Shown here in pieces: positions 1 to 64,000 of a stretch of DNA of 64,000 nucleotides. The notes under the pieces were generated by a model. The model searched no databases and was not told the origin of the DNA. It worked only from the letters and a program-made list of their open reading frames with translations. Position 1 is the stretch's first letter; every line of letters begins with the position of its first letter. This stretch comes from a virus. Made by a program: the position numbers and the translations under genes. The stretch covers positions 1-64,000 of IMG/VR virus record IMGVR_UViG_3300032241_000811; one strand, 5' to 3'.

Positions 1-228
1 ACGTAACGCCACCTTCGGCGCGGGTTTTTGTGCGGACAATTTTGTTTTCCATTGCAATTCTCTTTGTTAAGGCTTCAATTCCAAAAAACAGGTGTCGTGG
101 GAATGTTTGAGTTCGCAAGTAGCGGCCAAGGGTGCGGGGTTTCAGCCATCTATCTCTCCTTCGCGTGTGGAATATTCAGTTGTCATCGCCGTATGCAGTG
201 CAATCTCATCCGCCCAGTCAGACATGGG

Positions 229-699
229 TTATTCGTTGGTCAGAGCCAGAGCCTGCAAGTCAACGCCTTCAACGGAATCAAAGTCGGGGTCAACAGAGTA
301 AGAACCCCCGCCAAACTCACCTTCCTTGGACATGTTCAAGTCTTGCAACAGCTTTTCAGCAGAGACATCCATGACGGGCTTGCTGGCCTTACCGACCTTC
401 ATAGGCTTGGGGGCCTTGACAGCCTTGATCTTAGGCGCTTTAGGAGCCTTGACAAACTTAGCAGCACGTGCTGCCATAGCGCCTGCGCCCTTGCCATCAG
501 CAACAAACGAATAGGACGCAACGGAGCGACCCTGCTTGTTTACGCTGATTTCAAAGCCAAGCTTGCGCAGGTACCAGATGTTCTTGGAAGCATAATCGCC
601 GCAGCCCAATTCTGTGTTAATTTCAGAAGGGGTTACGGTACCCTTCGCCTTGAGCAGGGCGAGAGTGCGTTCGGGGTATTGCTTATCGCGGGACGACAT
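229..699 (-). CDS. winged-HTH domain protein with Lys/Pro-rich linker
   Basis: N-terminal wHTH-like pattern (TPSEINTELGCG..SKNIWYLRKLGFEI); sigma70-like promoter upstream. Confidence 0.5.
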   Translation of the reverse strand: MSSRDKQYPERTLALLKAKGTVTPSEINTELGCGDYASKNIWYLRKLGFEISVNKQGRSVASYSFVADGKGAGAMAARAAKFVKAPKAPKIKAVKAPKPMKVGKASKPVMDVSAEKLLQDLNMSKEGEFGGGSYSVDPDFDSVEGVDLQALALTNE

Positions 700-789
700 A
701 ATGATATTTACCTTTCTATTGTTGTCAACGATGTTATAATCTTAGTGGAAGCAGCCATAAAAGTCAAGTGACATATTGACGCAGGCTAA

Positions 790-1011
790 TCAATGCTGTG
801 CATCTATGTCAAGCACCTGGACACTCACAGCATTGGCGCCGGCTAACCACTTGTTAATGTGCTTTGAGGTCTTTCTAGACCAATTGGTAGCAGTCTTGTA
901 ATATCCCTTTCCAGGGATCCACATGGCCACAGGGGTTTCGTATGAGAACAGAATCCGCTTGTTGTCAAGCAGAAGTTCTGTCATATTTGCACCTAGGATC
1001 TTGATCTTCAT
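790..1011 (-). CDS. conserved early phage hypothetical protein
   Basis: ILFSYETPVA...WSRKTSKHINKW motif typical of T4-like early genes; RBS upstream. Confidence 0.6.
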   Translation of the reverse strand: MKIKILGANMTELLLDNKRILFSYETPVAMWIPGKGYYKTATNWSRKTSKHINKWLAGANAVSVQVLDIDAQH

Positions 1012-1067
1012 ATCTACTACTCCTTGTTGTTTAGCACGAAATTGGCGTGTCTCATTGATATACTGAC

Positions 1068-1135
1068 CTTATAGGACGTTTAGCGATGCTTTGCAAGACA
1101 TATTTTTTGGCATACCTGGTATGCAAAACTGTCAT
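1068..1135 (-). promoter_or_regulatory. sigma70 early promoter with upstream GCAT-N7-ATGC-N7-GCAT operator (copy 1)
   Basis: TTGCAA-N17-TATAAG on minus strand; motif 1110-1135. Confidence 0.7.
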
Positions 1136-1139
1136 AGCG

Positions 1140-1188
1140 TAAGTCATTGATTTTGTTGGGGGGGTTTCATAGGGCTAACCTATTGATT
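1140..1188. promoter_or_regulatory. two IHF-like sites
   Basis: AATCAAtgacTTA and AATCAAtaggTTA on minus strand match WATCAANNNNTTR. Confidence 0.5.
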
Positions 1189-1836
1189 TTATTGAGCAAT
1201 ATATGCACCAGCGCGGCTCAAGATATTGTCGGAAGCTGCCACAGCGGCTTCCATGAGGGCTTTTTCGTCGATAGGGGATACATCAACTCGCTCACAGTTC
1301 TTCGCCCAGACCCATACCATGTCTTTATAGGCGTCAACCACCTTGCCATTTGGCAGAGCCTTCTTGTATGTAATATCAGAAGTTGCAATGCCCAGCTTTT
1401 GCATCACGCAAGAGTGCCGGCCAAAGCCGTAGCGGGCGTCCATGCACACTACAACCTTACCTTGCAATCCCTTGGCATTACGACCTTTGATGATCTTGGC
1501 AATACAGCCCTTGATGAGCCGTGCAGCTTCATCCTTAGCGGTATTCATCTTCTTTAGATAGGTGTGCTTGATGAGCCAGTTGCGATATGCGCTCTTCACT
1601 TCATCGGTGGCGTCTATCTCAGCAGTGGCTTTACGCGGCCCTTCCCACAAGACAACAACGAGTACATCTTGAGGTTGTGAGATATCTGGACGCCAAACCT
1701 TCGCCCAGATGGCGGTGCACCATACATCGCTCATAATACGATAGTTAGTGTCATGCCAGATGTCCAGAACACAACCAGCATGTTCAATCTTCTCGGTAGT
1801 TGTACCGTCTTTTTTTACAACTCGCACGATAGCCAT
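1189..1836 (-). CDS. hypothetical early protein
   Basis: 215 aa ORF with GGAG RBS, downstream of promoter copy 2. Confidence 0.65.
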   Translation of the reverse strand: MAIVRVVKKDGTTTEKIEHAGCVLDIWHDTNYRIMSDVWCTAIWAKVWRPDISQPQDVLVVVLWEGPRKATAEIDATDEVKSAYRNWLIKHTYLKKMNTAKDEAARLIKGCIAKIIKGRNAKGLQGKVVVCMDARYGFGRHSCVMQKLGIATSDITYKKALPNGKVVDAYKDMVWVWAKNCERVDVSPIDEKALMEAAVAASDNILSRAGAYIAQ

Positions 1837-1866
1837 TCAGATATCTCCGTCTTTCAATATGCTATA

Positions 1867-1932
1867 CATATAGCATTTTTGGCTAAGCTTTGCAAGACAA
1901 ATCTGCGCATTGCTGGTATGCGTTTCAAGCAT
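1867..1932 (-). promoter_or_regulatory. sigma70 early promoter with operator (copy 2)
   Basis: TTGCAA-N17-TATATG; motif 1907-1932. Confidence 0.7.
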
Positions 1933-2193
1933 ATCCAACTCTATTGGTAGTTGTATAATAGGCCTTTACAACCTATGCGATTTTAGTGGAAGTCGTCTAT
2001 GATGTCAGCTTCATCTTTGTGGTCTCGCCAAGCTTTGGTCCAGTTTTGGATTGGCCTGCGGCGCTGTTCTTTGTTGGGGCGATGATTGATTGCCAGCATA
2101 TTATTTTCATCTGGATCAAGGTCCCTATAGTTATTCTTTTTCTTGTTTTGTGCCAATAAAAAAGATTTTGCCATATTACACATTACCTTTTCT

Positions 2194-2589
2194 TTAAGTT
2201 TTAATACCCTTCTTCTCCAAGCGGGCGCTCCATTCACCAAAGGTTGAACCATGATTGACTGGATTACCACTGACATATTGCCAGTGATGCACCATCTCAT
2301 GGGCTAACACTTCAACGAAAAACTTTTTGGATTTATAGCGATGGTTCATCTTGATCACACTCTCGCTAAGGTGGGGATTATTGTCATCAATGATACATTC
2401 ATACAATCCCCATGTCTTGCGGCGTCTGCCAATCTCAAAGCGGGTTGGCAGAGGCAGTTCTTTATTAAAGAAAACATTGTTGAGGATTCTAAACCACTTT
2501 TCACAATCTTCATAAGATGTCTCATAAAGCAAATCGTATTTTTCATTTACGACTTTCTCAAGCTTTGTCTTATATGAGTGTCTTGCCAT
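2194..2589 (-). CDS. SprT-like zinc metallopeptidase domain protein
   Basis: LAHEMVHHWQ HExxH motif plus downstream H. Confidence 0.75.
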   Translation of the reverse strand: MARHSYKTKLEKVVNEKYDLLYETSYEDCEKWFRILNNVFFNKELPLPTRFEIGRRRKTWGLYECIIDDNNPHLSESVIKMNHRYKSKKFFVEVLAHEMVHHWQYVSGNPVNHGSTFGEWSARLEKKGIKT

Positions 2590-2641
2590 CTATTTGGTTC
2601 TCTCCTACTAGAATGGTGGCACATGTTAAAAAGATAGTTCA

Positions 2642-3076
2642 TTAGTTTTTATCAGGCAGCATACCAGGAAAAGCTTCTTGCACAAGTTCATAAGACAACC
2701 CATCAACAGGAAGTTTCTTCATCAACATACCCGCAAACACTTCCGCTTCACGCTGCTCTAATGATTCAAGCATTTGAACTAGAAGATACTTCTTGCGTTC
2801 CATAGTAAGCGTAGGTGATACTTTTGGATTGTTCACTTCAAAGAGATAGACACGTCCCAGTTCTTGATGAATGGATGAATAACTCAAACCAGGAGGGGCA
2901 TCTGACTTTCTATACTCAGGGATTGACTCAAAGACATACTTGATATATGGATGAAATGCGCCGCGCAATACAGCATCCAATGCATATCCACTATTCTTGC
3001 GCAACACAGCGATCTTCTGCTCTTTTGTAGGCGCCGCCACAAAATCGTCAAACACTTCACTTACCAATTTCAACAT
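2642..3076 (-). CDS. conserved T4-like hypothetical protein (rnh neighbour)
   Basis: EQKIAVLRK...MLESL..REAEV pattern; likely start MLKLVSE at 3076. Confidence 0.65.
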   Translation of the reverse strand: MLKLVSEVFDDFVAAPTKEQKIAVLRKNSGYALDAVLRGAFHPYIKYVFESIPEYRKSDAPPGLSYSSIHQELGRVYLFEVNNPKVSPTLTMERKKYLLVQMLESLEQREAEVFAGMLMKKLPVDGLSYELVQEAFPGMLPDKN

Positions 3077-3161
3077 TTTAGTCTTCCTTTTTTCATAAAT
3101 AAGATTGTAGGTCGCGGATGGGAGTCCCACCTACTCTAATACCACAAAGGAGTATCAGCCC

Positions 3162-3726
3162 ATGACTATTTATACTATATACAAACTCACCAACAAAGTC
3201 AATAATAAATCATACATAGGCTTCACAAAAAGATGGCCTCAAAGAATAAAAGAACATTCTTGGGCTTGCACTAATATGCTTATTCACAAAGCCATTAGAA
3301 AATATGGAATGGATTCTTTTGAAAGTAGCATTCTTTATCAGGGGGAAGATAAAGATTTTACTCTGTCTATTATGGAGCCTCATTATATAAAAATGTATAA
3401 TACTTTGATAGAAGGATATAATCAAACTTCTGGTGGAGAAGGAACATCTGTCCAGAAATCTATAGAGCATAAAAGAAAGATTGGTCTGGCTCACATCGGT
3501 ATGAAAAGATCCAAACAAACCTGTGCGAACATTAGCAAAGCTAAAATAGGTAAAAAAAATGTCTATTGAAGCTAGGAAAAATATGTCTGACGGTCATAAA
3601 GGTCTCAAACAAAGTAAGGATACTATTGAAAAACGCGCCTCAAGGCATCGAGGCAAAAAAAGAAGTGAAGAAACACGACAAAAAATGCGTGATGCCAAGT
3701 GTCCTAGAATCCTAGAACTCCTGTGA
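3162..3726 (+). pseudogene. GIY-YIG homing endonuclease with NUMOD3 repeats, frameshifted
   Basis: YTIY..TN..N.KSYIG motif; the A8 run at 3552-3559 breaks the frame, and A7 restores further NUMOD3 repeats to a stop at 3726. Confidence 0.75.
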
Positions 3727-4563
3727 TACTTCCATTAGATTGACAAGCTTCTTTTCAGCAAAGTAGGTCATCAAGTCGCTGCGCTTTGCAGCCTTTGTAT
3801 TGTCATAGGCTTCCACGATCTTGTTCTTGATATCTTCTGGAATGTAATCCAGGTCAACAAGCAACTGATTTCGCTTATAGCCTCGAAGCATTGTATCATT
3901 GGTGCAAAAATCTTCAATAGGCTTTGACAACCATTGAGTCAGCTTCTTACTATTTATGACTTTCTGGCGCTCTCCTAAAACGAATACATTATCAGCAGAT
4001 AGAAAGTTGGGGATGCCGTCACCCCTGTCGCCCTTGAGAATATGCTCTTTGACATACATTGCAGGATCCTCGGTCTTGATAAACCGCTTGAGAATAGGGC
4101 TATACTGAGTGACATTAGGATACTTTTGAAGCTGCATGAAGTCTTTGTCTGACGATAGAATCAAGATTTCCTCATGCGCTGCCATACGTGTGGCCAGAAC
4201 GCCAATGATGTCATCCGCTTCTGCGCCTTCAACTTCAATGACTTTATGGGGGAAATGCACCTTGAGTTCATCACGAATCTTATTGAGGATTTCAAAGATG
4301 TTTACCCAATCAAAGCCTGACTCTTCTCTCGCCTTCTTGCGGTTGGCCTTGTAGAAAGGAAATACCTGCCGGCGCCAGAAGTGCTTGTTGTCACACGCAA
4401 TGACAACCTCACCATACTTTTGTTTGAACTGTTTGATATAGGAACGCAGGCAGTTCCAGACCATATGCCGAATGAGGTTCTCATCCAGCTTTGTTTTGGG
4501 GTTGGAATTGATTTGCTGCATCAGATTGGAAATAAGAACCTGATTGAGGTCAAATAAGATCAT
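3712..4563 (-). CDS. rnh: T4-type RNase H / 5'-3' exonuclease
   Basis: MILFDLNQ, YKANR, EADD, SSDKDF.QL, GDRGDGIPN motifs. Confidence 0.95.
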   Translation of the reverse strand: MILFDLNQVLISNLMQQINSNPKTKLDENLIRHMVWNCLRSYIKQFKQKYGEVVIACDNKHFWRRQVFPFYKANRKKAREESGFDWVNIFEILNKIRDELKVHFPHKVIEVEGAEADDIIGVLATRMAAHEEILILSSDKDFMQLQKYPNVTQYSPILKRFIKTEDPAMYVKEHILKGDRGDGIPNFLSADNVFVLGERQKVINSKKLTQWLSKPIEDFCTNDTMLRGYKRNQLLVDLDYIPEDIKNKIVEAYDNTKAAKRSDLMTYFAEKKLVNLMEVSQEF

Positions 4564-4611
4564 GTCAAATAATACTCTTCATTATGGAAACAATAAGCTA
4601 TCTTACACTAT

Positions 4612-5007
4612 CTAATCAGTTTTGTCAACTGTATTATTGTCATTGTTTCCGGATTCTTGAACTGGTTCATTCTTTTCCAATCGCTTGAGTGCTGGATTTT
4701 CCGTGACGATTTCAATACTGGAATTAATAAACGCATGGAGAGGATGTTCTATACCAAGATTGCGGTATATGGTTACGCGTAGAACATCGATGAGGAAAGC
4801 ATAGTCTTTACTGGTTTCAATATCAATTTCAATGCCGTTATTACTCAACCCATAAAGGGTATTGTCCATGATGTTAGCAAGAACATCTTCTGCATAGTTG
4901 ATCTTGCCGCGCTCTTTTGTTTTTTCTAGTTCCTCGACATTAGGTGGAACTTCCCTGACTATTTTATTCTTCGGAAAATGGTAGATGTTGTCCTGAGTTG
5001 TCGTCAT
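4612..5007 (-). CDS. hypothetical protein
   Basis: 131 aa ORF in the minus-strand operon. Confidence 0.55.
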   Translation of the reverse strand: MTTTQDNIYHFPKNKIVREVPPNVEELEKTKERGKINYAEDVLANIMDNTLYGLSNNGIEIDIETSKDYAFLIDVLRVTIYRNLGIEHPLHAFINSSIEIVTENPALKRLEKNEPVQESGNNDNNTVDKTD

Positions 5008-5476
5008 TCTTTTCCTTTTTCTTCTTTTCAGGCGCCGCCTTCTTCTTCTTTTTTATCTCTGCTGCTTTTTCTTTTTCAGCTTCTTCAAGACGGTCCTGCT
5101 TTTCTTTTTCCAACAACGCCTTTGCTGCTGCCTTTTCCTCTTTCTCTATTTGCTTTGCACGTTTCTGGTTCTTAGTATTTAGCTTATCAAATAGTTCGTT
5201 CTTGAAGTCCCAGTCCTCAAAGTCTTTGATGACACAAATTCCATCATCAAGAAAGTCATACTTGTCCATAAGACGAGCGCCATAACCAAACGCATCACCC
5301 TCTCTGGAGAATACGGGAGCATCACAGAAAAACTCAAACATTGCATTTGGATTTCCGTTCCACTTACCCGTATCATCCGAGACGGTGCCGTAAATGGAAT
5401 CTATGTTCTTGCAATATGCTGCTCTATATTCCGGTCCAGCGGTTTTGAGAACATAAATTCCATCAGTGCCATACAT
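4964..5476 (-). CDS. hypothetical protein with charged C-terminus
   Basis: 170 aa ORF. Confidence 0.55.
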   Translation of the reverse strand: MYGTDGIYVLKTAGPEYRAAYCKNIDSIYGTVSDDTGKWNGNPNAMFEFFCDAPVFSREGDAFGYGARLMDKYDFLDDGICVIKDFEDWDFKNELFDKLNTKNQKRAKQIEKEEKAAAKALLEKEKQDRLEEAEKEKAAEIKKKKKAAPEKKKKEKNDDNSGQHLPFSEE

Positions 5477-5490
5477 AATATTATCTTTTG

Positions 5491-5580
5491 TTACTTCTTG
5501 CGGTTCTTACGAGCCTTGCGCTTTGCGCTGCCGATCTTTCTACGACCCTTACGTGGGCGATTCTTATGTGGATGTGGCAT
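5491..5580 (-). CDS. very basic 29 aa peptide
   Basis: MPHPHKNRPRKGRRKIGSAKRKARKNRKK, starts right after upstream stop with GGAGG RBS. Confidence 0.5.
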   Translation of the reverse strand: MPHPHKNRPRKGRRKIGSAKRKARKNRKK

Positions 5581-5581
5581 A

Positions 5582-5833
5582 TTATAATGAAACCTCCATT
5601 TTCTGAACACTATCAACTCTGAACGAACGCCAGGAGCCCTTGTCAATGTCCCATACAGGAATGACATCTTCATTTACTGCCCGAGGCGTTTTATCTTCTT
5701 TTACTTCCTTGGCTTCTGGCAATTGGTTAGCCATAAGAGTGCAGTGCATCTCTCGCTTGCTGCCGTCTGCCTTTTCAAAAATAACGCTACAGACATTATT
5801 CTTGAGCATATCCAACATTTCATTCCTTGTCAT
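5582..5833 (-). CDS. WYL_2/Sm-like SH3 barrel protein
   Basis: V.FEKADG..REM.CTL...VWD.DK.SWRSFR motif. Confidence 0.75.
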   Translation of the reverse strand: MTRNEMLDMLKNNVCSVIFEKADGSKREMHCTLMANQLPEAKEVKEDKTPRAVNEDVIPVWDIDKGSWRSFRVDSVQKMEVSL

Positions 5834-6085
5834 AATGAATACCCTTTCGTACCTTTGCTACCATCTTTTCAAAGTCTGTATGAACCATAAAGTATTTCAG
5901 GGTGGAGAGAATACCGTCTGATGTATCCACGAAGTTTTCATAGTCTTCCATTTGGTGTCCAGGAAGAACTTCACCGCTATGCATACGACTTTCCAATCTT
6001 GCCATTTCTTCCAAAAGAGACCTATATGCTCTGATAAGGTTCTTCACTACAATCTTGTCTGCTATTTCATCATCAATCTTGATCT

Positions 6086-6340
6086 TCATTCTAATGCTCC
6101 AATAATACCTGTTTCTTCACAATAGCGAGCCAAGTCCTCATACCCGCCTATTCGTTTATTAGTTTTATCATAAATCTGTGGTGCTGTCAAGGGCAAATCG
6201 GTTGGCACAATTGCACGTAACTGTTCCTTGGTATAATCAACACCAAGAACAAGTTCCTTGTATTCCAGATTCAAGTCCTTCATTAGCTGCTTGGCCTTGT
6301 CACACCATATGCAGTTTGTCTTTGTGTAAATGGTATACAT
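6086..6340 (-). CDS. nrdC: glutaredoxin
   Basis: CIWC, TAPQI, IGGYEDL. Confidence 0.9.
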   Translation of the reverse strand: MYTIYTKTNCIWCDKAKQLMKDLNLEYKELVLGVDYTKEQLRAIVPTDLPLTAPQIYDKTNKRIGGYEDLARYCEETGIIGALE

Positions 6341-6748
6341 ATTATTTTTTCAACCCATACTTATTATTCCGTTTCTTAACATCATCGTAATAGTCATATG
6401 TAGAAAAGTATATGTATATGAGAGCGGCGGCTAAAACAGAAATAGGGAAACCATTTGGACCAAACAAATAAATAGACAATAAAATAAAAGCAATGCCAAG
6501 CCCGGCGCACCCAATAATCTTACTAAACATCTTTGCTGCTTTCCTATGAATCTCCAAGTCACCATACCAAAGTGTTTTCTCATTCTTATTATCGCTCATT
6601 TGCTTTCTCCTGTATTAGTTGTTCAATCGTTGCGCGTAGCCGCTCATTGGTTTCTTCCAAGTCGGCTACTTCGTGCTGTAATTTGATCAATCTGGACCTA
6701 AGCTGTGGATATAGCTTGTCCAGTTGCTCAATCAATTCATCGGTTATA

Positions 6749-7270
6749 CTATCTGACATTCTTCACCAAGATTATCACATCAAAGCCCTCATCAAAGCTT
6801 GGCTCTTCAATAGTTGCAGCCATGCGCTTCAAGACTTCTTTAGGAATAGTCTTGCCTGGTCGAGAGACCAGACGGCGCTCCCACTCTTCATCAGAGGGCT
6901 TGTGAAAGTACACGGCGATCTTTTGATAAGTGTCTGGAATCATGGCTAGCTTCTTGGCACGGCTCTTCTTGCTGAGGTTAGTCTGGTCCCAGACGATGTC
7001 AGCATCTTCCAGTAGTGCTTCTTTCACCGTATCATATAACAAAGCTTCTGCTTCCTTGATAGTGCTTTCAAACACTTCGTTATAGGTCGATCCCTTTTTC
7101 AATGCCACTTGTTCAATGAAATTATCTGTAGAAGCCAACCAAAAGTTATTTGAGATGGTATTCATACTCAAGAAGTTCTTGCTGTACCAAGTAGACTTCC
7201 CAGAAGCAGGAAGCCCGATCAGCATGTACAACGTGGGACGCTCTTCCCCAATTTTAGTAAACTTCATCAC
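6749..7270 (-). CDS. polynucleotide kinase-like P-loop protein (PseT N-terminal/AAA_33)
   Basis: GLPASGKST, WDQTNL...R, EPSFDEGF. Confidence 0.8.
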   Translation of the reverse strand: MMKFTKIGEERPTLYMLIGLPASGKSTWYSKNFLSMNTISNNFWLASTDNFIEQVALKKGSTYNEVFESTIKEAEALLYDTVKEALLEDADIVWDQTNLSKKSRAKKLAMIPDTYQKIAVYFHKPSDEEWERRLVSRPGKTIPKEVLKRMAATIEEPSFDEGFDVIILVKNVR

Positions 7271-8001
7271 AACTTCTCCAACTTCTTCTTGGCAATATCC
7301 AACTGTTCATTCAAATCAGAGATCACCTTTTCCAACTCAACCTTCTTAGGATCTTTCTTTTTAAGAGGTGTAAACTTGGAAATCAACATCATGATCAATG
7401 GCTTAAATTCTTCTTCCAAGTCATTGAGAGTAATGGTTTTATTAAAAATGTTTAGTTCATAACCAACTTCATTTCTAGACCTATAACCAGTCAAAGTTTT
7501 CCCATTGTAAATGAAAGAAAACCAATCATTGTTTGATTCAATGTCTGCATCACCAGATACCTTGGCATCACCATAGACCTTGGCATCACCATAGACATAG
7601 GCATTACCATAGACATAGGCATTACCATAGACATTGGCATTACCAGATACCTTGGCATTACCATAGACATAGGCATTACCATAGACATTGGCATTATCAT
7701 AGACCTTGGCATTATAAAAGACATTGGCATCACCAGATACCTTGGCATTACCATAGACATAGGCATTACCATAGACATTGGCATCACCATAGACATAGGC
7801 ATTACCATAGACATAGGCATTACCATAGACATTGGCATCACCAAATACCTTGACATTATCAAAGACCTTGGCATCACCAGATACCTTGGCATCACCAAAT
7901 ACCTTAGCATCACCAAATACCTTGACATTATCAAAGACCTTGGCATCACCAAATACCTTAGCATCACCAAATACCTTAGCATTATAAAATACGTTTTTCA
8001 T
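7267..8001 (-). CDS. hexapeptide-repeat (beta-helix) protein
   Basis: about 25 repeats of A[KNY]V[YFS]G[DN]; likely start at 8001. Confidence 0.75.
   Translation of the reverse strand: MKNVFYNAKVFGDAKVFGDAKVFDNVKVFGDAKVFGDAKVSGDAKVFDNVKVFGDANVYGNAYVYGNAYVYGDANVYGNAYVYGNAKVSGDANVFYNAKVYDNANVYGNAYVYGNAKVSGNANVYGNAYVYGNAYVYGDAKVYGDAKVSGDADIESNNDWFSFIYNGKTLTGYRSRNEVGYELNIFNKTITLNDLEEEFKPLIMMLISKFTPLKKKDPKKVELEKVISDLNEQLDIAKKKLEKL
7545..7990. repeat. degenerate 18-bp tandem repeat
   Basis: ggcattaccatagacata-type units encoding the hexapeptide repeat. Confidence 0.9.
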
Positions 8002-8002
8002 T

Positions 8003-9178
8003 TCAATCTTCTCCAATCTCATTATAATGTACGTCTGACAAGAAAGCATCCTTGACCTTCTGATAAGAACGCTTGCTACCACAGTTCTTCTTGACACTAT
8101 CTACAATCAACTGATACGCATCGGACCAATCAAGGTCTTTTTCCCAGAGACGGAACACCATGCCACGCCACATTGGATCTACGCTACCCCCACTGTTAAT
8201 AGCGTAGTCTTTCTTGGTTCCAGCGCTCTTGGCCAGAGTCCAGGCAGTCAAAAGAGTCTCAGCCTTTTCAGTCAATTCCAAAAGCATCTCATTGCGGAAC
8301 TTTTCTATCTTATTCACATCATCCTTTGGCAGAACAGGCAACAAGTCATCCAACTCATTGTTCAGAATGAGAGACACGACATCACGCTCCTGCCCCAACA
8401 GAGCCTTGACTTTGTGAATACGCACATACCAGTCTGACTTGATCTTGAACATGTGTCCGTCATCAAAGCGGACAACGACACCCTCTTCACCTTCATGATT
8501 GCGAACGAGATCAATGATCACGTTGATGTCAAGGGATTTAGTTTTGATTGCCTTGACGACTTCGATGCCGTAACGCTCTCCGATGTTCTCTAGCGCATCT
8601 TGTAACAAATAGTTGCCAGAATGATTGACACGCATTGCAGTCAGAACAAGACGATCTTCTGGATAGTTCAGAACGATGCGGTTCTTGTTGGAACACCATT
8701 CAAACACGGGAGTGAACCCATTCTTCAAATAGCGTTCAGCAAGTTCAGTATAATCGGGCCGAGAAGCAACAAAAGCTTCAGCTTCCATGCTGGTGTCGGT
8801 GATGCCCATCTTGGTCATCCAACGGATATGGCCATTCACATAGCACGGGCTGACCATAGAGCCGTCCAGCTTCTCCAAAATCATGTGAGGCTTGTTCAAA
8901 TTGATGTTGGTCAGAGAGGTCTCGTCTCGCTCATTCACATTGAAAAACTTGTGATAGCGTCGATTGATCAGCTTGCCTTCCGTGTCAAATACAAGACCTC
9001 GGCACTCACGGCGAATGGCCGTTTTTATGTCATCAACTGGAGGAAAAGTCGTCTCATTCATCACCACATAGTTGATCACGGTATAGCCATCCTTGGCTAC
9101 CACGACGAACTCTGGTGAACCCTCAATATGTGGAAGGACATCGCTGATATGCGAGATGAATGGAAAAGAATAGTTCAT
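8003..9178 (-). CDS. rnlA: RNA ligase 1
   Basis: RECRGL, KFFN, EKLDGS, FEW, EGVV, KIKS motifs. Confidence 0.92.
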   Translation of the reverse strand: MNYSFPFISHISDVLPHIEGSPEFVVVAKDGYTVINYVVMNETTFPPVDDIKTAIRRECRGLVFDTEGKLINRRYHKFFNVNERDETSLTNINLNKPHMILEKLDGSMVSPCYVNGHIRWMTKMGITDTSMEAEAFVASRPDYTELAERYLKNGFTPVFEWCSNKNRIVLNYPEDRLVLTAMRVNHSGNYLLQDALENIGERYGIEVVKAIKTKSLDINVIIDLVRNHEGEEGVVVRFDDGHMFKIKSDWYVRIHKVKALLGQERDVVSLILNNELDDLLPVLPKDDVNKIEKFRNEMLLELTEKAETLLTAWTLAKSAGTKKDYAINSGGSVDPMWRGMVFRLWEKDLDWSDAYQLIVDSVKKNCGSKRSYQKVKDAFLSDVHYNEIGED

Positions 9179-9213
9179 ATCCTGTTAGCTTTCATTTATT
9201 CCGTATAAGAGTA

Positions 9214-10290
9214 TTATACAGCAAAGCCGAACTTTTGTCTAGTCTTTTCGTTCTGTTGATTGAAGATTTCGCTCAAGGCATATTCAGGTTTTGCTGTTCC
9301 ATCTTCATTCAGTGGAAGAGGTACACCAAGCTTTCCAGCGGCAATGGTTGCCTCCGATTGATTCAACAACCTGAAATTGCGGGCATCAAAACAACGACCA
9401 GGGCGCAACAAAGCATCATCAATCTTGGTAAGGTTGGTGATGTTAGCAGTGAAGATAAACTTTTTATCATCGGAAGAAACAAGACCATCAGCAGAGTTGA
9501 GAATCTTGTTCATGATCTTGTTGCCTTCTTTTTCTCGGCTTGTCAGTAACACATCGGCATCTTCCATGATAACATACTTCTTGGTGTTATTGAAACACTC
9601 CACATAGAACTTGTCGGTGTTCATAACGGATTCATCAAATGTGGTGATTGCTTCTGCGTTGTTGATTGTCAAAAGCTGGCGAATGAATGATGTCTTGCCG
9701 GTGCCAGGAGGACCCAACAGGATCAAGACATTTGATCTGCTTTGATCAAAACGCTTGCAATATGCTTCAACACCACCCTTGATGAAAGGATAAAACTCAT
9801 CATGGAAGACAGTGTTGAGTCTCATCATCTTTTCAGTTGATACCAAGTCGCCGCCCCCAATGGTGTAATACCAATCAATGGTGATCTGCTTGGTGGACTT
9901 TGACTTGAAGTGATCATGAAGCATCTTGAGTGTGCTGGTCTCAAAACCATAGATCGTGATACCAATGTTATTATGCCCTTTGGACCAGCCATCAGAATAC
10001 GACCTGTTCTTGAGGGTGATCATGACATTAGGTGCATACAGAACACACCGTGAATCAGAGAGAAACTGAAACTTGAACTCTGGAAATTGCTTGACAAACT
10101 CATCCACAAAGTTGATCATTGTGGTATTGTTATGAAAGATTTCAACATGAGAACAATAAACGCTATTCTTGCCATTCTCAGGAAGGTTGTCAAGCCAAGC
10201 TTCTTTGATACGCTCCTGTTTCAGTTCCCAGTCTGTGCTGTCAAAGACATATCCAAAAGAAGTCTTATTGATCGCTTTTGTTTCAAACAT
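9214..10290 (-). CDS. AAA+ ATPase
   Basis: GPPGTGKT, MEDAD, LLRPGR. Confidence 0.85.
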   Translation of the reverse strand: MFETKAINKTSFGYVFDSTDWELKQERIKEAWLDNLPENGKNSVYCSHVEIFHNNTTMINFVDEFVKQFPEFKFQFLSDSRCVLYAPNVMITLKNRSYSDGWSKGHNNIGITIYGFETSTLKMLHDHFKSKSTKQITIDWYYTIGGGDLVSTEKMMRLNTVFHDEFYPFIKGGVEAYCKRFDQSRSNVLILLGPPGTGKTSFIRQLLTINNAEAITTFDESVMNTDKFYVECFNNTKKYVIMEDADVLLTSREKEGNKIMNKILNSADGLVSSDDKKFIFTANITNLTKIDDALLRPGRCFDARNFRLLNQSEATIAAGKLGVPLPLNEDGTAKPEYALSEIFNQQNEKTRQKFGFAV

Positions 10291-10292
10291 CT

Positions 10293-10667
10293 TTACTTTC
10301 CTACAATATCTTTATATTGGCGTGGATGAATATGATCATGCCCAGCTTGAAAAGTCAGTACAGCATCACCAAACTGGTATGCAACCTGTCTCACAATCTG
10401 AGCAGCATGTGGATTCTGAGGAATGACCCAGATAACCTTATTGCATCTTATAGCACTATTTCTAATCGTTGTCAAGTCTTTATGCAGAGTTATACTATAA
10501 GGATCATTGGACCCCGCAGAGATGATACACATCGAGCCTTGATTGCCCGATGTGAAATGTTGAGAAATAAAATGCGCACTCTTGCCAACCTTGGCGTGAA
10601 TTGCACAATGAGAAGCCTGGCCGTATCCAACAGCGATGCTGTCTCCGATAGCTACACAATCAATCAT
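10293..10667 (-). CDS. minimal SGNH/GDSL hydrolase-like protein
   Basis: IGDSIAVG, SAGSND, DHIHP blocks. Confidence 0.6.
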   Translation of the reverse strand: MIDCVAIGDSIAVGYGQASHCAIHAKVGKSAHFISQHFTSGNQGSMCIISAGSNDPYSITLHKDLTTIRNSAIRCNKVIWVIPQNPHAAQIVRQVAYQFGDAVLTFQAGHDHIHPRQYKDIVGK

Positions 10668-10668
10668 T

Positions 10669-11118
10669 TCAAAAATCTCCTGGTGCTACCTGCATCACAC
10701 GAATACCCTCCGCACGGATTGCATCCACTACTTGCTGCCTGTCATCAAACCACATAAATGGTTCACCGTAATCTTTACGGATCTGTTGTAGCAGTTCTAC
10801 CTTGACAATACTATCCTTGCGGTTATCACCCGCAGGACGCATATACAGCTTTCCATACGGCACATTGAACTTTGCCATCTGCGTCTCGGTCGCTGCGCGG
10901 TTTTCTTCACCACGCCCGGAGCACAGTACCACAGTATGCCCTGCATCCCAAAGCAGCTTGGCCAGCCATACGATGTCATCATGTGGCGTGTCGTTTACGA
11001 TGCCAGCGTTGAAAGCCTTCCAGTTCTTGGGCTTGGTAGCGACATACTGGCGGCGATGGTCAACATTGGCCAGTGTGCCGTCAATGTCAAACACAACAAT
11101 TTTATTATTCGAGGTCAT
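10669..11118 (-). CDS. HAD 3'-phosphatase (PseT C-terminal-like)
   Basis: FDIDGTLA, SGR, LYMRP.GD.RKD..VK, FDDR. Confidence 0.88.
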   Translation of the reverse strand: MTSNNKIVVFDIDGTLANVDHRRQYVATKPKNWKAFNAGIVNDTPHDDIVWLAKLLWDAGHTVVLCSGRGEENRAATETQMAKFNVPYGKLYMRPAGDNRKDSIVKVELLQQIRKDYGEPFMWFDDRQQVVDAIRAEGIRVMQVAPGDF

Positions 11119-11121
11119 TCA

Positions 11122-11373
11122 TCATTCCTTATTTGATCTGATACCAATATACGATCCCATAAATGCACCAAATGCAGCGGGCAGCAATAACCAGTGGTTC
11201 TCAATATATGATGTCACCGAGATGCCGCCAAATATATAAATGCCAAACGACCACAGCCCTGCTTGAAGCGGCTGTTTATTGGCTGCTGCAAGAGTATATC
11301 TGGCCCAGCAAATGTCAGCGGCAAAAATCAATACCGCTACCAGTATGCTATCATATAAAATGTTACCCGTCAT
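11122..11373 (-). CDS. small membrane protein
   Basis: three hydrophobic segments. Confidence 0.55.
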   Translation of the reverse strand: MTGNILYDSILVAVLIFAADICWARYTLAAANKQPLQAGLWSFGIYIFGGISVTSYIENHWLLLPAAFGAFMGSYIGIRSNKE

Positions 11374-11744
11374 ACTTTTCTTCCCAACGTGGCGGGGTCC
11401 ATATCATCTGTGATGTACATAAACGGTCCCTTGTTATAAGCAGGCGCAATGCGCTTCTTCTTACGTTCAATCTCAGCGATAGTTTCTCTAGATTCTTTTG
11501 GTTCATCACGCCGCCACTTATAGTCATCAATGGAACGCTTGAAGCCATTGCCCACAACATTACTGAGAGGTGGTAAGTTCTTCTTGACCATTGGCTCAGG
11601 AAAATAAATCGACCTGTCTGGATTGCTGATAAAAGTCTTGCGAACCTCGGCAAACATTTGCTTGCGCTCTTCACGCAACCGCAAAATTCGTGCAGACGGC
11701 TTCTTTCGCGTGGAACTATTGCGTGTATAAACTATACCTGCCAT
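11370..11744 (-). CDS. conserved phage hypothetical protein
   Basis: IAPAYNKGP.MY motif. Confidence 0.6.
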   Translation of the reverse strand: MAGIVYTRNSSTRKKPSARILRLREERKQMFAEVRKTFISNPDRSIYFPEPMVKKNLPPLSNVVGNGFKRSIDDYKWRRDEPKESRETIAEIERKKKRIAPAYNKGPFMYITDDMDPATLGRKV

Positions 11745-12084
11745 ACTTAACCTAATGTAACCTCTTCTGGACGCTTTGAGTAGTGCTGTTCAAGCCCCGC
11801 AAGAAAGCCATTGATTTCGTCAAGAGGAATATCCTCAATACGCTTGCCATTGGAAACTGTCAAAACATATTCCTTGATAAGCAAGGGGATTTCAGCATAC
11901 TCCTTATAGGGCATCCGGTGACTGGTAAACTTCTGCTCCATCTTCCTTCTCCACTAAAACTACAGAGACATTATAACTCTTTTTTGCACGGAATGCAAGT
12001 GCTGCTTTTTGCTGAGCCTCATAGCTTGTTCTTCCATATACTGTCATCTTATGTCCCTTGTGGAAAGCAATATAGGTATTCATG

Positions 12085-12423
12085 TCAATGGGCTCCCGTC
12101 CAGGTGATATGACCCTTCCAAGTCTCAGGCTTTTCAAGATGGGCCCGGACAAAATTCTTTGCAGGGGCATTAAAAGCAGCGGCCTTGAGAATAGTGCCTA
12201 CAGGAAACTTGCCGTTGGGCTTGTTGACAATAAACGAATGGACGCTACGATCCGTGACAATCTTGATATAAGATGTCCCAGGTTGGATTTCGGCTTTGAA
12301 AGCTGCAATCATGCCCTGAACAGTCTTTTCAGAAGCCTTGGGGCCCCACCACTTGATATAGTCTTCCTTAATATACGCAAGGTAGGCATCAAGCGCCTTT
12401 TGGGGAACATTCAACTTAGACAT
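12085..12423 (-). CDS. conserved early phage protein
   Basis: YIKIV..SVHSFI..G.ILKAA.FNAPAK motif. Confidence 0.65.
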   Translation of the reverse strand: MSKLNVPQKALDAYLAYIKEDYIKWWGPKASEKTVQGMIAAFKAEIQPGTSYIKIVTDRSVHSFIVNKPNGKFPVGTILKAAAFNAPAKNFVRAHLEKPETWKGHITWTGAH

Positions 12424-12449
12424 AAAACATCCTTTTCAGTTACAGATAA

Positions 12450-12515
12450 AATATAATGACTTTTGATACGCTTTACAATAGATACCTTTGCATAGCTGTT
12501 ATGCGTCAAACGCAT
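12450..12515 (-). promoter_or_regulatory. early promoter with operator (copy 3)
   Basis: TTGTAA -35 at 12473-12478; motif GCATagctgttATGCgtcaaacGCAT at 12490-12515. Confidence 0.65.
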
Positions 12516-12780
12516 TGACGCCATACTTACGGATGATATACTTCTTCATCCAAGTTACACCCTTCCAGACATATGTTCGGGCAGCCTGTCGGCTGCCGAC
12601 ATTTAGTTCATGCGCAATTTCCTTATAGGTGCATCCGCGGCAAATATACAGATATGCAGCACGGGCAAAAACACTACCATGAAGCTGCCGGGGCGCATTC
12701 TTCTTCTTGTTCCAGAGCGCCGCAAGGGCATCTAACATCAACTCTCGGTTGTTAATAATCATTTCTACATCTACTATCAA
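12499..12780 (-). CDS. sigma-region-4-like HTH protein
   Basis: GCTYKEIAHELNVGSRQAA helix-turn-helix pattern. Confidence 0.55.
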   Translation of the reverse strand: MIVDVEMIINNRELMLDALAALWNKKKNAPRQLHGSVFARAAYLYICRGCTYKEIAHELNVGSRQAARTYVWKGVTWMKKYIIRKYGVNAFDA

Positions 12781-12797
12781 TCATTCTCTATACTGTC

Positions 12798-12863
12798 ATT
12801 ATAGCATGTCCGGAACATCAAAACAAGCGCAAAATTGGAATACCTGGATTGCGTAAAATGCAT
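12798..12863 (-). promoter_or_regulatory. early promoter with operator (copy 4)
   Basis: TTGTTT-N17-TATAAT; motif 12838-12863. Confidence 0.65.
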
Positions 12864-13253
12864 AGCTACACAACCATCAGTTGAGCCAAAAGAAAAGGGC
12901 ATCAACCATAAGTTGTATAGCCAATGCCCTTGTTTTGTGCTGTTTTTGTCTTAGCGGTGTATAGAAGCTAGAAAAGCTGAAACATGGTCATCCGTAAGTG
13001 GAATGTGATTTGCCTTGAACCACTTGTAATCTCTGTTATATTCAACCTGAAGTAGACGCACCAATGGGCTGTCTAAATCATTTCCGTTTCTCATATAGTC
13101 ATTGCTAAACATAGCATTCCAAATAAAACTAATCAATTTTCTTCCCCATGCAATCATGGCAGGACCCTCCTTTAGGTTTTGTGTGATTTGACATGTGTAT
13201 TTATATCACACATTTGCATCGGAGTCAAGAAAAATGTTGCAGTGCAGCAAAAA

Positions 13254-13658
13254 TTATAGTTTGAGGTGAGACCTATGGACACGGCAGCGAACCTGCTCAT
13301 TGTACCAATCATCTGGTTTTTCCAGAACAGCGCGAAGCATCTGTTCCTTGGCTTCAAGATAGTTTGCTGTGCCTTTTGATTTGCAGAGATATAGGATTTC
13401 CCGTTTGAAGTTCTCAGCACCAAGCTTGACTACATCTTCTTTCAGTTCATTATTGGAACCATAGTATGTGCGCCAATCGGATTCCGATCTGATTTTCTTT
13501 TTGCGGGTTTTGCCTTTGACAACTTTAGAACGTGTTTTTTGAAAAATCTTCTTGCCAATATATTGCTTATTGGTCTTTAGGTTTGTTATCAGATAGACAA
13601 AGGCTACATTGTCGCCTATCTGATCATCAGTCAACTCTTTGCCGTTATACAGCCACAT
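13254..13658 (-). CDS. GIY-YIG family endonuclease (conserved T4-like, MWLY N-terminus)
   Basis: FVYLITN..T.KQYIGKK, ESDW.TYYGS, FKREIL. Confidence 0.85.
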   Translation of the reverse strand: MWLYNGKELTDDQIGDNVAFVYLITNLKTNKQYIGKKIFQKTRSKVVKGKTRKKKIRSESDWRTYYGSNNELKEDVVKLGAENFKREILYLCKSKGTANYLEAKEQMLRAVLEKPDDWYNEQVRCRVHRSHLKL

Positions 13659-13661
13659 AAC

Positions 13662-13700
13662 AAAATACTCCCAAGAAGGACATTCCTGGGAGTATTTATG
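13662..13700 (-). promoter_or_regulatory. T4-type late promoter inside an RBS-sequestering hairpin
   Basis: caTAAATActccca...tgggagtattt inverted repeat. Confidence 0.7.
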
Positions 13701-14321
13701 TCAGTTGTTATTCGTGTCCAGCTTATGTTTACATTTGGTTCCATGCCACCTTTTATAATTGCCAGGTGTTGTTATAAAACTACAATATTCACACATATAC
13801 GTTTTCTTATTGATGTGATCGAACCCGCCTTTTTTACCGTAGTTTGGATTTTTTGCGCCTAGTTTTCCTTTACGAATGTTTTCTTTAGCTAAAACGGACT
13901 TTTTTATTCCTTTAGACTTTTTTCCAAATTCCACAAAGCGCAATCGTCTATCCTCAGTTAGATTCTTTTTATGGTTGATGTTTAGTTCACCCATTTTCAT
14001 CTTTGACATTTTTTCTCTAGTGGCTTTTGTGTGATGTTTTAGAAAAAACTTTCCGTTGCCGTTGTGTTGGTTATAGAAATCCTCATTTATTCTAGCATCA
14101 ACACCCCTAAGGATACTAACTTCGAGTTTTCTTATATCCTCAAAGGATTCTTCGGCTATGATCTGTCGAGTAAAATCTTCGGGTCTTTTGTAGTATTCTT
14201 CCAACATATACTTTGAAGAACAAATATATCCATCATCTGCCGTTCCTTTATGGGAACCAACATAAAGTTTTCCTTTTTTATGGTCTGTCCAACAATAAAC
14301 GAAAGAACTATTAGTTATCAT
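13701..14321 (-). CDS. GIY-YIG homing endonuclease
   Basis: FVYCWTD...LYVGSHKG..DDGYICSS; NUMOD3-like and Zn-finger C-terminus; AT-rich. Confidence 0.85.
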   Translation of the reverse strand: MITNSSFVYCWTDHKKGKLYVGSHKGTADDGYICSSKYMLEEYYKRPEDFTRQIIAEESFEDIRKLEVSILRGVDARINEDFYNQHNGNGKFFLKHHTKATREKMSKMKMGELNINHKKNLTEDRRLRFVEFGKKSKGIKKSVLAKENIRKGKLGAKNPNYGKKGGFDHINKKTYMCEYCSFITTPGNYKRWHGTKCKHKLDTNNN

Positions 14322-14484
14322 CCTGATCTTCGTCTATTTCCAAATCCACATCATCATCAAAACATTCCGAACCGCAAAATGAACAAAAACGCACTTTTCC
14401 TTGAGTTTCTTCATAATCATATATTACTTTGTAAGACGATTCACAGTAATTACATAATACTTTTTCTACTTCTTTCTGTGACAT
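14311..14484 (-). CDS. small Zn-ribbon protein
   Basis: 57 aa with CNYC...CSFC and an acidic tail (read manually; not in the ORF track). Confidence 0.65.
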   Translation of the reverse strand: MSQKEVEKVLCNYCESSYKVIYDYEETQGKVRFCSFCGSECFDDDVDLEIDEDQDDN

Positions 14485-14498
14485 AGTTGCGTGTTCCT

Positions 14499-16349
14499 TT
14501 ATGTTATTTCACACGCACCTGCTGCGCAAGCGGCTTGATCTTGAAGATTAGTATTGTCCACTTCTTCATTTACCTTGGACAAGTCGATGGTATGCAGATG
14601 CTTCATCTTTTCTATATATGTATCATTGGTGCAATCTTCAAATGGGGCTTGCACATAGGTATGATCGGAATGAGGCAGCACAGACAGAGCAGTGAACTTA
14701 TCCTTGTTCTTCCACATCCACTCACCGACTTCTTCCCATTCATTTGGCTTGACAGTGATAGTTGCTGAGACATTGTTCTTGTTTTGCCCCTTGCGATGCC
14801 CAGGAACAATCCACTGGCTATATACAGCCTCTACACGGCTCAGCAACTCAAGTGCTGTTTCATTGCGTGTTCTGGCCCCTTCTGGTGCCTTCTGAGGAAC
14901 AGCAATGATGGCCTGTGTCTTTGGCTTGAAGAAGTCATCCTCAATGATTTCAGGATGGTTCTTGATAAGATAATCATAGATAGGCTCATTCTTGCCGACA
15001 CGCAGGCGTCTGATGTAGAAGTCATTATGCCATGCGTGAATGCCAGATGATGTGCCTAGGACAAGGCTTGATGTGCCTTCTGGCTTGACAGTTGTTGTTC
15101 GCGCAGCGGGCTTGATGCCAATCAGTGCAGCAACGCGGCTATTTTCTACCTTGATGACATTTGCAGCTTCCTTCATGGAAAGAGCAAGGACCTTGCCAGA
15201 AGCAATACCAGTCATGGAAATACCGATGAGTGCTTCCTTTTCGGTTGTCTTTTTCCAAATATCACGCAGATAATGGAAATTGGTATAAGATGCTTGCAGG
15301 GTGCCGATGAAAGCAGCAGCCTTTGCTCTTGCATTATAATCTTCCTGTGACTCAATGTTATCTGCATTGATTGTGCAGAGATTGCAGAACTGATAAGAAC
15401 GCAGGGAGATTTCAGCACAGGGGTTCAATCCCCATGTTGGATCGTTTGTGAAAAACACACCAGGCTCACCAGAACCAGAAGCAGCAATCTTTGCCCAGAG
15501 TTCCTTGAACTTCTCTTCATCAATCAAGTGACGAACGATGACAGCAGTATTGTTTGCTCTTGCTCTTTGTGGGTTCTCATTATACCATTCACCAAACTTG
15601 CATGTCAACATATCTTCATCATCAATGTCAAACAATGCAATCATTGCTGAACGGCGGATGCCACCAGACAGCACGGCATCAGCGATATAGCAGTTGATGT
15701 CATGTATTTCAAGTGAAGTCAGTTGCTCACCGTTCTGCTTTCTATCAAGCATCTTTTGAACATTGTGTATACAGTCCTTGAGAGGTTCAGGACCAGGTGC
15801 TTTACCTCCTGATGTGATAAGAGAAGCGCCCTTTGGTCTGATATCAGAGAAGTCAAATATTGGCAAGGGCTTGCCAGTGAAGTAAGCCTTGACGAGAACC
15901 TTGATAGCATCCGCCCAACCTTCAATGGAATCACCAACCAGATAGCGGCGAGTGCGAGTAGGCTTTGTGATTGTTGGCAGCTTTTCAATGTGTGCAGATT
16001 GAACAGAATAGCCAACGCCAACACCAGACAAAAGCAAGAACATCAACTCTGCAAATGATTCAATAGAATCCATTGGCATAAAGCAGCAGTTATAGATACG
16101 TGCATTGTTGATGACAGCAGGCTTGCCTGAAAACTGAATAGAACGCATTGAAGGCAAAATCTTCTTGTCATATACAAACTTATAGGCGCCTTCAATTTCA
16201 TCCTTCAAAGCAGGGAACTTTTCAAGATGCATATTCTTGTTACGATCAACAATCTCTTTCCAAGTTTCGCGTCTTTTCAATAGAGGATTATACTTTGCAT
16301 ATTTCATATACACTGTGATGTCAGATAAGATTTCCCTTGAGATGTCCAT
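14499..16349 (-). CDS. nrdJ: class II adenosylcobalamin-dependent ribonucleotide reductase
   Basis: GGKAPGPEPL, GGIRRSA, NPCAEI, FCNL, VKPEGT, C-terminal CAAGAC; probable start MDIS. Confidence 0.9.
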   Translation of the reverse strand: MDISREILSDITVYMKYAKYNPLLKRRETWKEIVDRNKNMHLEKFPALKDEIEGAYKFVYDKKILPSMRSIQFSGKPAVINNARIYNCCFMPMDSIESFAELMFLLLSGVGVGYSVQSAHIEKLPTITKPTRTRRYLVGDSIEGWADAIKVLVKAYFTGKPLPIFDFSDIRPKGASLITSGGKAPGPEPLKDCIHNVQKMLDRKQNGEQLTSLEIHDINCYIADAVLSGGIRRSAMIALFDIDDEDMLTCKFGEWYNENPQRARANNTAVIVRHLIDEEKFKELWAKIAASGSGEPGVFFTNDPTWGLNPCAEISLRSYQFCNLCTINADNIESQEDYNARAKAAAFIGTLQASYTNFHYLRDIWKKTTEKEALIGISMTGIASGKVLALSMKEAANVIKVENSRVAALIGIKPAARTTTVKPEGTSSLVLGTSSGIHAWHNDFYIRRLRVGKNEPIYDYLIKNHPEIIEDDFFKPKTQAIIAVPQKAPEGARTRNETALELLSRVEAVYSQWIVPGHRKGQNKNNVSATITVKPNEWEEVGEWMWKNKDKFTALSVLPHSDHTYVQAPFEDCTNDTYIEKMKHLHTIDLSKVNEEVDNTNLQDQAACAAGACEIT

Positions 16350-16377
16350 TTTTCTTGCCTTTATGATGTGATGATTG

Positions 16378-17049
16378 TTATGACGATGCCTTGCTCTCAT
16401 TCACGGATAGAATGTCTTTGAGAGAAGGAAACTGTTCGGTGAGAATGCTCCAACATTGTGTTGCGATTTCACGATGCTCTTTTTGAGTGCCATTGCCCAT
16501 ACGCAACTCGCAATAGTGAATCCAGCTACGCAATGATCCTGACATATACAGACGGCTCATTGTCAGCCCCTCTGGCAATACAACTCTGGCCACTTCTTTG
16601 GCAATGCCTTGCTTCAAGGCTTCTTGATATATACCTGTGATTCGTTCTATAAGTCGCGCCTGTTCTTCTTCCCACCACTTCTGAGTGTGTATATCATCTG
16701 TCTCTACGCTGTTTTGGCGGTTCTTGGTATCTTGCAGGCGAGCCTCTTTTGGTGGTGACATATCAACCACAGCAGCATAACGCTGGCTGAACTCCTGAAA
16801 TGAGAATGATCTGTGGCGCAAAATCTGGCGTGCAATATCTCTTGTCGTATTGATTTCAAGAACCACATGAACCATCTCAAATGGCGACCAGTGTTTGTTT
16901 CTAACAAGATACTTGAGTAGCCTTGCTGAATCTTGATTGTCTTGGTTCGCGGGATTAGACACTCTGGCGCAATAAGCAACAAGCTGCTCTGCTGTGTCAA
17001 TGCCTTCAATCTTTGGCTGAGTTACGCCAATCAGTTTCACATTATTCAT
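16378..17049 (-). CDS. thyX: flavin-dependent thymidylate synthase
   Basis: HWSPFE, RHRSFSFQEFSQRY, TQKEH. Confidence 0.95.
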   Translation of the reverse strand: MNNVKLIGVTQPKIEGIDTAEQLVAYCARVSNPANQDNQDSARLLKYLVRNKHWSPFEMVHVVLEINTTRDIARQILRHRSFSFQEFSQRYAAVVDMSPPKEARLQDTKNRQNSVETDDIHTQKWWEEEQARLIERITGIYQEALKQGIAKEVARVVLPEGLTMSRLYMSGSLRSWIHYCELRMGNGTQKEHREIATQCWSILTEQFPSLKDILSVNESKASS

Positions 17050-17140
17050 GGTATTTTCTTAGTCTCTATTCCATTTTCAAGGTTATTTGTGATGCCAATA
17101 TATGATTTATTTGTTCCTTTAAGAACCGCTCTGTATACTA

Positions 17141-18160
17141 CTAAACTTTTTGCCATTTGCTGAACTCTAACTTGGCCCGTAAATCTTCGTGTGTGTTTTC
17201 ATTTATTATACTGACTATTTCTTCTTGTGTCAATCCGGAAATGATAGCTTCGTTTATGTCTTTGCCAGGAAAGTTTTCTGGCAACAAACATACACTATAT
17301 TTTTGTGCTATCATTTTTTCAACATTTTTTACTACTTCTTTATTTCGTATATCTCTATCTGGCACAAGAACATATTCAAGATCAAGGTTTCCTAAAACTG
17401 TTCTTACCTTGAAAAGTGAAGCATCCATCAATGCAATACTATTCGGAAGGAATAACGAATCTATTATTCCTTCTACAACATATATCTTTTTGGTGAAGTC
17501 CAGCTTGTCTAAGCCAAAGACTTTTGGATTGTTTTCATCCAACTTTACTGTTATATATTTGACTTTTGAAGCGCCGATTGCTCTGCCTTGAACGCCCAAC
17601 AACTTTTTATTTTTATCCCAGAACGGGAAAACTATACGGGGTTCTGCATAAATAATCTTGTTTACGCTGTCAGGCGCAATCTCATTGCTAAACGCTTTGT
17701 AATCATCAGCATAATAGATGTCTTCCAAAGCTTTGTCTGGAATCTTTCGCTCAACAAGGTATCGTTTAGCTGGGTGCTTTGCATCCAATGACGCAATGGT
17801 TGGAAGCTTGATTGTATTGAATACAGGTCTGCTACCCTCTGCAATAGATACGATTATATCTGGTTTGGGTACATTACCGCTGCTTTCGTTTTTATATCGC
17901 TCAAGCTTATACTCACGGTAAAGAGAAGGGTCTATAGTCTTTATAAAGTTACCTAAAGACATACCTGTATGACAGTTATGACACGTAAAGAATATATTGG
18001 ATTTCTTTCCATAAAGATATCCACGCGCTTTCATCTTGTTCTTTTTGGAGTCGCCACAAACCGGGCAGCGAAAATTCCAAAGGAACTCCGACTTCTGTTT
18101 GAAATGTTCCAGTTTGGGGGAAACGAGCGAGACAAACTTCTTATCAATCATCAATGACAT
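17141..18160 (-). CDS. 61: DNA primase gp61
   Basis: NFRCPVCGDS, CHNC, QGR, VEG..DS, KDIN. Confidence 0.93.
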   Translation of the reverse strand: MSLMIDKKFVSLVSPKLEHFKQKSEFLWNFRCPVCGDSKKNKMKARGYLYGKKSNIFFTCHNCHTGMSLGNFIKTIDPSLYREYKLERYKNESSGNVPKPDIIVSIAEGSRPVFNTIKLPTIASLDAKHPAKRYLVERKIPDKALEDIYYADDYKAFSNEIAPDSVNKIIYAEPRIVFPFWDKNKKLLGVQGRAIGASKVKYITVKLDENNPKVFGLDKLDFTKKIYVVEGIIDSLFLPNSIALMDASLFKVRTVLGNLDLEYVLVPDRDIRNKEVVKNVEKMIAQKYSVCLLPENFPGKDINEAIISGLTQEEIVSIINENTHEDLRAKLEFSKWQKV

Positions 18161-18230
18161 AAAACAAAAAATCCACTATGAACCTTTGAGAGATTCTACA
18201 GTGGATTTATGTGAAAGTCAATGATTATTA

Positions 18231-18716
18231 TTAGTTTGATGAAAAGATTTTTGATATGACGTTTGACTGGCCAATAGCCCAGGAAATGATGATACCAACA
18301 CCAACGATGGCATACTTCCAGACTTCAATCTGCCCTATACGTGATCCCAGGTTGTCTTTATTTGTATGTAGTTCTTCGCGCAACTTTTGAATCTCTGTCA
18401 GAATGGTTTTTTCAGTTGTCGTTATCTTATCTGTCAGTGCTTCATTTACCCTGTTGATTCGCTCGTAAACATCCTTTATATTTTCGTTGTGTTCTTGTCG
18501 TCTCATTTCCATCAAGCCCTGGAACTCTGTTGTTACTTTTTCTTGTGTTTCGAGTCTCTGTTCTTGAAGAGACAACATCTTAGAAAGATTTGATGCTATT
18601 TCCTGCATCTTATCTATAGTTGTATCGAACTTCTCCAGCAGTGCTGACATAGTTGTTACATCTTTTTTGAGCAACTCAATCTCGATTTTATTTTCTTTTT
18701 CTAATTCCACAGTCAT
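18231..18716 (-). CDS. coiled-coil protein with C-terminal TM segment
   Basis: heptad-rich body, WKYAIVGVGIIISW. Confidence 0.6.
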   Translation of the reverse strand: MTVELEKENKIEIELLKKDVTTMSALLEKFDTTIDKMQEIASNLSKMLSLQEQRLETQEKVTTEFQGLMEMRRQEHNENIKDVYERINRVNEALTDKITTTEKTILTEIQKLREELHTNKDNLGSRIGQIEVWKYAIVGVGIIISWAIGQSNVISKIFSSN

Positions 18717-18729
18717 ACCTCTAGACTAT

Positions 18730-19068
18730 TTATTTTCTGCTACGCATAGCTTCCAGTTTGGCTGCGATGGCCATCTGTCTGCGCTTTGCTGGTGATTTGC
18801 CTTTGAACTGTGGCGCACTGGACTTTTCAAAGTCTTTGATATATGTACCCATAGAAGTCTTTGGTGTCAGGACTTCGTTGACTTCAGATTCTTCTTTGAT
18901 GTCTTTATGCAGTTTCATCTTTCTCTGAGCATCAGCTTGCATACTCTTCATAGCCTTGCGAGCCAACTGCTTGGCCTTTGTTTTCGGATTCTTGTATGGA
19001 GTTGACTTTACAGCAGTAGGCTCAAATGGGGCCTTTTCTTCATTTATGAACTGATCGAAGGATTTCAT
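18730..19068 (-). CDS. putative internal head protein
   Basis: N-terminus MKSFDQFINEE resembles the T4 capsid-targeting sequence; YIKDF.KS.APQFKGKS..KRRQMAIAA motif. Confidence 0.6.
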   Translation of the reverse strand: MKSFDQFINEEKAPFEPTAVKSTPYKNPKTKAKQLARKAMKSMQADAQRKMKLHKDIKEESEVNEVLTPKTSMGTYIKDFEKSSAPQFKGKSPAKRRQMAIAAKLEAMRSRK

Positions 19069-19143
19069 TTTTGTTCTCTTTCTTTGTCTCAAAAAGGGGG
19101 AGAAAAGCATCTCCCCCTCTTGTATATTTAGTGTTTGTGGCTT

Positions 19144-19440
19144 TTACTGTGGAATGCCGACTGGTGCATTTGCTGGTGCAGGAGCAGCAGTATTTACAAC
19201 AACTGTAGGTGGTGCAGCAGGTGTGTCCTGAGGCACTGGTGCAGGAACCACAGCAGGTGCATTTGCTGGTGCAGGAGCAGCAGTATTTACAACAACTGTA
19301 GGTGGTGCAGCAGGTGTGTTTTGAGTCGCTGGCGCTGATCCATGATACCAGTCAATTAACTTTCTGACCCAGCCAGGCTGAGGCAGGAAGTGCCAACCGA
19401 CAACGACACCAACGATAAACAACAGAATAAGAATGTCCAT
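19144..19440 (-). CDS. membrane-anchored Pro/Ala-rich protein
   Basis: N-terminal TM segment; duplicated TPAAPPTVVVNTAAPAPANAP. Confidence 0.6.
   Translation of the reverse strand: MDILILLFIVGVVVGWHFLPQPGWVRKLIDWYHGSAPATQNTPAAPPTVVVNTAAPAPANAPAVVPAPVPQDTPAAPPTVVVNTAAPAPANAPVGIPQ
19163..19319. repeat. 64-bp exact direct repeat, period 93
   Basis: 19163-19226 = 19256-19319. Confidence 0.85.
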
Positions 19441-19457
19441 ATTTTATTTCTCCATGA

Positions 19458-19979
19458 TTACTTCTTTAGCATGTCTTTGGTGGTAGGCAAGACATTGATT
19501 TTTCCAATAGGGGTTATACCACCGTAACCCATCTTTTCAAGGATTCTGGCACCAAACCAGAATGAGATAATCGTTCCAAACAGTGCCATAGTATCCTGAT
19601 CCCAAACATTTGCAAGCATCTCTGGAATAGAGTTGCCGTCTTTTATCATAACAGTTGCAGCAGCTACCTTGACAGCAACGAATAGAATGAATAGAGTATA
19701 GGTAATGACTGGCCTGATAGAAGCTTTAAGTATATTAAGAAACTTTCCGCCGTCAATGTTATTATCATAAGATCGAACAGATTGCGCGTCTGCAATGTCT
19801 GCCTGAGCATCCGCGATATCCATCTGTATCTGCGCAGTCTGCATACTAATCTGTAGTTGGAGTTTGACGAGTTCAACATTATATTTCATCTCCATGCTTC
19901 TGGCAAATATGTTCACAAGGCTGGGCAAAATGCTGCCAAAGATACCTAGAAACGGTGATAGTAGTGTCAAAAATGACAT
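19458..19979 (-). CDS. holin-like membrane protein
   Basis: ASIRPVITY...IISFWFGAR, typical of the 3TM (GTA-type) holin family. Confidence 0.7.
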   Translation of the reverse strand: MSFLTLLSPFLGIFGSILPSLVNIFARSMEMKYNVELVKLQLQISMQTAQIQMDIADAQADIADAQSVRSYDNNIDGGKFLNILKASIRPVITYTLFILFVAVKVAAATVMIKDGNSIPEMLANVWDQDTMALFGTIISFWFGARILEKMGYGGITPIGKINVLPTTKDMLKK

Positions 19980-19994
19980 TTTATATTTCTCCTT

Positions 19995-20339
19995 TTATTG
20001 CACTGACATTTCTTTTAGCTTTTCCTGGCCTCTAGACCAAGAAGTAATACCCAACACAGCGCCCATAGCCAAATGGTAAAGCCCGCCACCTTCAAGAGAA
20101 AGTGGGTGCCATTGTATATATGCAGTGTGTGTATAGGTGGAATAAAAGGTGAGCATTATTGGCGCAAGAATGAAATCAAATATACAGACAGCCATATACT
20201 GCCATGCCATTGCTGGGCGCCAATAAGAATAGACCCAATGTTCACCTTTTGCATCGACAAGAACTTGTTGTTGAGCAGAGTTGCTTTCAGTGGCGATTGC
20301 TGTTATTGCTGGCCCATTACTAATGATCGCCTCTGCCAT
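19995..20339 (-). CDS. holin-like 3TM protein
   Basis: WRPAMAW.YM..CIFDF, HLAMGAVLG..WSRGQEK. Confidence 0.7.
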   Translation of the reverse strand: MAEAIISNGPAITAIATESNSAQQQVLVDAKGEHWVYSYWRPAMAWQYMAVCIFDFILAPIMLTFYSTYTHTAYIQWHPLSLEGGGLYHLAMGAVLGITSWSRGQEKLKEMSVQ

Positions 20340-20343
20340 AATC

Positions 20344-20877
20344 TTATGCTCCCAGAAGTGTTTTGGCCTTCTTGAGATATGTTTCGCGGCTTGAAAGACC
20401 GTTTGTTCCGCCATTGATGCGCTTGGTGATTGTCACCACATCATCCTCGTCAGCATAGTCTGATAGAGAATGATCGTTCCAGTATTCACAAGCAGTCTTG
20501 ATTGAGTTGATAGGTTCTGCTGCAAGTTCAGGATTGTTTTCCAAATCCACACCAATCAGCTTGCCATACTTCCGATAGTTGAAACGCCCAGTGACTTGAA
20601 AAATACCACGCCCCTTGAAACGCTTGCCATCACCTGGTTCTGTGTTACCCAAATCATCGCGCCCTTCATATTCACTACCAGAAGCATATTCTTCCAGCGT
20701 ATCCATACCAGCAGTTTCATGTGCAGCTTGTGCTAAGAAATGTGCGATGCGAAGCGGTGTATTGATTTCATACTGATCCAAATACTTCTGCAAGTTTGCG
20801 GCCAATCCATTGATGACATCTTCATCACCATTTGGGCATAGCTTGTTTAGTAAATCTACAGTAATCGCTGTTGTCAT
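20344..20877 (-). CDS. GH19 endolysin
   Basis: AHFLAQAAHET, YEGR.DLGN, FKGRG.FQ.TGR.NY, ITKRINGG.NGL. Confidence 0.92.
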   Translation of the reverse strand: MTTAITVDLLNKLCPNGDEDVINGLAANLQKYLDQYEINTPLRIAHFLAQAAHETAGMDTLEEYASGSEYEGRDDLGNTEPGDGKRFKGRGIFQVTGRFNYRKYGKLIGVDLENNPELAAEPINSIKTACEYWNDHSLSDYADEDDVVTITKRINGGTNGLSSRETYLKKAKTLLGA

Positions 20878-20893
20878 ATTATTTAATCTCCTA

Positions 20894-21355
20894 TTAAGAG
20901 TATCTTACATAAGTGCAAGCACCGGTCTTTTCGTCTTGCACAAGTATAGGACCCTTCTTTTTCTTTCTTGCTTCTTCTCTAATATGATGGTAGGCATCAT
21001 CTTCTTCCAAATAAGTTCGCCAATGCTTACCCTTTTTCTTTGCTTCCTTGATCTGATGGAAGACTTTGGAAGATACAACATAGGGTTCAACACCCATGAT
21101 CTTCTTTCCACGGCGTGCCATTGGCATCAGTTGTGGTGGCATACCAGGTTCGCCCTTTGGACCAAACCCAATACCCTGAACACCACCCCCTCCAACGCTG
21201 TTAGCTGGTGCTCCGCCACCAACAACTCCATCTTCATTGAGGCAGTTGCACTCACCGATATGACCGCAGGCTTTCTTTTCTGATAGATGTCCAACAAAGC
21301 CAGCAGGAAGTGCAATGGGCTTTATTGTTTCTGGTTCTACTTTTTTTGTTGACAT
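20894..21355 (-). CDS. conserved T4-like late hypothetical protein
   Basis: PANSVGGG..GEPG motif; C-terminal ILVQDEKTGA. Confidence 0.6.
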   Translation of the reverse strand: MSTKKVEPETIKPIALPAGFVGHLSEKKACGHIGECNCLNEDGVVGGGAPANSVGGGGVQGIGFGPKGEPGMPPQLMPMARRGKKIMGVEPYVVSSKVFHQIKEAKKKGKHWRTYLEEDDAYHHIREEARKKKKGPILVQDEKTGACTYVRYS

Positions 21356-21395
21356 TCTTATAAATCTCGTGTATAAAGGCTATGTGCCGCCATGA

Positions 21396-21782
21396 TTAAA
21401 GTTCCCTTAACCTCTTACCTACCATAAGGTCCACCGATATCTCAGAGGTGTTATAATCTATTCCTCTAATACCAAGGACCTGTGCTGGGACATAATTCAA
21501 GAACAAAAGAAAAGTTTTAAGAGTAGGATAGTCCTTTTCATCTATTCTATAGAATAGCATTCTTACAGCAGCTTCCACACCAAATACATTTGCAAGTATT
21601 ATAATGTGGTTCAGAATCAATCTGTCTTTCAACTCTGATGTGGCTTTGTATCGCCTAATCAGTCGTTTCACATATTTCAATCTCTTGAAATCTTCCTCAA
21701 ACTCACTCATTATGGCATTTGGTTTTTCATATGCCCTCATTGCGTAGAGTAAGAAGTTATCATCACAAAGGTTTTCAAACAT
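21396..21782 (-). CDS. conserved T4-like hypothetical protein
   Basis: NFLLYAM..Y, EF.ED.KR.KY, RLILNHII.L.NVFG. Confidence 0.75.
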   Translation of the reverse strand: MFENLCDDNFLLYAMRAYEKPNAIMSEFEEDFKRLKYVKRLIRRYKATSELKDRLILNHIIILANVFGVEAAVRMLFYRIDEKDYPTLKTFLLFLNYVPAQVLGIRGIDYNTSEISVDLMVGKRLREL

Positions 21783-21786
21783 TTAG

Positions 21787-22434
21787 TTATTCAGTAGGTG
21801 ACTTGATCTTCTTGATGTTTTCCTTGACGACCTGATTTCTGAACTTTGTATCGCTCTTGATGTACTTGGAAAGACCAGAGAAGGTTTCTTCATCCAACTT
21901 CTTTCCACTGATCTTTTGATTTGCATCTTTGTATGAATCAAATGAGTCAGAAGCATCACGATCATCCTTATCTGGTTCATCACCAGAGTCTTCAAGTTCA
22001 TCATCAACATCATCAAGTAAATCTTCCAGTTCATCTTCATTGACGATTTCGCAGAACACATCAAAAGAACCTCTTCTATTCAGTTGATACTCAAAGTAGA
22101 CGTAGTAAGGAGAACCAACTTTGGTTACTACTTCTCCCTGATTGTTCATGCCCATAGTATCGCCAAACTGCTTGATTTCAAATACCTCATGCCCCGCATC
22201 ACCATCAAGGAAGTTGGTTGCAGGCAGCATGATGTGAAATGGAGCCAGAACTTTTCTGACGAGTTCAAGAGCATGATAAGGTGTTGCGTGTGTGCAAGAT
22301 GTGACAGAATGTAAGAGAATGTTGATATTATCTCTTACAGGGCTGTTATCTACACCTACCATGCTCTTTTCAGATTGGGCATAAGGTAACATTTCTTCAT
22401 TGAGCAGATAGTCGCGGAATTTCTTTATAGCCAT
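21787..22434 (-). CDS. conserved hypothetical protein (possible internal head protein)
   Basis: MAIKKFRDYLLNEE N-terminus; acidic region. Confidence 0.6.
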   Translation of the reverse strand: MAIKKFRDYLLNEEMLPYAQSEKSMVGVDNSPVRDNINILLHSVTSCTHATPYHALELVRKVLAPFHIMLPATNFLDGDAGHEVFEIKQFGDTMGMNNQGEVVTKVGSPYYVYFEYQLNRRGSFDVFCEIVNEDELEDLLDDVDDELEDSGDEPDKDDRDASDSFDSYKDANQKISGKKLDEETFSGLSKYIKSDTKFRNQVVKENIKKIKSPTE

Positions 22435-22457
22435 ATTGTTATGCCTTCTGTGTTAGA

Positions 22458-23030
22458 TTAGATGCCAGAGAAGAATACGTTGTCGCTTGGATCATCAAGT
22501 GTGATTGAACGCATAGCTACAAGTGTTTCTGTCTTGATACGACCAGCGCGGCCGCCAAGAGTAAATGTCAGTGTTGGCTGTGTCACGTTGCTTGAGTCTG
22601 TTACTGCATAACCGATAGCAGCAGCATTAGACCAACCATCACCGCCGTTGATGATAGTGACTGAGACAACATTATCTGTATTGCTGACTGTATACGCAAT
22701 GTTAGCATTGGCACCTTTGCCAAGAACGCTGTTGTCCTTCAGAATGATAAAGCCGTTTGCTGTGACATCACCGCCGTCTGTAATGGTAACACCAGTAATT
22801 GGACCGGTTCCAACTTTTACGCTGACCCAGCCTGCATGTTGCGGAATTGGACCGCCGACATTATTTGCTCTTTGTTGTTCTGTTACAGACACACCAGCAA
22901 CCGCACCATAAAACTTGTCAGTATTAGCCACACCATTGTTGATGGTAGACTTTGATGTTGTCAGTGTTGTGTTAGCAAACAGGGGCTTTTGATTGCCTGA
23001 TGGATAGTCTTTGTTTCCCCAAAGTGACAT
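22458..23030 (-). CDS. virion structural protein
   Basis: MSLWG..D...HAGWV...GR.K.ETLVAM motif of T4-like structural proteins. Confidence 0.7.
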   Translation of the reverse strand: MSLWGNKDYPSGNQKPLFANTTLTTSKSTINNGVANTDKFYGAVAGVSVTEQQRANNVGGPIPQHAGWVSVKVGTGPITGVTITDGGDVTANGFIILKDNSVLGKGANANIAYTVSNTDNVVSVTIINGGDGWSNAAAIGYAVTDSSNVTQPTLTFTLGGRAGRIKTETLVAMRSITLDDPSDNVFFSGI

Positions 23031-23053
23031 TTGTTAGTTCTCCTTGATAGTGA

Positions 23054-23389
23054 TTACTTAGTTATATTTATTTCTTTGTTTAGAGGGCCTTTGTCAGCAG
23101 GTTGAACATCAACATTGTCCGCACCGACCCCTGTAGAGGTTCTAGAACCTTTTTGTACCTCTGCGGCTTGTTCTTCTGATACACCATAACGGCGACCGCC
23201 TCTCATATTCTGATTAGCAGAGTAAACCTGTGTGCGCTTTCTATCAGACGGTAAGAGGTTGCTGCTGCTGGTATTAGTTGGAAATAGATGTCTGCGCCCA
23301 CCAATAGATGAGCGAGACATGATGTTTCCTTCTTCTATTTTCTTTTTGCGGAGATTTATGATCATCTCCGCAAGTTCTTTGTTGTCCAT
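23054..23389 (-). CDS. hypothetical late protein
   Basis: 111 aa ORF. Confidence 0.55.
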   Translation of the reverse strand: MDNKELAEMIINLRKKKIEEGNIMSRSSIGGRRHLFPTNTSSSNLLPSDRKRTQVYSANQNMRGGRRYGVSEEQAAEVQKGSRTSTGVGADNVDVQPADKGPLNKEINITK

Positions 23390-23394
23390 TCAGT

Positions 23395-25158
23395 TTAGAC
23401 TTTCTTCTGCTGAGACATAGGTACATACTTCTGCCCAGCTAGATTTGTCTGATATTGTTTGCCCTGCCAACTAAACTGCCCTGTTGAAGGAACGCCAGCA
23501 GAGGCAGCCTTTTGTCTAGCAGCAGCAAATGCTTGAGCAAATGTCTGAGGAGCCGAAGGCTTAGGTAGTGTTGGGCTGACAGGAGCAGCATTAGGAGCCT
23601 TTGCGGACTGTAGAGGTTTATCAGCAGCAGCAGGTGAAGGTGTATTTACTGCTTTTGGTGTCTTATCTGCATCAGTAACCGGTGCTCCATTAGCATTTAC
23701 TGTAGTTGATGTTAATGGATTAAAAGTTGTTTGTGATTTAGGTGGAGTAACCGGTGCTCCATTAGCATTTACTGTAGTTGATGTTAATGGATTAAAAGTT
23801 GTTTGTGATTTAGTATCAGTCGCATTATTTGTTACAGGTCCGGCATTTACATTAGGAGGAGGAGAATTAGCAGGCAGAGCATCATTAGCCTTTGGTGCAG
23901 GCTTTGATGCCATATCTGTTATACTATCATCATCAGTTGTGGTATTAGTAAGTGGGTTGTAACGCTCATTCACCATATTCAAAAGCTGGACTTGCTCTTC
24001 ATTCAGTGAGTTGATAAATGCGTTCAAGCCATTGACACCTTCTGAAACGAAAGCACGATATGCTTGTTCACTCAGCTTGTGTGCGATTTCTTCTTGAATC
24101 ATTTCAATTGAATATGATTCCTTCATGTGCTTGGCACGAATCTTGGCTAGAACGGCGCCAGCAACTTTCTTGCCACGCTCTTCTGAACCATATCTCTCAG
24201 CAGCCTTTGCAGCGATCTTAGAGAACATCTTGCCTGGCTTGCCAATGTCTTTACCAGCACGAGCAGCCTTTGCAGAATATGCGGCTTCTTCAAGTTCGCC
24301 ATGAGTCATATAGTCATCAACCGCTGTTACACCGTCTTTAGCTACAGCAAGCTTGCTCTGAACCCAAGCAGGCAAATCTTTATCATACTTGAGTTGCTTA
24401 TTGATGTTCATGGCCTTTGCTGCCATAGCTTTAAGCTGTGTTTTAGCCATTGCTGTTTCTTCAGCAGCGTCATCTCTTTGAGTCTCAGCAGATAGTCCCT
24501 CCTTCAGCTTAGATGCAATAACAGCGCGGCGATGCTTCAGATAGCTGTCAGTTTTATCAACCTTGCCATCATTGTTTACATCGCTATCTTCCTTGCCTAC
24601 TGGATCAAGATTAGGTGCTTTCTTATTTGAAAGCTTCTTGATAGCTTCTTTCAAGTCACTCTTATCTGCTCTATTTACAGTCTGTTTATCAAGATTTAGA
24701 TCGCCTTTACCCGCAGTATTGACAGTCTGAGGATCCATCTTTAGATCGGTCTTGCCAGAACTTGTATTTGGGCTCTTTCTTGCCCAATCTGGTGTTGTAT
24801 AACCATAGTCTGGCTTTTTGATTCCCATTTCTAGTGGGCTTGTAGAATCCTTGGCAGCAGGATCGGGATTGGTTGCTTCATACATCTTCTTGCCCTTAGC
24901 AGACATTTCGCGTTCAGCTTCAACACCATGCTCTTCAGGCTTCTTTTCCTTTGTCTCTTTCTTCTTGTCAGAGGCCAAGGCTTCATTGATGTTCTGCTGT
25001 AGAACCGCCTTATACTTCTCTTGAAGCTGGTGAGGTAGCTGAGAAATAGACTGAATGCCAAGTTCTTCATTGAGGTTGGCTTCAACCTGTCTGCGGAGTT
25101 CATTCTCCTTCATTACTTTCTGAACTGATTCAATCAGCGGGTCTTTTCTGTTTAGCAT
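23395..25158 (-). CDS. low-complexity putative internal head polyprotein
   Basis: [21 protein letters not shown] motif; many [LIMV]-x-E sites; late promoter upstream. Confidence 0.65.
23674..23813. repeat. 68-bp direct repeat, period 72
   Basis: encodes [22 protein letters not shown] twice. Confidence 0.85.
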
Positions 25159-25200
25159 TTTCGTTGATTCCTCTATGGTTTCTTATATTTATGTTATTAC

Positions 25201-28200
25201 TTATCTAAAGCCCTTGGAGCGAGGTTCTTTTCCTGCTGTGGGACCCACCAACTTATGTGGCTGATAGTTTTGTGAAGTCTGCTGCTTGCGTCTGCGCTCT
25301 CTGACATATTGTGCAGCTTGATCTGTTCCCTTTTTGACGCTGGGAAACTTGTCAAGATAGCCTTTGGGCATCATATCCATGACAGAATCTTCATCCATAC
25401 CATCTTGCATATGAGGTCTGAGCATACCTGTGCCGATGACTCCGCCGGACAAAGATGTACCAGCAACATCACCACCAGAGTAATAACCTTCTTTGACAAA
25501 GCCTTCTCTCAGCTTTCTAAAGCTTTTCTTTGTTGTAATGCCAGAAGAAGGATTGTCTTTTTCATTGAGTCTCATGCAAGCTTCATAAAGCTTTGCTGGT
25601 CCCTGTTCACCATACTTGTCCGCAAACTTTCTTTGTGTACTTTCCTTGAGTGCCCATGCTTTGACTGATTCATTGAAACCTTCAGCAAGAGCAGAGCCGA
25701 TCTGGGCAAAGCCAGTAACAAGTGCTGGTGATGCTTTCAAGCTGAAAGTTGGTCCCAAGCCGTCATTGACACTACCCAAGTCCCAAGCACCCTTTGGCAA
25801 TCCAGCATCTTCTTCCACTGGCTTTTTCTTTTCAGGTGCTTTTGCGCCTGGTTCTTGACCAGGTGTCATATTTTTATAGATATTGGTGAGCGAATCGGTT
25901 CCAATAAATCTGTTTTCAGGCTTAGAGATATAAGCAGCAAAGTCTTTATCAATGCTCTTTTCTTCTTGTATTTTTCTCATTAGTTTTCCTTCATTGTTCT
26001 TTACAAACAAGACCTTGTTTTGTCCTTCGACTTTTTTGCCAAAGCGACCAAAACCATAGTAGTTCAAACCAAGTTTTCGCGCTTGGTCAAGTGTGTCGCC
26101 CTGAGGATGCTGTATAGCAGGTACCGGTGGTACTACAACAGGCTGTTGTGTAGGTTGTTGTGTTGATTTTAATAGGTTTTGCTTTACTGTAGCAAAAGAA
26201 CGAGGTGGTGTGTATGTGATGCCTCTTCTTTGTGCTTCTGCTGCAATCCACTTTGCATAGTTGGGATTCTGGTTTTCAGCAGACACAAAACCGCGAATAG
26301 TCTTGTGCAGCTTTTTGAAGTTATCTTCAATTTGCTTCTTCTGTTCATCTGAAGCTTTGCGGGTATCTACAGTATTATCAATTATAGAGAAACGGTTATC
26401 ACCAAACAACTGTTGCAGCCCAGGTATATTTGCTTGTGCAGCTTTCCACTTTGTGCCGCGAATATCTGCTGAACCATCAGGGCGACCTTGTTTATCGGTG
26501 CCATCAGGAATCTTTCTATTACCGAGTTTTCCTCTTTCTACATTGCGCTGTCTTGAAACATCATTTGATGTATTGACAAAGACCATGTGAGTATCATAGC
26601 CTTCATCTTCAAGCATTTTCTTTAGTGCAGACACACCATCAATGTCATCTGCTGTATTATTGATGATCAGACCGTTACGACCTCTAAGAGCATGACGCTC
26701 TTTTTCTTTTGTCATCGTCTTTGCACGACCTCTGAGGATTTCTCTCTCAAGTCTTTCATTCTCAGGCATCTCAAAATCAAGACCGTGTTTACCCATCAGA
26801 TATTCAAATGCGGTATCAGAGTTGATTTCTTTCAGACCATGCCCTCGCAATGATTTGCTCATAACAAAGTCTTTGCCAGAACCAGGTCCGCCAGCAAGGA
26901 ATACTGCTTTCATCTTTGCTTGATCATAGATGCCTTCATTGAGTGCTTCTTCTGACATGAACTGTTCTTCATCGTGAACGTCTCTGCCATTTTTTCCAAG
27001 ATGTCTGGATGCATTGAAACGATGCTCAAAAGAAGTTCTCTGTTGCAGCCAAGTGTTTTCTTTTTCTAGGGTATCAAACACATACGAATGATTTGCTCTG
27101 TGATGCGGCCAGTTTCCATGTGCTGATACGAGAGGCTTTTCTGCTGGGCGATTATGATTGTGTTTGTGAAATGAAGCTTGTGTAGACTTCATCTTGTCTG
27201 TTTCGCCAATGTTTGTAGTCAGGTAATTTGAAACAAAGCCTTCTGGGTTTTCACCCAAGCTTGGCATGCCGCTGACATAACCCATACCACGAACTCCGCC
27301 TCCAGCAGAGTTGGTTGACTCAGCAACATAATCAAGCTTGAACATTTCTGGAAACTTGCGACCAAAGTGGCGCATGATGATACCAGCTTTCATGTTTGCT
27401 TCGTTTTCAATGTCAGAACCTGTGTCACCATCTTTAGCAGATGTAGCTGAGGATACTCTGCCCTCTTCTTTTTGCTTGTGATGTACAAGTTCGTGTGCTA
27501 GTGTTCTGAATATATCCATTGGGTGTCTGTCTTTGGTTGACACAACAATGGATTCACTTTCAGGGTCATAACCACCAAAGCTTGTTATCAGGTCTTTATC
27601 AACACCCTTCTTGTAATGAATAGGAGGAATGTCTTTCAGACCGATCTGGTCAGCAGCAAATTTGACAAACTGGTCCAACACTGGCTTGAAATCATCGTGC
27701 TTTATCTCTTCATATAGAGTTCTCATTTCCTTGATTGACTTGGGTTTTTTGATTCCCTTAGCCATCAAGTCATGAACCTTCTTGCTATATGAGCCATATA
27801 GGTCTGTGATAATTTGCTTTTGAGTATTTCTATCTGCATTTGCAAACTGTTGGCGCAACTCAGTAGCAGACTTAATTGGCTTCCCCAGCACATTGAATTT
27901 GAATGTTGGTGTGACAACCACATAACCTGTTGGTTTGTCAGGATCGCCAAAAGGTTTTAGTTTGTTTTCATTGCCTTCATATGGCTGTAGATAACCGGGT
28001 TTGCCTGATTTTGTTGGTTTGAACGCAAATCTAGGGTCTTCAGCCATATCCTTTTCAGACACAGCAAAAACAAGAACAGTCTTTTTGGGATCGTATTCTT
28101 TCAGTATTTCTCTTGAGATGTAGGGATTAGTTACTTTGTGAATGTCAGACTCAGGCACACCCGCATGAGTCATCATGACTTTCTTTTCTTCGAAGTTGAA

Positions 28201-28359
28201 TGGGCTTTTTGGTAGTTCTGTCTTATCGGTTGTTGCGATTACAGCTTTACCAAACTTGTCTTTTAGCCACTTATAGGCTTCTGCATGACCTTTATGAAAG
28301 GGCTGAAAACGCCCAGGATAGACAGCTAGTATCTGTAGTTTATTCTTCTTATTATCCAT
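25201..28359 (-). CDS. multidomain protein: HIGH nucleotidyltransferase + zincin + zeta-toxin-like P-loop kinase
   Basis: YPGRFQPFHKGH...SATELR; RTLAHELVHHKQ..E.EAN; KAVFLAGGPGSGK. Confidence 0.8.
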   Translation of the reverse strand: MDNKKNKLQILAVYPGRFQPFHKGHAEAYKWLKDKFGKAVIATTDKTELPKSPFNFEEKKVMMTHAGVPESDIHKVTNPYISREILKEYDPKKTVLVFAVSEKDMAEDPRFAFKPTKSGKPGYLQPYEGNENKLKPFGDPDKPTGYVVVTPTFKFNVLGKPIKSATELRQQFANADRNTQKQIITDLYGSYSKKVHDLMAKGIKKPKSIKEMRTLYEEIKHDDFKPVLDQFVKFAADQIGLKDIPPIHYKKGVDKDLITSFGGYDPESESIVVSTKDRHPMDIFRTLAHELVHHKQKEEGRVSSATSAKDGDTGSDIENEANMKAGIIMRHFGRKFPEMFKLDYVAESTNSAGGGVRGMGYVSGMPSLGENPEGFVSNYLTTNIGETDKMKSTQASFHKHNHNRPAEKPLVSAHGNWPHHRANHSYVFDTLEKENTWLQQRTSFEHRFNASRHLGKNGRDVHDEEQFMSEEALNEGIYDQAKMKAVFLAGGPGSGKDFVMSKSLRGHGLKEINSDTAFEYLMGKHGLDFEMPENERLEREILRGRAKTMTKEKERHALRGRNGLIINNTADDIDGVSALKKMLEDEGYDTHMVFVNTSNDVSRQRNVERGKLGNRKIPDGTDKQGRPDGSADIRGTKWKAAQANIPGLQQLFGDNRFSIIDNTVDTRKASDEQKKQIEDNFKKLHKTIRGFVSAENQNPNYAKWIAAEAQRRGITYTPPRSFATVKQNLLKSTQQPTQQPVVVPPVPAIQHPQGDTLDQARKLGLNYYGFGRFGKKVEGQNKVLFVKNNEGKLMRKIQEEKSIDKDFAAYISKPENRFIGTDSLTNIYKNMTPGQEPGAKAPEKKKPVEEDAGLPKGAWDLGSVNDGLGPTFSLKASPALVTGFAQIGSALAEGFNESVKAWALKESTQRKFADKYGEQGPAKLYEACMRLNEKDNPSSGITTKKSFRKLREGFVKEGYYSGGDVAGTSLSGGVIGTGMLRPHMQDGMDEDSVMDMMPKGYLDKFPSVKKGTDQAAQYVRERRRKQQTSQNYQPHKLVGPTAGKEPRSKGFR

Positions 28360-28406
28360 TCCATTCCCTCTATAGGAACTATATTATAGAGGTATTTAGT
28401 ATTCTT

Positions 28407-29507
28407 TTAGACTATACCATATGTGGAACGTCTGATTGACTCTGAAACAATACCTTTTATAGAATCAACGACCTTGTTGCCATCCAAGTTTTCTGAGTGT
28501 GAACCATCAAAATCTTTGGCTATACGCATCAGTTCAAGTATAGGCAAGTCAACTCTGATCGTATTACTCTTGCCATTCTTGTCATCATTATAGTCTGCAA
28601 GCCAGCGGTGGTGCCCATCCAGAATGTAGTCGTCATTGGAAATAATGATCTTTGCGGCATTTGCCTTGCTATTCAAACTGGACATCATATTCATCACCTT
28701 ATCAAGATTGAACTCCATCTGAGTAGCCTTCAAGTCCTTTGATGATACTTTCTCATTATTATAGCTGATGTTCTGTTTCTTCAAGTGATCTAGAAACGCT
28801 GGTATCTGCTCTTTGCGTATCTGCGGCATCAGTGAACGACCAAATGTCATGCCGATCTTTGGCACTTCAATTGATTCATTCATGTTGTTCTTATACTTGG
28901 TGACCTTGCCATCAGTGACAAGATAGCCTATTGCTTCAATCTTGGGAAACATCTTAGCTACTTTGAATAGCATATTGAGGTTCTCTTCGCTGTCATCCCA
29001 CATACGAACCCTGTCAAACTTTCCAGACGACATGTATCTCTTGAGGATAATCCCCTTATTTACGCTTGCCTTTGAATTGGGATTGTATTTTATTATATTA
29101 CCTGCTCGCTCAACATAGACATGATCTATGGGAAATCCATAGTCACGAAAAGTTTGGAGGAACTCTTCTTTATCCTTGAAGTCTGATCTTGCTGTCAGAA
29201 TGATTGACTTTGAGTTTTCAGATTGGTTCCATACAATCTCTTTAGCCCTGTCTAATACACTGTTTATTGGCTTTGCAGTTTCACGAAATACTTTACCAGA
29301 ACGAAACTCTGAAAAGTCAAATGACTCGCCAGGCTTCAAATTATATGTATTGTATGCACCAGGCTCAAGCTTCTTGACTTGCTTGCCATCTTTCTTGACG
29401 ATCACACGCGCATCTGTGGTGAACAGGGTGTCATCAATATCCCAGACATTCAGGGTTCTCACCTCATTGGTGTGCGACTTCACATATGATTTGAGTGTAG
29501 TTACCAA
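28407..29507 (-). CDS. HAD phosphatase + ParB/Srx-like fusion
   Basis: WDIDDTLF, ILTAR, WDDSEEN; second domain with R..MPQI, ATQ and ILDGHHRW. Confidence 0.75.
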   Translation of the reverse strand: MVTTLKSYVKSHTNEVRTLNVWDIDDTLFTTDARVIVKKDGKQVKKLEPGAYNTYNLKPGESFDFSEFRSGKVFRETAKPINSVLDRAKEIVWNQSENSKSIILTARSDFKDKEEFLQTFRDYGFPIDHVYVERAGNIIKYNPNSKASVNKGIILKRYMSSGKFDRVRMWDDSEENLNMLFKVAKMFPKIEAIGYLVTDGKVTKYKNNMNESIEVPKIGMTFGRSLMPQIRKEQIPAFLDHLKKQNISYNNEKVSSKDLKATQMEFNLDKVMNMMSSLNSKANAAKIIISNDDYILDGHHRWLADYNDDKNGKSNTIRVDLPILELMRIAKDFDGSHSENLDGNKVVDSIKGIVSESIRRSTYGIV

Positions 29508-30780
29508 TTATTTGCTCCAGTTCTTGGTAGCATTGAAGTTAGCCTGAGAAAACTCAAGTCTGTCAATCAGCTTCACAGCATTACCAATATGATCTATAGC
29601 AACGAAGCCTTCTGGTGCAGTAGCCACATAGCCTCTATCATCTGTTTTTAGATATGATGATAATGAGTCTTGCACTGTTTGCAGCTTTTTGACAATGATC
29701 AGTTTAGCACGAACCAATAGGTTTTGCAAGTCAAAAATGTTCTTCAGTTCATTCTTGTTAGATTTATAGAAAGACAACACCATATTCTTTTCCGCAGTTC
29801 TTTTGCGCTTGGTATCTTCCTTCTTTGCGTCAAGAATATCCTTATTCATCTTTCTTTCTATTTCATCAATCAGCCCGGAAACATGAGCAGAGGTATTTGT
29901 AATCTCTTTACCTTCTCGGACCTTGAGATTATTCCAAGCCTTGATTTGAACTTTGTATGTTTCATTGTTGGCAATCATATTCAGAGTTCTGGGTGAGATA
30001 CGTCTGAATAGCGCACCTGCCTCTGACAAAATGGCATTGAGTTCTTTTGTTTCTTCCAGTGTCAGGTTTGCTATACCAGAAGCATCAACATATTCTGCAT
30101 CTCTGAACCACACATATTTTGATGGGTTCAATGTTGCTGCTGAAAATCCAAATGATGCTTTCATAGTAGCCAACTCATCACCATCATATGATGTGTGCCA
30201 TACAATGCCGAGTTTAGCTTCTGACATTTTCTTGGCCAGCTTTGAATCAGCAGGAACAGCATATGTGATTGTGTTTGGTGTAAAGACAAGATACTTGGCA
30301 CCATCAATCGTTTCTGTTTTCAGATCACTATTGATGAACATCATATCACCTTGAATGACGCCTTTGATGTTCAACTCAGGCAGATAGCGCAATGCAATCT
30401 TCAGCTTTTCATTCAGCCCAGCACCTGGATGATTATTATCAATGTCTTCTGGTGTGTAATTCAGCTTTGCTCCCTTTGCAAACACACCCTTGGTACCGAC
30501 AAAGAACTTGCCATTTTCTGGATTGATGCCTGCAAATACTGCTGGCGCACCATCAAACTTTGTTGTGACCTTGATAGGAGCCTTTGTATGCCCACTAAGC
30601 ATATCTCTCAGTGATTGCAGAAAGTTGATTGCTCCACGAGTGCCATTGACTCCGCCGTTCAGCACCTCATCTTCAAGGTGTTCATTCAAGGTGAAGGTTT
30701 TTGCCTTCCTTGTCTTCTTTCAACAAGAAAGAACCTTCACCCGAAAGGTCTCCTCTATTATATTGTTTGTAACTTAGCAT
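29508..30780 (-). pseudogene. ATP-dependent ligase-like (KxDG) protein, frameshifted near the N-terminus
   Basis: TTKFDGAPA, QGDMMF, EGFVA, VKLIDRLEFS; natural start MLSYKQY at 30780 is cut off by a TGAA duplication at 30681-30688. Confidence 0.65.
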
Positions 30781-31418
30781 TTTTCTATTTTCAATCCATA
30801 TCTTTTAGAATGATTTCCGTTTTTATACAGAGACTTCATAGTGGAATAGTTATATTTATACTCATCACAAAAGTCTTTTATACACTCAAATCTAACTGTA
30901 TTACCATTATCAAATACGACCTTTATTGTTTTTGCATTTGGATTATTTGCACCTTTTACTGGGGTTTTTCTGCCCCAGTTACGATTTATACTCTTTGATC
31001 CTATTTTCTTTTTTGTTTCTTCTGTGTGCTTTTTGCCATACATGGGATTTTTTGAACCAGAAATATCCGGTCTATTCCAATTTCTCATGTGCTTTCTTTC
31101 TTCTAGTGTGTACATTGACCAATAATCTTTTATGCTTTTAGAACACCCTCCGAAACCACCATAAGAAATGTTATAATAATCCTTAGATTCAACTGCTTGT
31201 AGTTTGTCGATCCATTTTTTTTCAGCCTCACACATATATTTGAATGTAGGACAATCTTCTAAAGTTACTCGTGTAAAGCTATCTTTACCATACTTTTTTA
31301 TTGCTTGTTTCAAAAGTTTTCCGGATCCTATGTATTCTTTTTCGTGCGTGTATTTGCACATACCAACATATTTTTTGCCATTTTTGTTGTTTGTCGTCAA
31401 GTATATAAATCCATACAT
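30774..31418 (-). CDS. Seg-like GIY-YIG homing endonuclease
   Basis: YGFIYLTTN..NGKKYVG, YIGSG, NPMYGKKHTEETKKK; TATAAATA hairpin upstream. Confidence 0.88.
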   Translation of the reverse strand: MYGFIYLTTNNKNGKKYVGMCKYTHEKEYIGSGKLLKQAIKKYGKDSFTRVTLEDCPTFKYMCEAEKKWIDKLQAVESKDYYNISYGGFGGCSKSIKDYWSMYTLEERKHMRNWNRPDISGSKNPMYGKKHTEETKKKIGSKSINRNWGRKTPVKGANNPNAKTIKVVFDNGNTVRFECIKDFCDEYKYNYSTMKSLYKNGNHSKRYGLKIEKC

Positions 31419-31467
31419 AGTGGTTCTCCTATGTGTATTTATAATACTTTCATCTTCTAAATGTTCA

Positions 31468-32190
31468 TTAGACCTCTACGACTACAGCGTTTGAAGGAAC
31501 ACTATCGGTAATAACAATGCGCCCGGCGCTGTCTCCTCTTGACGGTGATTTGCCATAAATCTTTGGAACACCGCCGGATTGTGCGTCAGGATCAAATCTT
31601 TGATCTTCTCTTCTGGCTCTGAGACGAAAATATAGATCGTGCGTCTTTGCAAACATCTTTGATTCAGTCAGTTCACCATTTAGGACCAATAGATTTTTAT
31701 TCGCATCATACTGCGAACGAACATCCATGGGTCCGATATACATATAATCAATAGGGCCGCCCATGGCTGCATTACCAACAATAATCTTTTCCTTGTTGTA
31801 ACGAGAAATCTTGCCGAAAACATCTGGAACTTTATCACCGGCTTTTAACCCCATGGCTATAAGTTCATCATGCGCCTTCTTCATAAACTTGCTGGCCAAC
31901 CCTGGCACAATAGCATTTAGACCTTGTAATCCGCCTCCGGCTAAAGAAGGAGTTGACTCACCTTTTAATGATAGGTTTATTGGTTTTTTGTTTTTAGAAA
32001 GCAGCATCACATCAGTATATGGTTCTGATCCGCTTGATTGTCTTCCGGTATATTTTCTAGCCCCGGAGACACCAGATAAGCGAACATCTCCAGCCATAAT
32101 AGTTATAGGTTGATTCTTGTTTTTACGGACTGCCGAGTTTATGGCGTTTATAACACCAGTTTCTTGTCTTTCGGCTGTTACACCTGCCAT
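31468..32190 (-). CDS. PD-(D/E)xK nuclease-like protein
   Basis: ERQE...EPYTDV...NLSLKG arrangement. Confidence 0.55.
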   Translation of the reverse strand: MAGVTAERQETGVINAINSAVRKNKNQPITIMAGDVRLSGVSGARKYTGRQSSGSEPYTDVMLLSKNKKPINLSLKGESTPSLAGGGLQGLNAIVPGLASKFMKKAHDELIAMGLKAGDKVPDVFGKISRYNKEKIIVGNAAMGGPIDYMYIGPMDVRSQYDANKNLLVLNGELTESKMFAKTHDLYFRLRARREDQRFDPDAQSGGVPKIYGKSPSRGDSAGRIVITDSVPSNAVVVEV

Positions 32191-32212
32191 TTTTCAATAT
32201 ACCCTTTATTAT

Positions 32213-32419
32213 CTATTTATCTGTCTTTTGATTTGGCTTCTGCTCTGCTTTCCATTTGCCTAGGGGGCATTCAGCATAGTATAGCTTTGTTTTCATCTCC
32301 ATCATACAGCCACATTGTCTGCATAGTTTGAATGTCTTGTCCAGCTTATCGCATTCCATACAGATAGACATGCGGCGATCAGACATTCCATAGCGTTCTT
32401 TGAAGTAGTTGTCAAGCAT
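32213..32419 (-). CDS. small Cys-rich protein
   Basis: CMEC..C.QCGC.M..K....AECP.GKW. Confidence 0.6.
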   Translation of the reverse strand: MLDNYFKERYGMSDRRMSICMECDKLDKTFKLCRQCGCMMEMKTKLYYAECPLGKWKAEQKPNQKTDK

Positions 32420-32436
32420 GTTAGTATATAGACAAA

Positions 32437-32468
32437 TAAAAAAAGCGCCCTTTTGAGGGGGCGCTTTG
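32437..32468 (-). terminator. Rho-independent terminator
   Basis: aaagcgccc/gggcgcttt stem followed by a T-run on the minus strand. Confidence 0.75.
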
Positions 32469-32495
32469 AGTTTGAAAGGTAACAACTATGATATA

Positions 32496-32783
32496 TTAGT
32501 TTTGCTGAACAAGCCAGCATTCACGGTGAGGCTGTGAAACCCAAACACCCTGTCTATAATCATAATAGTCTGACCAGCGTGTTTCACACTGTCTGACAAG
32601 GGTATGATTATATCGTTCGTGATGATCTTGATGGATAGCTTCACCCAAAACAAGACCACCGAAAAGCCCACCCAGGAAGATGCCAATACCTGCTGCATTA
32701 TCAGCCTTTGCTGGTGCTGATGCTGCTACAAGCCCAAGGCTCAATACTGCTGCTAAGGCCACGTTATTCATATTCTTTACCAT
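32496..32783 (-). CDS. secreted/membrane protein resembling small Rhizobiales proteins
   Basis: signal peptide (APAKA), Gly-rich TM segment, C..R...Y...W....C tail. Confidence 0.5.
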   Translation of the reverse strand: MVKNMNNVALAAVLSLGLVAASAPAKADNAAGIGIFLGGLFGGLVLGEAIHQDHHERYNHTLVRQCETRWSDYYDYRQGVWVSQPHRECWLVQQN

Positions 32784-33233
32784 TTACTTATCTTCTCCTA
32801 ATGTTGCTTTAAGCATCCAGCCGTGCTTGGCATGAATGTCCATTCTATCCTGCAAAAAGTTTGCTAGTCCATCTTCTTTTGCTTCGTTTGCTAGTATATA
32901 GGCTTCTTTGAGACTTGTCAAGACAATTTTGTTTGCATCCAATATATTTCTGACCATATCATCTGATACTGGAATGAGTTCATCTTCATCCACATCTGAC
33001 AACTCAATCATTCGTGCTATTGTTCCAGGTGCAAAGCCATCTATTGCTCTGATATGTTCTGCGATTGGGTCTACTGCGCCCCATAGTTCCTCATAGAACT
33101 TTTCAAAGAAACTGTGGAGTTGTGGAAAGTCTGAACCAATAACATTCCAGTGATAGCCATGTGTTTTCATATACATCACGAAAGTATTGGCTAGAACCTT
33201 CTTCATCGCATCTTGTAGTTTTTCGTTATCCAT
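32784..33233 (-). CDS. dps: Dps ferritin-like protein
   Basis: KTHGYHWNV.G.DF.QLH.FFE..YEE, D.IAE.IR, H.K..WML. Confidence 0.9.
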   Translation of the reverse strand: MDNEKLQDAMKKVLANTFVMYMKTHGYHWNVIGSDFPQLHSFFEKFYEELWGAVDPIAEHIRAIDGFAPGTIARMIELSDVDEDELIPVSDDMVRNILDANKIVLTSLKEAYILANEAKEDGLANFLQDRMDIHAKHGWMLKATLGEDK

Positions 33234-33274
33234 GTATGATATAAGCCTCCGTTGCAAGAGTATTTATAACACGA

Positions 33275-33496
33275 CTAACAAGATATGTTTAGAAATGTCG
33301 GGCAGTCTGGAGATGCACAAACAAATCCCATTACACCTTCCAATCTCATACCACATTTTGGGCAATGACTTATCTTATTTAATTGCGGCTTCTGTGGTAC
33401 ATAAGGTACATAAGGTGCCTCTTGTTTCTTGCCTTCATTGAATCCATCTCGCCATCCATCCCGATAGCCATTTGTATAGTCATTGTTGTCTGTCAT
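33275..33496 (-). CDS. hypothetical Zn-finger protein
   Basis: CPKCG...C...CP. Confidence 0.5.
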   Translation of the reverse strand: MTDNNDYTNGYRDGWRDGFNEGKKQEAPYVPYVPQKPQLNKISHCPKCGMRLEGVMGFVCASPDCPTFLNISC

Positions 33497-33512
33497 GTTA
33501 TCTCCAATAAAG

Positions 33513-33604
33513 TGGCGGAATGTACTGGATTTGAACCAGTGGTACCTTTTTAGGGGTACGGCGGTTTAGCAAACCGCTGGAATAAGCCTCTCTCCCAACA
33601 TTCC
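33513..33604 (-). tRNA. tRNA-Ser(GCT)
   Basis: cloverleaf with long V arm and CCA. Confidence 0.9.
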
Positions 33605-33608
33605 ATTA

Positions 33609-34010
33609 TTATTCAAGATAAGGTATTCATTCTTCGGCGAAAGAGCAGTTCTTAGCCCCCTTGAATAGGGGTGCAATCTGTTCGTCTTTATATCCAGCCA
33701 ATCCACAACCGACACGTGTCACAAACCATTGTGTGTTTTGGTGTGATGTGATTTGGGTATACAGACAAAAGATTTCAATTGATCTAGCTATCGTTTGTAA
33801 ATCAAGTGTTTCTATACTTTGGTTTTTGGTAGCTATAGCATAACTATTTCCACAAAGACCTTGACCAGTTCCTCATACTGCACCAAACTTTTGGAGTGCC
33901 ACTTTAGCAGCGCCAGCACCATGAATGCCAGCTAGATTGCTTCCGAATACAAACACCTCCCCGTTTTGGGGAAGTGTTCCATCTCTATGGAATGTATATA
34001 GGTATGTCAT
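33609..34010 (-). pseudogene. macrodomain-like phage protein (FVFGSN..G.HG.GAA family) with two in-frame TGA
   Basis: 134-codon frame read manually; TGA at 33873-33875 and 33627-33629. Confidence 0.75.
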
Positions 34011-34012
34011 AT

Positions 34013-34525
34013 CTAAGCTACCTTCAGCTTACGATCTTTCTTTTGTGTCATTTGCATGATAGCATCCTTGTAGCGGTCTGCACAATAACTTGCACACCAT
34101 GCGTCTGGCTTGACCATAGGAATAACATTGCACATACCGCGAATGTATCCAACAGCTTCATTGATAACACATGAAGAACCTTCCTTGAGGTCTGGGTTGA
34201 TGTCAAGATGAATCTCAACCTCGCGCTCACCGATGATGTCAACAAGCTTCAAGTATAGTTCTGCTGTCTTCATCACCTCAGTCATCAGGCGCAAACGCGG
34301 GCGATCCTTCTGCTGGTCATAGTCACGCTCACGAGTGATTTCACCAAACACACGGCAGCCGTTCTTGCCATTTATATGGACAACAACGACATTGATGTAG
34401 TCAGCATACCAAACACCATCCATCTGGAAACGCTCGGAGTCGCCACCGATGTATACCTTTGTGTCCAGCGATTGGGTGTTTAGAAATGCTGTGAGTTCGT
34501 CTAAATCTAACTTTTTGCGTAACAT
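34013..34525 (-). CDS. RNase H-like YkuK (DUF458) family protein
   Basis: VYIG.DS, RLM.EV, EIHLDIN, KP.AW.AS..AD. Confidence 0.8.
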   Translation of the reverse strand: MLRKKLDLDELTAFLNTQSLDTKVYIGGDSERFQMDGVWYADYINVVVVHINGKNGCRVFGEITRERDYDQQKDRPRLRLMTEVMKTAELYLKLVDIIGEREVEIHLDINPDLKEGSSCVINEAVGYIRGMCNVIPMVKPDAWCASYCADRYKDAIMQMTQKKDRKLKVA

Positions 34526-34535
34526 GATTTTATCC

Positions 34536-34958
34536 TTAGTTTAGTTTCAGTTCTATCCTCTGTCTGAGTTCTGTGGAACTGAAACCATGGCGGCGTTTAT
34601 TGAAATAGTAATCCATATTCAGATCACTACCGGTGAAATCTTTTCCTTTGTATTCTTCACCTAGTATTCTAACATCTATTGGTAGGGTTGTCAACAGATC
34701 ATAGAGTTCCTTTTCCGTGTTATAGACAACAATCTCATCCATAAATTTGCAAGCACGGACCTGCAAAACCCTTTCTACGATTGATTGAATGGGTTTGTTC
34801 TTTTGTGGGCGATCAATGGTTGGATCAATCTGAATACCGACTATGAGCCAATCACATTGTCTTTTTGCTTCTTCAAGCATAGTCACATGACCTGTATGAA
34901 ATAAATCAAAAGCACTGCAAGTAAATCCGATTCGTTTATGTTCCATATTATACTCCAA
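34536..34958 (-). CDS. TagD-like glycerol-3-phosphate cytidylyltransferase
   Basis: AFDLFHTGH, ER, R.HGFSSTELR. Confidence 0.85.
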   Translation of the reverse strand: MEYNMEHKRIGFTCSAFDLFHTGHVTMLEEAKRQCDWLIVGIQIDPTIDRPQKNKPIQSIVERVLQVRACKFMDEIVVYNTEKELYDLLTTLPIDVRILGEEYKGKDFTGSDLNMDYYFNKRRHGFSSTELRQRIELKLN

Positions 34959-34961
34959 AAG

Positions 34962-35035
34962 TGGTGCACAGAAGTAGAATCAAACTACTGTCTCCGCGTT
35001 ACGAGGGCGGCGTTATATTACTTAACTATTCGGGC
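34962..35035 (-). tRNA. tRNA-Thr(CGT), imperfect acceptor stem
   Basis: anticodon loop CTCGTAA; CCA; two acceptor-stem mismatches. Confidence 0.65.
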
Positions 35036-35715
35036 ATTCTTTTATGTGTTCCAAATCTTTTTCTATCTGGAAAATGGCTGGTCAAAAACATTATTAAGGG
35101 TTTAGGGTTATTCCAACCATATTCTTTAGAAAGTAATTTTGCGTTTTCACCTGATTCATATCTCTCTAAAATTGAAGATTTGTAATTTATGCGCCTTTTA
35201 CGTAGCAGTTCTTTTTCAGTTTCAATTTTTATTTTTTGAGGGTATTTCATCGACAAAGTTTTAGATATTTTCAGTTTTGTCTCGGTTGATCTAGGAATTA
35301 CTTTATTCCATGCTAATCTTGGCTTTTTTATCTTGACTTTTTGACTCTTGAGTAAACCTTTTTCTCTTAGATTTTCTCTAAGTTTTGTTCCTCCCAGTTT
35401 ACCTCTACGCTGTCTTTCTTCTTTTGTTATCGACTGATTGATGAAACCGAATCCACCGGGCCCTCCTGGACATATATTGTAGTTTGTTTCTTTATCAGGT
35501 ACAACTAAAATCTTCTCCAAAAGATTCATGTGTTTCTCATCTTTACAGTGATGAAGAATCTCTCTATGAAAGTTCTCTATTCCATGTTTCTTTATGGAAT
35601 GATTTAGTCTCTTACCTGAGCCAAAATAACCATCGTTTAGATCATTGGTTTTATGTTTGCCGATGTAATATTTTACATTCAGTAGATTGGACGTTTTATA
35701 GATGATATAGTGCAT
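35026..35715 (-). CDS. Seg-like GIY-YIG homing endonuclease
   Basis: YIIYKT.N..N.KYYIGKH, DGYFGSG, YNI..GG; stop overlaps tRNA-Thr(CGT). Confidence 0.88.
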   Translation of the reverse strand: MHYIIYKTSNLLNVKYYIGKHKTNDLNDGYFGSGKRLNHSIKKHGIENFHREILHHCKDEKHMNLLEKILVVPDKETNYNICPGGPGGFGFINQSITKEERQRRGKLGGTKLRENLREKGLLKSQKVKIKKPRLAWNKVIPRSTETKLKISKTLSMKYPQKIKIETEKELLRKRRINYKSSILERYESGENAKLLSKEYGWNNPKPLIMFLTSHFPDRKRFGTHKRMPE

Positions 35716-35775
35716 TTTGGAAGGCTCCAGAAAATAAACCCATATAGGTTATTTATACTTCTGGAGCCTTCGATG
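35716..35775 (-). mobile_element. tRNA 3'-end cassette leader, copy A (late promoter in hairpin)
   Basis: CATC-gaaggctccagaa-gTATAAATAACCTATATGGG-ttctggagccttc. Confidence 0.75.
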
Positions 35776-35846
35776 TGCTCCCAACAGGTACCGACCCTGT
35801 GTCTCAGCTTTACCAAAGCTGTGTACTACCTTTGTACTATGGGAGC
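35776..35846 (-). tRNA. tRNA-Thr(GGT), no encoded CCA
   Basis: GCTCCCA/TGGGAGC stem; loop TTGGTAA. Confidence 0.8.
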
Positions 35847-35985
35847 GGGCTGATTAAATCTTTCCTTGAAACCATGTTTATTTTTTCTTCCGTTAAGAGA
35901 CGCTGATATTTTTTATTGATTTCTTCTTGATTTCTCATTTGAACCTCCACACACATTTTATACTATTTATATGTGTGTGGAGGTT
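35837..35985 (-). pseudogene. late-promoter hairpin with a short endonuclease-like remnant
   Basis: aacctccacacacat..TATAAATA..atgtgtgtggaggtt, then MRNQEEINKK(ISASLNGRK in a shifted frame). Confidence 0.45.
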
Positions 35986-35990
35986 TATAG

Positions 35991-36068
35991 TGGTGCGTTT
36001 GGAGGGATTCGAACCCATCACTGTACAGCTTCTAAGACTGTTGACTCCTACCGTTGGTCTACAAACGC
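35991..36068 (-). tRNA. tRNA-Leu(TAG), short variable loop
   Basis: loop CTTAGAA; CCA. Confidence 0.8.
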
Positions 36069-36097
36069 ATGTGTCTCTACCGTTGGACTACGGGCCC
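36069..36097 (-). pseudogene. 5' tRNA fragment (acceptor 5' strand and D arm)
   Basis: GGGCCCG TA GTCC AACGGTA GAGAC, then truncated. Confidence 0.6.
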
Positions 36098-36103
36098 ATA
36101 AAC

Positions 36104-36178
36104 TGGTTGTCGATGATGGAATCGAACCATCGGACTTCCCCATGTCAAGGGGACGTTGTACCATTCAACTAATCGACA
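36104..36178 (-). tRNA. tRNA-Val(GAC)
   Basis: loop TTGACAT; CCA. Confidence 0.85.
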
Positions 36179-36179
36179 A

Positions 36180-36255
36180 TGGTAGTCCGAGAGGGATTCG
36201 AACCCCCGACATTCTGCATGTAAAGCAGACGCAGCTACCACTGTGCTACCGGACT
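36180..36255 (-). tRNA. tRNA-Val(TAC)
   Basis: loop TTTACAT; CCA. Confidence 0.9.
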
Positions 36256-36261
36256 ATATTC

Positions 36262-36336
36262 TGGAGCGGGCAACGGGAATCGAACCCGTGACTCAACCTT
36301 GGCAAGGTCATATGTTACCTCTAGAACCATGCCCGC
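36262..36336 (-). tRNA. tRNA-Gly(GCC)
   Basis: GCG start; loop TTGCCAA; TCCA. Confidence 0.9.
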
Positions 36337-36343
36337 AATAATT

Positions 36344-36419
36344 TGGTACCTCCGCCAAGTTTCGAACTGGGTTATCGCCCTTATGAGGAGCGCACGATGT
36401 ACAACACCGTCCCGGAGGT
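36344..36419 (-). tRNA. tRNA(CAT) Met/Ile2, atypical D arm
   Basis: loop CTCATAA; CCA; lacks U8 and the D-loop GG. Confidence 0.65.
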
Positions 36420-36425
36420 ATATAG

Positions 36426-36500
36426 TGGTGCCTCAGAACGGAATTGAACCGCTGACACCATGCTCTTCAGGCAGACGCTCTACCACTGAACTACCGAGGC
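36426..36500 (-). tRNA. tRNA-Phe(GAA)
   Basis: loop CTGAAGA; CCA. Confidence 0.85.
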
Positions 36501-36507
36501 ATTATTT

Positions 36508-36582
36508 TGGAGCGAGTGGCCGGAATCGAACCGGTCCTCTACAGCTTGGAAGGCTGGGGCACCACCAATATACCACACTCGC
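36508..36582 (-). tRNA. tRNA-Gly(TCC)
   Basis: loop CTTCCAA; TCCA. Confidence 0.9.
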
Positions 36583-36590
36583 TTTATCTC

Positions 36591-36743
36591 TTATTCGTTT
36601 AGAAGCTGCTTTGTGCTTTCCTGTAGTTGCTGCTTGTTATGTTCGTCTAGTTTAGCAACATACTGTTCATTTGTCAAGCCATGCCAGCCAACGCAAAAAC
36701 CTGTTGGTGAACGACCGCAACCACATTTCTTTTTATCTGTCAT
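36591..36743 (-). CDS. CDGSH-type iron-sulfur mini-protein
   Basis: CGCGRS..GFC.GWH. Confidence 0.65.
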   Translation of the reverse strand: MTDKKKCGCGRSPTGFCVGWHGLTNEQYVAKLDEHNKQQLQESTKQLLNE

Positions 36744-36760
36744 TTTCTTTTCCTTATAGA

Positions 36761-36855
36761 TGGCGGAAGAGGTAGGATTTGAACCCACGGAACCCGATGT
36801 TAGCGGGTTCTCCGGTTTTCAAGACCGGTGCAATCAGCCACTCTGCCACTCTTCC
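36761..36855 (-). tRNA. tRNA-Ser(TGA)
   Basis: loop CTTGAAA; long V arm; GCCA. Confidence 0.9.
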
Positions 36856-36864
36856 TTATATATG

Positions 36865-37272
36865 TTAGTTTTTGATGATGGTTGCTTCAATCCGACAAAC
36901 GCCAGAACCAATGCAACCCAATAATACTGCGACATGTCTTGATAGGTCGATGTCTCTTCCCTTTACATAGGGGCCGCGATCATTTACGCGAACGATAACT
37001 GTCTTGCTGTTATGTTTCAATCTCAGTTTTGTTCCAAGTGGTAAAGTCTTGTGAGCAACCGTCAATGCGTTTGGGTTGAACTTTTCTCCGCTTGCGGTAA
37101 TCTTACTTCTGCTGCATTCACCTCTGTGTGCGCAGTCATACCATGATGCTCTCATATTGCTTGCTTGAGAGTCTTGTGTTGTTGTAAATATAATACTACA
37201 TATTACAAGAGTCTTTTGGATAATGCTTTTCGTTTTTATCAATATAGATACTCCTCTTTTTATGAGCATCAT
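36865..37272 (-). CDS. RlpA-like DPBB lytic transglycosylase
   Basis: ASWY, TASGE, AHKTLPLGT, VRVNDRGPY, IDLS. Confidence 0.88.
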   Translation of the reverse strand: MMLIKRGVSILIKTKSIIQKTLVICSIIFTTTQDSQASNMRASWYDCAHRGECSRSKITASGEKFNPNALTVAHKTLPLGTKLRLKHNSKTVIVRVNDRGPYVKGRDIDLSRHVAVLLGCIGSGVCRIEATIIKN

Positions 37273-37336
37273 TTTCTTCTTCCGAAAAAAACAATGTAGT
37301 TCTATTTATGGCATGACCAAACCCTTGATTTTTTAA

Positions 37337-37428
37337 TGGCGCGCCAGACAGGATTCGAACCTGCATCGGACATATAATCCACTCCAGTTACCTTTGTTCG
37401 CGTTCGTAGCGCGAGGGGATACTAACGC
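37337..37428 (-). tRNA. tRNA-like RNA, anticodon ACG, no D arm, expanded variable region
   Basis: acceptor GCGTTAG/CTGGCGC; T arm GCAGG TTCGAAT CCTGT; CCA. Confidence 0.65.
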
Positions 37429-37432
37429 ATAT

Positions 37433-37507
37433 TGGAGGAGCAAACAGGAATTGAACCTGTATTGAGGGATTTGCAGTCCCTTGCATCAGCCATTCTGCCA
37501 TTGCTCC
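37433..37507 (-). tRNA. tRNA-Cys(GCA), copy 1
   Basis: loop CTGCAAA; U73; CCA. Confidence 0.9.
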
Positions 37508-37512
37508 GTTAT

Positions 37513-37587
37513 TGGCGACCCAAGTAGGACTCAAACCCACATCTCTTCGCTTTAGAGGCGACTGCATAATCACTCTGCCATTGGGTC
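37513..37587 (-). tRNA. amber suppressor tRNA (CTA)
   Basis: GACCCAA/TTGGGTC stem; loop CTCTAAA; GCCA. Confidence 0.8.
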
Positions 37588-37908
37588 ATAATTCTATTTA
37601 TGGTTGTTAATGATTAACAATTCATTATTTCTATAGCAGATAATATAACGTGAATCTATCCAAGCCATATGTGGATTGTTTTTCACGTGCTCCATAATCT
37701 GATTATATGTTTCAAATTTTGGACCAGGAGCACTAAACTTAGTAAATGCCAGATATTCTTGTTTCATCATCATAACTTTAATAATGCTTTATAGAAAAAA
37801 TCATTATGATACTTGTTGAAATACAGCGTATAATAATATCCAGGTTTAATAGGTTTGTTTTCTGGATATGTAAGCCACACTTCTTCTTGATTCATATTCA
37901 TTACAAAT

Positions 37909-38139
37909 TTAATTCTTGTTATCAGTTACAGTAAAACCAAGTTCAATCAAAAAAACTCTTATCTTATCAGAAACTTCATATTCTTTATTTTGTCTATATA
38001 TATCACGAATAGCATTTAATGCCGACAATAACATTGTTATTTTATGCTTTTGATTTTCTGAATACTTAGACATTATCTGAAGTTCATTCTCTAAACGATA
38101 AATTTCATACTGTAATTCATCTTTTGTTTTGTCAGACAT
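37909..38139 (-). CDS. small protein resembling the CysRS C-terminal anticodon-binding domain
   Basis: IRDIYRQNKEYEVSDKIRVFLIELGFTVTD versus CysS pattern R..AR..KD...AD.IR..L...G..LED. Confidence 0.55.
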   Translation of the reverse strand: MSDKTKDELQYEIYRLENELQIMSKYSENQKHKITMLLSALNAIRDIYRQNKEYEVSDKIRVFLIELGFTVTDNKN

Positions 38140-38156
38140 AACAAATTCCTAAAAAA

Positions 38157-38231
38157 TGGAGGAGCAAACAGGAATTGAACCTGTATTGAGGGATTTGCAG
38201 TCCCTTGCATCAGCCATTCTGCCATTGCTCC
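38157..38231 (-). tRNA. tRNA-Cys(GCA), copy 2
   Basis: identical to 37433-37507. Confidence 0.9.
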
Positions 38232-38239
38232 GTAAACAC

Positions 38240-38313
38240 TGGTGCTCCCACAGGGAATTGAACCCCGAATTGATGATTACAAATCAACTGTTATACCTTT
38301 TAACTATAGGAGC
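38240..38313 (-). tRNA. tRNA-Thr(TGT)
   Basis: loop TTTGTAA; CCA. Confidence 0.88.
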
Positions 38314-38324
38314 ATTTATAAAAT

Positions 38325-38401
38325 TGGCTGCTCGGGTAGGGATCGAACCTACGACATCCTGATTAACAGTCAGGCGCAACTACCGGCTGTGCTACCGAGC
38401 A
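38325..38401 (-). tRNA. tRNA-Asn(GTT)
   Basis: loop CTGTTAA; GCCA. Confidence 0.9.
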
Positions 38402-38461
38402 ATGAATTTCGCTCCGATTTCTTATAGTGGTTACGGCCTCCACTTATTTGCCTATGTTGTT

Positions 38462-38490
38462 ATTCTAGACTATTACACAGGCTAAGTCAA
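38462..38490 (-). promoter_or_regulatory. sigma70 promoter within the tRNA array
   Basis: TTGACT-N17-TAGAAT. Confidence 0.7.
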
Positions 38491-38498
38491 GCCCTATT

Positions 38499-38572
38499 TG
38501 GCTGCCCGTCATGGAATCGAACCACTGTAACAGGTTCCACAAACCTGCGTTCTACCATTGAACTAAAACGGA
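38499..38572 (-). pseudogene. chimeric tRNA: His(GTG) 5' part, Gln-like 3' part
   Basis: loop TTGTGGA, but T stem and acceptor mismatch after GGTTCGATTCCA. Confidence 0.6.
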
Positions 38573-38573
38573 G

Positions 38574-38648
38574 TGGTAGTCCCAGAGGGAATCAAACCCT
38601 CATCTCCGCCTTGAAAGGGCAGCGATCTAATCACTAATCTATGGGACC
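38574..38648 (-). tRNA. tRNA-Glu(TTC)
   Basis: loop CTTTCAA; CCA. Confidence 0.85.
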
Positions 38649-38654
38649 GTTGTT

Positions 38655-38731
38655 TGGATGCGGGAGGAAGATTTGCACTTCCGATCTCCGACTTATGAGG
38701 CCGGTGAGATAGTCTGCTTCTCTATCCCGCA
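38655..38731 (-). tRNA. tRNA-Met(CAT), initiator-like
   Basis: TGCGGGA start; loop CTCATAA; CCA. Confidence 0.8.
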
Positions 38732-38737
38732 ATAATT

Positions 38738-38812
38738 TGGAGGACGCAATGGGATTCGAACCCATGACTTACGGTTTAAAAGACCGCTACTCTACCACTG
38801 AGTTATGCGTCC
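38738..38812 (-). tRNA. tRNA-Lys(TTT)
   Basis: loop CTTTTAA; CCA. Confidence 0.9.
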
Positions 38813-38816
38813 ATAA

Positions 38817-38890
38817 TGGCTGGGAGACAGGGACTCGAACCCCAATATACGGAATCAAAATCCGCAGTCCTACCATTAGACGATCTCCCA
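38817..38890 (-). tRNA. tRNA-Gln(TTG)
   Basis: loop TTTTGAT; GCCA. Confidence 0.9.
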
Positions 38891-38893
38891 ATA

Positions 38894-39271
38894 TTATTGT
38901 GAAAGTCTCTTTGCTTTAGCTTCTGCTGAGACTGACTCAAATAGGTTCATGTTGTCATGGACTCTCTTGACATCTTCTTCTACATTTGGATTGTAGTCTT
39001 TGAAGTTGTCGCCGTGACCGAGCAAGAGATGGCACTCTTTGTCCATGCACAAAGTAATAAGATTTGTTGGTTCAAGTTCTAATTCAGGAAACAAGTGGAA
39101 CGGCTTCTTGTGATGCACATTCAGCTTCTTGTCTGAACCGCAGCAAGCACATACTGGTTGTTCTTTTAGGTGTGCGTGTTCTACTGCTGGCCAATGAGGG
39201 CTGCGCGGCTTTTCAATGCCTGCTGCATCGTCTCTGTTGGCTGCGACTGATAAATCTTTCTTCTGTGTCAT
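38894..39271 (-). CDS. HNH endonuclease
   Basis: CACCG..LNVHH..P...NLITLC...CH...GH; TAAATA hairpin at 39275-39302. Confidence 0.85.
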   Translation of the reverse strand: MTQKKDLSVAANRDDAAGIEKPRSPHWPAVEHAHLKEQPVCACCGSDKKLNVHHKKPFHLFPELELEPTNLITLCMDKECHLLLGHGDNFKDYNPNVEEDVKRVHDNMNLFESVSAEAKAKRLSQ

Positions 39272-39307
39272 ATCAATACTCCTTGGTTGACGGAGTATTT
39301 ATGAAAT

Positions 39308-39352
39308 TGGTACTAGCGGGTGGGATCGAACCACCTACCACACGGTTATCAG
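39308..39352 (-). pseudogene. 3' half of tRNA-Ile(GAT)
   Basis: CTGATAA loop, T arm, ACCA; 5' half absent. Confidence 0.75.
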
Positions 39353-39419
39353 TTTGATGTTTACCTATGTAGAATTTTTGATTTATTTTGTTAGTAATAT
39401 GATAGATAGTGTAGAACAT
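39345..39419 (-). pseudogene. N-terminal fragment of a GIY-YIG endonuclease
   Basis: MFYTIYHITNKINQKFYIGKHQTDN, similar to the start of 35715. Confidence 0.8.
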
Positions 39420-39478
39420 TTAGAGAATCCGATTTGTATAAGCCCATATAGGTTATTTATACAAATCGGATTCTGATG
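39420..39478 (-). mobile_element. tRNA 3'-end cassette leader, copy B
   Basis: CATC-agaatccgatttgTATAAATAACCTATATGGG-tatacaaatcggattct. Confidence 0.75.
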
Positions 39479-39554
39479 TCAGCGTAGATGGATTTGAACC
39501 ATCGGTCTCCTGCTCCCAAGGCAGGCGGATTAAACCATACTTTCCCACACGCTG
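39479..39554 (-). tRNA. tRNA-Pro(TGG), no encoded CCA
   Basis: CAGCGTG/TACGCTG stem; loop CTTGGGA. Confidence 0.85.
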
Positions 39555-39560
39555 TTATTC

Positions 39561-39605
39561 TGGCGACCCATAGCGGTTACGATCCGCTGACACATCTTAG
39601 ACAGA
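39561..39605 (-). pseudogene. 3' half of tRNA-Asp(GTC)
   Basis: CTGTCTA loop, T arm, GCCA; 5' half absent. Confidence 0.7.
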
Positions 39606-39661
39606 GAAGCCTCCGAATACTAAACCCATATAGGTTATTTAGTAAACGGAGGACTTCAATG
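39606..39661 (-). mobile_element. tRNA 3'-end cassette leader, copy C
   Basis: CATT-gaagtcctccg..cTAAATAACCTATATGGG..cggaggcttc. Confidence 0.7.
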
Positions 39662-39750
39662 TAGGCGTGTAGGGACTCGAACCCTAGCGAGAACACCGAT
39701 CTAGTGCTAAAGGGATTATAAGGCCCTCCGGTATACCTATACTCACGCCT
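39662..39750 (-). tRNA. atypical tRNA(TAT) with long variable arm, no encoded CCA
   Basis: AGGCGTG/CACGCCT stem; loop CTTATAA; V-arm hairpin; reduced D arm. Confidence 0.7.
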
Positions 39751-39758
39751 TTATTTGT

Positions 39759-39944
39759 TTACAACACCTTGGCAATCAGCCAGAGAATACCTACAACAAG
39801 AATAATCACAATCAAGATGACGGGAATAGCCCAGAAAGGCGCAAGAACCCACCACCAAGACCAGTCAATATAACCCATAAGCTTCAACACAATGAACACA
39901 ATACCCAATGTGCTGAGAAAACCAGGTCCTACTTGAACGCTCAC
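39759..39944 (-). CDS. small membrane protein
   Basis: IVLKL.G.IDWSWWWVLAP.W motif. Confidence 0.7.
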   Translation of the reverse strand: MSVQVGPGFLSTLGIVFIVLKLMGYIDWSWWWVLAPFWAIPVILIVIILVVGILWLIAKVL

Positions 39945-39983
39945 ATTCTTATCTATGACAATATATCCTTTTCAAAACATTTT

Positions 39984-40059
39984 TGGTAGCCGCTGTGGGA
40001 CTCGAACCCACCCTTGGACGATTTTAAGTCGTCTGTCTCTACCACTGGACTAAGCGGCC
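39984..40059 (-). tRNA. tRNA-Leu(TAA), short variable loop
   Basis: loop CTTAAAA; CCA. Confidence 0.85.
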
Positions 40060-40066
40060 GATATTC

Positions 40067-40143
40067 TGGCGGTCCCGGAGGGATTCGAACCCCCAACTCG
40101 CCGCTTAGAAGGCGGCTGCTCTATCCAGTTGAACTACGGAACC
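40067..40143 (-). tRNA. tRNA-Arg(TCT)
   Basis: loop CTTCTAA; GCCA. Confidence 0.9.
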
Positions 40144-40362
40144 AATAATCTATTTATATAGTTGCAGCAACATCCTTATAGAAGGCTTCAATAAACTTAC
40201 CATCAAGAAACTTTTCGCCCGTCTCAGCAGCCTTAACATAGTCCACAAAGAATAGCTTGTGTATGATAGCATCATCTTCATAGCATGTCAAGTCAAAACC
40301 AATCGGGTCTCCGATATGCAACTCGATATCATACGAACGGTGGCGTGAAAGCATCATGGTCG

Positions 40363-40812
40363 TTAAGCTGCCTTTTTATTGGTTGTAACACTCGCAACAT
40401 GCTTGCACATTTTGCGAAACTGAAAGCCCAGACAGTCACACGAATAATGCCGGGTTGTTCCATCATAAGTAACAGTGTAAGTCTTTTCTGGCGTCTTGCG
40501 CGATGCAGACTTCACGACCCATGACTTGAGAACAGGCAAATCTTCCTTTACTTTCTCAGCTTTTGTATTGTCATCATACACTATATCTACTACTGTGTCA
40601 AGAGATACCACTGAATGCGGAAAATTAGGATTGCCAGTCGATAGACGAAAAGTATTTGGGCTATCAAGCTTACCACGATCAACAACAATTCCGCGCTTGA
40701 CGCTAATGCGTTCCACATTCTGACTATAACCTTTCATCAACTTTGACCAATCGGAAGTCACGGTAATGCGAGAACCGACCTTGGGTGCTTGAAAAACAAA
40801 AGACTTATTCAT
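40363..40812 (-). CDS. SWIM zinc-finger protein
   Basis: Y.V...SCDCLGF.FR..CKH. Confidence 0.75.
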   Translation of the reverse strand: MNKSFVFQAPKVGSRITVTSDWSKLMKGYSQNVERISVKRGIVVDRGKLDSPNTFRLSTGNPNFPHSVVSLDTVVDIVYDDNTKAEKVKEDLPVLKSWVVKSASRKTPEKTYTVTYDGTTRHYSCDCLGFQFRKMCKHVASVTTNKKAA

Positions 40813-41058
40813 TCCGCTTCCCGAACAATTTCAAATCCATTTTTGAACTCACCATCAAGAAAGCGGATGCCATAAGCAACAGCCTTGTCCTCGGTCTTAA
40901 AGCGATCTTGCCAAACACAATCATCATCCTCAAAACAGAACAGATTGTACATGCCGCTGTGATCTTCATCTTTTTCTACAATAGTATAGCGATAACCCAT
41001 ATCTTTTCCTCATCAATACGTATATTATAACACAATAACCTTTGGAAAGCAAGGCATA

Positions 41059-41520
41059 TTAGCCCCGCTTCTTTTGAGCAAGTGACAGCTTATAAAGCTG
41101 AGACAAGGCACGTTCGGTTCCATTGGCTTCAATTTCCCAAGGGTAGAACAAATAGTTGATCAGCTTATCACTCAGCTTCCACTTCTTACCCATCCAGTAT
41201 GCGGTATGAATGTCATGTTCCTTCAGTTCCTTTCGCGCATACTGCTTTACGTGTACCATCTCATGTGCTAGAACCTTGAGTTGCTTTGCACGGCTCATCT
41301 TGGGGTTGATTGAAACTTCAAATACACGTGACCCGTGGCGCCCCTCATCTACAGCAAAACAATGCCCATCAGCCATGCCATCCTTTTCAAATGTCAGCAT
41401 GATGTCAAGGTTCTGGCTCAGCTTGGGGCCCAACAGGGCTTCAGCGTAGAACTTGACGGCGTGCTTTGTTTCGCGGCGCGTCAGAGCGCCTGGCTTTCCA
41501 AATATATCAATGTTGATCAT
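41059..41520 (-). CDS. zincin-like metallopeptidase
   Basis: LAHEMVHVKQY, PWEIEA. Confidence 0.8.
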   Translation of the reverse strand: MINIDIFGKPGALTRRETKHAVKFYAEALLGPKLSQNLDIMLTFEKDGMADGHCFAVDEGRHGSRVFEVSINPKMSRAKQLKVLAHEMVHVKQYARKELKEHDIHTAYWMGKKWKLSDKLINYLFYPWEIEANGTERALSQLYKLSLAQKKRG

Positions 41521-41720
41521 TACCGAACCGCCGGAGAAACACTATAACTTGTAATCATATAGTCCTTATCATTTTGCCACTTGGTATTCAAGATATACTT
41601 GACTAGCTTTTCCTCAGCATTCTTGTAGTCCTTGGCAATGATGCGAAGATAAATCATCTTATCCCAAGGCATCAAGGTTCTTGCTATTCATACTAAAGTC
41701 CTTTCATCAAGTTATGCCTT

Positions 41721-41841
41721 CTTATAGCATAGCTGGACCTATGCCGCAAGCGCAAAATGCGAATGCCTGCTATGCAGTTTATGCAAGGCAGGCAGCTGGC
41801 TAAGTCATTGATTTTATTGGGATTTTAGGAACCCCTTGATT
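41721..41841 (-). promoter_or_regulatory. early promoter with operator (copy 5) and IHF-like sites
   Basis: TTGCGG-N17-TATAAG; motif 41761-41786; AATCAAtgacTTA at 41801-41813. Confidence 0.7.
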
Positions 41842-41867
41842 TCATTGAGTTTTATCTTCTGGTTGTA

Positions 41868-42098
41868 TCAGACCAATAGACTAAACTCCTGGTTGATGTT
41901 GTCAAGGTCCACATGGTTCGTCTTGCGTATCATGAAAGCAGGTGTCCAACCTGAGAAGGCCCCACCGTTGGTGAGAAACTTCACATAATCATGTGCAGCA
42001 TCTTCATAAAAAAAGGACGCAATCGTATGCAGCGTGGTGTGTTCCACTACATCCCAAGTGAAGTCTGTTTCATCCAGAACTACTGTATATTTTGTCAT
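41868..42098 (-). CDS. hypothetical protein
   Basis: coupled to the gp41 stop; GG.F.GWTP.F motif. Confidence 0.6.
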   Translation of the reverse strand: MTKYTVVLDETDFTWDVVEHTTLHTIASFFYEDAAHDYVKFLTNGGAFSGWTPAFMIRKTNHVDLDNINQEFSLLV

Positions 42099-43507
42099 GC
42101 TACTTTGATTCCTTTGAACTTGTCTCTGTTATTGGTATCATTATTCTTTCCAGTAAATGTTTGTTTACCAGAAACCGGTATAGTTTGCTGCCCACTGTCA
42201 ACAATGTTTTGTGCCGATGCTTCCACATCATATAGCTTCATCTTAGCACGATTGATGCCCAGAACAAATCTCTTGTTGACGTTGGGATCATTATATCTGT
42301 TCTTGAGTTGCTTCACCATGATCTGCCCCAATTTGTCAAGGTTCTCATTTGCGATAAGCGCAAACATGAAGTCAGCAGTTGCAGGCAATCCAAACGATTC
42401 AGAAGTATCTTCAAGCCCCACATCAGTTGATACAAAGCCTGTTCTGTTTGTCTGAGTTGCTGTCAATAGAGGCACTTCGGCTTCAACCGCAAGCCCTCTG
42501 AGTTCTTCTGCAATAGCCTTCACATAGGTATATGAGTTGCCCCCTTCACCAGCACGAATACGAGATGAACAGCAAATGTTCAGATAGTCAATGATCATGA
42601 CATCTGGTTTGAACTTCTTCTTGAGATGCAGTTCGTTCAGCAAAGCCTTGAAGTGAATGGAGCCTGCACTGGCCGTTGGATACTCTTTGACGATCAGTTT
42701 TCCATTGCTCTTGGACTTTAGCTTTTCAGCTTTAGTCTTATACATATCTTTTGGCATGTTCATCAAATCATCAAAAGTCACATTCATCAGATTTGCGTCA
42801 ATGCGCTTAGCCACTTCTTCTTCTGCAAGTTCTAGTGTGATATACAACACATTCTTACCTTGATTGATAAGAGAAGCAGCATAGTGACACATAAAAAGAG
42901 ATTTACCAACACCAGTACCAGCAAGGGCAACATTCAAAGTTTTCTTGGGCAATCCGCCTTTTGTAATCTTGTTGAAAAACTCCAAGTCAAACGGCAGACG
43001 TTCTTCCACACGATGATAGTAATCATAACGCTTGTCATATTGCTCAAAGTAATCATGACCAACATTTGGATCAAATGAAACTGCAAGCGCATCTGAAAGT
43101 ATCTTGGGAATGGCACCTGTAGTCAAGGCGCCACCCTTCTTGTCCATAATCTCAATAGACTTCATGATTGCATGATACAGAGCCTTATCTTGACAGAACT
43201 TTTCAGTTGTGTCAATCAGCCAATCTTCATTGGTAGGCTCATCTTGCGCCTTGAAGTCATTGATGGCCGCTGTGATACTCTTGACTTGATCATCCTTGAG
43301 GTTACGCAAGGAATCAATTTCAATCAACAGTGCATCAGTTGTAGGAGGCTTATTATACTTGAGGATAAATTCCTTGATTTCATTGAATAGAACTTTTTCA
43401 TTCTCATCAGTGAAATACTCAATCTTTATGAAAGGCAATACTCTGCGAGTGTAGCTTTCATTCCTCAGTAACGACTTGAGTATCGTCTTTTCCAGACTTG
43501 TTTGCAT
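42095..43507 (-). CDS. 41: replicative helicase gp41
   Basis: AGTGVGKS, KEYPT, IDYLNIC, ATQTNR, SESFGLPATAD, KQLKNRY. Confidence 0.96.
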   Translation of the reverse strand: MQTSLEKTILKSLLRNESYTRRVLPFIKIEYFTDENEKVLFNEIKEFILKYNKPPTTDALLIEIDSLRNLKDDQVKSITAAINDFKAQDEPTNEDWLIDTTEKFCQDKALYHAIMKSIEIMDKKGGALTTGAIPKILSDALAVSFDPNVGHDYFEQYDKRYDYYHRVEERLPFDLEFFNKITKGGLPKKTLNVALAGTGVGKSLFMCHYAASLINQGKNVLYITLELAEEEVAKRIDANLMNVTFDDLMNMPKDMYKTKAEKLKSKSNGKLIVKEYPTASAGSIHFKALLNELHLKKKFKPDVMIIDYLNICCSSRIRAGEGGNSYTYVKAIAEELRGLAVEAEVPLLTATQTNRTGFVSTDVGLEDTSESFGLPATADFMFALIANENLDKLGQIMVKQLKNRYNDPNVNKRFVLGINRAKMKLYDVEASAQNIVDSGQQTIPVSGKQTFTGKNNDTNNRDKFKGIKVA

Positions 43508-43787
43508 CAGCTTCAGCGACCTCCAATATCATAGCATTCAAAATAAGACCAGCGAAGTTCTCAAACTTCTTGTCATTGCGTAAACTGGTTTCAGTATGGT
43601 TCTCACCAAGTTCAATCAGGTCATAGCCAAAGTTTAGCTTTGCTGTGCCATCACCGACTTCCTTGATTGCCACCTTTGTGAAACGCAGTATAACACCTTT
43701 ATACGGATCAATCAAGAGTTCTATTGGCACCGTATCATATTTTTCACTCAGTTCATCATGAAATCTATAATCTTCACCTAGAATCAT
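43458..43787 (-). CDS. 40: gp40-like head vertex assembly protein
   Basis: position between uvsX and 41, size and sequence pattern. Confidence 0.65.
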   Translation of the reverse strand: MILGEDYRFHDELSEKYDTVPIELLIDPYKGVILRFTKVAIKEVGDGTAKLNFGYDLIELGENHTETSLRNDKKFENFAGLILNAMILEVAEADANKSGKDDTQVVTEE

Positions 43788-44848
43788 TGTTCTTCCTCCT
43801 CAATCTCTTTCTCATTGTTGGTATGACCTCCCATACTTTCCAATGAGTATTTTTGCTCTATATATTGTTCGAGATTTGTTGAAGATAGAATGCTCTCCCA
43901 GAAGTCATCATTATCTACAATATCCTTGGCTCGATACTTGTCACCAATGAAGTTGCCAGATTTATCTGTTTTCTGGAACCACCCAACAGTAGGTTTACCC
44001 AAGAATTTACCATCAACAGCTATATCAAGCAGGCCCGACCATTTATTGACTCCGCCCTCAAAAGTCACTGTAATAGGAATCTTAGACTTTTCTTTTACAT
44101 ATCTTGATTTTTCTACATTGATGATAAAATGATATCCTTGGATTTCTGTACCATCTTTTTCTTGCTGGCGCCCAATGATCCAAACATTATCTGCTGAATA
44201 CATAATACCGGTACCGCCTGATACAACATCTTTTGGGAACATACCGATTTCTTTGTATGTATGATTGATGACGATCAAAGGAATATCCTTCATAGTCAAG
44301 TGTGGTGTCACAACCCTAAACAAAGATTTTAGTGCTTTTGCTCTTGACATATCTGCAACTACTTTTCCATCAACCGCATCGTCTACTTCTTTTTTGGATG
44401 CAAGATTACCCAAAGAATCTATAACAATACATACTTTGTCACCTCGATTCAGTTCTTTTAGTTGAACACTCAAGTCATGTTTGAGTTGTTCAATATCAGT
44501 GATAGGTGTATGAATAACTCTATCTGTATCTACATCAAAGTTTTTGAAATATGATTGTGGTGTTCCAAACTCTGAATCATAAAACAATACGACTCCATCT
44601 GAATACTTTTTCTGAAAGGCGGAAGCCATAATCAGTGAAAACGCAGATTTGAAATGCTTAGATGGACCAGCCAACACTGTAACACCTGGAGTTAGCCCGC
44701 CTTTTATAGACCCAGATAGTGCTACGTTTATCATAGGAACGGGTGTTACTACCATATCTTTTTCATTGTAGATTTTAGATTTACGCAACAATGCCGTTTC
44801 AGGGATTGTTGAGTTTTTCTTCAGTTTATCAAAAAGTGCAGATGCCAT
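43784..44848 (-). CDS. uvsX: RecA-like recombinase
   Basis: AGPSKHFKS, YDSEFG, DS.GNLASKKE, DMSRAK. Confidence 0.96.
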   Translation of the reverse strand: MASALFDKLKKNSTIPETALLRKSKIYNEKDMVVTPVPMINVALSGSIKGGLTPGVTVLAGPSKHFKSAFSLIMASAFQKKYSDGVVLFYDSEFGTPQSYFKNFDVDTDRVIHTPITDIEQLKHDLSVQLKELNRGDKVCIVIDSLGNLASKKEVDDAVDGKVVADMSRAKALKSLFRVVTPHLTMKDIPLIVINHTYKEIGMFPKDVVSGGTGIMYSADNVWIIGRQQEKDGTEIQGYHFIINVEKSRYVKEKSKIPITVTFEGGVNKWSGLLDIAVDGKFLGKPTVGWFQKTDKSGNFIGDKYRAKDIVDNDDFWESILSSTNLEQYIEQKYSLESMGGHTNNEKEIEEEEQ

Positions 44849-44907
44849 ATTTTCTCCTAATAAAAATCTTGGTTTTACTATATAATCATATATATGGAGT
44901 AGACGAA

Positions 44908-45522
44908 ATGAAACATATCCATCACATACTACCTAAACACAGAGGAGGTTCTGATGAACCTTCCAATCTCATAGAACTTTCTATATCAGAACACGCCAAA
45001 GCCCATAAAACATTATGGGCACAGCACGGGCATATTGAAGATTTTATAGCTTGGAAATGCCTTTCTGGAAGAAGATTGTCTGAGTCTGATCGCATCTTGT
45101 TAGCAAAGTCCGGCTTCATAAAGTATATGTCCAATCCAAAAAATAAAGAAAGTTGGAAGCATAATATCAGAAAGGCAAGAAAAAGTCAAGTGATAACAGA
45201 AGAACATAAAAAAAATATAAGTATAAGTCTAAAACGATCATATAATGAAGGAAGAAAAGTATATAAAAAACCTTCTTCGGAAGTGTTATTGAACAACTAT
45301 AACAAAAATAAAGAAAAGATGGCTGAAAATAGAAAGACATCTTCAAAATGGAAAGCCTCAGTTACTTCAAAAGAAAGCAGAGAAAAGAGACGAAAAAACA
45401 GCAAAAAATCTTTCAAAATATTAATTGATGGAAATGTATATGATTCCATAAGACAGGCCGCAAAAGAAAGCGGTTATTCATATTATACTATTAGGTCTAT
45501 GATAAGAAAAGGGCTTCTATGA
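44908..45522 (+). CDS. HNH homing endonuclease (opposite strand)
   Basis: HHILPKH.GG.D...NL..L...EH..AH; C-terminal IENR/NUMOD1-like YDSIRQAA. Confidence 0.85.
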   Translation: MKHIHHILPKHRGGSDEPSNLIELSISEHAKAHKTLWAQHGHIEDFIAWKCLSGRRLSESDRILLAKSGFIKYMSNPKNKESWKHNIRKARKSQVITEEHKKNISISLKRSYNEGRKVYKKPSSEVLLNNYNKNKEKMAENRKTSSKWKASVTSKESREKRRKNSKKSFKILIDGNVYDSIRQAAKESGYSYYTIRSMIRKGLL

Positions 45523-46377
45523 TTTGATAGATTTTGCCCTGATCTTTACTCTAGGCTTCTTCTCTTCTTTGGGTTCTTCATCAGCAATCGTGACATATTC
45601 CAGGCTTCCATAATCATCGCTCATATTTTTCACTGATACGTTGAAAGCTAGAAGCAAACAAATAGCTAACGGATCAAAAACTGCGATAATAATTATTATA
45701 ACAAAACGGATGGCTTTGTCAACTACTTTCGTATCATCAGAGCCATAAATTAGTTCTGCAACATATTTGATAGGTCCAACTTCTGCTTCAACCTTTTTAT
45801 TTTCAGATTCAAGCTTGATCTTTTCAACTTTGAGGCTGGATAGTGTTTCAACTTCCTTTTGCTTTTGATCTATAAGTGCCTTGCGGTTTGCCTTTTGCTG
45901 TTCATTGATTGTTATGGAAGTTGTTGCACGCCCCTTTTCAATCAGCTTATTTACTGAGTTATCAATGACTGCAATCTGCTTGTCTATATCATCCACAACA
46001 CCTTGTTGGATTGAAATCTTTCCATCTACAATCTGAATCTGTTCAGATACGCCTGTGTTGACGGCTAACTGTTGATCAATATGTGCGCGGGATAGAAATC
46101 CAAATATGCCCATGCTGGTGATAAGCATCAACACAATGATTGCAGAGAAAAGATAAACGCGAGTCAGTAGAGGCGCAATCTTCCAGTTGTTATACAACCA
46201 AGAGACAGCGACAAGTTTACCTGTCTCTAATGCTGTGCCCATGATCAGAATCGACCAGAATGCTCCTGCAAACAGCGTTGTCAAACCCACAACAGAATAA
46301 TATGCTGCAACACCAGAAATGGTAATGCCGGATAGAAATGTAAGTATAGGAAGTAGTTTATTTGTGGTCTGTTTCAT
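45517..46377 (-). CDS. membrane coiled-coil protein
   Basis: AAYYSV.GL..LF, LE.GKLV, ITSMGIFGFLS, EVGPIKY, FDPLA. Confidence 0.7.
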   Translation of the reverse strand: MKQTTNKLLPILTFLSGITISGVAAYYSVVGLTTLFAGAFWSILIMGTALETGKLVAVSWLYNNWKIAPLLTRVYLFSAIIVLMLITSMGIFGFLSRAHIDQQLAVNTGVSEQIQIVDGKISIQQGVVDDIDKQIAVIDNSVNKLIEKGRATTSITINEQQKANRKALIDQKQKEVETLSSLKVEKIKLESENKKVEAEVGPIKYVAELIYGSDDTKVVDKAIRFVIIIIIAVFDPLAICLLLAFNVSVKNMSDDYGSLEYVTIADEEPKEEKKPRVKIRAKSIKS

Positions 46378-46385
46378 AGACCTAT

Positions 46386-48971
46386 TTATGCGAAGAAGTC
46401 CTCCAGTGATGAAACCTTTTCTGTCTTCCATCCGATAGCATTCAAAATGATACGAACAGGCTCGACAAACGCCTTTTCATATTGGGTTTCATAGTCTATG
46501 TAGTTATCTAAACCAAACTCTTTTGGCAAAGATTGAGGAAATGCAATGATGTCTGACTGTATAGCATTGGGCTCCTTGAGATAGATATACTTGATCTTCT
46601 CACCTTCATTGATGCGATTATACCGCTTTGTCAGATTTTTTTCCTTGAGCAAATGATTATAGAGCAATGAGCCACGCACATGGATTGGTGTTCCCTTGTC
46701 ATAGATGCGTGTCTTGTGGCTATACTCAGATAACCCATTCACGCCACGAGGAAATGAAATCTCAGGCGGCGATGTCTTGCTAAACTGTTTGCGATAGTCA
46801 TCAATGAATGCAATCACATCTTCTTCTGTACCATTCAGAATGATATCAACAATCTTTTTGAGTTTGTCTCGGCAGTCAGATGGAGTTGAGGATTTTACCA
46901 TTTCTAAACCCATGACCTTAACCTTGGGCTTTGCATAGTCAACACCTTCATTATTATGCACATTGAGGATATAGCGTTTCTTTGCCGTCCAGATACCCTT
47001 GTCAGCAAGAGCCTCTCGCTTCATCTTCATTTTTTGCGCATAGGCATTGATATACTCAGCAAGGTTAGAATAAGACTTGTCAATAAACTGTTGTATCTTA
47101 GCTTCGCAAACACGGTCCATGAAGGCGATGATATATTTTGTGTCAGCATTTGGTTTCTCTTCAGTAATAGTTCTGCTGACCAAATCAGCAAGCGATAGGT
47201 AAATACTATCCGTATCTGATGCAATAACATAGTCCTTGTCCTCGGTGTTTTTCAGAATCTTATTCATATATAGATTCATTTCGTTTTCAATCCATCTAAT
47301 GGCTAACTGCCCAGATGTGGTAATAGCAGATGCAAGTCGGATATCAAAGAAACGGAAATATTCAGAACCCAATGCACCATAAGCTGAGTTCAATGAAACT
47401 TTCTTGGCCAATTGCAGATTGTTATATCGTGCAATTCGCTTCTCTACTTCAAATCGCTTGGCTGGGTCTGTTTCTTTTTCAAGTTCTTTCTTTGCTTCTA
47501 TGGACTTTTTCTTATAAACAGCACGGTCATTATACATAGCTTCCATCAACTCAGCAAGGAAGCCCTGCTTAGACTTGTCAAAGAACTGTGCATTTGGAGA
47601 TAGCGTTGCATTGATTGTTTCCAACGCGCTGAGTTCAATCTCTTTATTCAACAGTTTATTCACATTCACACCTTGAGATAAGATGCGGTGGTGTGTGTCA
47701 GTATACTTTTCTGGTGGTATAAACGTATCTGGCGAAATGTTCCACTGCATAATCAAATGTGGATAGAGTGAATTGAGGTCAAAGCTTGCAACCCACTTAT
47801 GCATACCCAGTATAGGGTCTTTGACATATGCGCCAATGTAAGCAGAATCCTTTGAGTGTGTAGTCAAAGGAGGAATTACAATGTTCTTGGATTTGAGATG
47901 ATTATAGATGATTACATCCCACATCCTGACTTGTGTGAATACATCATCATAATTGCACTTGTTATCATAAGCCAAAGTCAAGGATAACTCAATCAACTTG
48001 AGTTTGTCATCTAGGCGACCGACAAGTTCAACGTCTTTGATGTTATACTCAATGAACTTCTGGTAGTTTTCTTTATAGAGATTGTGCAGATTGCCATATT
48101 CTTCATATGACATCTTTCTCTCATTCAGTTCCAAATGGCAGATGGCATCAAGCTTATAGGACTCTTGTGAGTTGCCGCCAGGCGCAAACTTCTTATAGAG
48201 TTCAAGATAATCCAGAATAGCAATGCCAATAGGCTCATAAGATGTTTGCTTACGCCCCATAAGAACTACTGTGCGCTCAGATAGTTTGTTCCAAGGTGAG
48301 ATACGATTGGCCATATCATCGCCGAGCAAAATACGAATACGATTGATGAGATAGGGAATATCAAAGAACTTGACGTTCCATCCTGTGATGATGTCTGGAT
48401 AATCGCCAGACCATTCGTCAATAAATCTCTTGAGCAAGTCTGTTTCAGACCAGCATTTGATATAATGCACATCGGGGCGAGGATTGTCAAAGTCCCCACA
48501 GCCAAGCGCAATGAACTTGCCTTGGTTGTTCTTGAATGTGATTGCTGTGATGGGTTCTGCCGCTGTTGCAGGCTCAGGGAAACCATTTTCAGAACCAACC
48601 TCGATGTCAATGTTGGTAATGTTGATTAGGTTGATATCCCAATCAATATGTCTTTCTGGAAATGTTTCAGCAATATACTGGTACTCATAACGCTGCATAC
48701 CATAGATGGTGAAGTTTTGCACATCTTGATACTGCTTGACAAATTCACGACATTCATAGATTGTCCCAGGATTTACCTCTGAAACATATTCTCCATGAAT
48801 AGTCGTGAACTTTGTAGGCTGATTTGATCTGAGAAATAATGTAGGCTGAAATGACAGCCTCTTTCTTACTTTTGTGTTACCATTCTCAACTCCCCGATAG
48901 AGGATTTTTGAGCCAAATGTTTGGACATTAGTATAAAAGAAAGAAGATGAAGCTGCTTTGTCATTCGTCAT
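46386..48971 (-). CDS. 43: family B DNA polymerase gp43
   Basis: DIEV, GWN..FDIPY, FDLNSLYP, K..LNSAYG, SDTDS. Confidence 0.97.
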   Translation of the reverse strand: MTNDKAASSSFFYTNVQTFGSKILYRGVENGNTKVRKRLSFQPTLFLRSNQPTKFTTIHGEYVSEVNPGTIYECREFVKQYQDVQNFTIYGMQRYEYQYIAETFPERHIDWDINLINITNIDIEVGSENGFPEPATAAEPITAITFKNNQGKFIALGCGDFDNPRPDVHYIKCWSETDLLKRFIDEWSGDYPDIITGWNVKFFDIPYLINRIRILLGDDMANRISPWNKLSERTVVLMGRKQTSYEPIGIAILDYLELYKKFAPGGNSQESYKLDAICHLELNERKMSYEEYGNLHNLYKENYQKFIEYNIKDVELVGRLDDKLKLIELSLTLAYDNKCNYDDVFTQVRMWDVIIYNHLKSKNIVIPPLTTHSKDSAYIGAYVKDPILGMHKWVASFDLNSLYPHLIMQWNISPDTFIPPEKYTDTHHRILSQGVNVNKLLNKEIELSALETINATLSPNAQFFDKSKQGFLAELMEAMYNDRAVYKKKSIEAKKELEKETDPAKRFEVEKRIARYNNLQLAKKVSLNSAYGALGSEYFRFFDIRLASAITTSGQLAIRWIENEMNLYMNKILKNTEDKDYVIASDTDSIYLSLADLVSRTITEEKPNADTKYIIAFMDRVCEAKIQQFIDKSYSNLAEYINAYAQKMKMKREALADKGIWTAKKRYILNVHNNEGVDYAKPKVKVMGLEMVKSSTPSDCRDKLKKIVDIILNGTEEDVIAFIDDYRKQFSKTSPPEISFPRGVNGLSEYSHKTRIYDKGTPIHVRGSLLYNHLLKEKNLTKRYNRINEGEKIKYIYLKEPNAIQSDIIAFPQSLPKEFGLDNYIDYETQYEKAFVEPVRIILNAIGWKTEKVSSLEDFFA

Positions 48972-48974
48972 TAT

Positions 48975-49307
48975 TTACCTTGGTAGAATCAGTTTGTTAC
49001 TGTTTTGTGGAAGAACTAAACCACCAAATAGGGACTTATACTGGTTCAGAAACTCCGGGATGGGGTTCATTATACAGACAATATGGCTGTTGTCAATAGT
49101 AAAGTCCTTGTCGTCAGAAAATTCTGCCCAAGGCAAGAAACCAATATTGGGTGTCTTGGGATCAGCCTTTGACACACCAGCATAGACGACACGAATCGGC
49201 TGCCGAATGGTAGTTGTCCTATCGCTCTTAGCCACAACTTCGGCTAAGAGTTCATCACGATTGGACATCTTGATAAGCTTGATCTTGTTTGTTTCTGTAG
49301 TCATCAT
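48975..49307 (-). CDS. Sm-like hypothetical protein
   Basis: typical gp43 neighbour; IKL.K....EL.A..V, PW. Confidence 0.6.
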   Translation of the reverse strand: MMTTETNKIKLIKMSNRDELLAEVVAKSDRTTTIRQPIRVVYAGVSKADPKTPNIGFLPWAEFSDDKDFTIDNSHIVCIMNPIPEFLNQYKSLFGGLVLPQNSNKLILPR

Positions 49308-50015
49308 ATCACCTCAAACATCTAACTGGAGAAGCCAATCAAATACCCCGACAGTCATCCACTTCTCTGGAATGTAAGTCAAACGGTGCCCGCTCTCAGA
49401 CTTATAGACATACTTATTGTCATAGTCTATGACCTTGACGATCTTCTCCCACTTGCCGTCATATTCGCGCTGCTTGAACTGAGTTTCGAGGATTTTCATT
49501 TTTATCTCCTAGTTATTGAATGCGTTTGGTGTTTTCAGTTTCTCGGCGGTTGTGACAGTCACATTACCATTCTCATTATTGAGTAGAAACAATGGTGTCA
49601 ACCCTGCGTTTTTATATTCGTCTGCCATCTTGATGATCTTTTGCAGGTTGCTGCCTTTTTCAGGACCAAGAATATCAAGCCCTTCTTGAATCATCTGTTG
49701 TGAAATCACTATCAGATTATCTTCTTCACCAGAAATCACGATCTACCTCTTTTTCTTCTGCTATCTTTTCGTTTACTAGCTTGGTAATACATTCATCACA
49801 TATAGGGCCCAACTCATATCTGTCAGGAGAAGCATTCAACTCATACTTTTTCATATCAGCTACTCTTGAACCATAGTAGCCTTGAATGTAGTGCTTGCCC
49901 TCTGATAGATATACATCTGCTGCACAACCATAAAACTGGTCTGTATTGTAGCTGCCAGGAAATACTTCCTGTGTATAAGTTTCACCACAAGTCTTGCATA
50001 TGATACGAGGTGTGA

Positions 50016-50462
50016 TCATTTTCTCTTTTCAAACTCATCAATGTATTGCGTCAATGCTGTCTTGACACCCAGGCCAATCAAAGAATCCCTCACATCAATA
50101 GGCAAGTCAAGAGTGAGAGTCAACGAGCCATCATCGTTCTCAACAGTTGATACAATCAGATCATCCGGTTCTGAAACAGGATTATACATCTCCTCAAAGA
50201 TGTGCTTCTTGTTGAACCAATACTCACCCTTTGGTCCCTTGATAAGATAGTCACCATTCATTGCGGTCATATGCCCTTCTAGTGTGATGATCGTGAGAGC
50301 AGACATATCCAGAGGATCAATAGGGTTGATGCGATGCACAGCCTTGTCTTCATAGATTGCTCTATGAACCCAATCAGGAATGTTACCTTGATTATCTATC
50401 TCCAAGGTATCTATCTGCCAAGCATCCACAGGGATGGGCTTCTTGATGTATTTACCTACCAT
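50016..50462 (-). CDS. PGDYG-like phage protein
   Basis: KKP..V.A.Q, TLEG.M.A..GDY.IKG.KGE. Confidence 0.7.
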   Translation of the reverse strand: MVGKYIKKPIPVDAWQIDTLEIDNQGNIPDWVHRAIYEDKAVHRINPIDPLDMSALTIITLEGHMTAMNGDYLIKGPKGEYWFNKKHIFEEMYNPVSEPDDLIVSTVENDDGSLTLTLDLPIDVRDSLIGLGVKTALTQYIDEFEKRK

Positions 50463-51014
50463 GATTGTCCTTTATTACATCTGAGACTTGTCGCCCTGAG
50501 CCATGCCAGAAAGAATGTCCTTAGGGGCCGCAGGAATGCACTGATAGTAAACTGTGCCGTTATTCGTTCCAATAGAGTTCTGTTCTTTACCAGCAATCTG
50601 ATCACCATAGTATTTGCACTTCTTTTCAGTGCTATCATCTGGCGTGTTTGGAAAATACAACTTGTTATTGACTGTACCGTTTTGCAGAATTGTAGTGACA
50701 ACTAAAATCCAAATCATAATCATATACCTTTCATACAAGTAGTTTGAGTTTGGGAGATAAGCGACTCAGTTGAAGAAGTGCTTCTTCCTTTTGATCGCGC
50801 ATAAGAAGTTCTTGAATGTGGTCCAAGGAATCAGTCCACTTTTCATTTATCTTATATCCTCGGCTTTCCAGTTCATCAATAAGTTCATTATCTGAAAATT
50901 CATCCAGATCAACCTTAACCTCTGCTGATACATGAGCCATGGTGACTTCTTTTCTCCATTCAAGTTATTAATATGACACTATAGCAAAAGCTTGATGGTA
51001 AGTCAAGCTTTATT

Positions 51015-51164
51015 TTATTGCCCTCTACCAGATGGTCTTCTGGAAGGCTTCCTCATAGCTGCACTGGAAGGCTTTTTTGGTGTTTCCAGTTTGGGCTTTC
51101 TGACCTTGCTAAGACGAGCAGCGGCTTCAGAAATGTAATCACGAATGGATTTATTATTAGGCAT
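51015..51164 (-). CDS. small basic protein
   Basis: MPNNKSIRDYISE followed by a K/R/P-rich tail; AGGAG RBS. Confidence 0.5.
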   Translation of the reverse strand: MPNNKSIRDYISEAAARLSKVRKPKLETPKKPSSAAMRKPSRRPSGRGQ

Positions 51165-51176
51165 TGAGTATCTCCT

Positions 51177-52064
51177 TTATGCTATCAACGATTCTATCTT
51201 GTCTTGCAAGTCTTGTACACCAGTGAACTTATGCCCAATGAACTTGCATTTCAACTTGTCATAACTGCCGTAGAAAAAGCATGTTATGTCAGGGTCTTTA
51301 CTAAATGACATGAATGTTTTGTTTGGGTTCATCAGGTTCTCTCTGGTATGTGTAAAGCAGAATGGTCCTGAGTCTCGCCCAATAATCACATCACAGAATG
51401 TGGATATGTATCCAATCTCATTCAAATCGGTTCTATTCAGCTTATTGATTTCAGTTGTGGATATGATGTTATTCTGCTTGTGTTCAAACCGCTTTGTCAC
51501 GATAAACATCTTGTCTTGATGCTTCTCAGCGATGAACCTTATCATTTCAGACATATCACTATTGAACTCTGGTATCTGCTTACTCATACCTGGACCGTTA
51601 GATATTAGAATCTTTTTTCGCTTTTCAATGCGATCAAACTCTTTTGCATTGTCAATGGCATAATAAGAATAGTCAGTAGTTGGCAGCCAGAACTCATCTT
51701 GCGGCTTGGGCATCAGATTAAGATGAAACATATTGTTCAGCAGTCTTATGATTTCGCAGTAGAACTTGTAATAGAAGTTCCATGTAACTTCTGCTTGATT
51801 GAATACCTTTAAGTAAGTTCCCAGCCAAGTATTGACAAGCACTGCATCAGGCCCATAAAGTATTGTTGCATGATCTGATATAGCACTGGTGTTGAATGGA
51901 CCCTGTGGAATATTCAAGTCTCTGACAACCCAATATCCATTCAGATGTGCATAAGAAAACTCAGAATTTGGTAACTGGCTCATCAAGTCACGCACCAATG
52001 GCTTGGTGTAATGCAAATCACCATTATGATAGTGATTGTAGAATATGATCTTCTGCCCCATCAT
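51177..52064 (-). CDS. glycosyltransferase-like protein
   Basis: HNGDLH N-terminus, CDVIIGRDSGP (GT-B-like); in the sugar cluster. Confidence 0.55.
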   Translation of the reverse strand: MMGQKIIFYNHYHNGDLHYTKPLVRDLMSQLPNSEFSYAHLNGYWVVRDLNIPQGPFNTSAISDHATILYGPDAVLVNTWLGTYLKVFNQAEVTWNFYYKFYCEIIRLLNNMFHLNLMPKPQDEFWLPTTDYSYYAIDNAKEFDRIEKRKKILISNGPGMSKQIPEFNSDMSEMIRFIAEKHQDKMFIVTKRFEHKQNNIISTTEINKLNRTDLNEIGYISTFCDVIIGRDSGPFCFTHTRENLMNPNKTFMSFSKDPDITCFFYGSYDKLKCKFIGHKFTGVQDLQDKIESLIA

Positions 52065-52453
52065 ACGCCTTTATATAACTTCACTGAGTTTTCTTTGAGT
52101 GCCTTGCCGTTGACAATGGCATCATCAAGTATCTGGTTGATTGCTTGCACCAGCTTGGGGCGCTTGACTTTGAAGCATTGGTCGATCTTCTGCTTGATGT
52201 CTGCAATATCTTCTGGTGTTGTTGCTTCCTTGATCTTATCTTCAAGCATCCAAGTCCTGATGTGAAGAATAATCAGCTTCTCTATTACCTCACCGATATT
52301 GTCGGTATTATTGTATTCCATTGCTCTTACAAACTGTGCTTTTTCAGTAAAGCTGTCAAAATCTGTAGCAAGATAAGTGCTTATTCGGTTCATCAACAAC
52401 AGGTCGATGTATTCACCAATCACAAGGTTCTCATTCATATTCACATACTCCAT
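52061..52453 (-). CDS. DUF4254-like helical protein
   Basis: G..I.KL.ILHIR.W.LED...R..L...I. Confidence 0.5.
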   Translation of the reverse strand: MEYVNMNENLVIGEYIDLLLMNRISTYLATDFDSFTEKAQFVRAMEYNNTDNIGEVIEKLIILHIRTWMLEDKIKEATTPEDIADIKQKIDQCFKVKRPKLVQAINQILDDAIVNGKALKENSVKLYKGV

Positions 52454-53619
52454 AAAATCTCACCAAGCATGTCCATATCCGCATTATGAACAAACTGGTT
52501 ATTACCTATATATACACCATTTTCATGTAGGATGTCAACATTAAAATTGCCATTCTTATCTGATTCTATCTTGTAACCAGATTCTTTCAGATAAGGCTGC
52601 CTCAAAAGGTTTCCGCCAACAATCGGTCTGTACTCAATGGAGTTTTCATTCAGAGTCTTTATCAAGTCTTGCTTTATCTCCTTGCTGCGGCAGATCAATG
52701 GAAAGCAGAACGAACTGTTATTGGGTGTGTTGTTGACTGGATAGAATAAGTCTTGACGCCCCTCAACTATATTATAGAACACTTCATGGTTATCTCTGCG
52801 AGTTTTTATAAAGCAATCAAGCTTCTTCAACTGTGATAACCCAAGCACAGCAGCAAGTTCTGTATTGCGGAAGTTATATCCGTCAAGCACAAACAAGAAC
52901 TGTTTTTCAATGTCAGGATATTTTCTGTTATAAAAATGAGGAGCCAAGGCGTTGCGTGACATACCATGTGAACGCATCATACGCATTGCATTATATAACT
53001 CGGTGTCATTGGTTGTAATCATACCACCTTCAATGGTTGACATATGATGCCCAAAGTAGAAAGAGAAAGTTGCGCCAGTGCTTCTTGAACCAACCAAATC
53101 TCCATGATGATCTACGCAGCCGTGTGATTCACAAACATCATCAATATAGATAGCATTGGGCAGAATCTTCTTGAATAGATGCACTGGTGCTGGAATGCCC
53201 AATAGATGTGTGACAAACACAGCCTTGATGTCAGTATGCTTCTCAGAAATGTATTTGAGATTGTGCAGATCAAAAGAATAGTTATGCAGATCAATGTCAC
53301 AAAATATAGGCTGCAACCCCAACTGTATGATAGGGTTGATGTTCGTCACCCAGGTGCAAGCAGGAACAACAACCTTGTCACCCTTGTTGAGGCGCTTGGT
53401 TGCTATCAATGCAGCAATCAGCAAAAAGTTTGCGGTGCTACCAGAAGATACAAACAAAGAGTGTTTGCCGCCCAACCACCAAGACCATTCGCGTTCAAAT
53501 TCTTCAACTTTCTTGCCCTGTGTGAACTTGTCTGTTGTCAAAACAAACTTTGCTAGTTTCAGCCTGTCCATGAATGACAAGCTGTTCTTTTGCAGGGGCC
53601 AATCAAACTCTGATTTCAT
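52441..53619 (-). CDS. DegT family PLP enzyme, ColD-like 3-dehydratase
   Basis: SSGSTAN, DVCESHG, SFYFGHHMSTIEGG (His at the usual Lys position), GYNFR. Confidence 0.8.
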   Translation of the reverse strand: MKSEFDWPLQKNSLSFMDRLKLAKFVLTTDKFTQGKKVEEFEREWSWWLGGKHSLFVSSGSTANFLLIAALIATKRLNKGDKVVVPACTWVTNINPIIQLGLQPIFCDIDLHNYSFDLHNLKYISEKHTDIKAVFVTHLLGIPAPVHLFKKILPNAIYIDDVCESHGCVDHHGDLVGSRSTGATFSFYFGHHMSTIEGGMITTNDTELYNAMRMMRSHGMSRNALAPHFYNRKYPDIEKQFLFVLDGYNFRNTELAAVLGLSQLKKLDCFIKTRRDNHEVFYNIVEGRQDLFYPVNNTPNNSSFCFPLICRSKEIKQDLIKTLNENSIEYRPIVGGNLLRQPYLKESGYKIESDKNGNFNVDILHENGVYIGNNQFVHNADMDMLGEILWSM

Positions 53620-54550
53620 TTGTATCTCTGTTGTTCAAATACCAGTCTATTGTCATTCTCAGACCTTGACGCAGATCAACTTTTGGTTTCCATCCAAGAG
53701 CATCCATCTTTGATGTGTCTAATGCTCTGCGTGGTGTGCCATTTGGTTTTGATGTATCCCAAACAATCTGACCTTGATAGCCAAAGATGTCTGCTACAGT
53801 TTCGGCAAGTTCCTTGATCGTCACTTCATGGTTTGGTCCAATGTTGATAGGACCAGGGTCATCATAGTTGTTCATCAAGAAGATGCAAGCATCAGCAAGG
53901 TCATCACTATATAGAAACTCTCTGGTTGGTGTGCCATCTCCAAAACAGGTTATTGTCTGATAGTTATTTTCCTTTGCAGCAATGAAGCGATTGATGAATG
54001 AAGGAATCACATGGCACTTCTCTGGATCAAAGTTATCGTGAATGCCATATAGATTATTTGGCATGACTGAGACTGTCTTGAAGCCATACTGCTCTGTATA
54101 TTTCTGGCACATTGTCAGACCAATGATCTTTGACAGCGCATAGCCTATGTTAGTAGGTTCCATTGGACCTGTGAGCAGGTCTGTTTCCTTGATTGGAACA
54201 GGAGCAAACTTGGGGTAGATGCAAGCTGAACCCAAGAATAATAGCTTCTTGGCTCCTGATACATATGCTGAATCAATCACATTTGTCTGTATAAGCAGAT
54301 TGTCTCTGATGTATTCTGCTGGGTGCTTTTGATTATGCCCAATGCCACCAACCTTTGCTGCTGCTAGAAACACATAGTCAGGCTTCTCTGCTCTGAAAAG
54401 TTCAAATGTTTCTTGCTGATTGCGAAAGTCGCATCTTTGACGCCCAACACCTACGATGTTTGTATAGCCTTGCTGTCTCAGTTGTCGGTCAATAGCAGAA
54501 CCAACAAGACCATTAGCCCCTGCTATCAAAATCTTCTCATTACTGTCCAT
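53603..54550 (-). CDS. fcl: GDP-L-fucose/colitose synthase
   Basis: [35 protein letters not shown]. Confidence 0.92.
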
Positions 54551-55556
54551 AGAGACACATCTCCTTTACAAGGTCTTTGAATGAATACTGTGGCTTCCAA
54601 CCAAGTGCTTTACGCGCCTTTGTGGAATCACCCAATAGCGTTTCAACTTCTGATGGTCTGAAGTATCTTTCATTGATGCGAATACGAACTTCACCAGTCT
54701 GATCAACACCAACTTCATTCAATCCTTCACCCTGCCATGTGATATTCATGCCAAAATATGGTGCAGCTTCATTGACGAAATCCCTGACTGAATACTGCTC
54801 ACCAGTAGCTATGACATAATCATCTGGCTCTGGTTGTTGCAGCATCAGCCACATTGCTTCAACAAAGTCTTTTGCATGACCCCAATCTCGCTTTGCATTG
54901 AGATTACCAAGTTCCAAGACTTTTTGATAACCAGAACTGATGCGAGACAGCCCCTTGACAATCTTGCGTGTCACGAATGTTTCACCGCGTCTTGGTGATT
55001 CGTGATTGAATAGAATGCCTGATGAGCAGTGCATACCATATGCTTCACGATAGTTCTTTACAATCCAGAAGCCATAAATCTTAGCCACACCATATGGCGA
55101 TCTCGGATAGAACGGTGTCTTTTCTGTCTGTGGCGTTTCTTGCACCAGCCCATAGAGTTCAGATGTTGAAGCCTGATAGATACGAACCTGCTTCTCCAGG
55201 CCCAATAGCCTCACAGCTTCCAAAACACGCAGCGTTCCCAAAGCATCTACTTGACCAGTATACTCTGGAATCTCAAATGATACTTTGACATGGGACTGTG
55301 CGCCCAGATTGTAAATCTCTGTGGGTTGTATATCCTTGATGATACGAATCAGGCTTGAACCATCAGTCAAGTCACCATAATGCAGTTTCAGCTTATGATA
55401 GATATGGTCGATGCGATCTGTATTGATCAGAGAAGCACGGCGCACAATGCCATGCACTTCATATCCCTTTTCAAGCAACAACTCAGCCAAGAATGAACCG
55501 TCTTGCCCGGTGATGCCTGTTATCAGTGCTACATTTCTGGGTCTTATCGCTGTCAT
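54540..55556 (-). CDS. gmd: GDP-mannose 4,6-dehydratase
   Basis: [42 protein letters not shown]. Confidence 0.96.
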
Positions 55557-56458
55557 TGTATCATTATCCTTGTATAAACATTTGTGTCAAACCATCTTGT
55601 GAATCGGTCCAAGTTGGTAAATCTATTTCCTATTGAACTATGAAATAAAGGCTGTTGGTATATTTGGTTGTATACACTATCATTACTGTCTACCAACTCT
55701 ATTGCTTTAATAAAATCTTCATCACTGGCAAAGTTATGCCTATTGAGAAATGCCAATGGATTGAAATCAACTTCAATTGTTGGGCTGCCCCAATAGATCG
55801 GAATAGTTCCTCCCATATACGCTTCATATAGCTTTTCAGTAGCATAGCCAGGATAGCTGCTGTTTTCATAACAGATGTTGAACTTATAATCTTTTAGCCA
55901 TTCCATTTTTGCCTTGGGCGCATTGTCACCATATTCCAATACATGCCCTATATTATTGAACAACGGACCGCCGCTGTCAACCTTTTTATATTCGGAAAGC
56001 TTATGAAACATATTGTTGCGCATTTGGCAACTAGGATTGCGCACCAAAAAAGAGCAGAACTTAGTCTTTGAGTTTACATCTTCTGGGCTTCTAATATGAC
56101 TTTGAGACATATTAGGCCATCCTTTCACCTTGTTATGCCAATCATAGATCACATACAAAGGTAGTCTGTAGTGTGTTTCATCCTCAATGTGATCAAAAGA
56201 AATAAAGCAATGTGCATCATAGTTCCAGGGTCTTTGGTTCTCACCAGTGTAGAATACCTTGACGACTTTGTTCTTGTCTATGTTGAGATTGTTATGCCCA
56301 AAGTTACTATCACCAAAGATAACAACCTGAGGATTGTTTTGATCAACAGTAACAGCAAACTTGCTACTCAACACATTTAAGAAGAACGTGGCGATCTGAT
56401 TATTGGTATCAGTAAAGCCAAGGCGCAACGGCTTCTTCATCATCTGGAAAATATCCAA
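55553..56458 (-). CDS. GT10 alpha-1,3-fucosyltransferase-like
   Basis: [15 protein letters not shown]...GY.TEK, IPIYWG. Confidence 0.9.
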
Positions 56459-57063
56459 TCTTCTTGAACAATTTCTTTTGTTGATGGGTCATGGTGCTTA
56501 TAGATCGTATTGACAAGCACATTTGGCTTAAAACCCATGTCTTGCAGAAACTTTGATACTTCATCCTTGAGTGGCGAGCCTTTGTTGTATTCAACCAAAG
56601 ACAGTTCAATCATGATGTGCTTTGCTTTTTCAAATGTCTTGGGTCCGCCCTTGATGATGTCAAGTTCAGACCCCTGTGTATCCATCTTGATCAACTCAAA
56701 CTCTTTCTGCTTTTCAAACTTCTTGAGTATGACTTCATCCAAAAGCTTTGTCTGTGTCTTTGAATAATCGTTTTCATTGAAATACGGAGTATTCTCAAGA
56801 TAATATGAAACACCAGTTGAAATGAAGTCCTTTGTATTGAAGAACAGCTTGACCTCTTTATGTTCGTCGGAGAGACAAGCAATCTCATATGGAATGCCAA
56901 CCCTGCTGAGATGATTGTCACACCAAGGGTTTGCTTCAATCATGAAGATGTCTATGTTGGGAAAGACATACTTTACAGTATGGGAGAACCGACCCACATT
57001 TGCGCCTATGTCAAGCACACTCAGAATGTTATTGTGGTCGATGAAGTCAATGATTTTCTGCAT
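56440..57063 (-). CDS. FkbM family methyltransferase
   Basis: LDIGAN.G, IEAN, IKMDTQGSEL. Confidence 0.88.
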   Translation of the reverse strand: MQKIIDFIDHNNILSVLDIGANVGRFSHTVKYVFPNIDIFMIEANPWCDNHLSRVGIPYEIACLSDEHKEVKLFFNTKDFISTGVSYYLENTPYFNENDYSKTQTKLLDEVILKKFEKQKEFELIKMDTQGSELDIIKGGPKTFEKAKHIMIELSLVEYNKGSPLKDEVSKFLQDMGFKPNVLVNTIYKHHDPSTKEIVQEDWIFSR

Positions 57064-57083
57064 AATAAAACTCCGTTACTGTA

Positions 57084-58034
57084 TTATATAGTGGCGCTGC
57101 CGTATAGTGCTTCAACCTTATCCTTGAGTGCAGGCACACGATCATATTGATGCACTATGCAGAATGGTTCATTGTGATCATTATAGACTATTCCCTCTTC
57201 ATCAAAGTGTGGCTGAATGTCTTTATATGCTGCAAGATACTCATCGACCGCTGATGGTTTATGTTGAGCAAGCAAGCCAATGTCACCCTTACCTGCATTG
57301 ATTGCTTGCAGGGTTGCACCAAGTTGTGCAGCCCAGGCATCCACATTTGACAATCTACGCACACCGCTCAGATATGGTTGTTGATTGATGAGGAAGTTGA
57401 ACACCGCTTGGTCAACAACAGGAATAGGTCTGTTGATAGACATCTGGAAAATCTGCAACAGAAGGTCTTTGATATATCTGTATTCACCTGCAAGAACACC
57501 AACATTACAAATCATAGCATCTTTCAGATGATTATGAAAGTATGGTCCAAATGCTTCATAGAGGTTTCTATTGTTCCATGGTTCGTCTTTATAGAGCAAG
57601 CCTTCTGCTGAAACAATATACTCATGCCCCATTGAATTATTGATGCGCAGATACTCAGAAGGGTTCAACTGAAACACCACATCGCGGGTGTCTGTTGCTA
57701 TCACATATGCAAACTGCCCACGGGTAGGCAACTTCTCCAAAAAGTTCCACATATAGAAGAAACGCTCAACATGTGGTGCGCCATTGCTTTGTGCCTTGAA
57801 GCTGCCGTCTTGCTGCTGTGTGCCATAGAGCGAGAGTGTTACACCTTCTGCTACCAGCTTGTCTATTGTCTCTTTTGATATGTTGGTTGCTACAAGAGCG
57901 ATCATACCCTTGAAGCCAGATTTCTTGATTGAGTTGACCCAACACTTCAAATGGTCCCATGTATAGTTGGATGCACCACCGATGATGATGTCGGGAAAGT
58001 TGTTTTCATTGTCTGTCATTATGTGTTCTTCCAT
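57084..58034 (-). CDS. GT-A glycosyltransferase-like
   Basis: RFF, TDTRDVVFQ.NP, DQA.FN, VHQYDR. Confidence 0.7.
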   Translation of the reverse strand: MEEHIMTDNENNFPDIIIGGASNYTWDHLKCWVNSIKKSGFKGMIALVATNISKETIDKLVAEGVTLSLYGTQQQDGSFKAQSNGAPHVERFFYMWNFLEKLPTRGQFAYVIATDTRDVVFQLNPSEYLRINNSMGHEYIVSAEGLLYKDEPWNNRNLYEAFGPYFHNHLKDAMICNVGVLAGEYRYIKDLLLQIFQMSINRPIPVVDQAVFNFLINQQPYLSGVRRLSNVDAWAAQLGATLQAINAGKGDIGLLAQHKPSAVDEYLAAYKDIQPHFDEEGIVYNDHNEPFCIVHQYDRVPALKDKVEALYGSATI

Positions 58035-58789
58035 GGTAAGTTGCCTTTATAGTTTTCAAGTTGTATTTTGTTTCCGTTGTCAAAGAACTCTTTATTGACA
58101 GACTTGGGATTGCCATCTAGTCTATAGCAAAGAGTATGCTTGCATGTGGTGTTCCACTTTGATCTGTCTTTTATTGCATAGAAATACCTGCGATCTTCAC
58201 CCCAAGGTCCACTATGCCAAAGATGACAGGTTTGCTTGATAAAGTTTCGTGTAAATGCAAAAGAAGATGTATCAACCAAATATTGAGGATTATCATGAGT
58301 GAAATAGATGGGCCACTTACCCAGGCTCTCACAGTTATCTTCTGCTACAAATTTCTTATCAAGAGAGTATGCAGACCTAAAAGAGTGTGCCCAATCCAAT
58401 CCTTCACTCTCAATCAAGTCAATCAGTGTCTCCACATGGTTATCTTGATACCAGTTATCTTCATCAAGAAAGAACACATAGTCTGAGTTGACAAGATGAG
58501 GATAAGCAGCGTATATTCTCTGCCCATTGAAACCATTTGCACCAGTGTTCCATGGAGTAACCGTTGTAATGACCTTTCTATAATCTTCTGGTTTACGGTC
58601 TTTACGGCTATCAATAGCTTCTATGACATTATCAATGACTGAATCAAAGTGTTCAGGACCATCAGATACAACAAGGTGCTTGACACCTTCATAAGTTTGA
58701 TTGAGGATGGATTGAACAGCATCTTGCAGCTTTGCAGAGCCAACTGTTGGGGTGATGACTGTGACTGATTTGAGTATCTTGAGTTTCAT
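58019..58789 (-). CDS. GT2 glycosyltransferase
   Basis: VITPT, S...QTY, VVSDG, FLDEDN, GEDR. Confidence 0.85.
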   Translation of the reverse strand: MKLKILKSVTVITPTVGSAKLQDAVQSILNQTYEGVKHLVVSDGPEHFDSVIDNVIEAIDSRKDRKPEDYRKVITTVTPWNTGANGFNGQRIYAAYPHLVNSDYVFFLDEDNWYQDNHVETLIDLIESEGLDWAHSFRSAYSLDKKFVAEDNCESLGKWPIYFTHDNPQYLVDTSSFAFTRNFIKQTCHLWHSGPWGEDRRYFYAIKDRSKWNTTCKHTLCYRLDGNPKSVNKEFFDNGNKIQLENYKGNLPWKNT

Positions 58790-58852
58790 ATTATATCATT
58801 CCATAATGGCAGGACATAGGTATTATATGCCCTGATTCAAGTGTTGTCAAGT

Positions 58853-58890
58853 AAAAAAATAGGAGAGGTCGTTTCTGACCCCTCCTATTT
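58853..58890 (-). terminator. Rho-independent terminator
   Basis: aaataggag..ctcctattt stem followed by a T-run. Confidence 0.7.
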
Positions 58891-58908
58891 AGTAGAGTAA
58901 TTTATCGG

Positions 58909-59055
58909 TTAGTATGAACTTCGTTTCTCATAAGACATACGATCCCATTCCCTTTGTAGCATTTCAAGGTGAACTATATCGACGGCTTGTGATAGAAAGT
59001 TGTTCATTCTTTCCTGTTCAGTCGGAAAAAACTTTTTGATATACTTTTTTATCAT
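58909..59055 (-). CDS. DUF3563-like small protein
   Basis: 48 aa, FLSQAVDIVHLE..QREWD; coupled to hsp20 through TAATG. Confidence 0.55.
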   Translation of the reverse strand: MIKKYIKKFFPTEQERMNNFLSQAVDIVHLEMLQREWDRMSYEKRSSY

Positions 59056-59519
59056 TAGTTTGCCTCATCTTCTTCGGTAAGAAGTTCTTTCTTGGTAGCG
59101 ACTGTGTTTACAGGCACCTTCTTTGGCTTCTTCTCTTCCGGAATGAAGCGTTCAAGCCAAATCTTGAGCATACCATTGATAAGGTCTGCATTCTTGACTT
59201 CAACAGAATCAGCAAGAGTGAACTTGCGAGTGAAGGCACGGTCTGCAATACCCTTGAAGATATAGTCGCTGTTATCCTTTGCTGTGATGATTCCTGTGAT
59301 TGTCAAGATACCATCCTGAATTTCAACATCGATGTCTTGCTGGCCAAAGCCAGCGACAGCAATCTCAACGACATAGTGATTGTCATTGACCTTGCGGATA
59401 TTGTATGGGGGATAAGTTGGAATCTTTGGAAGGGTTTCAGTCAGTTCGTTCAGCTTCTTGAACATATCGTCAAAGCCGACAGTGGACTTATAAAAGTTGA
59501 ATGGATCAAATGTATTCAT
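59055..59519 (-). CDS. hsp20: small heat shock protein Hsp20
   Basis: YPPYNI, EIAVAGF, GIA.R.F.R.F.LA, NGML.I.L. Confidence 0.93.
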   Translation of the reverse strand: MNTFDPFNFYKSTVGFDDMFKKLNELTETLPKIPTYPPYNIRKVNDNHYVVEIAVAGFGQQDIDVEIQDGILTITGIITAKDNSDYIFKGIADRAFTRKFTLADSVEVKNADLINGMLKIWLERFIPEEKKPKKVPVNTVATKKELLTEEDEAN

Positions 59520-59612
59520 GTATATTCTCCTTGTTAAGCGAGTTATGATTTCCTCTCCCATGATGGCAAGAGGTTTGTGCGCGAGATACGCAATACCTTA
59601 TTCCCGCGCACA
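59520..59612 (-). promoter_or_regulatory. ROSE-like RNA thermometer
   Basis: three hairpins; the last is CUCGCU-uaaca-AGGAG, pairing the SD with a bulged G. Confidence 0.65.
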
Positions 59613-59663
59613 ATAGTATATATAACACATCTCTACAGAAATGTCAAGTGTTTATGAGATTTT

Positions 59664-60020
59664 TTATGATGATGGGCTGCCGTCTGAAAAGTTTGCTGAG
59701 CCGCTAGAGATAATATGCCCATCATAAGCATCACCAACGCGAGCCAGACCCCTTCCTTCTACTGTTACATGAGCAGAAGCAGTTGATAATGCAGGAGCGT
59801 GTGCAGAGCAGAAGCATCCAAATGGATGGGAAAGCATGGCATCGCCTCGTCTGACAACACCTATTCCATTTATTGTGACAGTGGAAGAGCCTGCATCTGT
59901 TGCTTGAACAGAGGGGGCTAGGCAAGAAGGTGGATCAGTTGGTGGACCGCATGGTGGTGCTGGATTTCCATCGGGAGATTGAACAGAATCAAATCCACTC
60001 TTTCTTGCTACAGCAGGCAT
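59664..60020 (-). CDS. PAAR-motif spike tip protein (gp5.4-like)
   Basis: MPAVAR, GS..V.ING..V.R.GD, ARVGD. Confidence 0.85.
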   Translation of the reverse strand: MPAVARKSGFDSVQSPDGNPAPPCGPPTDPPSCLAPSVQATDAGSSTVTINGIGVVRRGDAMLSHPFGCFCSAHAPALSTASAHVTVEGRGLARVGDAYDGHIISSGSANFSDGSPSS

Positions 60021-60655
60021 TATTTTATCCCAGTTGAACCCAGCCCTCCAACTCTATCGGTTTTCTGCGTGGGTTTTGTTTTTGTTTCTTCTATCGTATA
60101 GACTTCAGACTTGACAAGTTCAGCCTGAGCAATACGATCACCATTATTTATTGTAAAATCGGTTTCTGAAATGTTTGTCAGCAAAACAAAAATCTCATTC
60201 ACATAGTCTGAATCAATGACGCCTTCAAGATTGGCCAAGACAATACCATTATTATATGACAGACCAGACCTTGGATGAAAGCGAACTGAGTATCCTTCTG
60301 GTATGTCAAAGAACAATCCAGTCGGCACCAAAATTCTATCACCAGGCATAATGCGTATATTACCATAATGCAATGGGCGAGAGAAAGGCGCACAATATTG
60401 GTTTATGCCCTCATATACATGCTTGCCTTCTGCTTGAAACGATAGATCAAAGCAAGCAGACTGCTTTGTAGCAAATGATGGCAGCTTGATGTTGTCGTTT
60501 ATCCTATAGATTTTCAAAGAACGAGGCTTGTAGATAAGTTCCTGTAAAGGTATGTGTTTGACTTCACCAGTATATGTGATGTTAGTATTTTTTAGGATTT
60601 CAGTTAGTTCTATTGTTTTCTTCTTTGTAGATGTCTTGATAGGTTTCTTTGCCAT
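60020..60655 (-). CDS. dut: dUTPase
   Basis: SACFDL, PRSGL, GVIDSDY, GDRIAQ, R.GGLGSTG. Confidence 0.93.
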   Translation of the reverse strand: MAKKPIKTSTKKKTIELTEILKNTNITYTGEVKHIPLQELIYKPRSLKIYRINDNIKLPSFATKQSACFDLSFQAEGKHVYEGINQYCAPFSRPLHYGNIRIMPGDRILVPTGLFFDIPEGYSVRFHPRSGLSYNNGIVLANLEGVIDSDYVNEIFVLLTNISETDFTINNGDRIAQAELVKSEVYTIEETKTKPTQKTDRVGGLGSTGIK

Positions 60656-61683
60656 TATGAAATTCCCAGCCATTCTTTGTTGTTGAGGTACCAATCACTC
60701 ACTTGCTTGATGCGATTGGTAAAGGTGATCTTTGGTTGCCATCCCAGCGACTTCATCAAGTCTCCAGACAGTGCATAGCGCAAGTCATGCCCAGGACGAG
60801 ATGAATGAAAGTCAACCATTTCATATTTGAGTTCCTTGCCCTGCGCCTCTGCTACCATTTTTGCAAGAGATAGATTATCAATTTCTTCTGCACCTACGAT
60901 ATTAAACTTGGGAATGTATGCTCCACCAAAGTCTGGTGGTGTCTTGGGCTTGTTCTGCACCAAGAACATTACGGCATCAGCAACATCCTTTGCGTGAATG
61001 TAGAAGCGTGAGCCTGCTTTAGTCTTTGTCTTGTCAGCATGAATGGTTACAGGTTCACCCAGATGCACCTTGCGTATGCACATTGGAATGAACTTCTCTG
61101 GTGTCTGCCGTTCGCCAAACACATTCATCGTGTGTGTAATCATAATAGGCAGCTTGTATGTATTCTCAAAAGCAACACACATTTCTTCACCAGCAGCTTT
61201 GGTAGCAGCATATGGATTAGAGGAGTTATATCTTGCTCTCTCATCATATCTGACACCAAGAGGTGCAGGTCCAAAGACTTCATCTGTGCTGAAATAAAGT
61301 AACGAATCTAGGTTATCAAGCTGTCTGGCATAGTTCAAGAGATTGACTGTGCCTACCACATTGTCTTGCACAAACTCCATTGGGTTCTGAATTGATCTAT
61401 CCACATGCGATCCAGCAGCAACATGCAGAATGATGTCGGGCTTGCCAATGAGGTTTGCTGTGTGGGCGTTTATTTCAGCGCGAAGGTCATGAAACACAAC
61501 CTTTACTCGCTTTCTTTGTTCAGGAGAATATCCTTCAAGTATCTGACTCAGGCGATTGAGATTGCCTGAAAAGTCAAGACGATCAAGTGTAATCACATTA
61601 TAGTCGGTGGTGGCGATAATGGCATCAACAATATGATGCCCAATAAAGCCTGGTCCGCCTGTCAATAATACATTCTTTGTCAT
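60655..61683 (-). CDS. rfbB: dTDP-glucose 4,6-dehydratase-like SDR
   Basis: TGG.GFIG, SHVDRSI, STDEVFG, PY.A.K, RPGHD.RY. Confidence 0.88.
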   Translation of the reverse strand: MTKNVLLTGGPGFIGHHIVDAIIATTDYNVITLDRLDFSGNLNRLSQILEGYSPEQRKRVKVVFHDLRAEINAHTANLIGKPDIILHVAAGSHVDRSIQNPMEFVQDNVVGTVNLLNYARQLDNLDSLLYFSTDEVFGPAPLGVRYDERARYNSSNPYAATKAAGEEMCVAFENTYKLPIMITHTMNVFGERQTPEKFIPMCIRKVHLGEPVTIHADKTKTKAGSRFYIHAKDVADAVMFLVQNKPKTPPDFGGAYIPKFNIVGAEEIDNLSLAKMVAEAQGKELKYEMVDFHSSRPGHDLRYALSGDLMKSLGWQPKITFTNRIKQVSDWYLNNKEWLGIS

Positions 61684-61698
61684 AACAAAAACTTTCTG

Positions 61699-62148
61699 TT
61701 AGTAAGTCTTGGGATACTTTGCTTTTACAGCATTGATCTTTGCAACTATATCCTGATACTCAGCAGAGTCAATACCCTTGCCAATAGCACCCAACTGGTC
61801 ACCAATAGATGGATATTCAGCACGGCGCAGAGCATAATAGTCAGGCATGTAAGGTTTTACGATCTCTTCCTTTGCAACATCACGAGTTCTTGGTTGCCCT
61901 GTCATATTATCAATATCGTCTACTGTTTTTGGTGCAGCAGCCCATTGTGCTTCTCTTGCATCAATCTGTGCAGCAACATTAGCTTCAGCAGTAGCTAGAG
62001 ATTCCCCTACTGGTGCAAACTGAGGTATATAGATAGCCCAGTTTGGATATGTGTTACCCTTGTAAGTGACATTGAGAAAAGCAATGTCTCTTGTCTCAGG
62101 TGCTGGTGGTGTTTGAACACCGATTAGTTCAAGTGTAATATCAGCCAT
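61699..62148 (-). CDS. tail fibre assembly-like protein
   Basis: Y...RR.EYPSIGDQL...I.AVKAKYPK. Confidence 0.6.
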   Translation of the reverse strand: MADITLELIGVQTPPAPETRDIAFLNVTYKGNTYPNWAIYIPQFAPVGESLATAEANVAAQIDAREAQWAAAPKTVDDIDNMTGQPRTRDVAKEEIVKPYMPDYYALRRAEYPSIGDQLGAIGKGIDSAEYQDIVAKINAVKAKYPKTY

Positions 62149-62186
62149 TTTATTTATAATCTCCTATTATATTTCTGTATTTATTA

Positions 62187-63539
62187 TTACGGTTTTACGA
62201 TGTACCATAGGTCTTGTTGAGCATTTTCAATTCTCAAGCCTACGGAATCAGAAAACTTGTTAGCAGCCTTGTTGACATGCTCTAGCCGAGCAAAGCCATG
62301 ACCAAACATCAATCCTCCGGACTTGAGTTTCTTCCAATAGTTAGCGCAATCTTTGAGTATCTGGTCATATTCAGAACGACCATCAACAAAGACAAAATTG
62401 AGTGAGTTATCTTCAAACTGTACCAGAGCATCATCAGAAGATGCCTTGATGAACGTGAAGTTTTGCCGCTTTTCTGTCTTGCGCAGAAGTTCTTTATAGT
62501 GTTCTTCAACAGGCGGAACATGCCCATCATAATCCACATATGACACATAAGGATCAACACCATATAGCTTTAGATTTGTCATGGATGACAGCAAGTGTTC
62601 TGTTGTGATACCATCTGCTGTGCCTATTTCAAGCCCTGTTATGAGTTGCTGTGTTCCCCATTTCTCTGTTACAAGTTTTGGAATATCTTGACCTGGAAGC
62701 CAACGATCAAAGCCACCCTTTGGATTGTTGATGCCACCTGGCAATCTTGAGAACCAACGATGATCAACAAACTTCTTATCATCAATTGTCAATACGCCTG
62801 AGGGCTTGATGTTGGTGTAATACTTGTTGAGATTGACATCAGGGTGTGCTGTATACTTGCCCGTGGCGATGTCCATATGCAGACATTGCACATCTGTATT
62901 GACAAGCAGCTTGACACCGCGCTTACGGATTCTATGAACAAAGAAGTTATCTTCGCCAACGAAAGGAATGTCCTCAATATCCTTTGCGACAACGCAGAAA
63001 GGAAGTTCAGGTTCTTCTTGCTTCATCTTGCGCAGAAGATCAACAGGGATCAACATACAATCCATACCAGTCTGCCATGCTTCAAGAATCTGCCCAGGAT
63101 CGACATTAGGTACAACGATATGATTGTCCTTCTTGACAGAAATCATTGCGTGGCTGCACTTGATGTAATACACACCAGTTACTACTGAGCCTGGATTCTC
63201 TTCTGCTGTTTTGTGAAGTATCTTGAAAGCATCATAAGGCACCACAGTATCGTCACCGATAAAGAACATATACTTTGCGTCTGAGTCATTGATGACACGC
63301 TCAATCAGGTAGTTACGCGCAACGTCAACCATCTCACCAATGACATCAATATAAGCAAAGCTATGCCCCATGACATCAACATGGTTCAAACCATATCCAT
63401 TGAAAGTCTGTGCTGGGGTATCTTCTTTGGTTCTGCGAGGCTGAGCGATGATCACATAAGGGAATATCTGCTCTGCTTCTTTCTTGATGTCTCTCAAAGT
63501 CTGAATAATCTTTTCACGGCTATACATGGTAAAACTCAC
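62187..63539 (-). CDS. glycosyltransferase + class I SAM methyltransferase fusion
   Basis: VD.ARN, F.GDD, GED.FF..H; C-terminal LEIG..DG, VDP, FVFVDG, LKSGG. Confidence 0.75.
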   Translation of the reverse strand: MSFTMYSREKIIQTLRDIKKEAEQIFPYVIIAQPRRTKEDTPAQTFNGYGLNHVDVMGHSFAYIDVIGEMVDVARNYLIERVINDSDAKYMFFIGDDTVVPYDAFKILHKTAEENPGSVVTGVYYIKCSHAMISVKKDNHIVVPNVDPGQILEAWQTGMDCMLIPVDLLRKMKQEEPELPFCVVAKDIEDIPFVGEDNFFVHRIRKRGVKLLVNTDVQCLHMDIATGKYTAHPDVNLNKYYTNIKPSGVLTIDDKKFVDHRWFSRLPGGINNPKGGFDRWLPGQDIPKLVTEKWGTQQLITGLEIGTADGITTEHLLSSMTNLKLYGVDPYVSYVDYDGHVPPVEEHYKELLRKTEKRQNFTFIKASSDDALVQFEDNSLNFVFVDGRSEYDQILKDCANYWKKLKSGGLMFGHGFARLEHVNKAANKFSDSVGLRIENAQQDLWYIVKP

Positions 63540-63576
63540 CTCTCATAATAATGTTGGTAACAGTATATATGTGTTT

Positions 63577-63993
63577 TTATTTTGTGTCAAGTGGTGTCTT
63601 GAGTTTTCCAATGTTATATTTTGCAACAAGATTCCACTCTGATTTTTCCTTATGTGCAATGATCTTTATCTGGCTGATCGGAGCCACTGGGTCTTTGCTT
63701 TTTTCAGCGTCTACCAGCTTGACAAGTTCCCATTCGCTCAATAGATTTGCAATGGTATTTCTGCGAGACTTATCTTCATCTGAGAAGTCGGATTGCTTGC
63801 CATCAAGGATGAATAGTTCCTTGAAATGAATGATGTAATACTTGCCCTGCTTGTGTAGTATATGGCACGACTGATACAGGGTCTTTTCTTTTTTTGATGC
63901 CACACCAATACGAGAAAGAGTTTCTTTTACTTTCAGAAAGTCGTCTGGTTTATCTAGTGTCACCTCCAACAGATTTTCTATTAGATTTTGCAT
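63577..63993 (-). CDS. regA: translational repressor RegA
   Basis: DDFLKVKETLSRIGVAS, LYQSCHILHKQGKYYI.HFKELF. Confidence 0.96.
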   Translation of the reverse strand: MQNLIENLLEVTLDKPDDFLKVKETLSRIGVASKKEKTLYQSCHILHKQGKYYIIHFKELFILDGKQSDFSDEDKSRRNTIANLLSEWELVKLVDAEKSKDPVAPISQIKIIAHKEKSEWNLVAKYNIGKLKTPLDTK

Positions 63994-64000
63994 TATTGAC

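Follow-up and report, generated by a model that had tools for sequence, protein, structure and literature searches.

Probable SegB-type endonuclease cassettes at the CCA ends of tRNA and tRNA-like genes in an uncultured phage

Leaders and tRNA genes of the array

The window (the whole stretch of 64,000 nt that was analyzed) carries a tRNA array in which three leaders of roughly 60 nt, designated A, B, and C, each begin directly behind a tRNA or tRNA-like gene without an encoded CCA (Table 1). The discriminator A of tRNA-Thr(GGT), the last base of the gene (35776), is followed by CATC, as is that of tRNA-Pro(TGG), and the gene with anticodon TAT ends in A followed by CATT, exactly as in the preliminary description of this DNA. 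CCA is encoded in all 22 other tRNAs of the array called by ARAGORN, so that it is absent from 3/3 cassette-adjacent tRNAs versus 0/22 others (Fisher p = 4e-4). The window's tRNA-Ser(TGA), which has no cassette, encodes CCA. The earlier statement that three complete tRNAs lack CCA holds for Thr and Pro, but the TAT gene is sub-threshold (its Rfam score, 25.9 bits, falls below the cut-off of 29). It is not called by standard ARAGORN, only when an intron is allowed, and a C-U mismatch closes its anticodon stem. Its variable arm is long, and long-arm tRNA-Ile(TAT) genes are present in two other contigs (L172 and L202). A search of the record's 109.6 kb revealed no phage CCA-adding enzyme. A 5'-truncated tRNA follows each of the two orphan copies, B and C, a feature absent from the preliminary description; positions 39308-39338, behind copy B, belong to the tRNA 3'-end repeat family D1.

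Table 1. Features of the cassette region (window coordinates)
Feature	Position	Strand	Details
tRNA-Thr(CGT)	34962..35035	-	ARAGORN; Rfam 44.1 bits; CCA encoded; acceptor stem with two mismatches
Copy A, intact SegB-like GIY-YIG homing endonuclease gene	35026..35715	-	229 aa; Pfam, PHROG, T4 SegB identity, structure model
Leader A	35716..35775	-	CATC, then hairpin 35720-35771; TATAAATA and 17-nt core (35739-35755) at top; repeat families D3, D4
tRNA-Thr(GGT)	35776..35846	-	ARAGORN; Rfam tRNA 59.4 bits; 3' end ...GGGAGC-A-CATC; no encoded CCA
5'-truncated tRNA behind copy B	39308..39342	-	T-arm, acceptor 3' strand, CCA; in-frame fusion to the 25-codon remnant
Copy B, probable remnant of second SegB-like gene	39345..39419	-	25 codons (MFYTIYHITNKINQKFYIGKHQTDN); tblastn E 0.003
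Leader B	39420..39478	-	CATC, then 18-bp hairpin 39424-39474 with TATAAATA and 17-nt core (39443-39459)
tRNA-Pro(TGG)	39479..39554	-	ARAGORN; Rfam 59.6 bits; 3' end ...CGCTG-A-CATC; no encoded CCA
5'-truncated tRNA between leader C and tRNA-Pro	39561..39590	-	T-arm-like stem-loop, acceptor 3' strand, CCA; read from sequence
Leader C	39606..39661	-	CATT, then hairpin with 17-nt core (39625-39641); box degraded to ACTAAATA; GGAGG in 3' arm; no ORF after
tRNA-like gene, anticodon TAT	39662..39750	-	Long variable arm; without CCA; sub-threshold, function uncertain; A, then CATT

The 17-mer TAAATAACCTATATGGG occurs in three exact minus-strand copies, one per leader, where 0.15 copies are expected by chance, and in a motif search allowing mismatches 0/100 shuffles gave the observed count of at least four core matches; the identical core reported earlier is thus confirmed. 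A fourth match from that search, at 54044, has 3 mismatches, lies within a coding gene, and was rejected as chance, and the 17-mer did not turn up again in the record's other 45 kb. At all three copies the 17-mer forms the top of a strong hairpin that starts 4 nt past the discriminator (A, -28.6 kcal/mol, z -8.0; B, -25.7 kcal/mol, z -8.0; C, -26.7 kcal/mol, z -6.6). As had been noted, the stems differ in sequence yet still pair: leaders A and C, which have an outer stem in common, are 74-78% identical (74% over 57 nt), and leader B is about 71-73% identical to either. The core had also been described as a T4 late-promoter box in all three copies. This is correct for A and B, where TATAAATA lies inside the hairpin and a Shine-Dalgarno sequence in its 3' arm (in leader A, GGAG with the ATG 9 nt further on), but not for C, which lacks the full box.

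Endonuclease genes behind the leaders

As a free-standing gene, copy A lies between tRNA-Thr(GGT) and tRNA-Thr(CGT), overlapping the latter by 10 nt, and its stop codon TAG coincides with nucleotides 8-10 of that tRNA. The predicted protein matches Pfam PF19835 (25.6 bits versus a cut-off of 25) and PHROG 314, "homing endonuclease" (3e-32), and is 44% identical to T4 SegB over residues 1-96 (E 1e-21). Residues 1-87 were modeled with pLDDT >90 and matched the I-TevI catalytic domain 1mk0 in Foldseek (probability 1.0). Y6, Y17, G19, E67, and N80 are invariant across 36 relatives, and Y17 and G19 are those whose mutation inactivates T6 SegB (PMC13096335).

The C-terminal half of copy A, modeled with low confidence, has no detectable similarity to the DNA-binding region of T4 SegB, and because of this difference the target specificity of the enzyme is unproven. 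We also detected no NUMOD3 match in copy A and none of the SegB-like ...GWFxGRKMKF end that T4 SegB has in common with the protein of another phage contig, L083. Since the alignment covers only residues 1-96 and these C-terminal features are lacking, copy A is a SegB-like relative rather than an ortholog. The 25 codons of copy B are 52% identical to the N-terminus of copy A, and are nearer to T4 SegB and the L083 protein than to copy A; behind leader C there is no ORF. The assignment of an intact GIY-YIG gene to A, a paralogous N-terminus to B, and a lost ORF to C in the preliminary description is therefore retained.

Recurrence in other SegB-bearing phages

We surveyed 79 other viral contigs picked by SegB similarity alone. 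CCA is absent from 41 of the 47 tRNAs immediately upstream of segB versus 15 of 276 other tRNAs (p 8e-33), and the junction N73-CAT occurs in 29 of those 47, over 15 isotypes. The upstream acceptor stems are intact, with 7/7 pairs in 41/47, and placement of segB between tRNAs holds for most of these relatives. Across 21 leaders, all 10 consensus stem pairs show compensatory double changes, and ATAAATA is invariant. The pattern is thus genuine and is found again in many phages.

Two contigs (L128 and L130) have leaders that are 97% identical behind tRNA-Glu and tRNA-Trp, respectively. The tRNAs and flanks are unrelated, and homology begins exactly at C74 and stops at the segB 3' end. Contig L083 carries an identical 17-mer hairpin behind tRNA-Ser(TGA), with the junction G-CATT; it is the only other true leader instance that we found in metagenomes, and it too lies at a tRNA end. 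Leaders away from tRNA ends, which would have counted against the preliminary description, were thus not seen. A cultured relative, Acinetobacter phage AM101, has tRNA-Ser, a TATAAATA hairpin, and a seg gene with a 10-nt overlap with tRNA-Trp. Past the promoter box, 9-11 nucleotides of the core do not vary among four cassettes in which stems and proteins have diverged.

It had been anticipated that relatives lacking the cassette would encode CCA. This is the case for cassette-free isoacceptors in other phages (all Pro-TGG, three copies of Thr-GGT, and all Ile-TAT), and two Pro genes on other viral contigs have the same 22-nt 3' end as the window's tRNA-Pro, but with ACCA.

Predicted expression, spread, and origin of the cassettes

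In our view, each of the three elements is very probably a cassette of a free-standing homing endonuclease gene of the SegB-type GIY-YIG kind, with A intact and B and C being deletion remnants. At GGTTCRANTCC...CCAR, T4 SegB recognizes the T-arm motif, and it cleaves directly past CCAR in at least 10 tRNA genes (PMC2330249), which removes the earlier portrayal of segB as a single-site homing gene and leaves standing that it lies among tRNA genes. Homologs of SegB reportedly accompany tRNAs of every isotype, and recombination gives rise to truncated segB copies (PMC13096335). Multi-site cutting at tRNA CCA ends and the SegB-tRNA association are thus already published, and the exact junction is an added detail. 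A family whose members are known to cleave tRNA genes at the CCA position would be expected to leave cassettes that start there.

The T4 layout (tRNA-Ile, which lacks CCA; a hairpin leader of 41 nt; segB; and, 5 nt on, tRNA-Arg) resembles that of the window in that a gene with a SegB-type catalytic domain sits between two tRNAs, directly behind one without CCA, with a hairpin over the ribosome-binding site. The window differs from T4 and T6 in the C-terminal half of copy A, in the full TATAAATA box at the hairpin top, and in having three cassettes in different decay states in one array; the junction is A-TATTTT in T4 versus N73-CAT(Y) here. To judge by its sequence, the uncultured phage is T4-like and only distantly related to T4, its DNA polymerase being about 51% identical to the best phage matches, which are cyanomyoviruses.

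In T4, the tRNAs without encoded CCA (Pro, Ser, and Ile) are matured by a host nuclease and CCA-adding enzyme; for tRNA-Ser and tRNA-Ile the absence of CCA is visible in the sequence. The CCA-less tRNAs of the window would depend on host CCA addition in the same way, with the difference that in the window and the survey CCA loss is tied to a SegB cassette. Another parallel is offered by PeSLs, short and conserved modules of promoter and stem-loop that recur at the borders of genes in the variable parts of T4-like genomes, where they mediate modular shuffling (PMC2839356; PMC4122927). As characterized in those descriptions, PeSLs are early-promoter/terminator motifs between ORFs, untied to endonuclease genes or tRNA ends.

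The leader may act as a T4-style expression switch. The genome encodes a gp55 homolog (genome position 79786-80262, E 2e-16), and TATAAATA is strand-biased: its 15 occurrences are all on the coding strand, mostly 15-30 nt ahead of SD-ATG, and the opposite strand has none. In T4 segB, a hairpin occludes the ribosome-binding site (PMC2330249), and a late-promoter/hairpin device is known for I-TevI, I-TevII, I-TevIII, segB, Aeh1 mobE, and genes e and soc (PMC2988022); in that device, and by prediction in the window, transcription from the late promoter starts within a hairpin that otherwise buries the Shine-Dalgarno sequence, and late transcripts are made without its 5' arm. The hairpin would bury this sequence in transcripts that read through the tRNA array and so prevent early synthesis of the endonuclease. 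Late in infection, gp55-directed initiation at the TATAAATA box at the hairpin top would yield transcripts without the 5' arm, which could be translated. Compared with the T4 device (PMC2988022), the switch is deduced here from sequence, the leader starts right at a tRNA 3' end, and the loop has the 9-11 further invariant nucleotides, which the promoter/hairpin model leaves unaccounted for.

For spread, we envisage that a cassette consisting of leader and endonuclease ORF is inserted between two tRNA genes, beginning right past the upstream discriminator, with CAT(C/T) in place of CCA, and ending at or within the 5' end of the next tRNA. By analogy with T4/T6 SegB, the enzyme would recognize tRNA genes by their conserved T-arm and cleave them at the CCA end, and recombinational repair would copy the cassette into the broken site; indirect support for such cutting and homing comes from the presence of cassettes at tRNA ends in some phages and their absence in others. 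Since tRNA genes have the target motif in common, insertion at different tRNAs would be possible. Loss of CCA at an occupied site would remove part of the target and may confer immunity, and the upstream tRNA would stay usable because the host CCA-adding enzyme could complete it, as for the T4 tRNAs. This multi-site reading, first put forward in the preliminary description, is supported by the junctions and isotype range of the survey and by homology from position 74 in L128 and L130. The accompanying term "transposable cassette" fits as a description of behavior, but not of mechanism: we found no transposase, integrase, terminal repeats, or target-site duplication in the cassette, of which the GIY-YIG endonuclease is the only gene. 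At the left junction CCA is replaced, not duplicated, and the right end, which adjoins the next tRNA or extends into it, does not repeat the left end.

T4 SegB cuts after CCAR (PMC2330249), which in the window falls 3-4 nt downstream of the junction, and the published cut site does not by itself account for the exact N73/C74 boundary. A speculative addition, to which we give a low probability, is that this SegB lineage may spread to new tRNA genes by homology-independent joining at its own staggered cut, a truly site-specific, transposition-like "ectopic homing" in which CCA loss is both insertion scar and immunity mark. Such joining is suggested by a boundary that falls exactly at N73/C74 in at least 15 isotypes, with the flanks on either side unrelated; the alternative is ordinary homing driven by homology, with selection acting afterwards. 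If ectopic homing is true, the extra invariant loop nucleotides could be part of its machinery or control.

Retention of the orphan hairpins for the benefit of the array, instead of their being leftovers, is unlikely. Hairpins B and C could, for example, provide the downstream tRNAs and the HNH gene with late promoters or mark the CCA-less tRNA for 3' processing, and the perfect 17-nt core and still-paired stems in both orphans are in keeping with this, as is the finding that T4 endonuclease genes can carry promoters needed by neighboring genes (PMC2988022). However, the box of copy C is ACTAAATA, the same core is kept in A and L083, whose cassettes are intact, and its conservation thus needs no new function, and a one-step deletion may leave a leader intact for long. 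Orphan leaders are found in two other phages too (L133 and L150).

A single insertion could instead have been multiplied by SegB-driven segmental duplication within the genome (an "accordion," as in T6) and then have decayed, an origin for all three copies that we regard as rather improbable. T6 SegB yields tandem repeats of a tRNA and C-terminally truncated segB (PMC13096335), tRNA-Cys is present in the array as two exact copies of 77 nt that lie 724 nt apart, and the common outer stem and identity of leaders A and C fit such a process; an old duplication is a possible origin of these two. Against this, the three upstream tRNAs are different species, the leader stems differ at many positions, the N-termini of A and B have diverged, with B more like T4 SegB and L083 than like A, and near-identical cassettes stand behind different tRNAs elsewhere, which shows that relocation does occur.

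An assembly artefact or chance repeat, conceivable in a record derived from a metagenome, can be given almost no weight: assembler collapse or duplication is unlikely because the copies have only 17-25 nt in common, the shuffles never reached the observed count, each copy has its own paired stem and unique flanks, and the same architecture recurs in T4 as well as across dozens of independent contigs.

A shared hairpin leader at three tRNA 3' ends

There are three exact copies of the 17-mer TAAATAACCTATATGGG, all on the minus strand, at 35739, 39443, and 39625 (0.15 expected by chance), and no further copy was found in the rest of the record. Each copy forms the apex of a long hairpin within a leader of about 60 nt. 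The leaders lie behind tRNA-Thr(GGT), tRNA-Pro(TGG), and a tRNA-like gene with a TAT anticodon, and the corresponding SegB-like cassettes are referred to as copies A, B, and C. Their folds have energies of -28.6, -25.7, and -26.7 kcal/mol and z scores of -8.0, -8.0, and -6.6, respectively, and no shuffled sequence was as stable. The sequences of the stems and even the pairing register differ, yet pairing is complete in all three. We relied on single-sequence folds because MAFFT/RNAalifold misaligned the stems of four core-bearing leaders and recovered only the apical pairs. A match at 54044 (3 mismatches) is a chance occurrence within the coding sequence of an epimerase-like gene.

All three hairpins start 4 nt past the discriminator (N73) of a tRNA without an encoded CCA. 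The junctions read A-CATC for Thr-GGT and Pro-TGG and A-CATT for the TAT tRNA-like gene; CCA is encoded in all 22 other tRNAs (Fisher p 4e-4). The preliminary description had reported both that just three tRNAs of the array lack CCA and that an identical core is carried on differing stems that still pair. Both observations are confirmed, and the repeated leader at tRNA ends is real and far beyond chance. The TAT tRNA does lack CCA, as described, but is a weaker tRNA gene than was then assumed. ARAGORN calls it solely when an intron is allowed, its Rfam score is 25.9 bits versus a cut-off of 29, and it has a long variable arm and a C-U mismatch directly below the anticodon loop. Genes for tRNA-Ile(TAT) with a long variable arm are present in other T4-like contigs.

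Of 65 exact matches to the 17-mer in metagenomes, only that on contig L083 is genuine. There, the 17-mer hairpin lies behind a tRNA-Ser(TGA) reading G-CATT and precedes a SegB ortholog; the Ser-TGA gene of the window has CCA and no cassette. Thus, the one genuine instance outside this phage also places the leader at a tRNA end, as anticipated. The 14 exact matches in IMG/VR are chance occurrences within coding sequence, mostly of one gene family, with neither hairpin nor tRNA, and what resembled a hairpin in contig L045 is, in unrelated DNA, a GC-rich terminator after a stop codon. The part of the core that extends past the promoter box (ACCTATATGGG, 9-11 nt) is identical in four cassettes despite diverged stems and proteins, and it is not shared by late promoters elsewhere in this genome. 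We considered and dropped the idea that the conserved loop holds an I-TevI-style operator, because the C-terminal domains of the copy A and L083 proteins differ and the loop looks unlike a T-arm.

SegB-like genes and their predicted expression

The leader of copy A is followed, 4 nt past the stem, by an ORF of 229 aa that matches GIY-YIG in Pfam and homing endonuclease in PHROGs and shares 44% identity with T4 SegB across residues 1-96 (E 1e-21). Residues 1-87 were modeled with pLDDT >90 and match the catalytic domain of I-TevI. This evidence bears out the earlier reading of an intact GIY-YIG gene. Y17 and G19, whose mutation inactivates T6 SegB (PMC13096335), are invariant in 36 relatives. 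The C-terminal half has no resemblance to that of T4 SegB, and a PDB sequence search gave no significant match. The TAG stop codon is U8-A9-G10 of tRNA-Thr(CGT), a 10-nt overlap (35026-35035, minus strand), and this tRNA has two acceptor-stem mismatches. An overlap of 10 nt between a segB-like ORF and the next tRNA recurs in contigs L130, L169, L170, and L197 and in Acinetobacter phage AM101. Since U8-A9-G10 is nearly universal in tRNAs, the ORFs of these other loci probably borrow their stop codon in the same way.

Copies B and C are deletion remnants, because only a fragment of an ORF, or none, precedes a truncated tRNA. In copy B, 25 codons of a second, paralogous N-terminus, more similar to T4 SegB than that of copy A, are joined to a 5'-truncated tRNA that retains the T-arm, the 3' strand of the acceptor stem, and CCA; copy C lacks an ORF, as also seen previously, and continues into the 3' part of a truncated tRNA. 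These truncated tRNAs fit the recombination-prone behaviour reported for SegB loci. Deletion in copy B via recombination at GGTTC, common to the SegB G-S-G codons and the T-arm, was rejected because the sequence to the left of GGTTC is tRNA-like rather than segB-like. Most of the segB gene of copy B may have been overwritten by a homing endonuclease gene of another kind, which encodes an HNH enzyme. This gene has its own CATAAATA and a small hairpin (ATACTCC...GGAGTAT) over the Shine-Dalgarno sequence, a smaller version of the leader design. A tRNA-Gln starts 3 nt past its stop codon.

Copies A, B, and C are not recent duplicates: the stems differ, the N-termini of A and B are 52% identical, and the upstream tRNAs are of different species. 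Leaders A and C have an outer stem in common (74-78% identity), so this pair may derive from an old duplication.

Leaders A and B have the full late-promoter box TATAAATA at the hairpin top, and their 3' arms hold GGAG or GGA 8-9 nt upstream of the ATG. A homolog of the late sigma factor gp55 is encoded in the genome, and the coding strand carries TATAAATA 15 times, usually 15-30 nt ahead of an SD-ATG, versus 0 times for the other strand. The same arrangement of a promoter within an RBS-covering hairpin is known for I-TevI, I-TevII, I-TevIII, T4 segB, and Aeh1 mobE, where early read-through RNA folds and hides the RBS, and late RNA starts inside the hairpin and is translated (PMC2988022; PMC2330249). 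By analogy, we infer promoter use and RBS masking at the window leaders: the hairpin would hide the RBS in early read-through transcripts, and late transcripts would start inside it, with translation of the endonuclease. Another late-promoter hairpin, which shares this design apart from its loop, is located 7 nt past the retained CCA of Leu-TAG, ahead of a 33-codon ORF extending into the 5' end of tRNA-Thr(GGT).

A junction rule for SegB cassettes

A profile search of IMG/VR for SegB-like N-termini, blind to tRNAs, yielded 79 loci, most with a tRNA 55-70 nt upstream of the segB start. Counting distinct tRNAs with a good acceptor stem, and as adjacent those up to 95 nt upstream of segB, CCA is absent from 41 of 47 segB-adjacent upstream tRNAs versus 15 of the 276 remaining tRNAs of these loci (p 8e-33). 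Acceptor stems of the adjacent tRNAs are as intact as those of the others (7/7 pairs in 41/47). N73-CAT was identified in 29 of the 47 (CATA 18, CATT 6, CATC 4, CATG 1), with 15 different isotypes. Survey leaders are hairpins with an invariant ATAAATA, and compensatory double changes were detected in 10/10 consensus stem pairs (21 aligned leaders). Several survey segB genes start with TTG, ATT, or ATA rather than ATG, and the L083 ortholog apparently starts with ATT (771-773, minus strand), 6 nt after GGGAG.

Direct evidence comes from contigs L128 (behind Glu-TTC) and L130 (behind Trp-CCA). Their leaders are 97% and their SegB N-termini 83% identical, the tRNAs are unrelated on both sides, and the aligned homology extends from exactly C74 to the segB 3' end. 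Therefore, a unit of leader plus segB occupies non-allelic tRNA ends, as first proposed. Across window and survey, the cassette begins at position 74 of a tRNA that has lost CCA and kept an intact acceptor stem, and its stop codon is often taken from U8-A9-G10 of the tRNA that follows.

Cassette-free genes for these isoacceptors encode CCA, as had been predicted, in a comparison that is non-allelic. Cassette-free Pro-TGG, Thr-GGT, and Ile-TAT genes have CCA in all loci, and ACCA is read in two tRNA-Pro genes, with anticodons TGG and CGG, that share the 22-nt 3' end of the window's Pro-TGG. None of the CCA-bearing comparison tRNAs (Ser-TGA, Pro-TGG/CGG, Thr-GGT, Ile-TAT) is a strict allele, as the searches turned up no close relative of this phage. 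The exact 3' end of Thr-GGT had no match in IMG/VR, and the cytidylyltransferase neighbour gene led to no allelic empty site from 27 loci, almost none of which has a tRNA array nearby.

The T4 layout resembles the cassette: a tRNA-Ile that lacks CCA is followed by a hairpin leader of 41 nt and by segB, and tRNA-Arg begins 5 nt past the stop. SegB recognizes 27 bp including the T-arm motif GGTTCRANTCC and cuts at least 10 tRNA genes of T2L and T4, leaving 2-nt 3' overhangs, mostly right after CCAR; the cut shifts where CCAR is missing (PMC2330249). SegB homologs co-localise significantly with tRNAs without isotype preference, and T6 SegB drives amplification of units of tRNA plus truncated segB (PMC13096335). 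Because multi-tRNA targeting is already published for the family (PMC2330249, PMC13096335), the view of T4 segB as a single-site homing gene, from which the preliminary description set out, is out of date; its overall interpretation, a cassette targeting several tRNA 3' ends, holds. The elements are SegB-type homing endonuclease cassettes, a known kind with known tRNA 3'-end affinity and a known regulatory hairpin, and reveal no new kind of system. The present analysis adds a quantified rule for the junction and demonstrates non-allelic placement. Relative to the top-strand cut published for T4 SegB, the N73/C74 boundary is displaced upstream by 3-4 nt. Either cutting differs slightly in this lineage, or insertions are restricted to this position by selection to keep the tRNA and destroy the target.

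The tRNA arrays of large phages are increasingly viewed as counter-defence loci, and SegB was recently shown to remodel them (PMC13096335). Ideas made testable are that CCA loss shields an occupied site from the cassette's own enzyme, that any tRNA gene is open to invasion, and that cassette-adjacent phage tRNAs rely on the host CCA-adding enzyme. For annotation, a CCA-less phage tRNA flags a cassette or remnant.

The phage, its tRNA array, and other endonucleases

Within the source record, a 109.6-kb IMG/VR virus record with an estimated completeness of 63%, no phage CCA-adding enzyme (PF01743) was found. The record derives from a distant T4-like myovirus. The best cultured-phage matches of its gp43-type DNA polymerase are cyanomyoviruses (~51% identity), and it encodes a T4-like RNA ligase; two ORFs have weaker, partial matches to cytidyltransferase and polynucleotide kinase families. 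No close relative was found among cultured phages, and megablast of the region matched tRNA fragments only. The homing endonuclease load is large (Table).

Table. Additional features of the window and genome
Feature	Position	Strand	Remarks
Fourth late-promoter hairpin, same design, different loop	35937-35990	-	-24.1 kcal/mol, z -7.0
HNH endonuclease gene, 125 aa	38894-39271 (region to 39303)	-	Right behind truncated tRNA ending copy B
GIY-YIG gene, GIY-YIG and NUMOD3 matches	30774-31418	-	Away from tRNAs; TATAAATA 17 nt before start
GIY-YIG gene or fragment	3162-3569	+	Away from tRNAs
GIY-YIG gene or fragment	13254-13658	-	Away from tRNAs
GIY-YIG gene or fragment	103163-103690 (genome)	-	Away from tRNAs
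tRNA-Cys(GCA), exact 77-nt duplicate	37433-37509 and 38157-38233	-	Copies 724 nt apart
tRNA, anticodon CTA (amber-reading; ARAGORN label Pyl)	37513-37587	-	Rfam 52 bits, CCA encoded
Weak tRNA-like sequence, long variable arm, CCA end	37340-37428	-	27.6 bits, under Rfam cut-off
DPBB lytic-transglycosylase-like gene	36865-37272	-	Within tRNA array
Ferritin/Dps-like gene	32784-33257	-	Just beyond tRNA array

A single minus-strand array (33513-40143), which also includes interspersed small ORFs, contains all 24 tRNA genes that ARAGORN called in the record. The weak tRNA-like sequence is possibly another decayed tRNA. The tRNA-Cys(GCA) duplicate, which may be the footprint of a segmental duplication, flanks on both sides the CTA-anticodon tRNA and three small ORFs. 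CTA tRNAs resembling that of the window are also present in contigs L085 and L186.

Follow-up and report, generated by a model that had tools for sequence, protein, structure and literature searches.

Parts of aminoacyl-tRNA synthetases can persist as free-standing proteins, and Trbp111/CsaA, AlaX, YbaK/ProX and YadB are examples of such synthetase-derived domains. In each of these, one synthetase domain has survived as an independent small tRNA-related protein, a feature that appears to be shared by the small phage protein described here, ORF76. The previously described proteins, however, are cellular and most of them bind tRNA non-specifically or edit its aminoacyl end, whereas ORF76 is viral, has its origin in an anticodon-specific reader and is known here from its sequence. 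The source of this reader is the C-terminal anticodon-binding domain of cysteinyl-tRNA synthetase (CysRS), of which R427 has been named as an anticodon-domain residue in Escherichia coli (bioRxiv 10.1101/2025.02.14.638259). Among the identity elements of tRNA-Cys, the major ones are the GCA anticodon and U73 (PMC9976931).

The tRNA arrays of phages are now mostly interpreted as responses to host defences in which tRNAs are cut or depleted (PMC10264068, PMC11555353). The known responses are extra tRNAs whose loops are altered, and the repair of RNA. Mobility of the tRNA region in T4 is driven by the homing endonuclease SegB, with break repair between co-infecting phages reshuffling the tRNA neighbourhoods (PMC2330249). 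Amber-suppressor tRNAs are found in phages with stop-codon recoding (bioRxiv 10.1101/2021.08.26.457843; PMC10879173). The locus analysed here lies in a window of 64,000 nucleotides, that is, the whole stretch of virus DNA that was analysed, and its features are as follows.

38157 to 38233, minus strand: tRNA-Cys(GCA) copy 2 with 2 nt, the upstream arm of the repeat; 75 nt, U73, CCA encoded (ARAGORN, Rfam 64.7 bits, exact repeat)
37909 to 38139, minus strand: ORF76, 76 residues, assigned as a stand-alone homologue of the CysRS C-terminal anticodon-binding domain (profile homology, AF2, dimer model)
37770 to 37901, minus strand: ORF43, orphan small ORF, putative as a gene (ORF call, no relatives)
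37594 to 37773, minus strand: ORF59, small orphan ORF, its ATG overlapping with the stop of ORF43 (ATGA) and its own stop 6 nt before the suppressor tRNA (ORF call, two contigs)
37513 to 37587, minus strand: amber-suppressor tRNA, anticodon CUA (ARAGORN, Rfam 52.1 bits, orthologue in related phages)
37433 to 37509, minus strand: tRNA-Cys(GCA) copy 1 with 2 nt, the downstream arm of the repeat (ARAGORN, exact repeat, conserved flank)
37337 to 37428, minus strand: conserved tRNA-like RNA adjoining tRNA-Cys copy 1, a marker of the ancestral downstream flank (Rfam 27.6 bits, below the gathering score)

The two tRNA-Cys genes (37433-37507 and 38157-38231, 64.7 bits each) and the CUA tRNA (37513-37587) all score above the Rfam gathering score of 29 bits. 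The exact direct repeat of 77 nt (37433-37509 and 38157-38233, 100% identity, 724 nt from start to start) is made up of the 75-nt tRNA-Cys, with U73 and CCA encoded, and 2 nt on its 5' side; the occurrence of such a repeat in 64 kb by chance is effectively impossible. Between the copies are 647 bp holding the suppressor tRNA, ORF76, ORF43 and ORF59, all co-directional on the minus strand, and the GC content of the ORF block is 25-31% as against 41.3% for the genome. The original prediction, made from the letters alone, had described two identical 77-bp tRNA-Cys copies bracketing an AT-rich interval of about 650 bp with three small ORFs and a CTA tRNA, and ARAGORN and the repeat search recover this arrangement, at the same coordinates, in the assembled record. 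The peptide that it quoted for ORF76 and both of its D-arm strings occur as written, and its placement of ORF76 just downstream of tRNA-Cys copy 2 is correct for minus-strand transcription, the ATG being 17 nt past the CCA end and preceded at 7 nt by AGGA. A tRNA-Thr(TGT) precedes tRNA-Cys copy 2 by 8 nt. Sigma-70 promoter sites are no commoner in the insert than by chance, and the terminator scan revealed none inside it. For ORF43, no relative was identified among 5.8 billion proteins and no family match was obtained, and protein and family searches likewise returned no relatives or family match for ORF59.

In the reading that we favour, tentatively and with a little less than even confidence for the whole, the locus is a 724-bp insertion or duplication in the tRNA array of a T4-like, standard-code phage that arose by recombination between tRNA genes, ORF76 is a dimeric binder of the tRNA-Cys anticodon, and the suppressor tRNA is independent of it. 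The constituent parts are supported to different degrees and are considered separately below.

The descent of ORF76 from CysRS, to which the original prediction had noted a likeness in a short motif, is solid as far as sequence comparison reaches. A Hidden Markov Model (HMM) constructed from the C-terminal 85 residues of 21 Bacteroidota CysRS, drawn evenly, singles out ORF76 among all 1,204 phage ORFs and places it at the top of 1,208 sequences (E 2.4e-10, 36.3 bits); its four homologues follow at 4e-10 to 4e-8, and the next ORF is at 0.025. Searched against the PDB, the ORF76 family profile has CysRS as its first and second matches (6ujd_A, 1e-5; 8qhp_A, 3.6e-5), aligned over their last ~70 residues, and the best NCBIfam match is TIGR00435 cysS, with residues 5-76 placed on profile positions 383-459 of 466. 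An exhaustive phmmer search connects ORF76 to repeat proteins that match Pfam CysS_C at 1e-16. The motif R..(A)R..K.(W/Y/F)..(S/A)D.IR..L...G....D of the CysS_C domain is present, and all CysRS-invariant residues of the covered segment are kept (R45, R49, K52, S57, D58, I60, R61, L64, G68 and D73); the same positions, together with Y54, are retained in all or nearly all of the ORF76 homologues. R49 may correspond to R427 of E. coli CysRS, an equivalence that we regard as a lead only.

Pfam CysS_C itself (PF23493, gathering threshold 23 bits) matched neither ORF76 nor any frame in a six-frame search of the phage, and Pfam and PHROGs searches with ORF76 gave nothing useful. The threshold is insensitive here, because genuine CysRS of the matching subtype, taken from three genomes, also fall below it (19.1 bits, 14.2 bits or nothing); the ORF76 homologue P0003 reaches 15.3 bits. 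Compared with the CysRS C-terminal domain (PF23493, the end of TIGR00435, 6ujd and 8qhp), ORF76 keeps the order helix, K-x-Y/W loop, helix and G-x-x-x-x-D, but lacks the Rossmann, CP, SC-fold and helical-bundle domains and ends before the G..W hairpin. The terminal beta-hairpin with its conserved G and W is missing from the whole family, whose members end 2-4 residues past D73. This hairpin is not universal in working CysRS, since some Flavobacteriaceae CysRS end where ORF76 ends. ORF76 was rejected as a full synthetase: it has 76 residues as against about 460, carries no class I Rossmann catalytic domain with HIGH and KMSKS motifs, scores 15.9 bits where the TIGR00435 cut-off is 340 and has a tRNA gene as its upstream limit at 17 nt. 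In the favoured reading, ORF76 is what has remained of a cellular CysRS in its final ~70 residues: the catalytic body was lost, the domain-invariant arginine, lysine and aspartate residues were kept, and the helix preceding the core would have been turned into a dimerising coiled coil.

The predicted layout of ORF76 comprises a CysS_C-like core at residues ~26-75 and a coiled-coil helix at residues 6-44. AF2 monomer models consist of a long helix and a short helix (pLDDT 75 without an alignment and 88 with one). With both models, Foldseek against the PDB returned generic helical hairpins, and VIA-align against 48,161 representatives did the same with Z up to 7, there being no CysRS among the matches of either search. 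The homodimer model scores 0.59, as compared with 0.04 for the best of three controls; in the benchmark of this score the mark is reached by 20 of 30 solved one-chain pairs and by one of 23 solved single chains, counts that are rough here as a custom alignment was used. The dimer runs agree in at least 95% of their contacts, the partner pLDDT is at least 84, and the interface is parallel and formed by residues 6-44. ORF76 is accordingly modelled as a parallel coiled-coil dimer, a feature that, together with its being phage-encoded within a tRNA array, distinguishes it from the domain in CysRS.

Four homologues of ORF76 were identified (P0003, P0004, P0007 and P0008), and ORF76 is judged to belong to a real gene family because these are conserved end to end at 36-49% identity. 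They were not found in the viral, metagenome and genome collections that were scanned for them. Other phages, too, encode stand-alone CysS_C mini-proteins, in most cases at a distance from tRNA-Cys, with scores of 21-28 bits on the CysRS C-terminal HMM; none of them has been characterised. They include a 92-residue ORF in IMGVR_UViG_3300032893_000002, a 95-residue 'cysteinyl-tRNA synthetase' of MW202615.1 and ESM-Atlas clusters of 61-64 residues. Like ORF76 they are small, lack a catalytic domain, belong to tailed phages and share the core K-N/Q-Y-E-V-S-D-x-I/L-R; they differ in having a cysteine-rich N-terminus or a C-terminal tail where ORF76 has the predicted coiled coil, and in not standing beside tRNA genes. 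Two relatives carry the name cysteinyl-tRNA synthetase in IMG and GenBank. The CysS_C domain is also found in four or five tandem repeats in eukaryote-like proteins.

The original prediction had proposed that linkage of the homologues to tRNA genes would be informative, and the outcome is divided. P0007 too lies directly behind a tRNA gene, since the N-terminus called for it translates the 3' half of tRNA-Phe, behind which the reading frame starts at about 13 nt; two more distant mini-proteins, by contrast, are not near tRNA genes, their neighbours being a primase-like gene or nucleotide-metabolism genes, and one of them is in a phage in which no tRNA-Cys was detected. The adjacency of ORF76 and tRNA-Cys could therefore be due to chance, given these distant mini-proteins and the position of P0007 behind tRNA-Phe; we estimate that a random slot in the 24-tRNA array would adjoin a tRNA-Cys in about 1 of 12 cases. 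These observations speak for a different view of ORF76, in which the CysS_C-like fold has been reused for another RNA, for DNA or for a protein, for instance as a small regulator or as a mimic docking on a host factor, and its position at tRNA-Cys merely reflects where accessory genes happen to settle in a recombination-prone tRNA array. The absence of the terminal hairpin and the tandem repeats in eukaryote-like proteins, which suggest a general-purpose module, point the same way. The retention of ten invariant or near-invariant residues, mostly charged, across a family with 36-49% identity better fits the ancestral ligand, and with host tRNA-Cys as the target a phage would not need a tRNA-Cys of its own. 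Reuse of the fold for another ligand is thus considered unlikely, though it carries appreciable weight.

ORF76 likely binds tRNA-Cys. The favoured reading holds that it would act in trans as a dimer on the GCA anticodon loop of tRNA-Cys, whether of the host or of the phage, and that it may hold or protect this tRNA during infection and would have no part in its charging. The isolated protein may bind weakly because in CysRS this domain works together with the helical bundle. The two functions suggested in the original prediction, shielding of an anticodon from nucleases and altered charging of the Cys or CUA tRNA, are at present speculation in the first case and conjecture in the second. The T4 tRNA-repair pair is present in this phage as well, in the form of an RNA ligase of the Rnl1 type and a polynucleotide-kinase domain.

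A more specific proposal is that ORF76 and the further stand-alone CysS_C mini-proteins of tailed phages constitute an unrecognised class of anticodon-specific tRNA clamps, in which the dimer would mask the GCA loop of tRNA-Cys from a host nuclease or modifier and the extra tRNA-Cys would be the second half of the counter-measure. We consider this improbable. If true, it would represent counter-defence by masking a tRNA, instead of replacing or repairing it; a phage protein reduced to the part of a synthetase that reads the anticodon would add a third type of tool, acting on one tRNA by recognition alone, and tRNA-Cys would be marked as a contested molecule. We know of no phage-defence system aimed at tRNA-Cys. 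The question of what ORF76 does is directly testable, since the family is small, easily expressed and recurs in several phage lineages.

As an inhibitor, ORF76 would occupy the anticodon of tRNA-Cys, compete for it with host CysRS and lower the charging of this tRNA, in the service of host shut-off or of translation tuning, with the second tRNA-Cys compensating by dosage. The doubling of the tRNA-Cys gene in exactly this phage would be in keeping with such a role, and the vs product of T4, which modifies host ValRS, is a precedent for small phage proteins that target a synthetase of the host. Because the anticodon is a major identity element for CysRS (PMC9976931), an isolated reader domain would be expected to compete for the same surface. 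The translation of the phage itself would, however, suffer too, since the GCA anticodon is common to the tRNA-Cys of phage and host, and inhibition is regarded as a rather doubtful explanation.

The suppressor tRNA was examined in the same context. It has the anticodon CUA in the loop CUCUAAA, G73, an encoded CCA, the T-loop UUUGAGU and no GG in the D loop, and is consistent with a functional tRNA in its canonical cloverleaf, its Rfam score (52.1 bits as against 29) and its anticodon loop of 7 nt, which has U33 and, at position 37, a purine. The statement of the original prediction that its discriminator is G and not U73 is correct, and the discriminator is A in the related phages. The nearest relatives, three IMG/VR contigs (G001-G003), carry an orthologue with 83% identity, in which the differences in the acceptor and anticodon stems are paired, that is, compensatory. 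There it is located between Gly-GCC and Val-TAC and is not accompanied by ORF76; in the present phage these two genes are 6 nt apart. This comparison indicates that the suppressor has long belonged to the tRNA array and is not a foreign passenger, and it would have been brought to its present place by the same rearrangement, independently of ORF76.

A functional pairing of ORF76 with the suppressor, in which the reader has been retuned to CUA or alters suppressor charging, is suggested by their distance of 320 bp within one insert and by the similar look of the suppressor and tRNA-Cys D arms. The D-arm strings on which the original prediction based this likeness are indeed present, but the likeness is unspecific: GGCAGAGTG of the D arm also occurs in tRNA-Ser(TGA), and the overall identity of the suppressor is 63-64% to tRNA-Cys and 71% to tRNA-Glu. 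In addition to the orthologues in the three relatives, another four suppressor tRNAs sharing its T arm were identified in three other phage contigs, and none of them is accompanied by ORF76; the invariant residues of ORF76 that face the anticodon are unchanged from CysRS, and the discriminator is G or A. Derivation of the suppressor from tRNA-Cys, or its coupling to ORF76, was rejected for want of specific likeness and of co-occurrence. No link between the two was found, and a functional pair is regarded as extremely improbable.

The suppressor resembles those of recoding phages in being a phage-encoded CUA tRNA with a sound cloverleaf and compensatory changes, but the genome fragment, unlike theirs, shows no TAG recoding. 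Recoding of TAG was rejected: with table 11, coding sequence covers 90.6% of the fragment, which represents 63% of the genome. TAG is the stop of some 17 ordinary genes, behind which the in-frame extensions measure 0-29 codons; the sole long frame after a TAG (64 codons) corresponds to the following gene, which has a ribosome-binding site and an ATG of its own. The code of the genome fragment is the standard one.

The history of the insert was assessed by comparison with the same three relatives; a megablast search of GenBank phages and a scan with the DPBB protein revealed no closer ones. The relatives have one tRNA-Cys (89% identity) and no ORF76, ORF43 or ORF59. In the present phage, tRNA-Cys copy 1 retains the ancestral downstream neighbours, namely the tRNA-like RNA, the DPBB gene, ORF65 and tRNA-Ser-TGA. 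The tRNA-like RNA has an acceptor stem, a T arm, CCA, a hairpin loop CUACGAA and an insert of ~30 nt but no D arm; in L010 its conservation is 81%, the changes in the first hairpin and the acceptor stem being compensatory, and a sequence scan for further copies returned the same three relative contigs and no others. The single tRNA-Cys of the relatives, their lack of the three ORFs and the low GC content of the ORF block support a recombinational insertion or duplication at tRNA-Cys. The cassette acquired by recombination at tRNA-Cys, as originally predicted, is therefore supported for its ORFs but not for the suppressor, which has its orthologue in the relatives. In the reading favoured here, a unit consisting of tRNA-Cys, ORF76, ORF43, ORF59 and the suppressor would have been joined to the resident tRNA-Cys, possibly by ectopic homologous recombination between tRNA genes, resulting in two identical tRNA-Cys genes as 77-nt direct repeats. 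The direction and the route of the event are not fixed, because there is one comparator lineage and the arrays are otherwise much rearranged.

The duplication could instead be absent from every single genome and reflect an assembly path in which two co-existing variants were joined through the 77-nt repeat, the first carrying tRNA-Thr, tRNA-Cys and ORF76 and the second the suppressor, tRNA-Cys and the tRNA-like RNA. The record is metagenome-assembled and incomplete (63%, CheckV), and the repeat is shorter than many assembly k-mers. Such a path, however, requires all four junctions to be present in the reads, and for ORF76 as well as for ORF59 two contigs, from two sources, are known. An artefact is very improbable, and ORF76 with its place behind a tRNA-Cys gene would stand regardless.

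Two classes of mobile element were rejected as the source of the insert. An integrative element with att duplication is disfavoured by the absence of any integrase family match and by the small size of the insert ORFs (43-76 residues); an att-type duplication does not fit, as the whole tRNA and 2 nt upstream are duplicated and not a 3' segment. As for a homing-endonuclease cassette, no HNH, GIY-YIG or LAGLIDADG gene lies between the repeats, and the nearest endonuclease genes are outside the insert (HNH at 38894-39271, a GIY-YIG remnant at 39273-39419). Classical homing leaves no duplicated target. The T4-like tRNA array is nevertheless strewn with HNH and GIY-YIG genes or their remnants, in likeness to the SegB system of T4, from which the present insert differs in having no endonuclease gene. 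The locus would provide a clean example of tRNA genes serving as portable homology for the shuffling of accessory genes in T4-like genomes, and the two 77-nt repeats should permit the renewed loss of the insert by recombination.

The tRNA array of the phage comprises 24 tRNA genes within 6.6 kb of the minus strand (33.5-40.1 kb), with small ORFs, an HNH gene and a GIY-YIG remnant scattered among them. The duplication of tRNA-Cys in the original prediction was confirmed, as tRNA-Cys(GCA) was identified at 37433-37507 and 38157-38231, inside an exact 77-nt repeat made up of the tRNA, including U73 and the CCA end, together with the two nucleotides preceding it. tRNA-Cys is identified mainly by its GCA anticodon and U73 (PMC9976931). 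The copies are separated by 647 bp and the order along the direction of transcription is as follows.

38157-38233, minus strand: upstream copy of the tRNA-Cys repeat (copy 2)
37909-38139, minus strand: ORF76
37770-37901, minus strand: ORF43
37594-37773, minus strand: ORF59
37513-37587, minus strand: suppressor tRNA (CUA)
37433-37509, minus strand: second copy of the tRNA-Cys repeat (copy 1)

The ATG of ORF76, preceded by AGGA, lies 17 nt past the CCA of the upstream copy, the start of ORF59 overlaps the stop of ORF43, and the CUA tRNA begins 6 nt past ORF59, with the second tRNA-Cys 5 nt beyond it. The ORF block has a GC content of 25-31%; a scan inside it for terminators found none, and the count of sigma-70-like sites was not above chance.

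As judged by profile comparison, ORF76 is a genuine homologue of a fragment of cysteinyl-tRNA synthetase (CysRS). A query-independent HMM was derived from the last 85 residues of 21 CysRS sequences, the genomes being drawn evenly across one phylum, and was run against all six-frame phage ORFs of at least 40 residues. ORF76 was the top match (E 2.4e-10, 36.3 bits), with the next phage ORF at 0.025, while four homologues of ORF76 gave values of 4e-10 to 4e-8. All the invariant or near-invariant CysRS positions of the covered stretch (R45, R49, K52, S57, D58, I60, R61, L64, G68 and D73) are kept in the ORF76 family, and the predicted likeness to CysRS was thus borne out. An exhaustive phmmer search of 1.84 billion representatives retrieved three small homologues (75-93 residues, 37-49% identical) and two long repeat proteins matching CysS_C, the Pfam domain for the CysRS C-terminus, at 1e-16 to 1e-17. 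A single-sequence search of the PDB with ORF76 placed CysRS first at E 0.098, a hint only; with a four-sequence family profile CysRS occupied ranks 1 and 2 (1e-5 and 3.6e-5), the alignments falling on the last ~70 residues of both enzymes. The top NCBIfam match, likewise a hint, was cysS (E 0.005), in which profile positions 383-459 of 466 align to residues 5-76. The Pfam CysS_C model gave no match to ORF76, and it also scores true CysRS of the matching subtype under its own cut-off. ORF76 lacks the upstream catalytic body and the terminal G..W hairpin of CysRS; some Flavobacteriaceae CysRS likewise stop directly past the D73 equivalent.

An AlphaFold2 model of ORF76, computed with an alignment, has helices at residues 6-50 and 54-66 (pLDDT 88), and fold searches were uninformative since the models consist of one long and one short helix. 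A lone 45-residue helix is unlikely to be stable by itself. In a homodimer test ORF76 scored 0.59, against 0.04 for the best of three controls; of proteins with solved structures, 20 of 30 same-chain pairs and 1 of 23 single chains attained this mark, counts that apply only roughly here because our own alignment was used. At least 95% of the contacts agree between the dimer runs, with a partner pLDDT of at least 84. The modelling supports a homodimer formed through a parallel coiled coil of residues 6-44, which, if right, would present a stalk with two reader heads at one end.

ORF76 is a free-standing, putatively tRNA-binding domain derived from a synthetase, an already known sort of protein, and its group is uncharacterised, recurrent in phages and already labelled in databases. 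Two more phage proteins with the core were identified, a 92-residue ORF of a 180-kb phage, adjoining a primase-like gene, and a 95-residue ORF labelled 'cysteinyl-tRNA synthetase' in GenBank MW202615.1 (21 and 28 bits, respectively, on the CysRS C-terminal HMM). No tRNA genes were found near either ORF; the 180-kb phage has only three tRNA-model matches (one below cut-off), ARAGORN called only a tRNA-Thr there, and no tRNA-Cys was found in it. The ESM Atlas contains clusters of small proteins (61-64 residues), in part viral, that carry CysS_C; with scores of 0.86-0.87 they provide a lead only. The IMG name of the close homologue P0007, 'cysteinyl-tRNA synthetase', is misleading for a protein of ~77 residues. 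Its called GTG start falls inside a tRNA-Phe(GAA) gene and its residues 1-13 are the translated 3' half (T arm and acceptor end) of that gene (12/13 identical), so that the real start lies ~13 nt behind the tRNA gene, as in ORF76, and is probably Met17. The expected linkage of homologues to tRNA genes therefore held in part: the close family tends toward tRNA arrays (both of the two judgeable cases), but adjacency to tRNA-Cys was seen once, the neighbour of P0007 being tRNA-Phe. The long proteins P0005 and P0006, from Logan assemblies, are 450-470 residues long and look eukaryotic, with four or five CysS_C-like repeats in tandem, joined by proline/alanine-rich linkers; their architecture suggests that CysS_C also serves as a repeated RNA-binding module.

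A search for relatives of the phage found none beyond three near-identical IMG/VR contigs, the arrays of which have 28 tRNAs, with one tRNA-Cys (89% identical), and lack ORF76, ORF43 and ORF59. The proposed insertion at tRNA-Cys is upheld by this comparison, in which the three AT-rich ORFs are an addition specific to the lineage of the window. Both lineages share a tRNA-like RNA, a DPBB gene, a 65-residue ORF and tRNA-Ser(TGA) 3' of tRNA-Cys (here copy 1); copy 2 is preceded by tRNA-Thr(TGT) and, farther upstream, tRNA-His, which is also upstream in the relatives. The amber suppressor of the relatives is 83% identical, its acceptor and anticodon stems differing by paired changes, and is located between tRNA-Gly(GCC) and tRNA-Val(TAC), which in the window are 6 nt apart; the suppressor is thus an old array member, differently placed in the two lineages. 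The repeat unit coincides with the tRNA gene. The simplest route would be an ectopic exchange by homologous recombination, with tRNA genes (Cys or suppressor) as the shared sequence and co-infecting or concatemeric genomes of differing gene order as the partners; a single comparator lineage does not give the direction of the event. The T4 tRNA region is exchanged between related phages by endonuclease-stimulated recombination (PMC2330249). No integrase or homing endonuclease was found within the insert. The pair of 77-nt direct repeats should permit renewed loss of the insert, given a recombination-proficient phage.

The suppressor tRNA matches the Rfam tRNA model at 52 bits and has the loop CUCUAAA. 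Its D loop lacks GG and its T loop has U replacing C56, both being features also of the phage tRNA-Glu, the nearest array tRNA (71% identity; tRNA-Cys 63-64%). The D-arm string likened to that of tRNA-Cys is present but also common to tRNA-Ser(TGA), and hence unspecific. The discriminator is G in the window; in the relatives it is A. Other suppressors that share the T arm occur in three more phage contigs; these and the relatives all lack ORF76, and the suggested functional tie between suppressor and ORF76 was not borne out. The complete IMG/VR record is 109,580 bp long and 63% complete (CheckV), the window being its first 64 kb. Its DNA polymerase shares ~52% identity with gp43 from T4-like cyanophages and marine myoviruses, and no close relative was found among GenBank phages. 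The genome has a GC content of 41.3%, with nearly all genes on the minus strand, and non-overlapping ORFs (table 11) cover 90.6% of the sequence. TAG is the stop in about 17 ordinary genes, with in-frame extensions of 0-29 codons; one 64-codon frame past TAG is the following gene, which has a ribosome-binding site and ATG of its own. The short extensions and the coding coverage thus indicate the standard code in this genome fragment.

Pfam describes the C-terminal domain of CysRS as the anticodon-binding part of the enzyme, and it binds the anticodon in the structure of the E. coli CysRS complex. The ORF76 family has diverged to 36-49% identity, yet all the invariant charged residues are kept, so the ligand is most likely retained and a binder of the tRNA-Cys anticodon loop is favoured. 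We tentatively propose, with somewhat less than even confidence, that ORF76 is such a binder, trans-acting and probably dimeric. The main alternative, which appears less likely in view of this conservation, is that the fold has acquired another ligand and lies beside tRNA-Cys by chance, an adjacency estimated at ~1 in 12 for a random array slot. A tRNA-Cys binder may act by tRNA shielding, sequestration, competition with host CysRS or recruitment of another factor. T4 mends tRNA cut by anticodon nuclease with an RNA ligase and polynucleotide kinase pair, and the window encodes the following RNA-repair proteins.

8003-9178, minus strand: Rnl1-type RNA ligase (phrog_562, E 8.5e-78)
28407-29507, minus strand: polynucleotide-kinase-domain protein (phrog_415; kinase domain N-terminal)

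We know of no phage defence aimed at tRNA-Cys. Protection of tRNA-Cys by ORF76, conjectural as it may be, is an attractive idea in view of these genes and the current view of phage tRNAs as counter-defence (PMC10264068, PMC11555353), and would constitute a possible new phage means of handling one specific tRNA.

Other elements of the array were also noted. The shared tRNA-like RNA begins 4 nt past copy 1 and scores 27.6 bits on the Rfam tRNA model, just below the gathering score.

37337-37428, minus strand: tRNA-like RNA (10452-10535 in L010, from one of the relatives)

It has a 7-bp acceptor stem, T arm, discriminator and CCA, no D arm, a 5-bp hairpin with the loop CUACGAA (ACG where an anticodon would be) and an insert of ~30 nt containing a second hairpin. 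Its conservation in the relatives is 81%, and the acceptor stem and the first hairpin show compensatory changes; it is reminiscent of stable RNAs C and D, encoded in the tRNA region of T4. The 12-mer CCATAAATAGAA, resembling the T4 late-promoter box TATAAATA, occurs exactly at two sites, both in this locus on the minus strand: directly before the suppressor tRNA (37592-37603) and ~30 nt before the DPBB gene (37300-37311). A third site at 13963 has one mismatch, and at least three matches were obtained in 1 of 100 shuffles. The segment 39661-39762 (minus strand) is 80% identical to L010:5176-5277, a 92-nt tRNA-Ile(TAT) called by ARAGORN in the relatives; ARAGORN made no such call on the window segment, which may be a tRNA that is interrupted or otherwise unusual. 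A 48-codon ORF at 39273-39419 (minus strand) corresponds to just the N-terminal ~25 residues of a GIY-YIG homing endonuclease (phrog_314, E 7.8e-9), runs into sequence like a tRNA 3' half (39308-39338) and looks like a decayed endonuclease cassette. The relatives have, between their tRNA-Glu and tRNA-Met genes, an 82-nt tRNA-like gene to which ARAGORN assigns a two-base anticodon, 'tc' (L010:8772-8853; L011 and L012 have it too). In the window, the 40-nt leader at 38405-38444 (minus strand), flanked by tRNA-His and tRNA-Asn, is 87.5% identical to L010:13288-13327, which in the relatives directly precedes tRNA-Ser(TGA), and by this alignment is a conserved element preceding different tRNAs in the two lineages.
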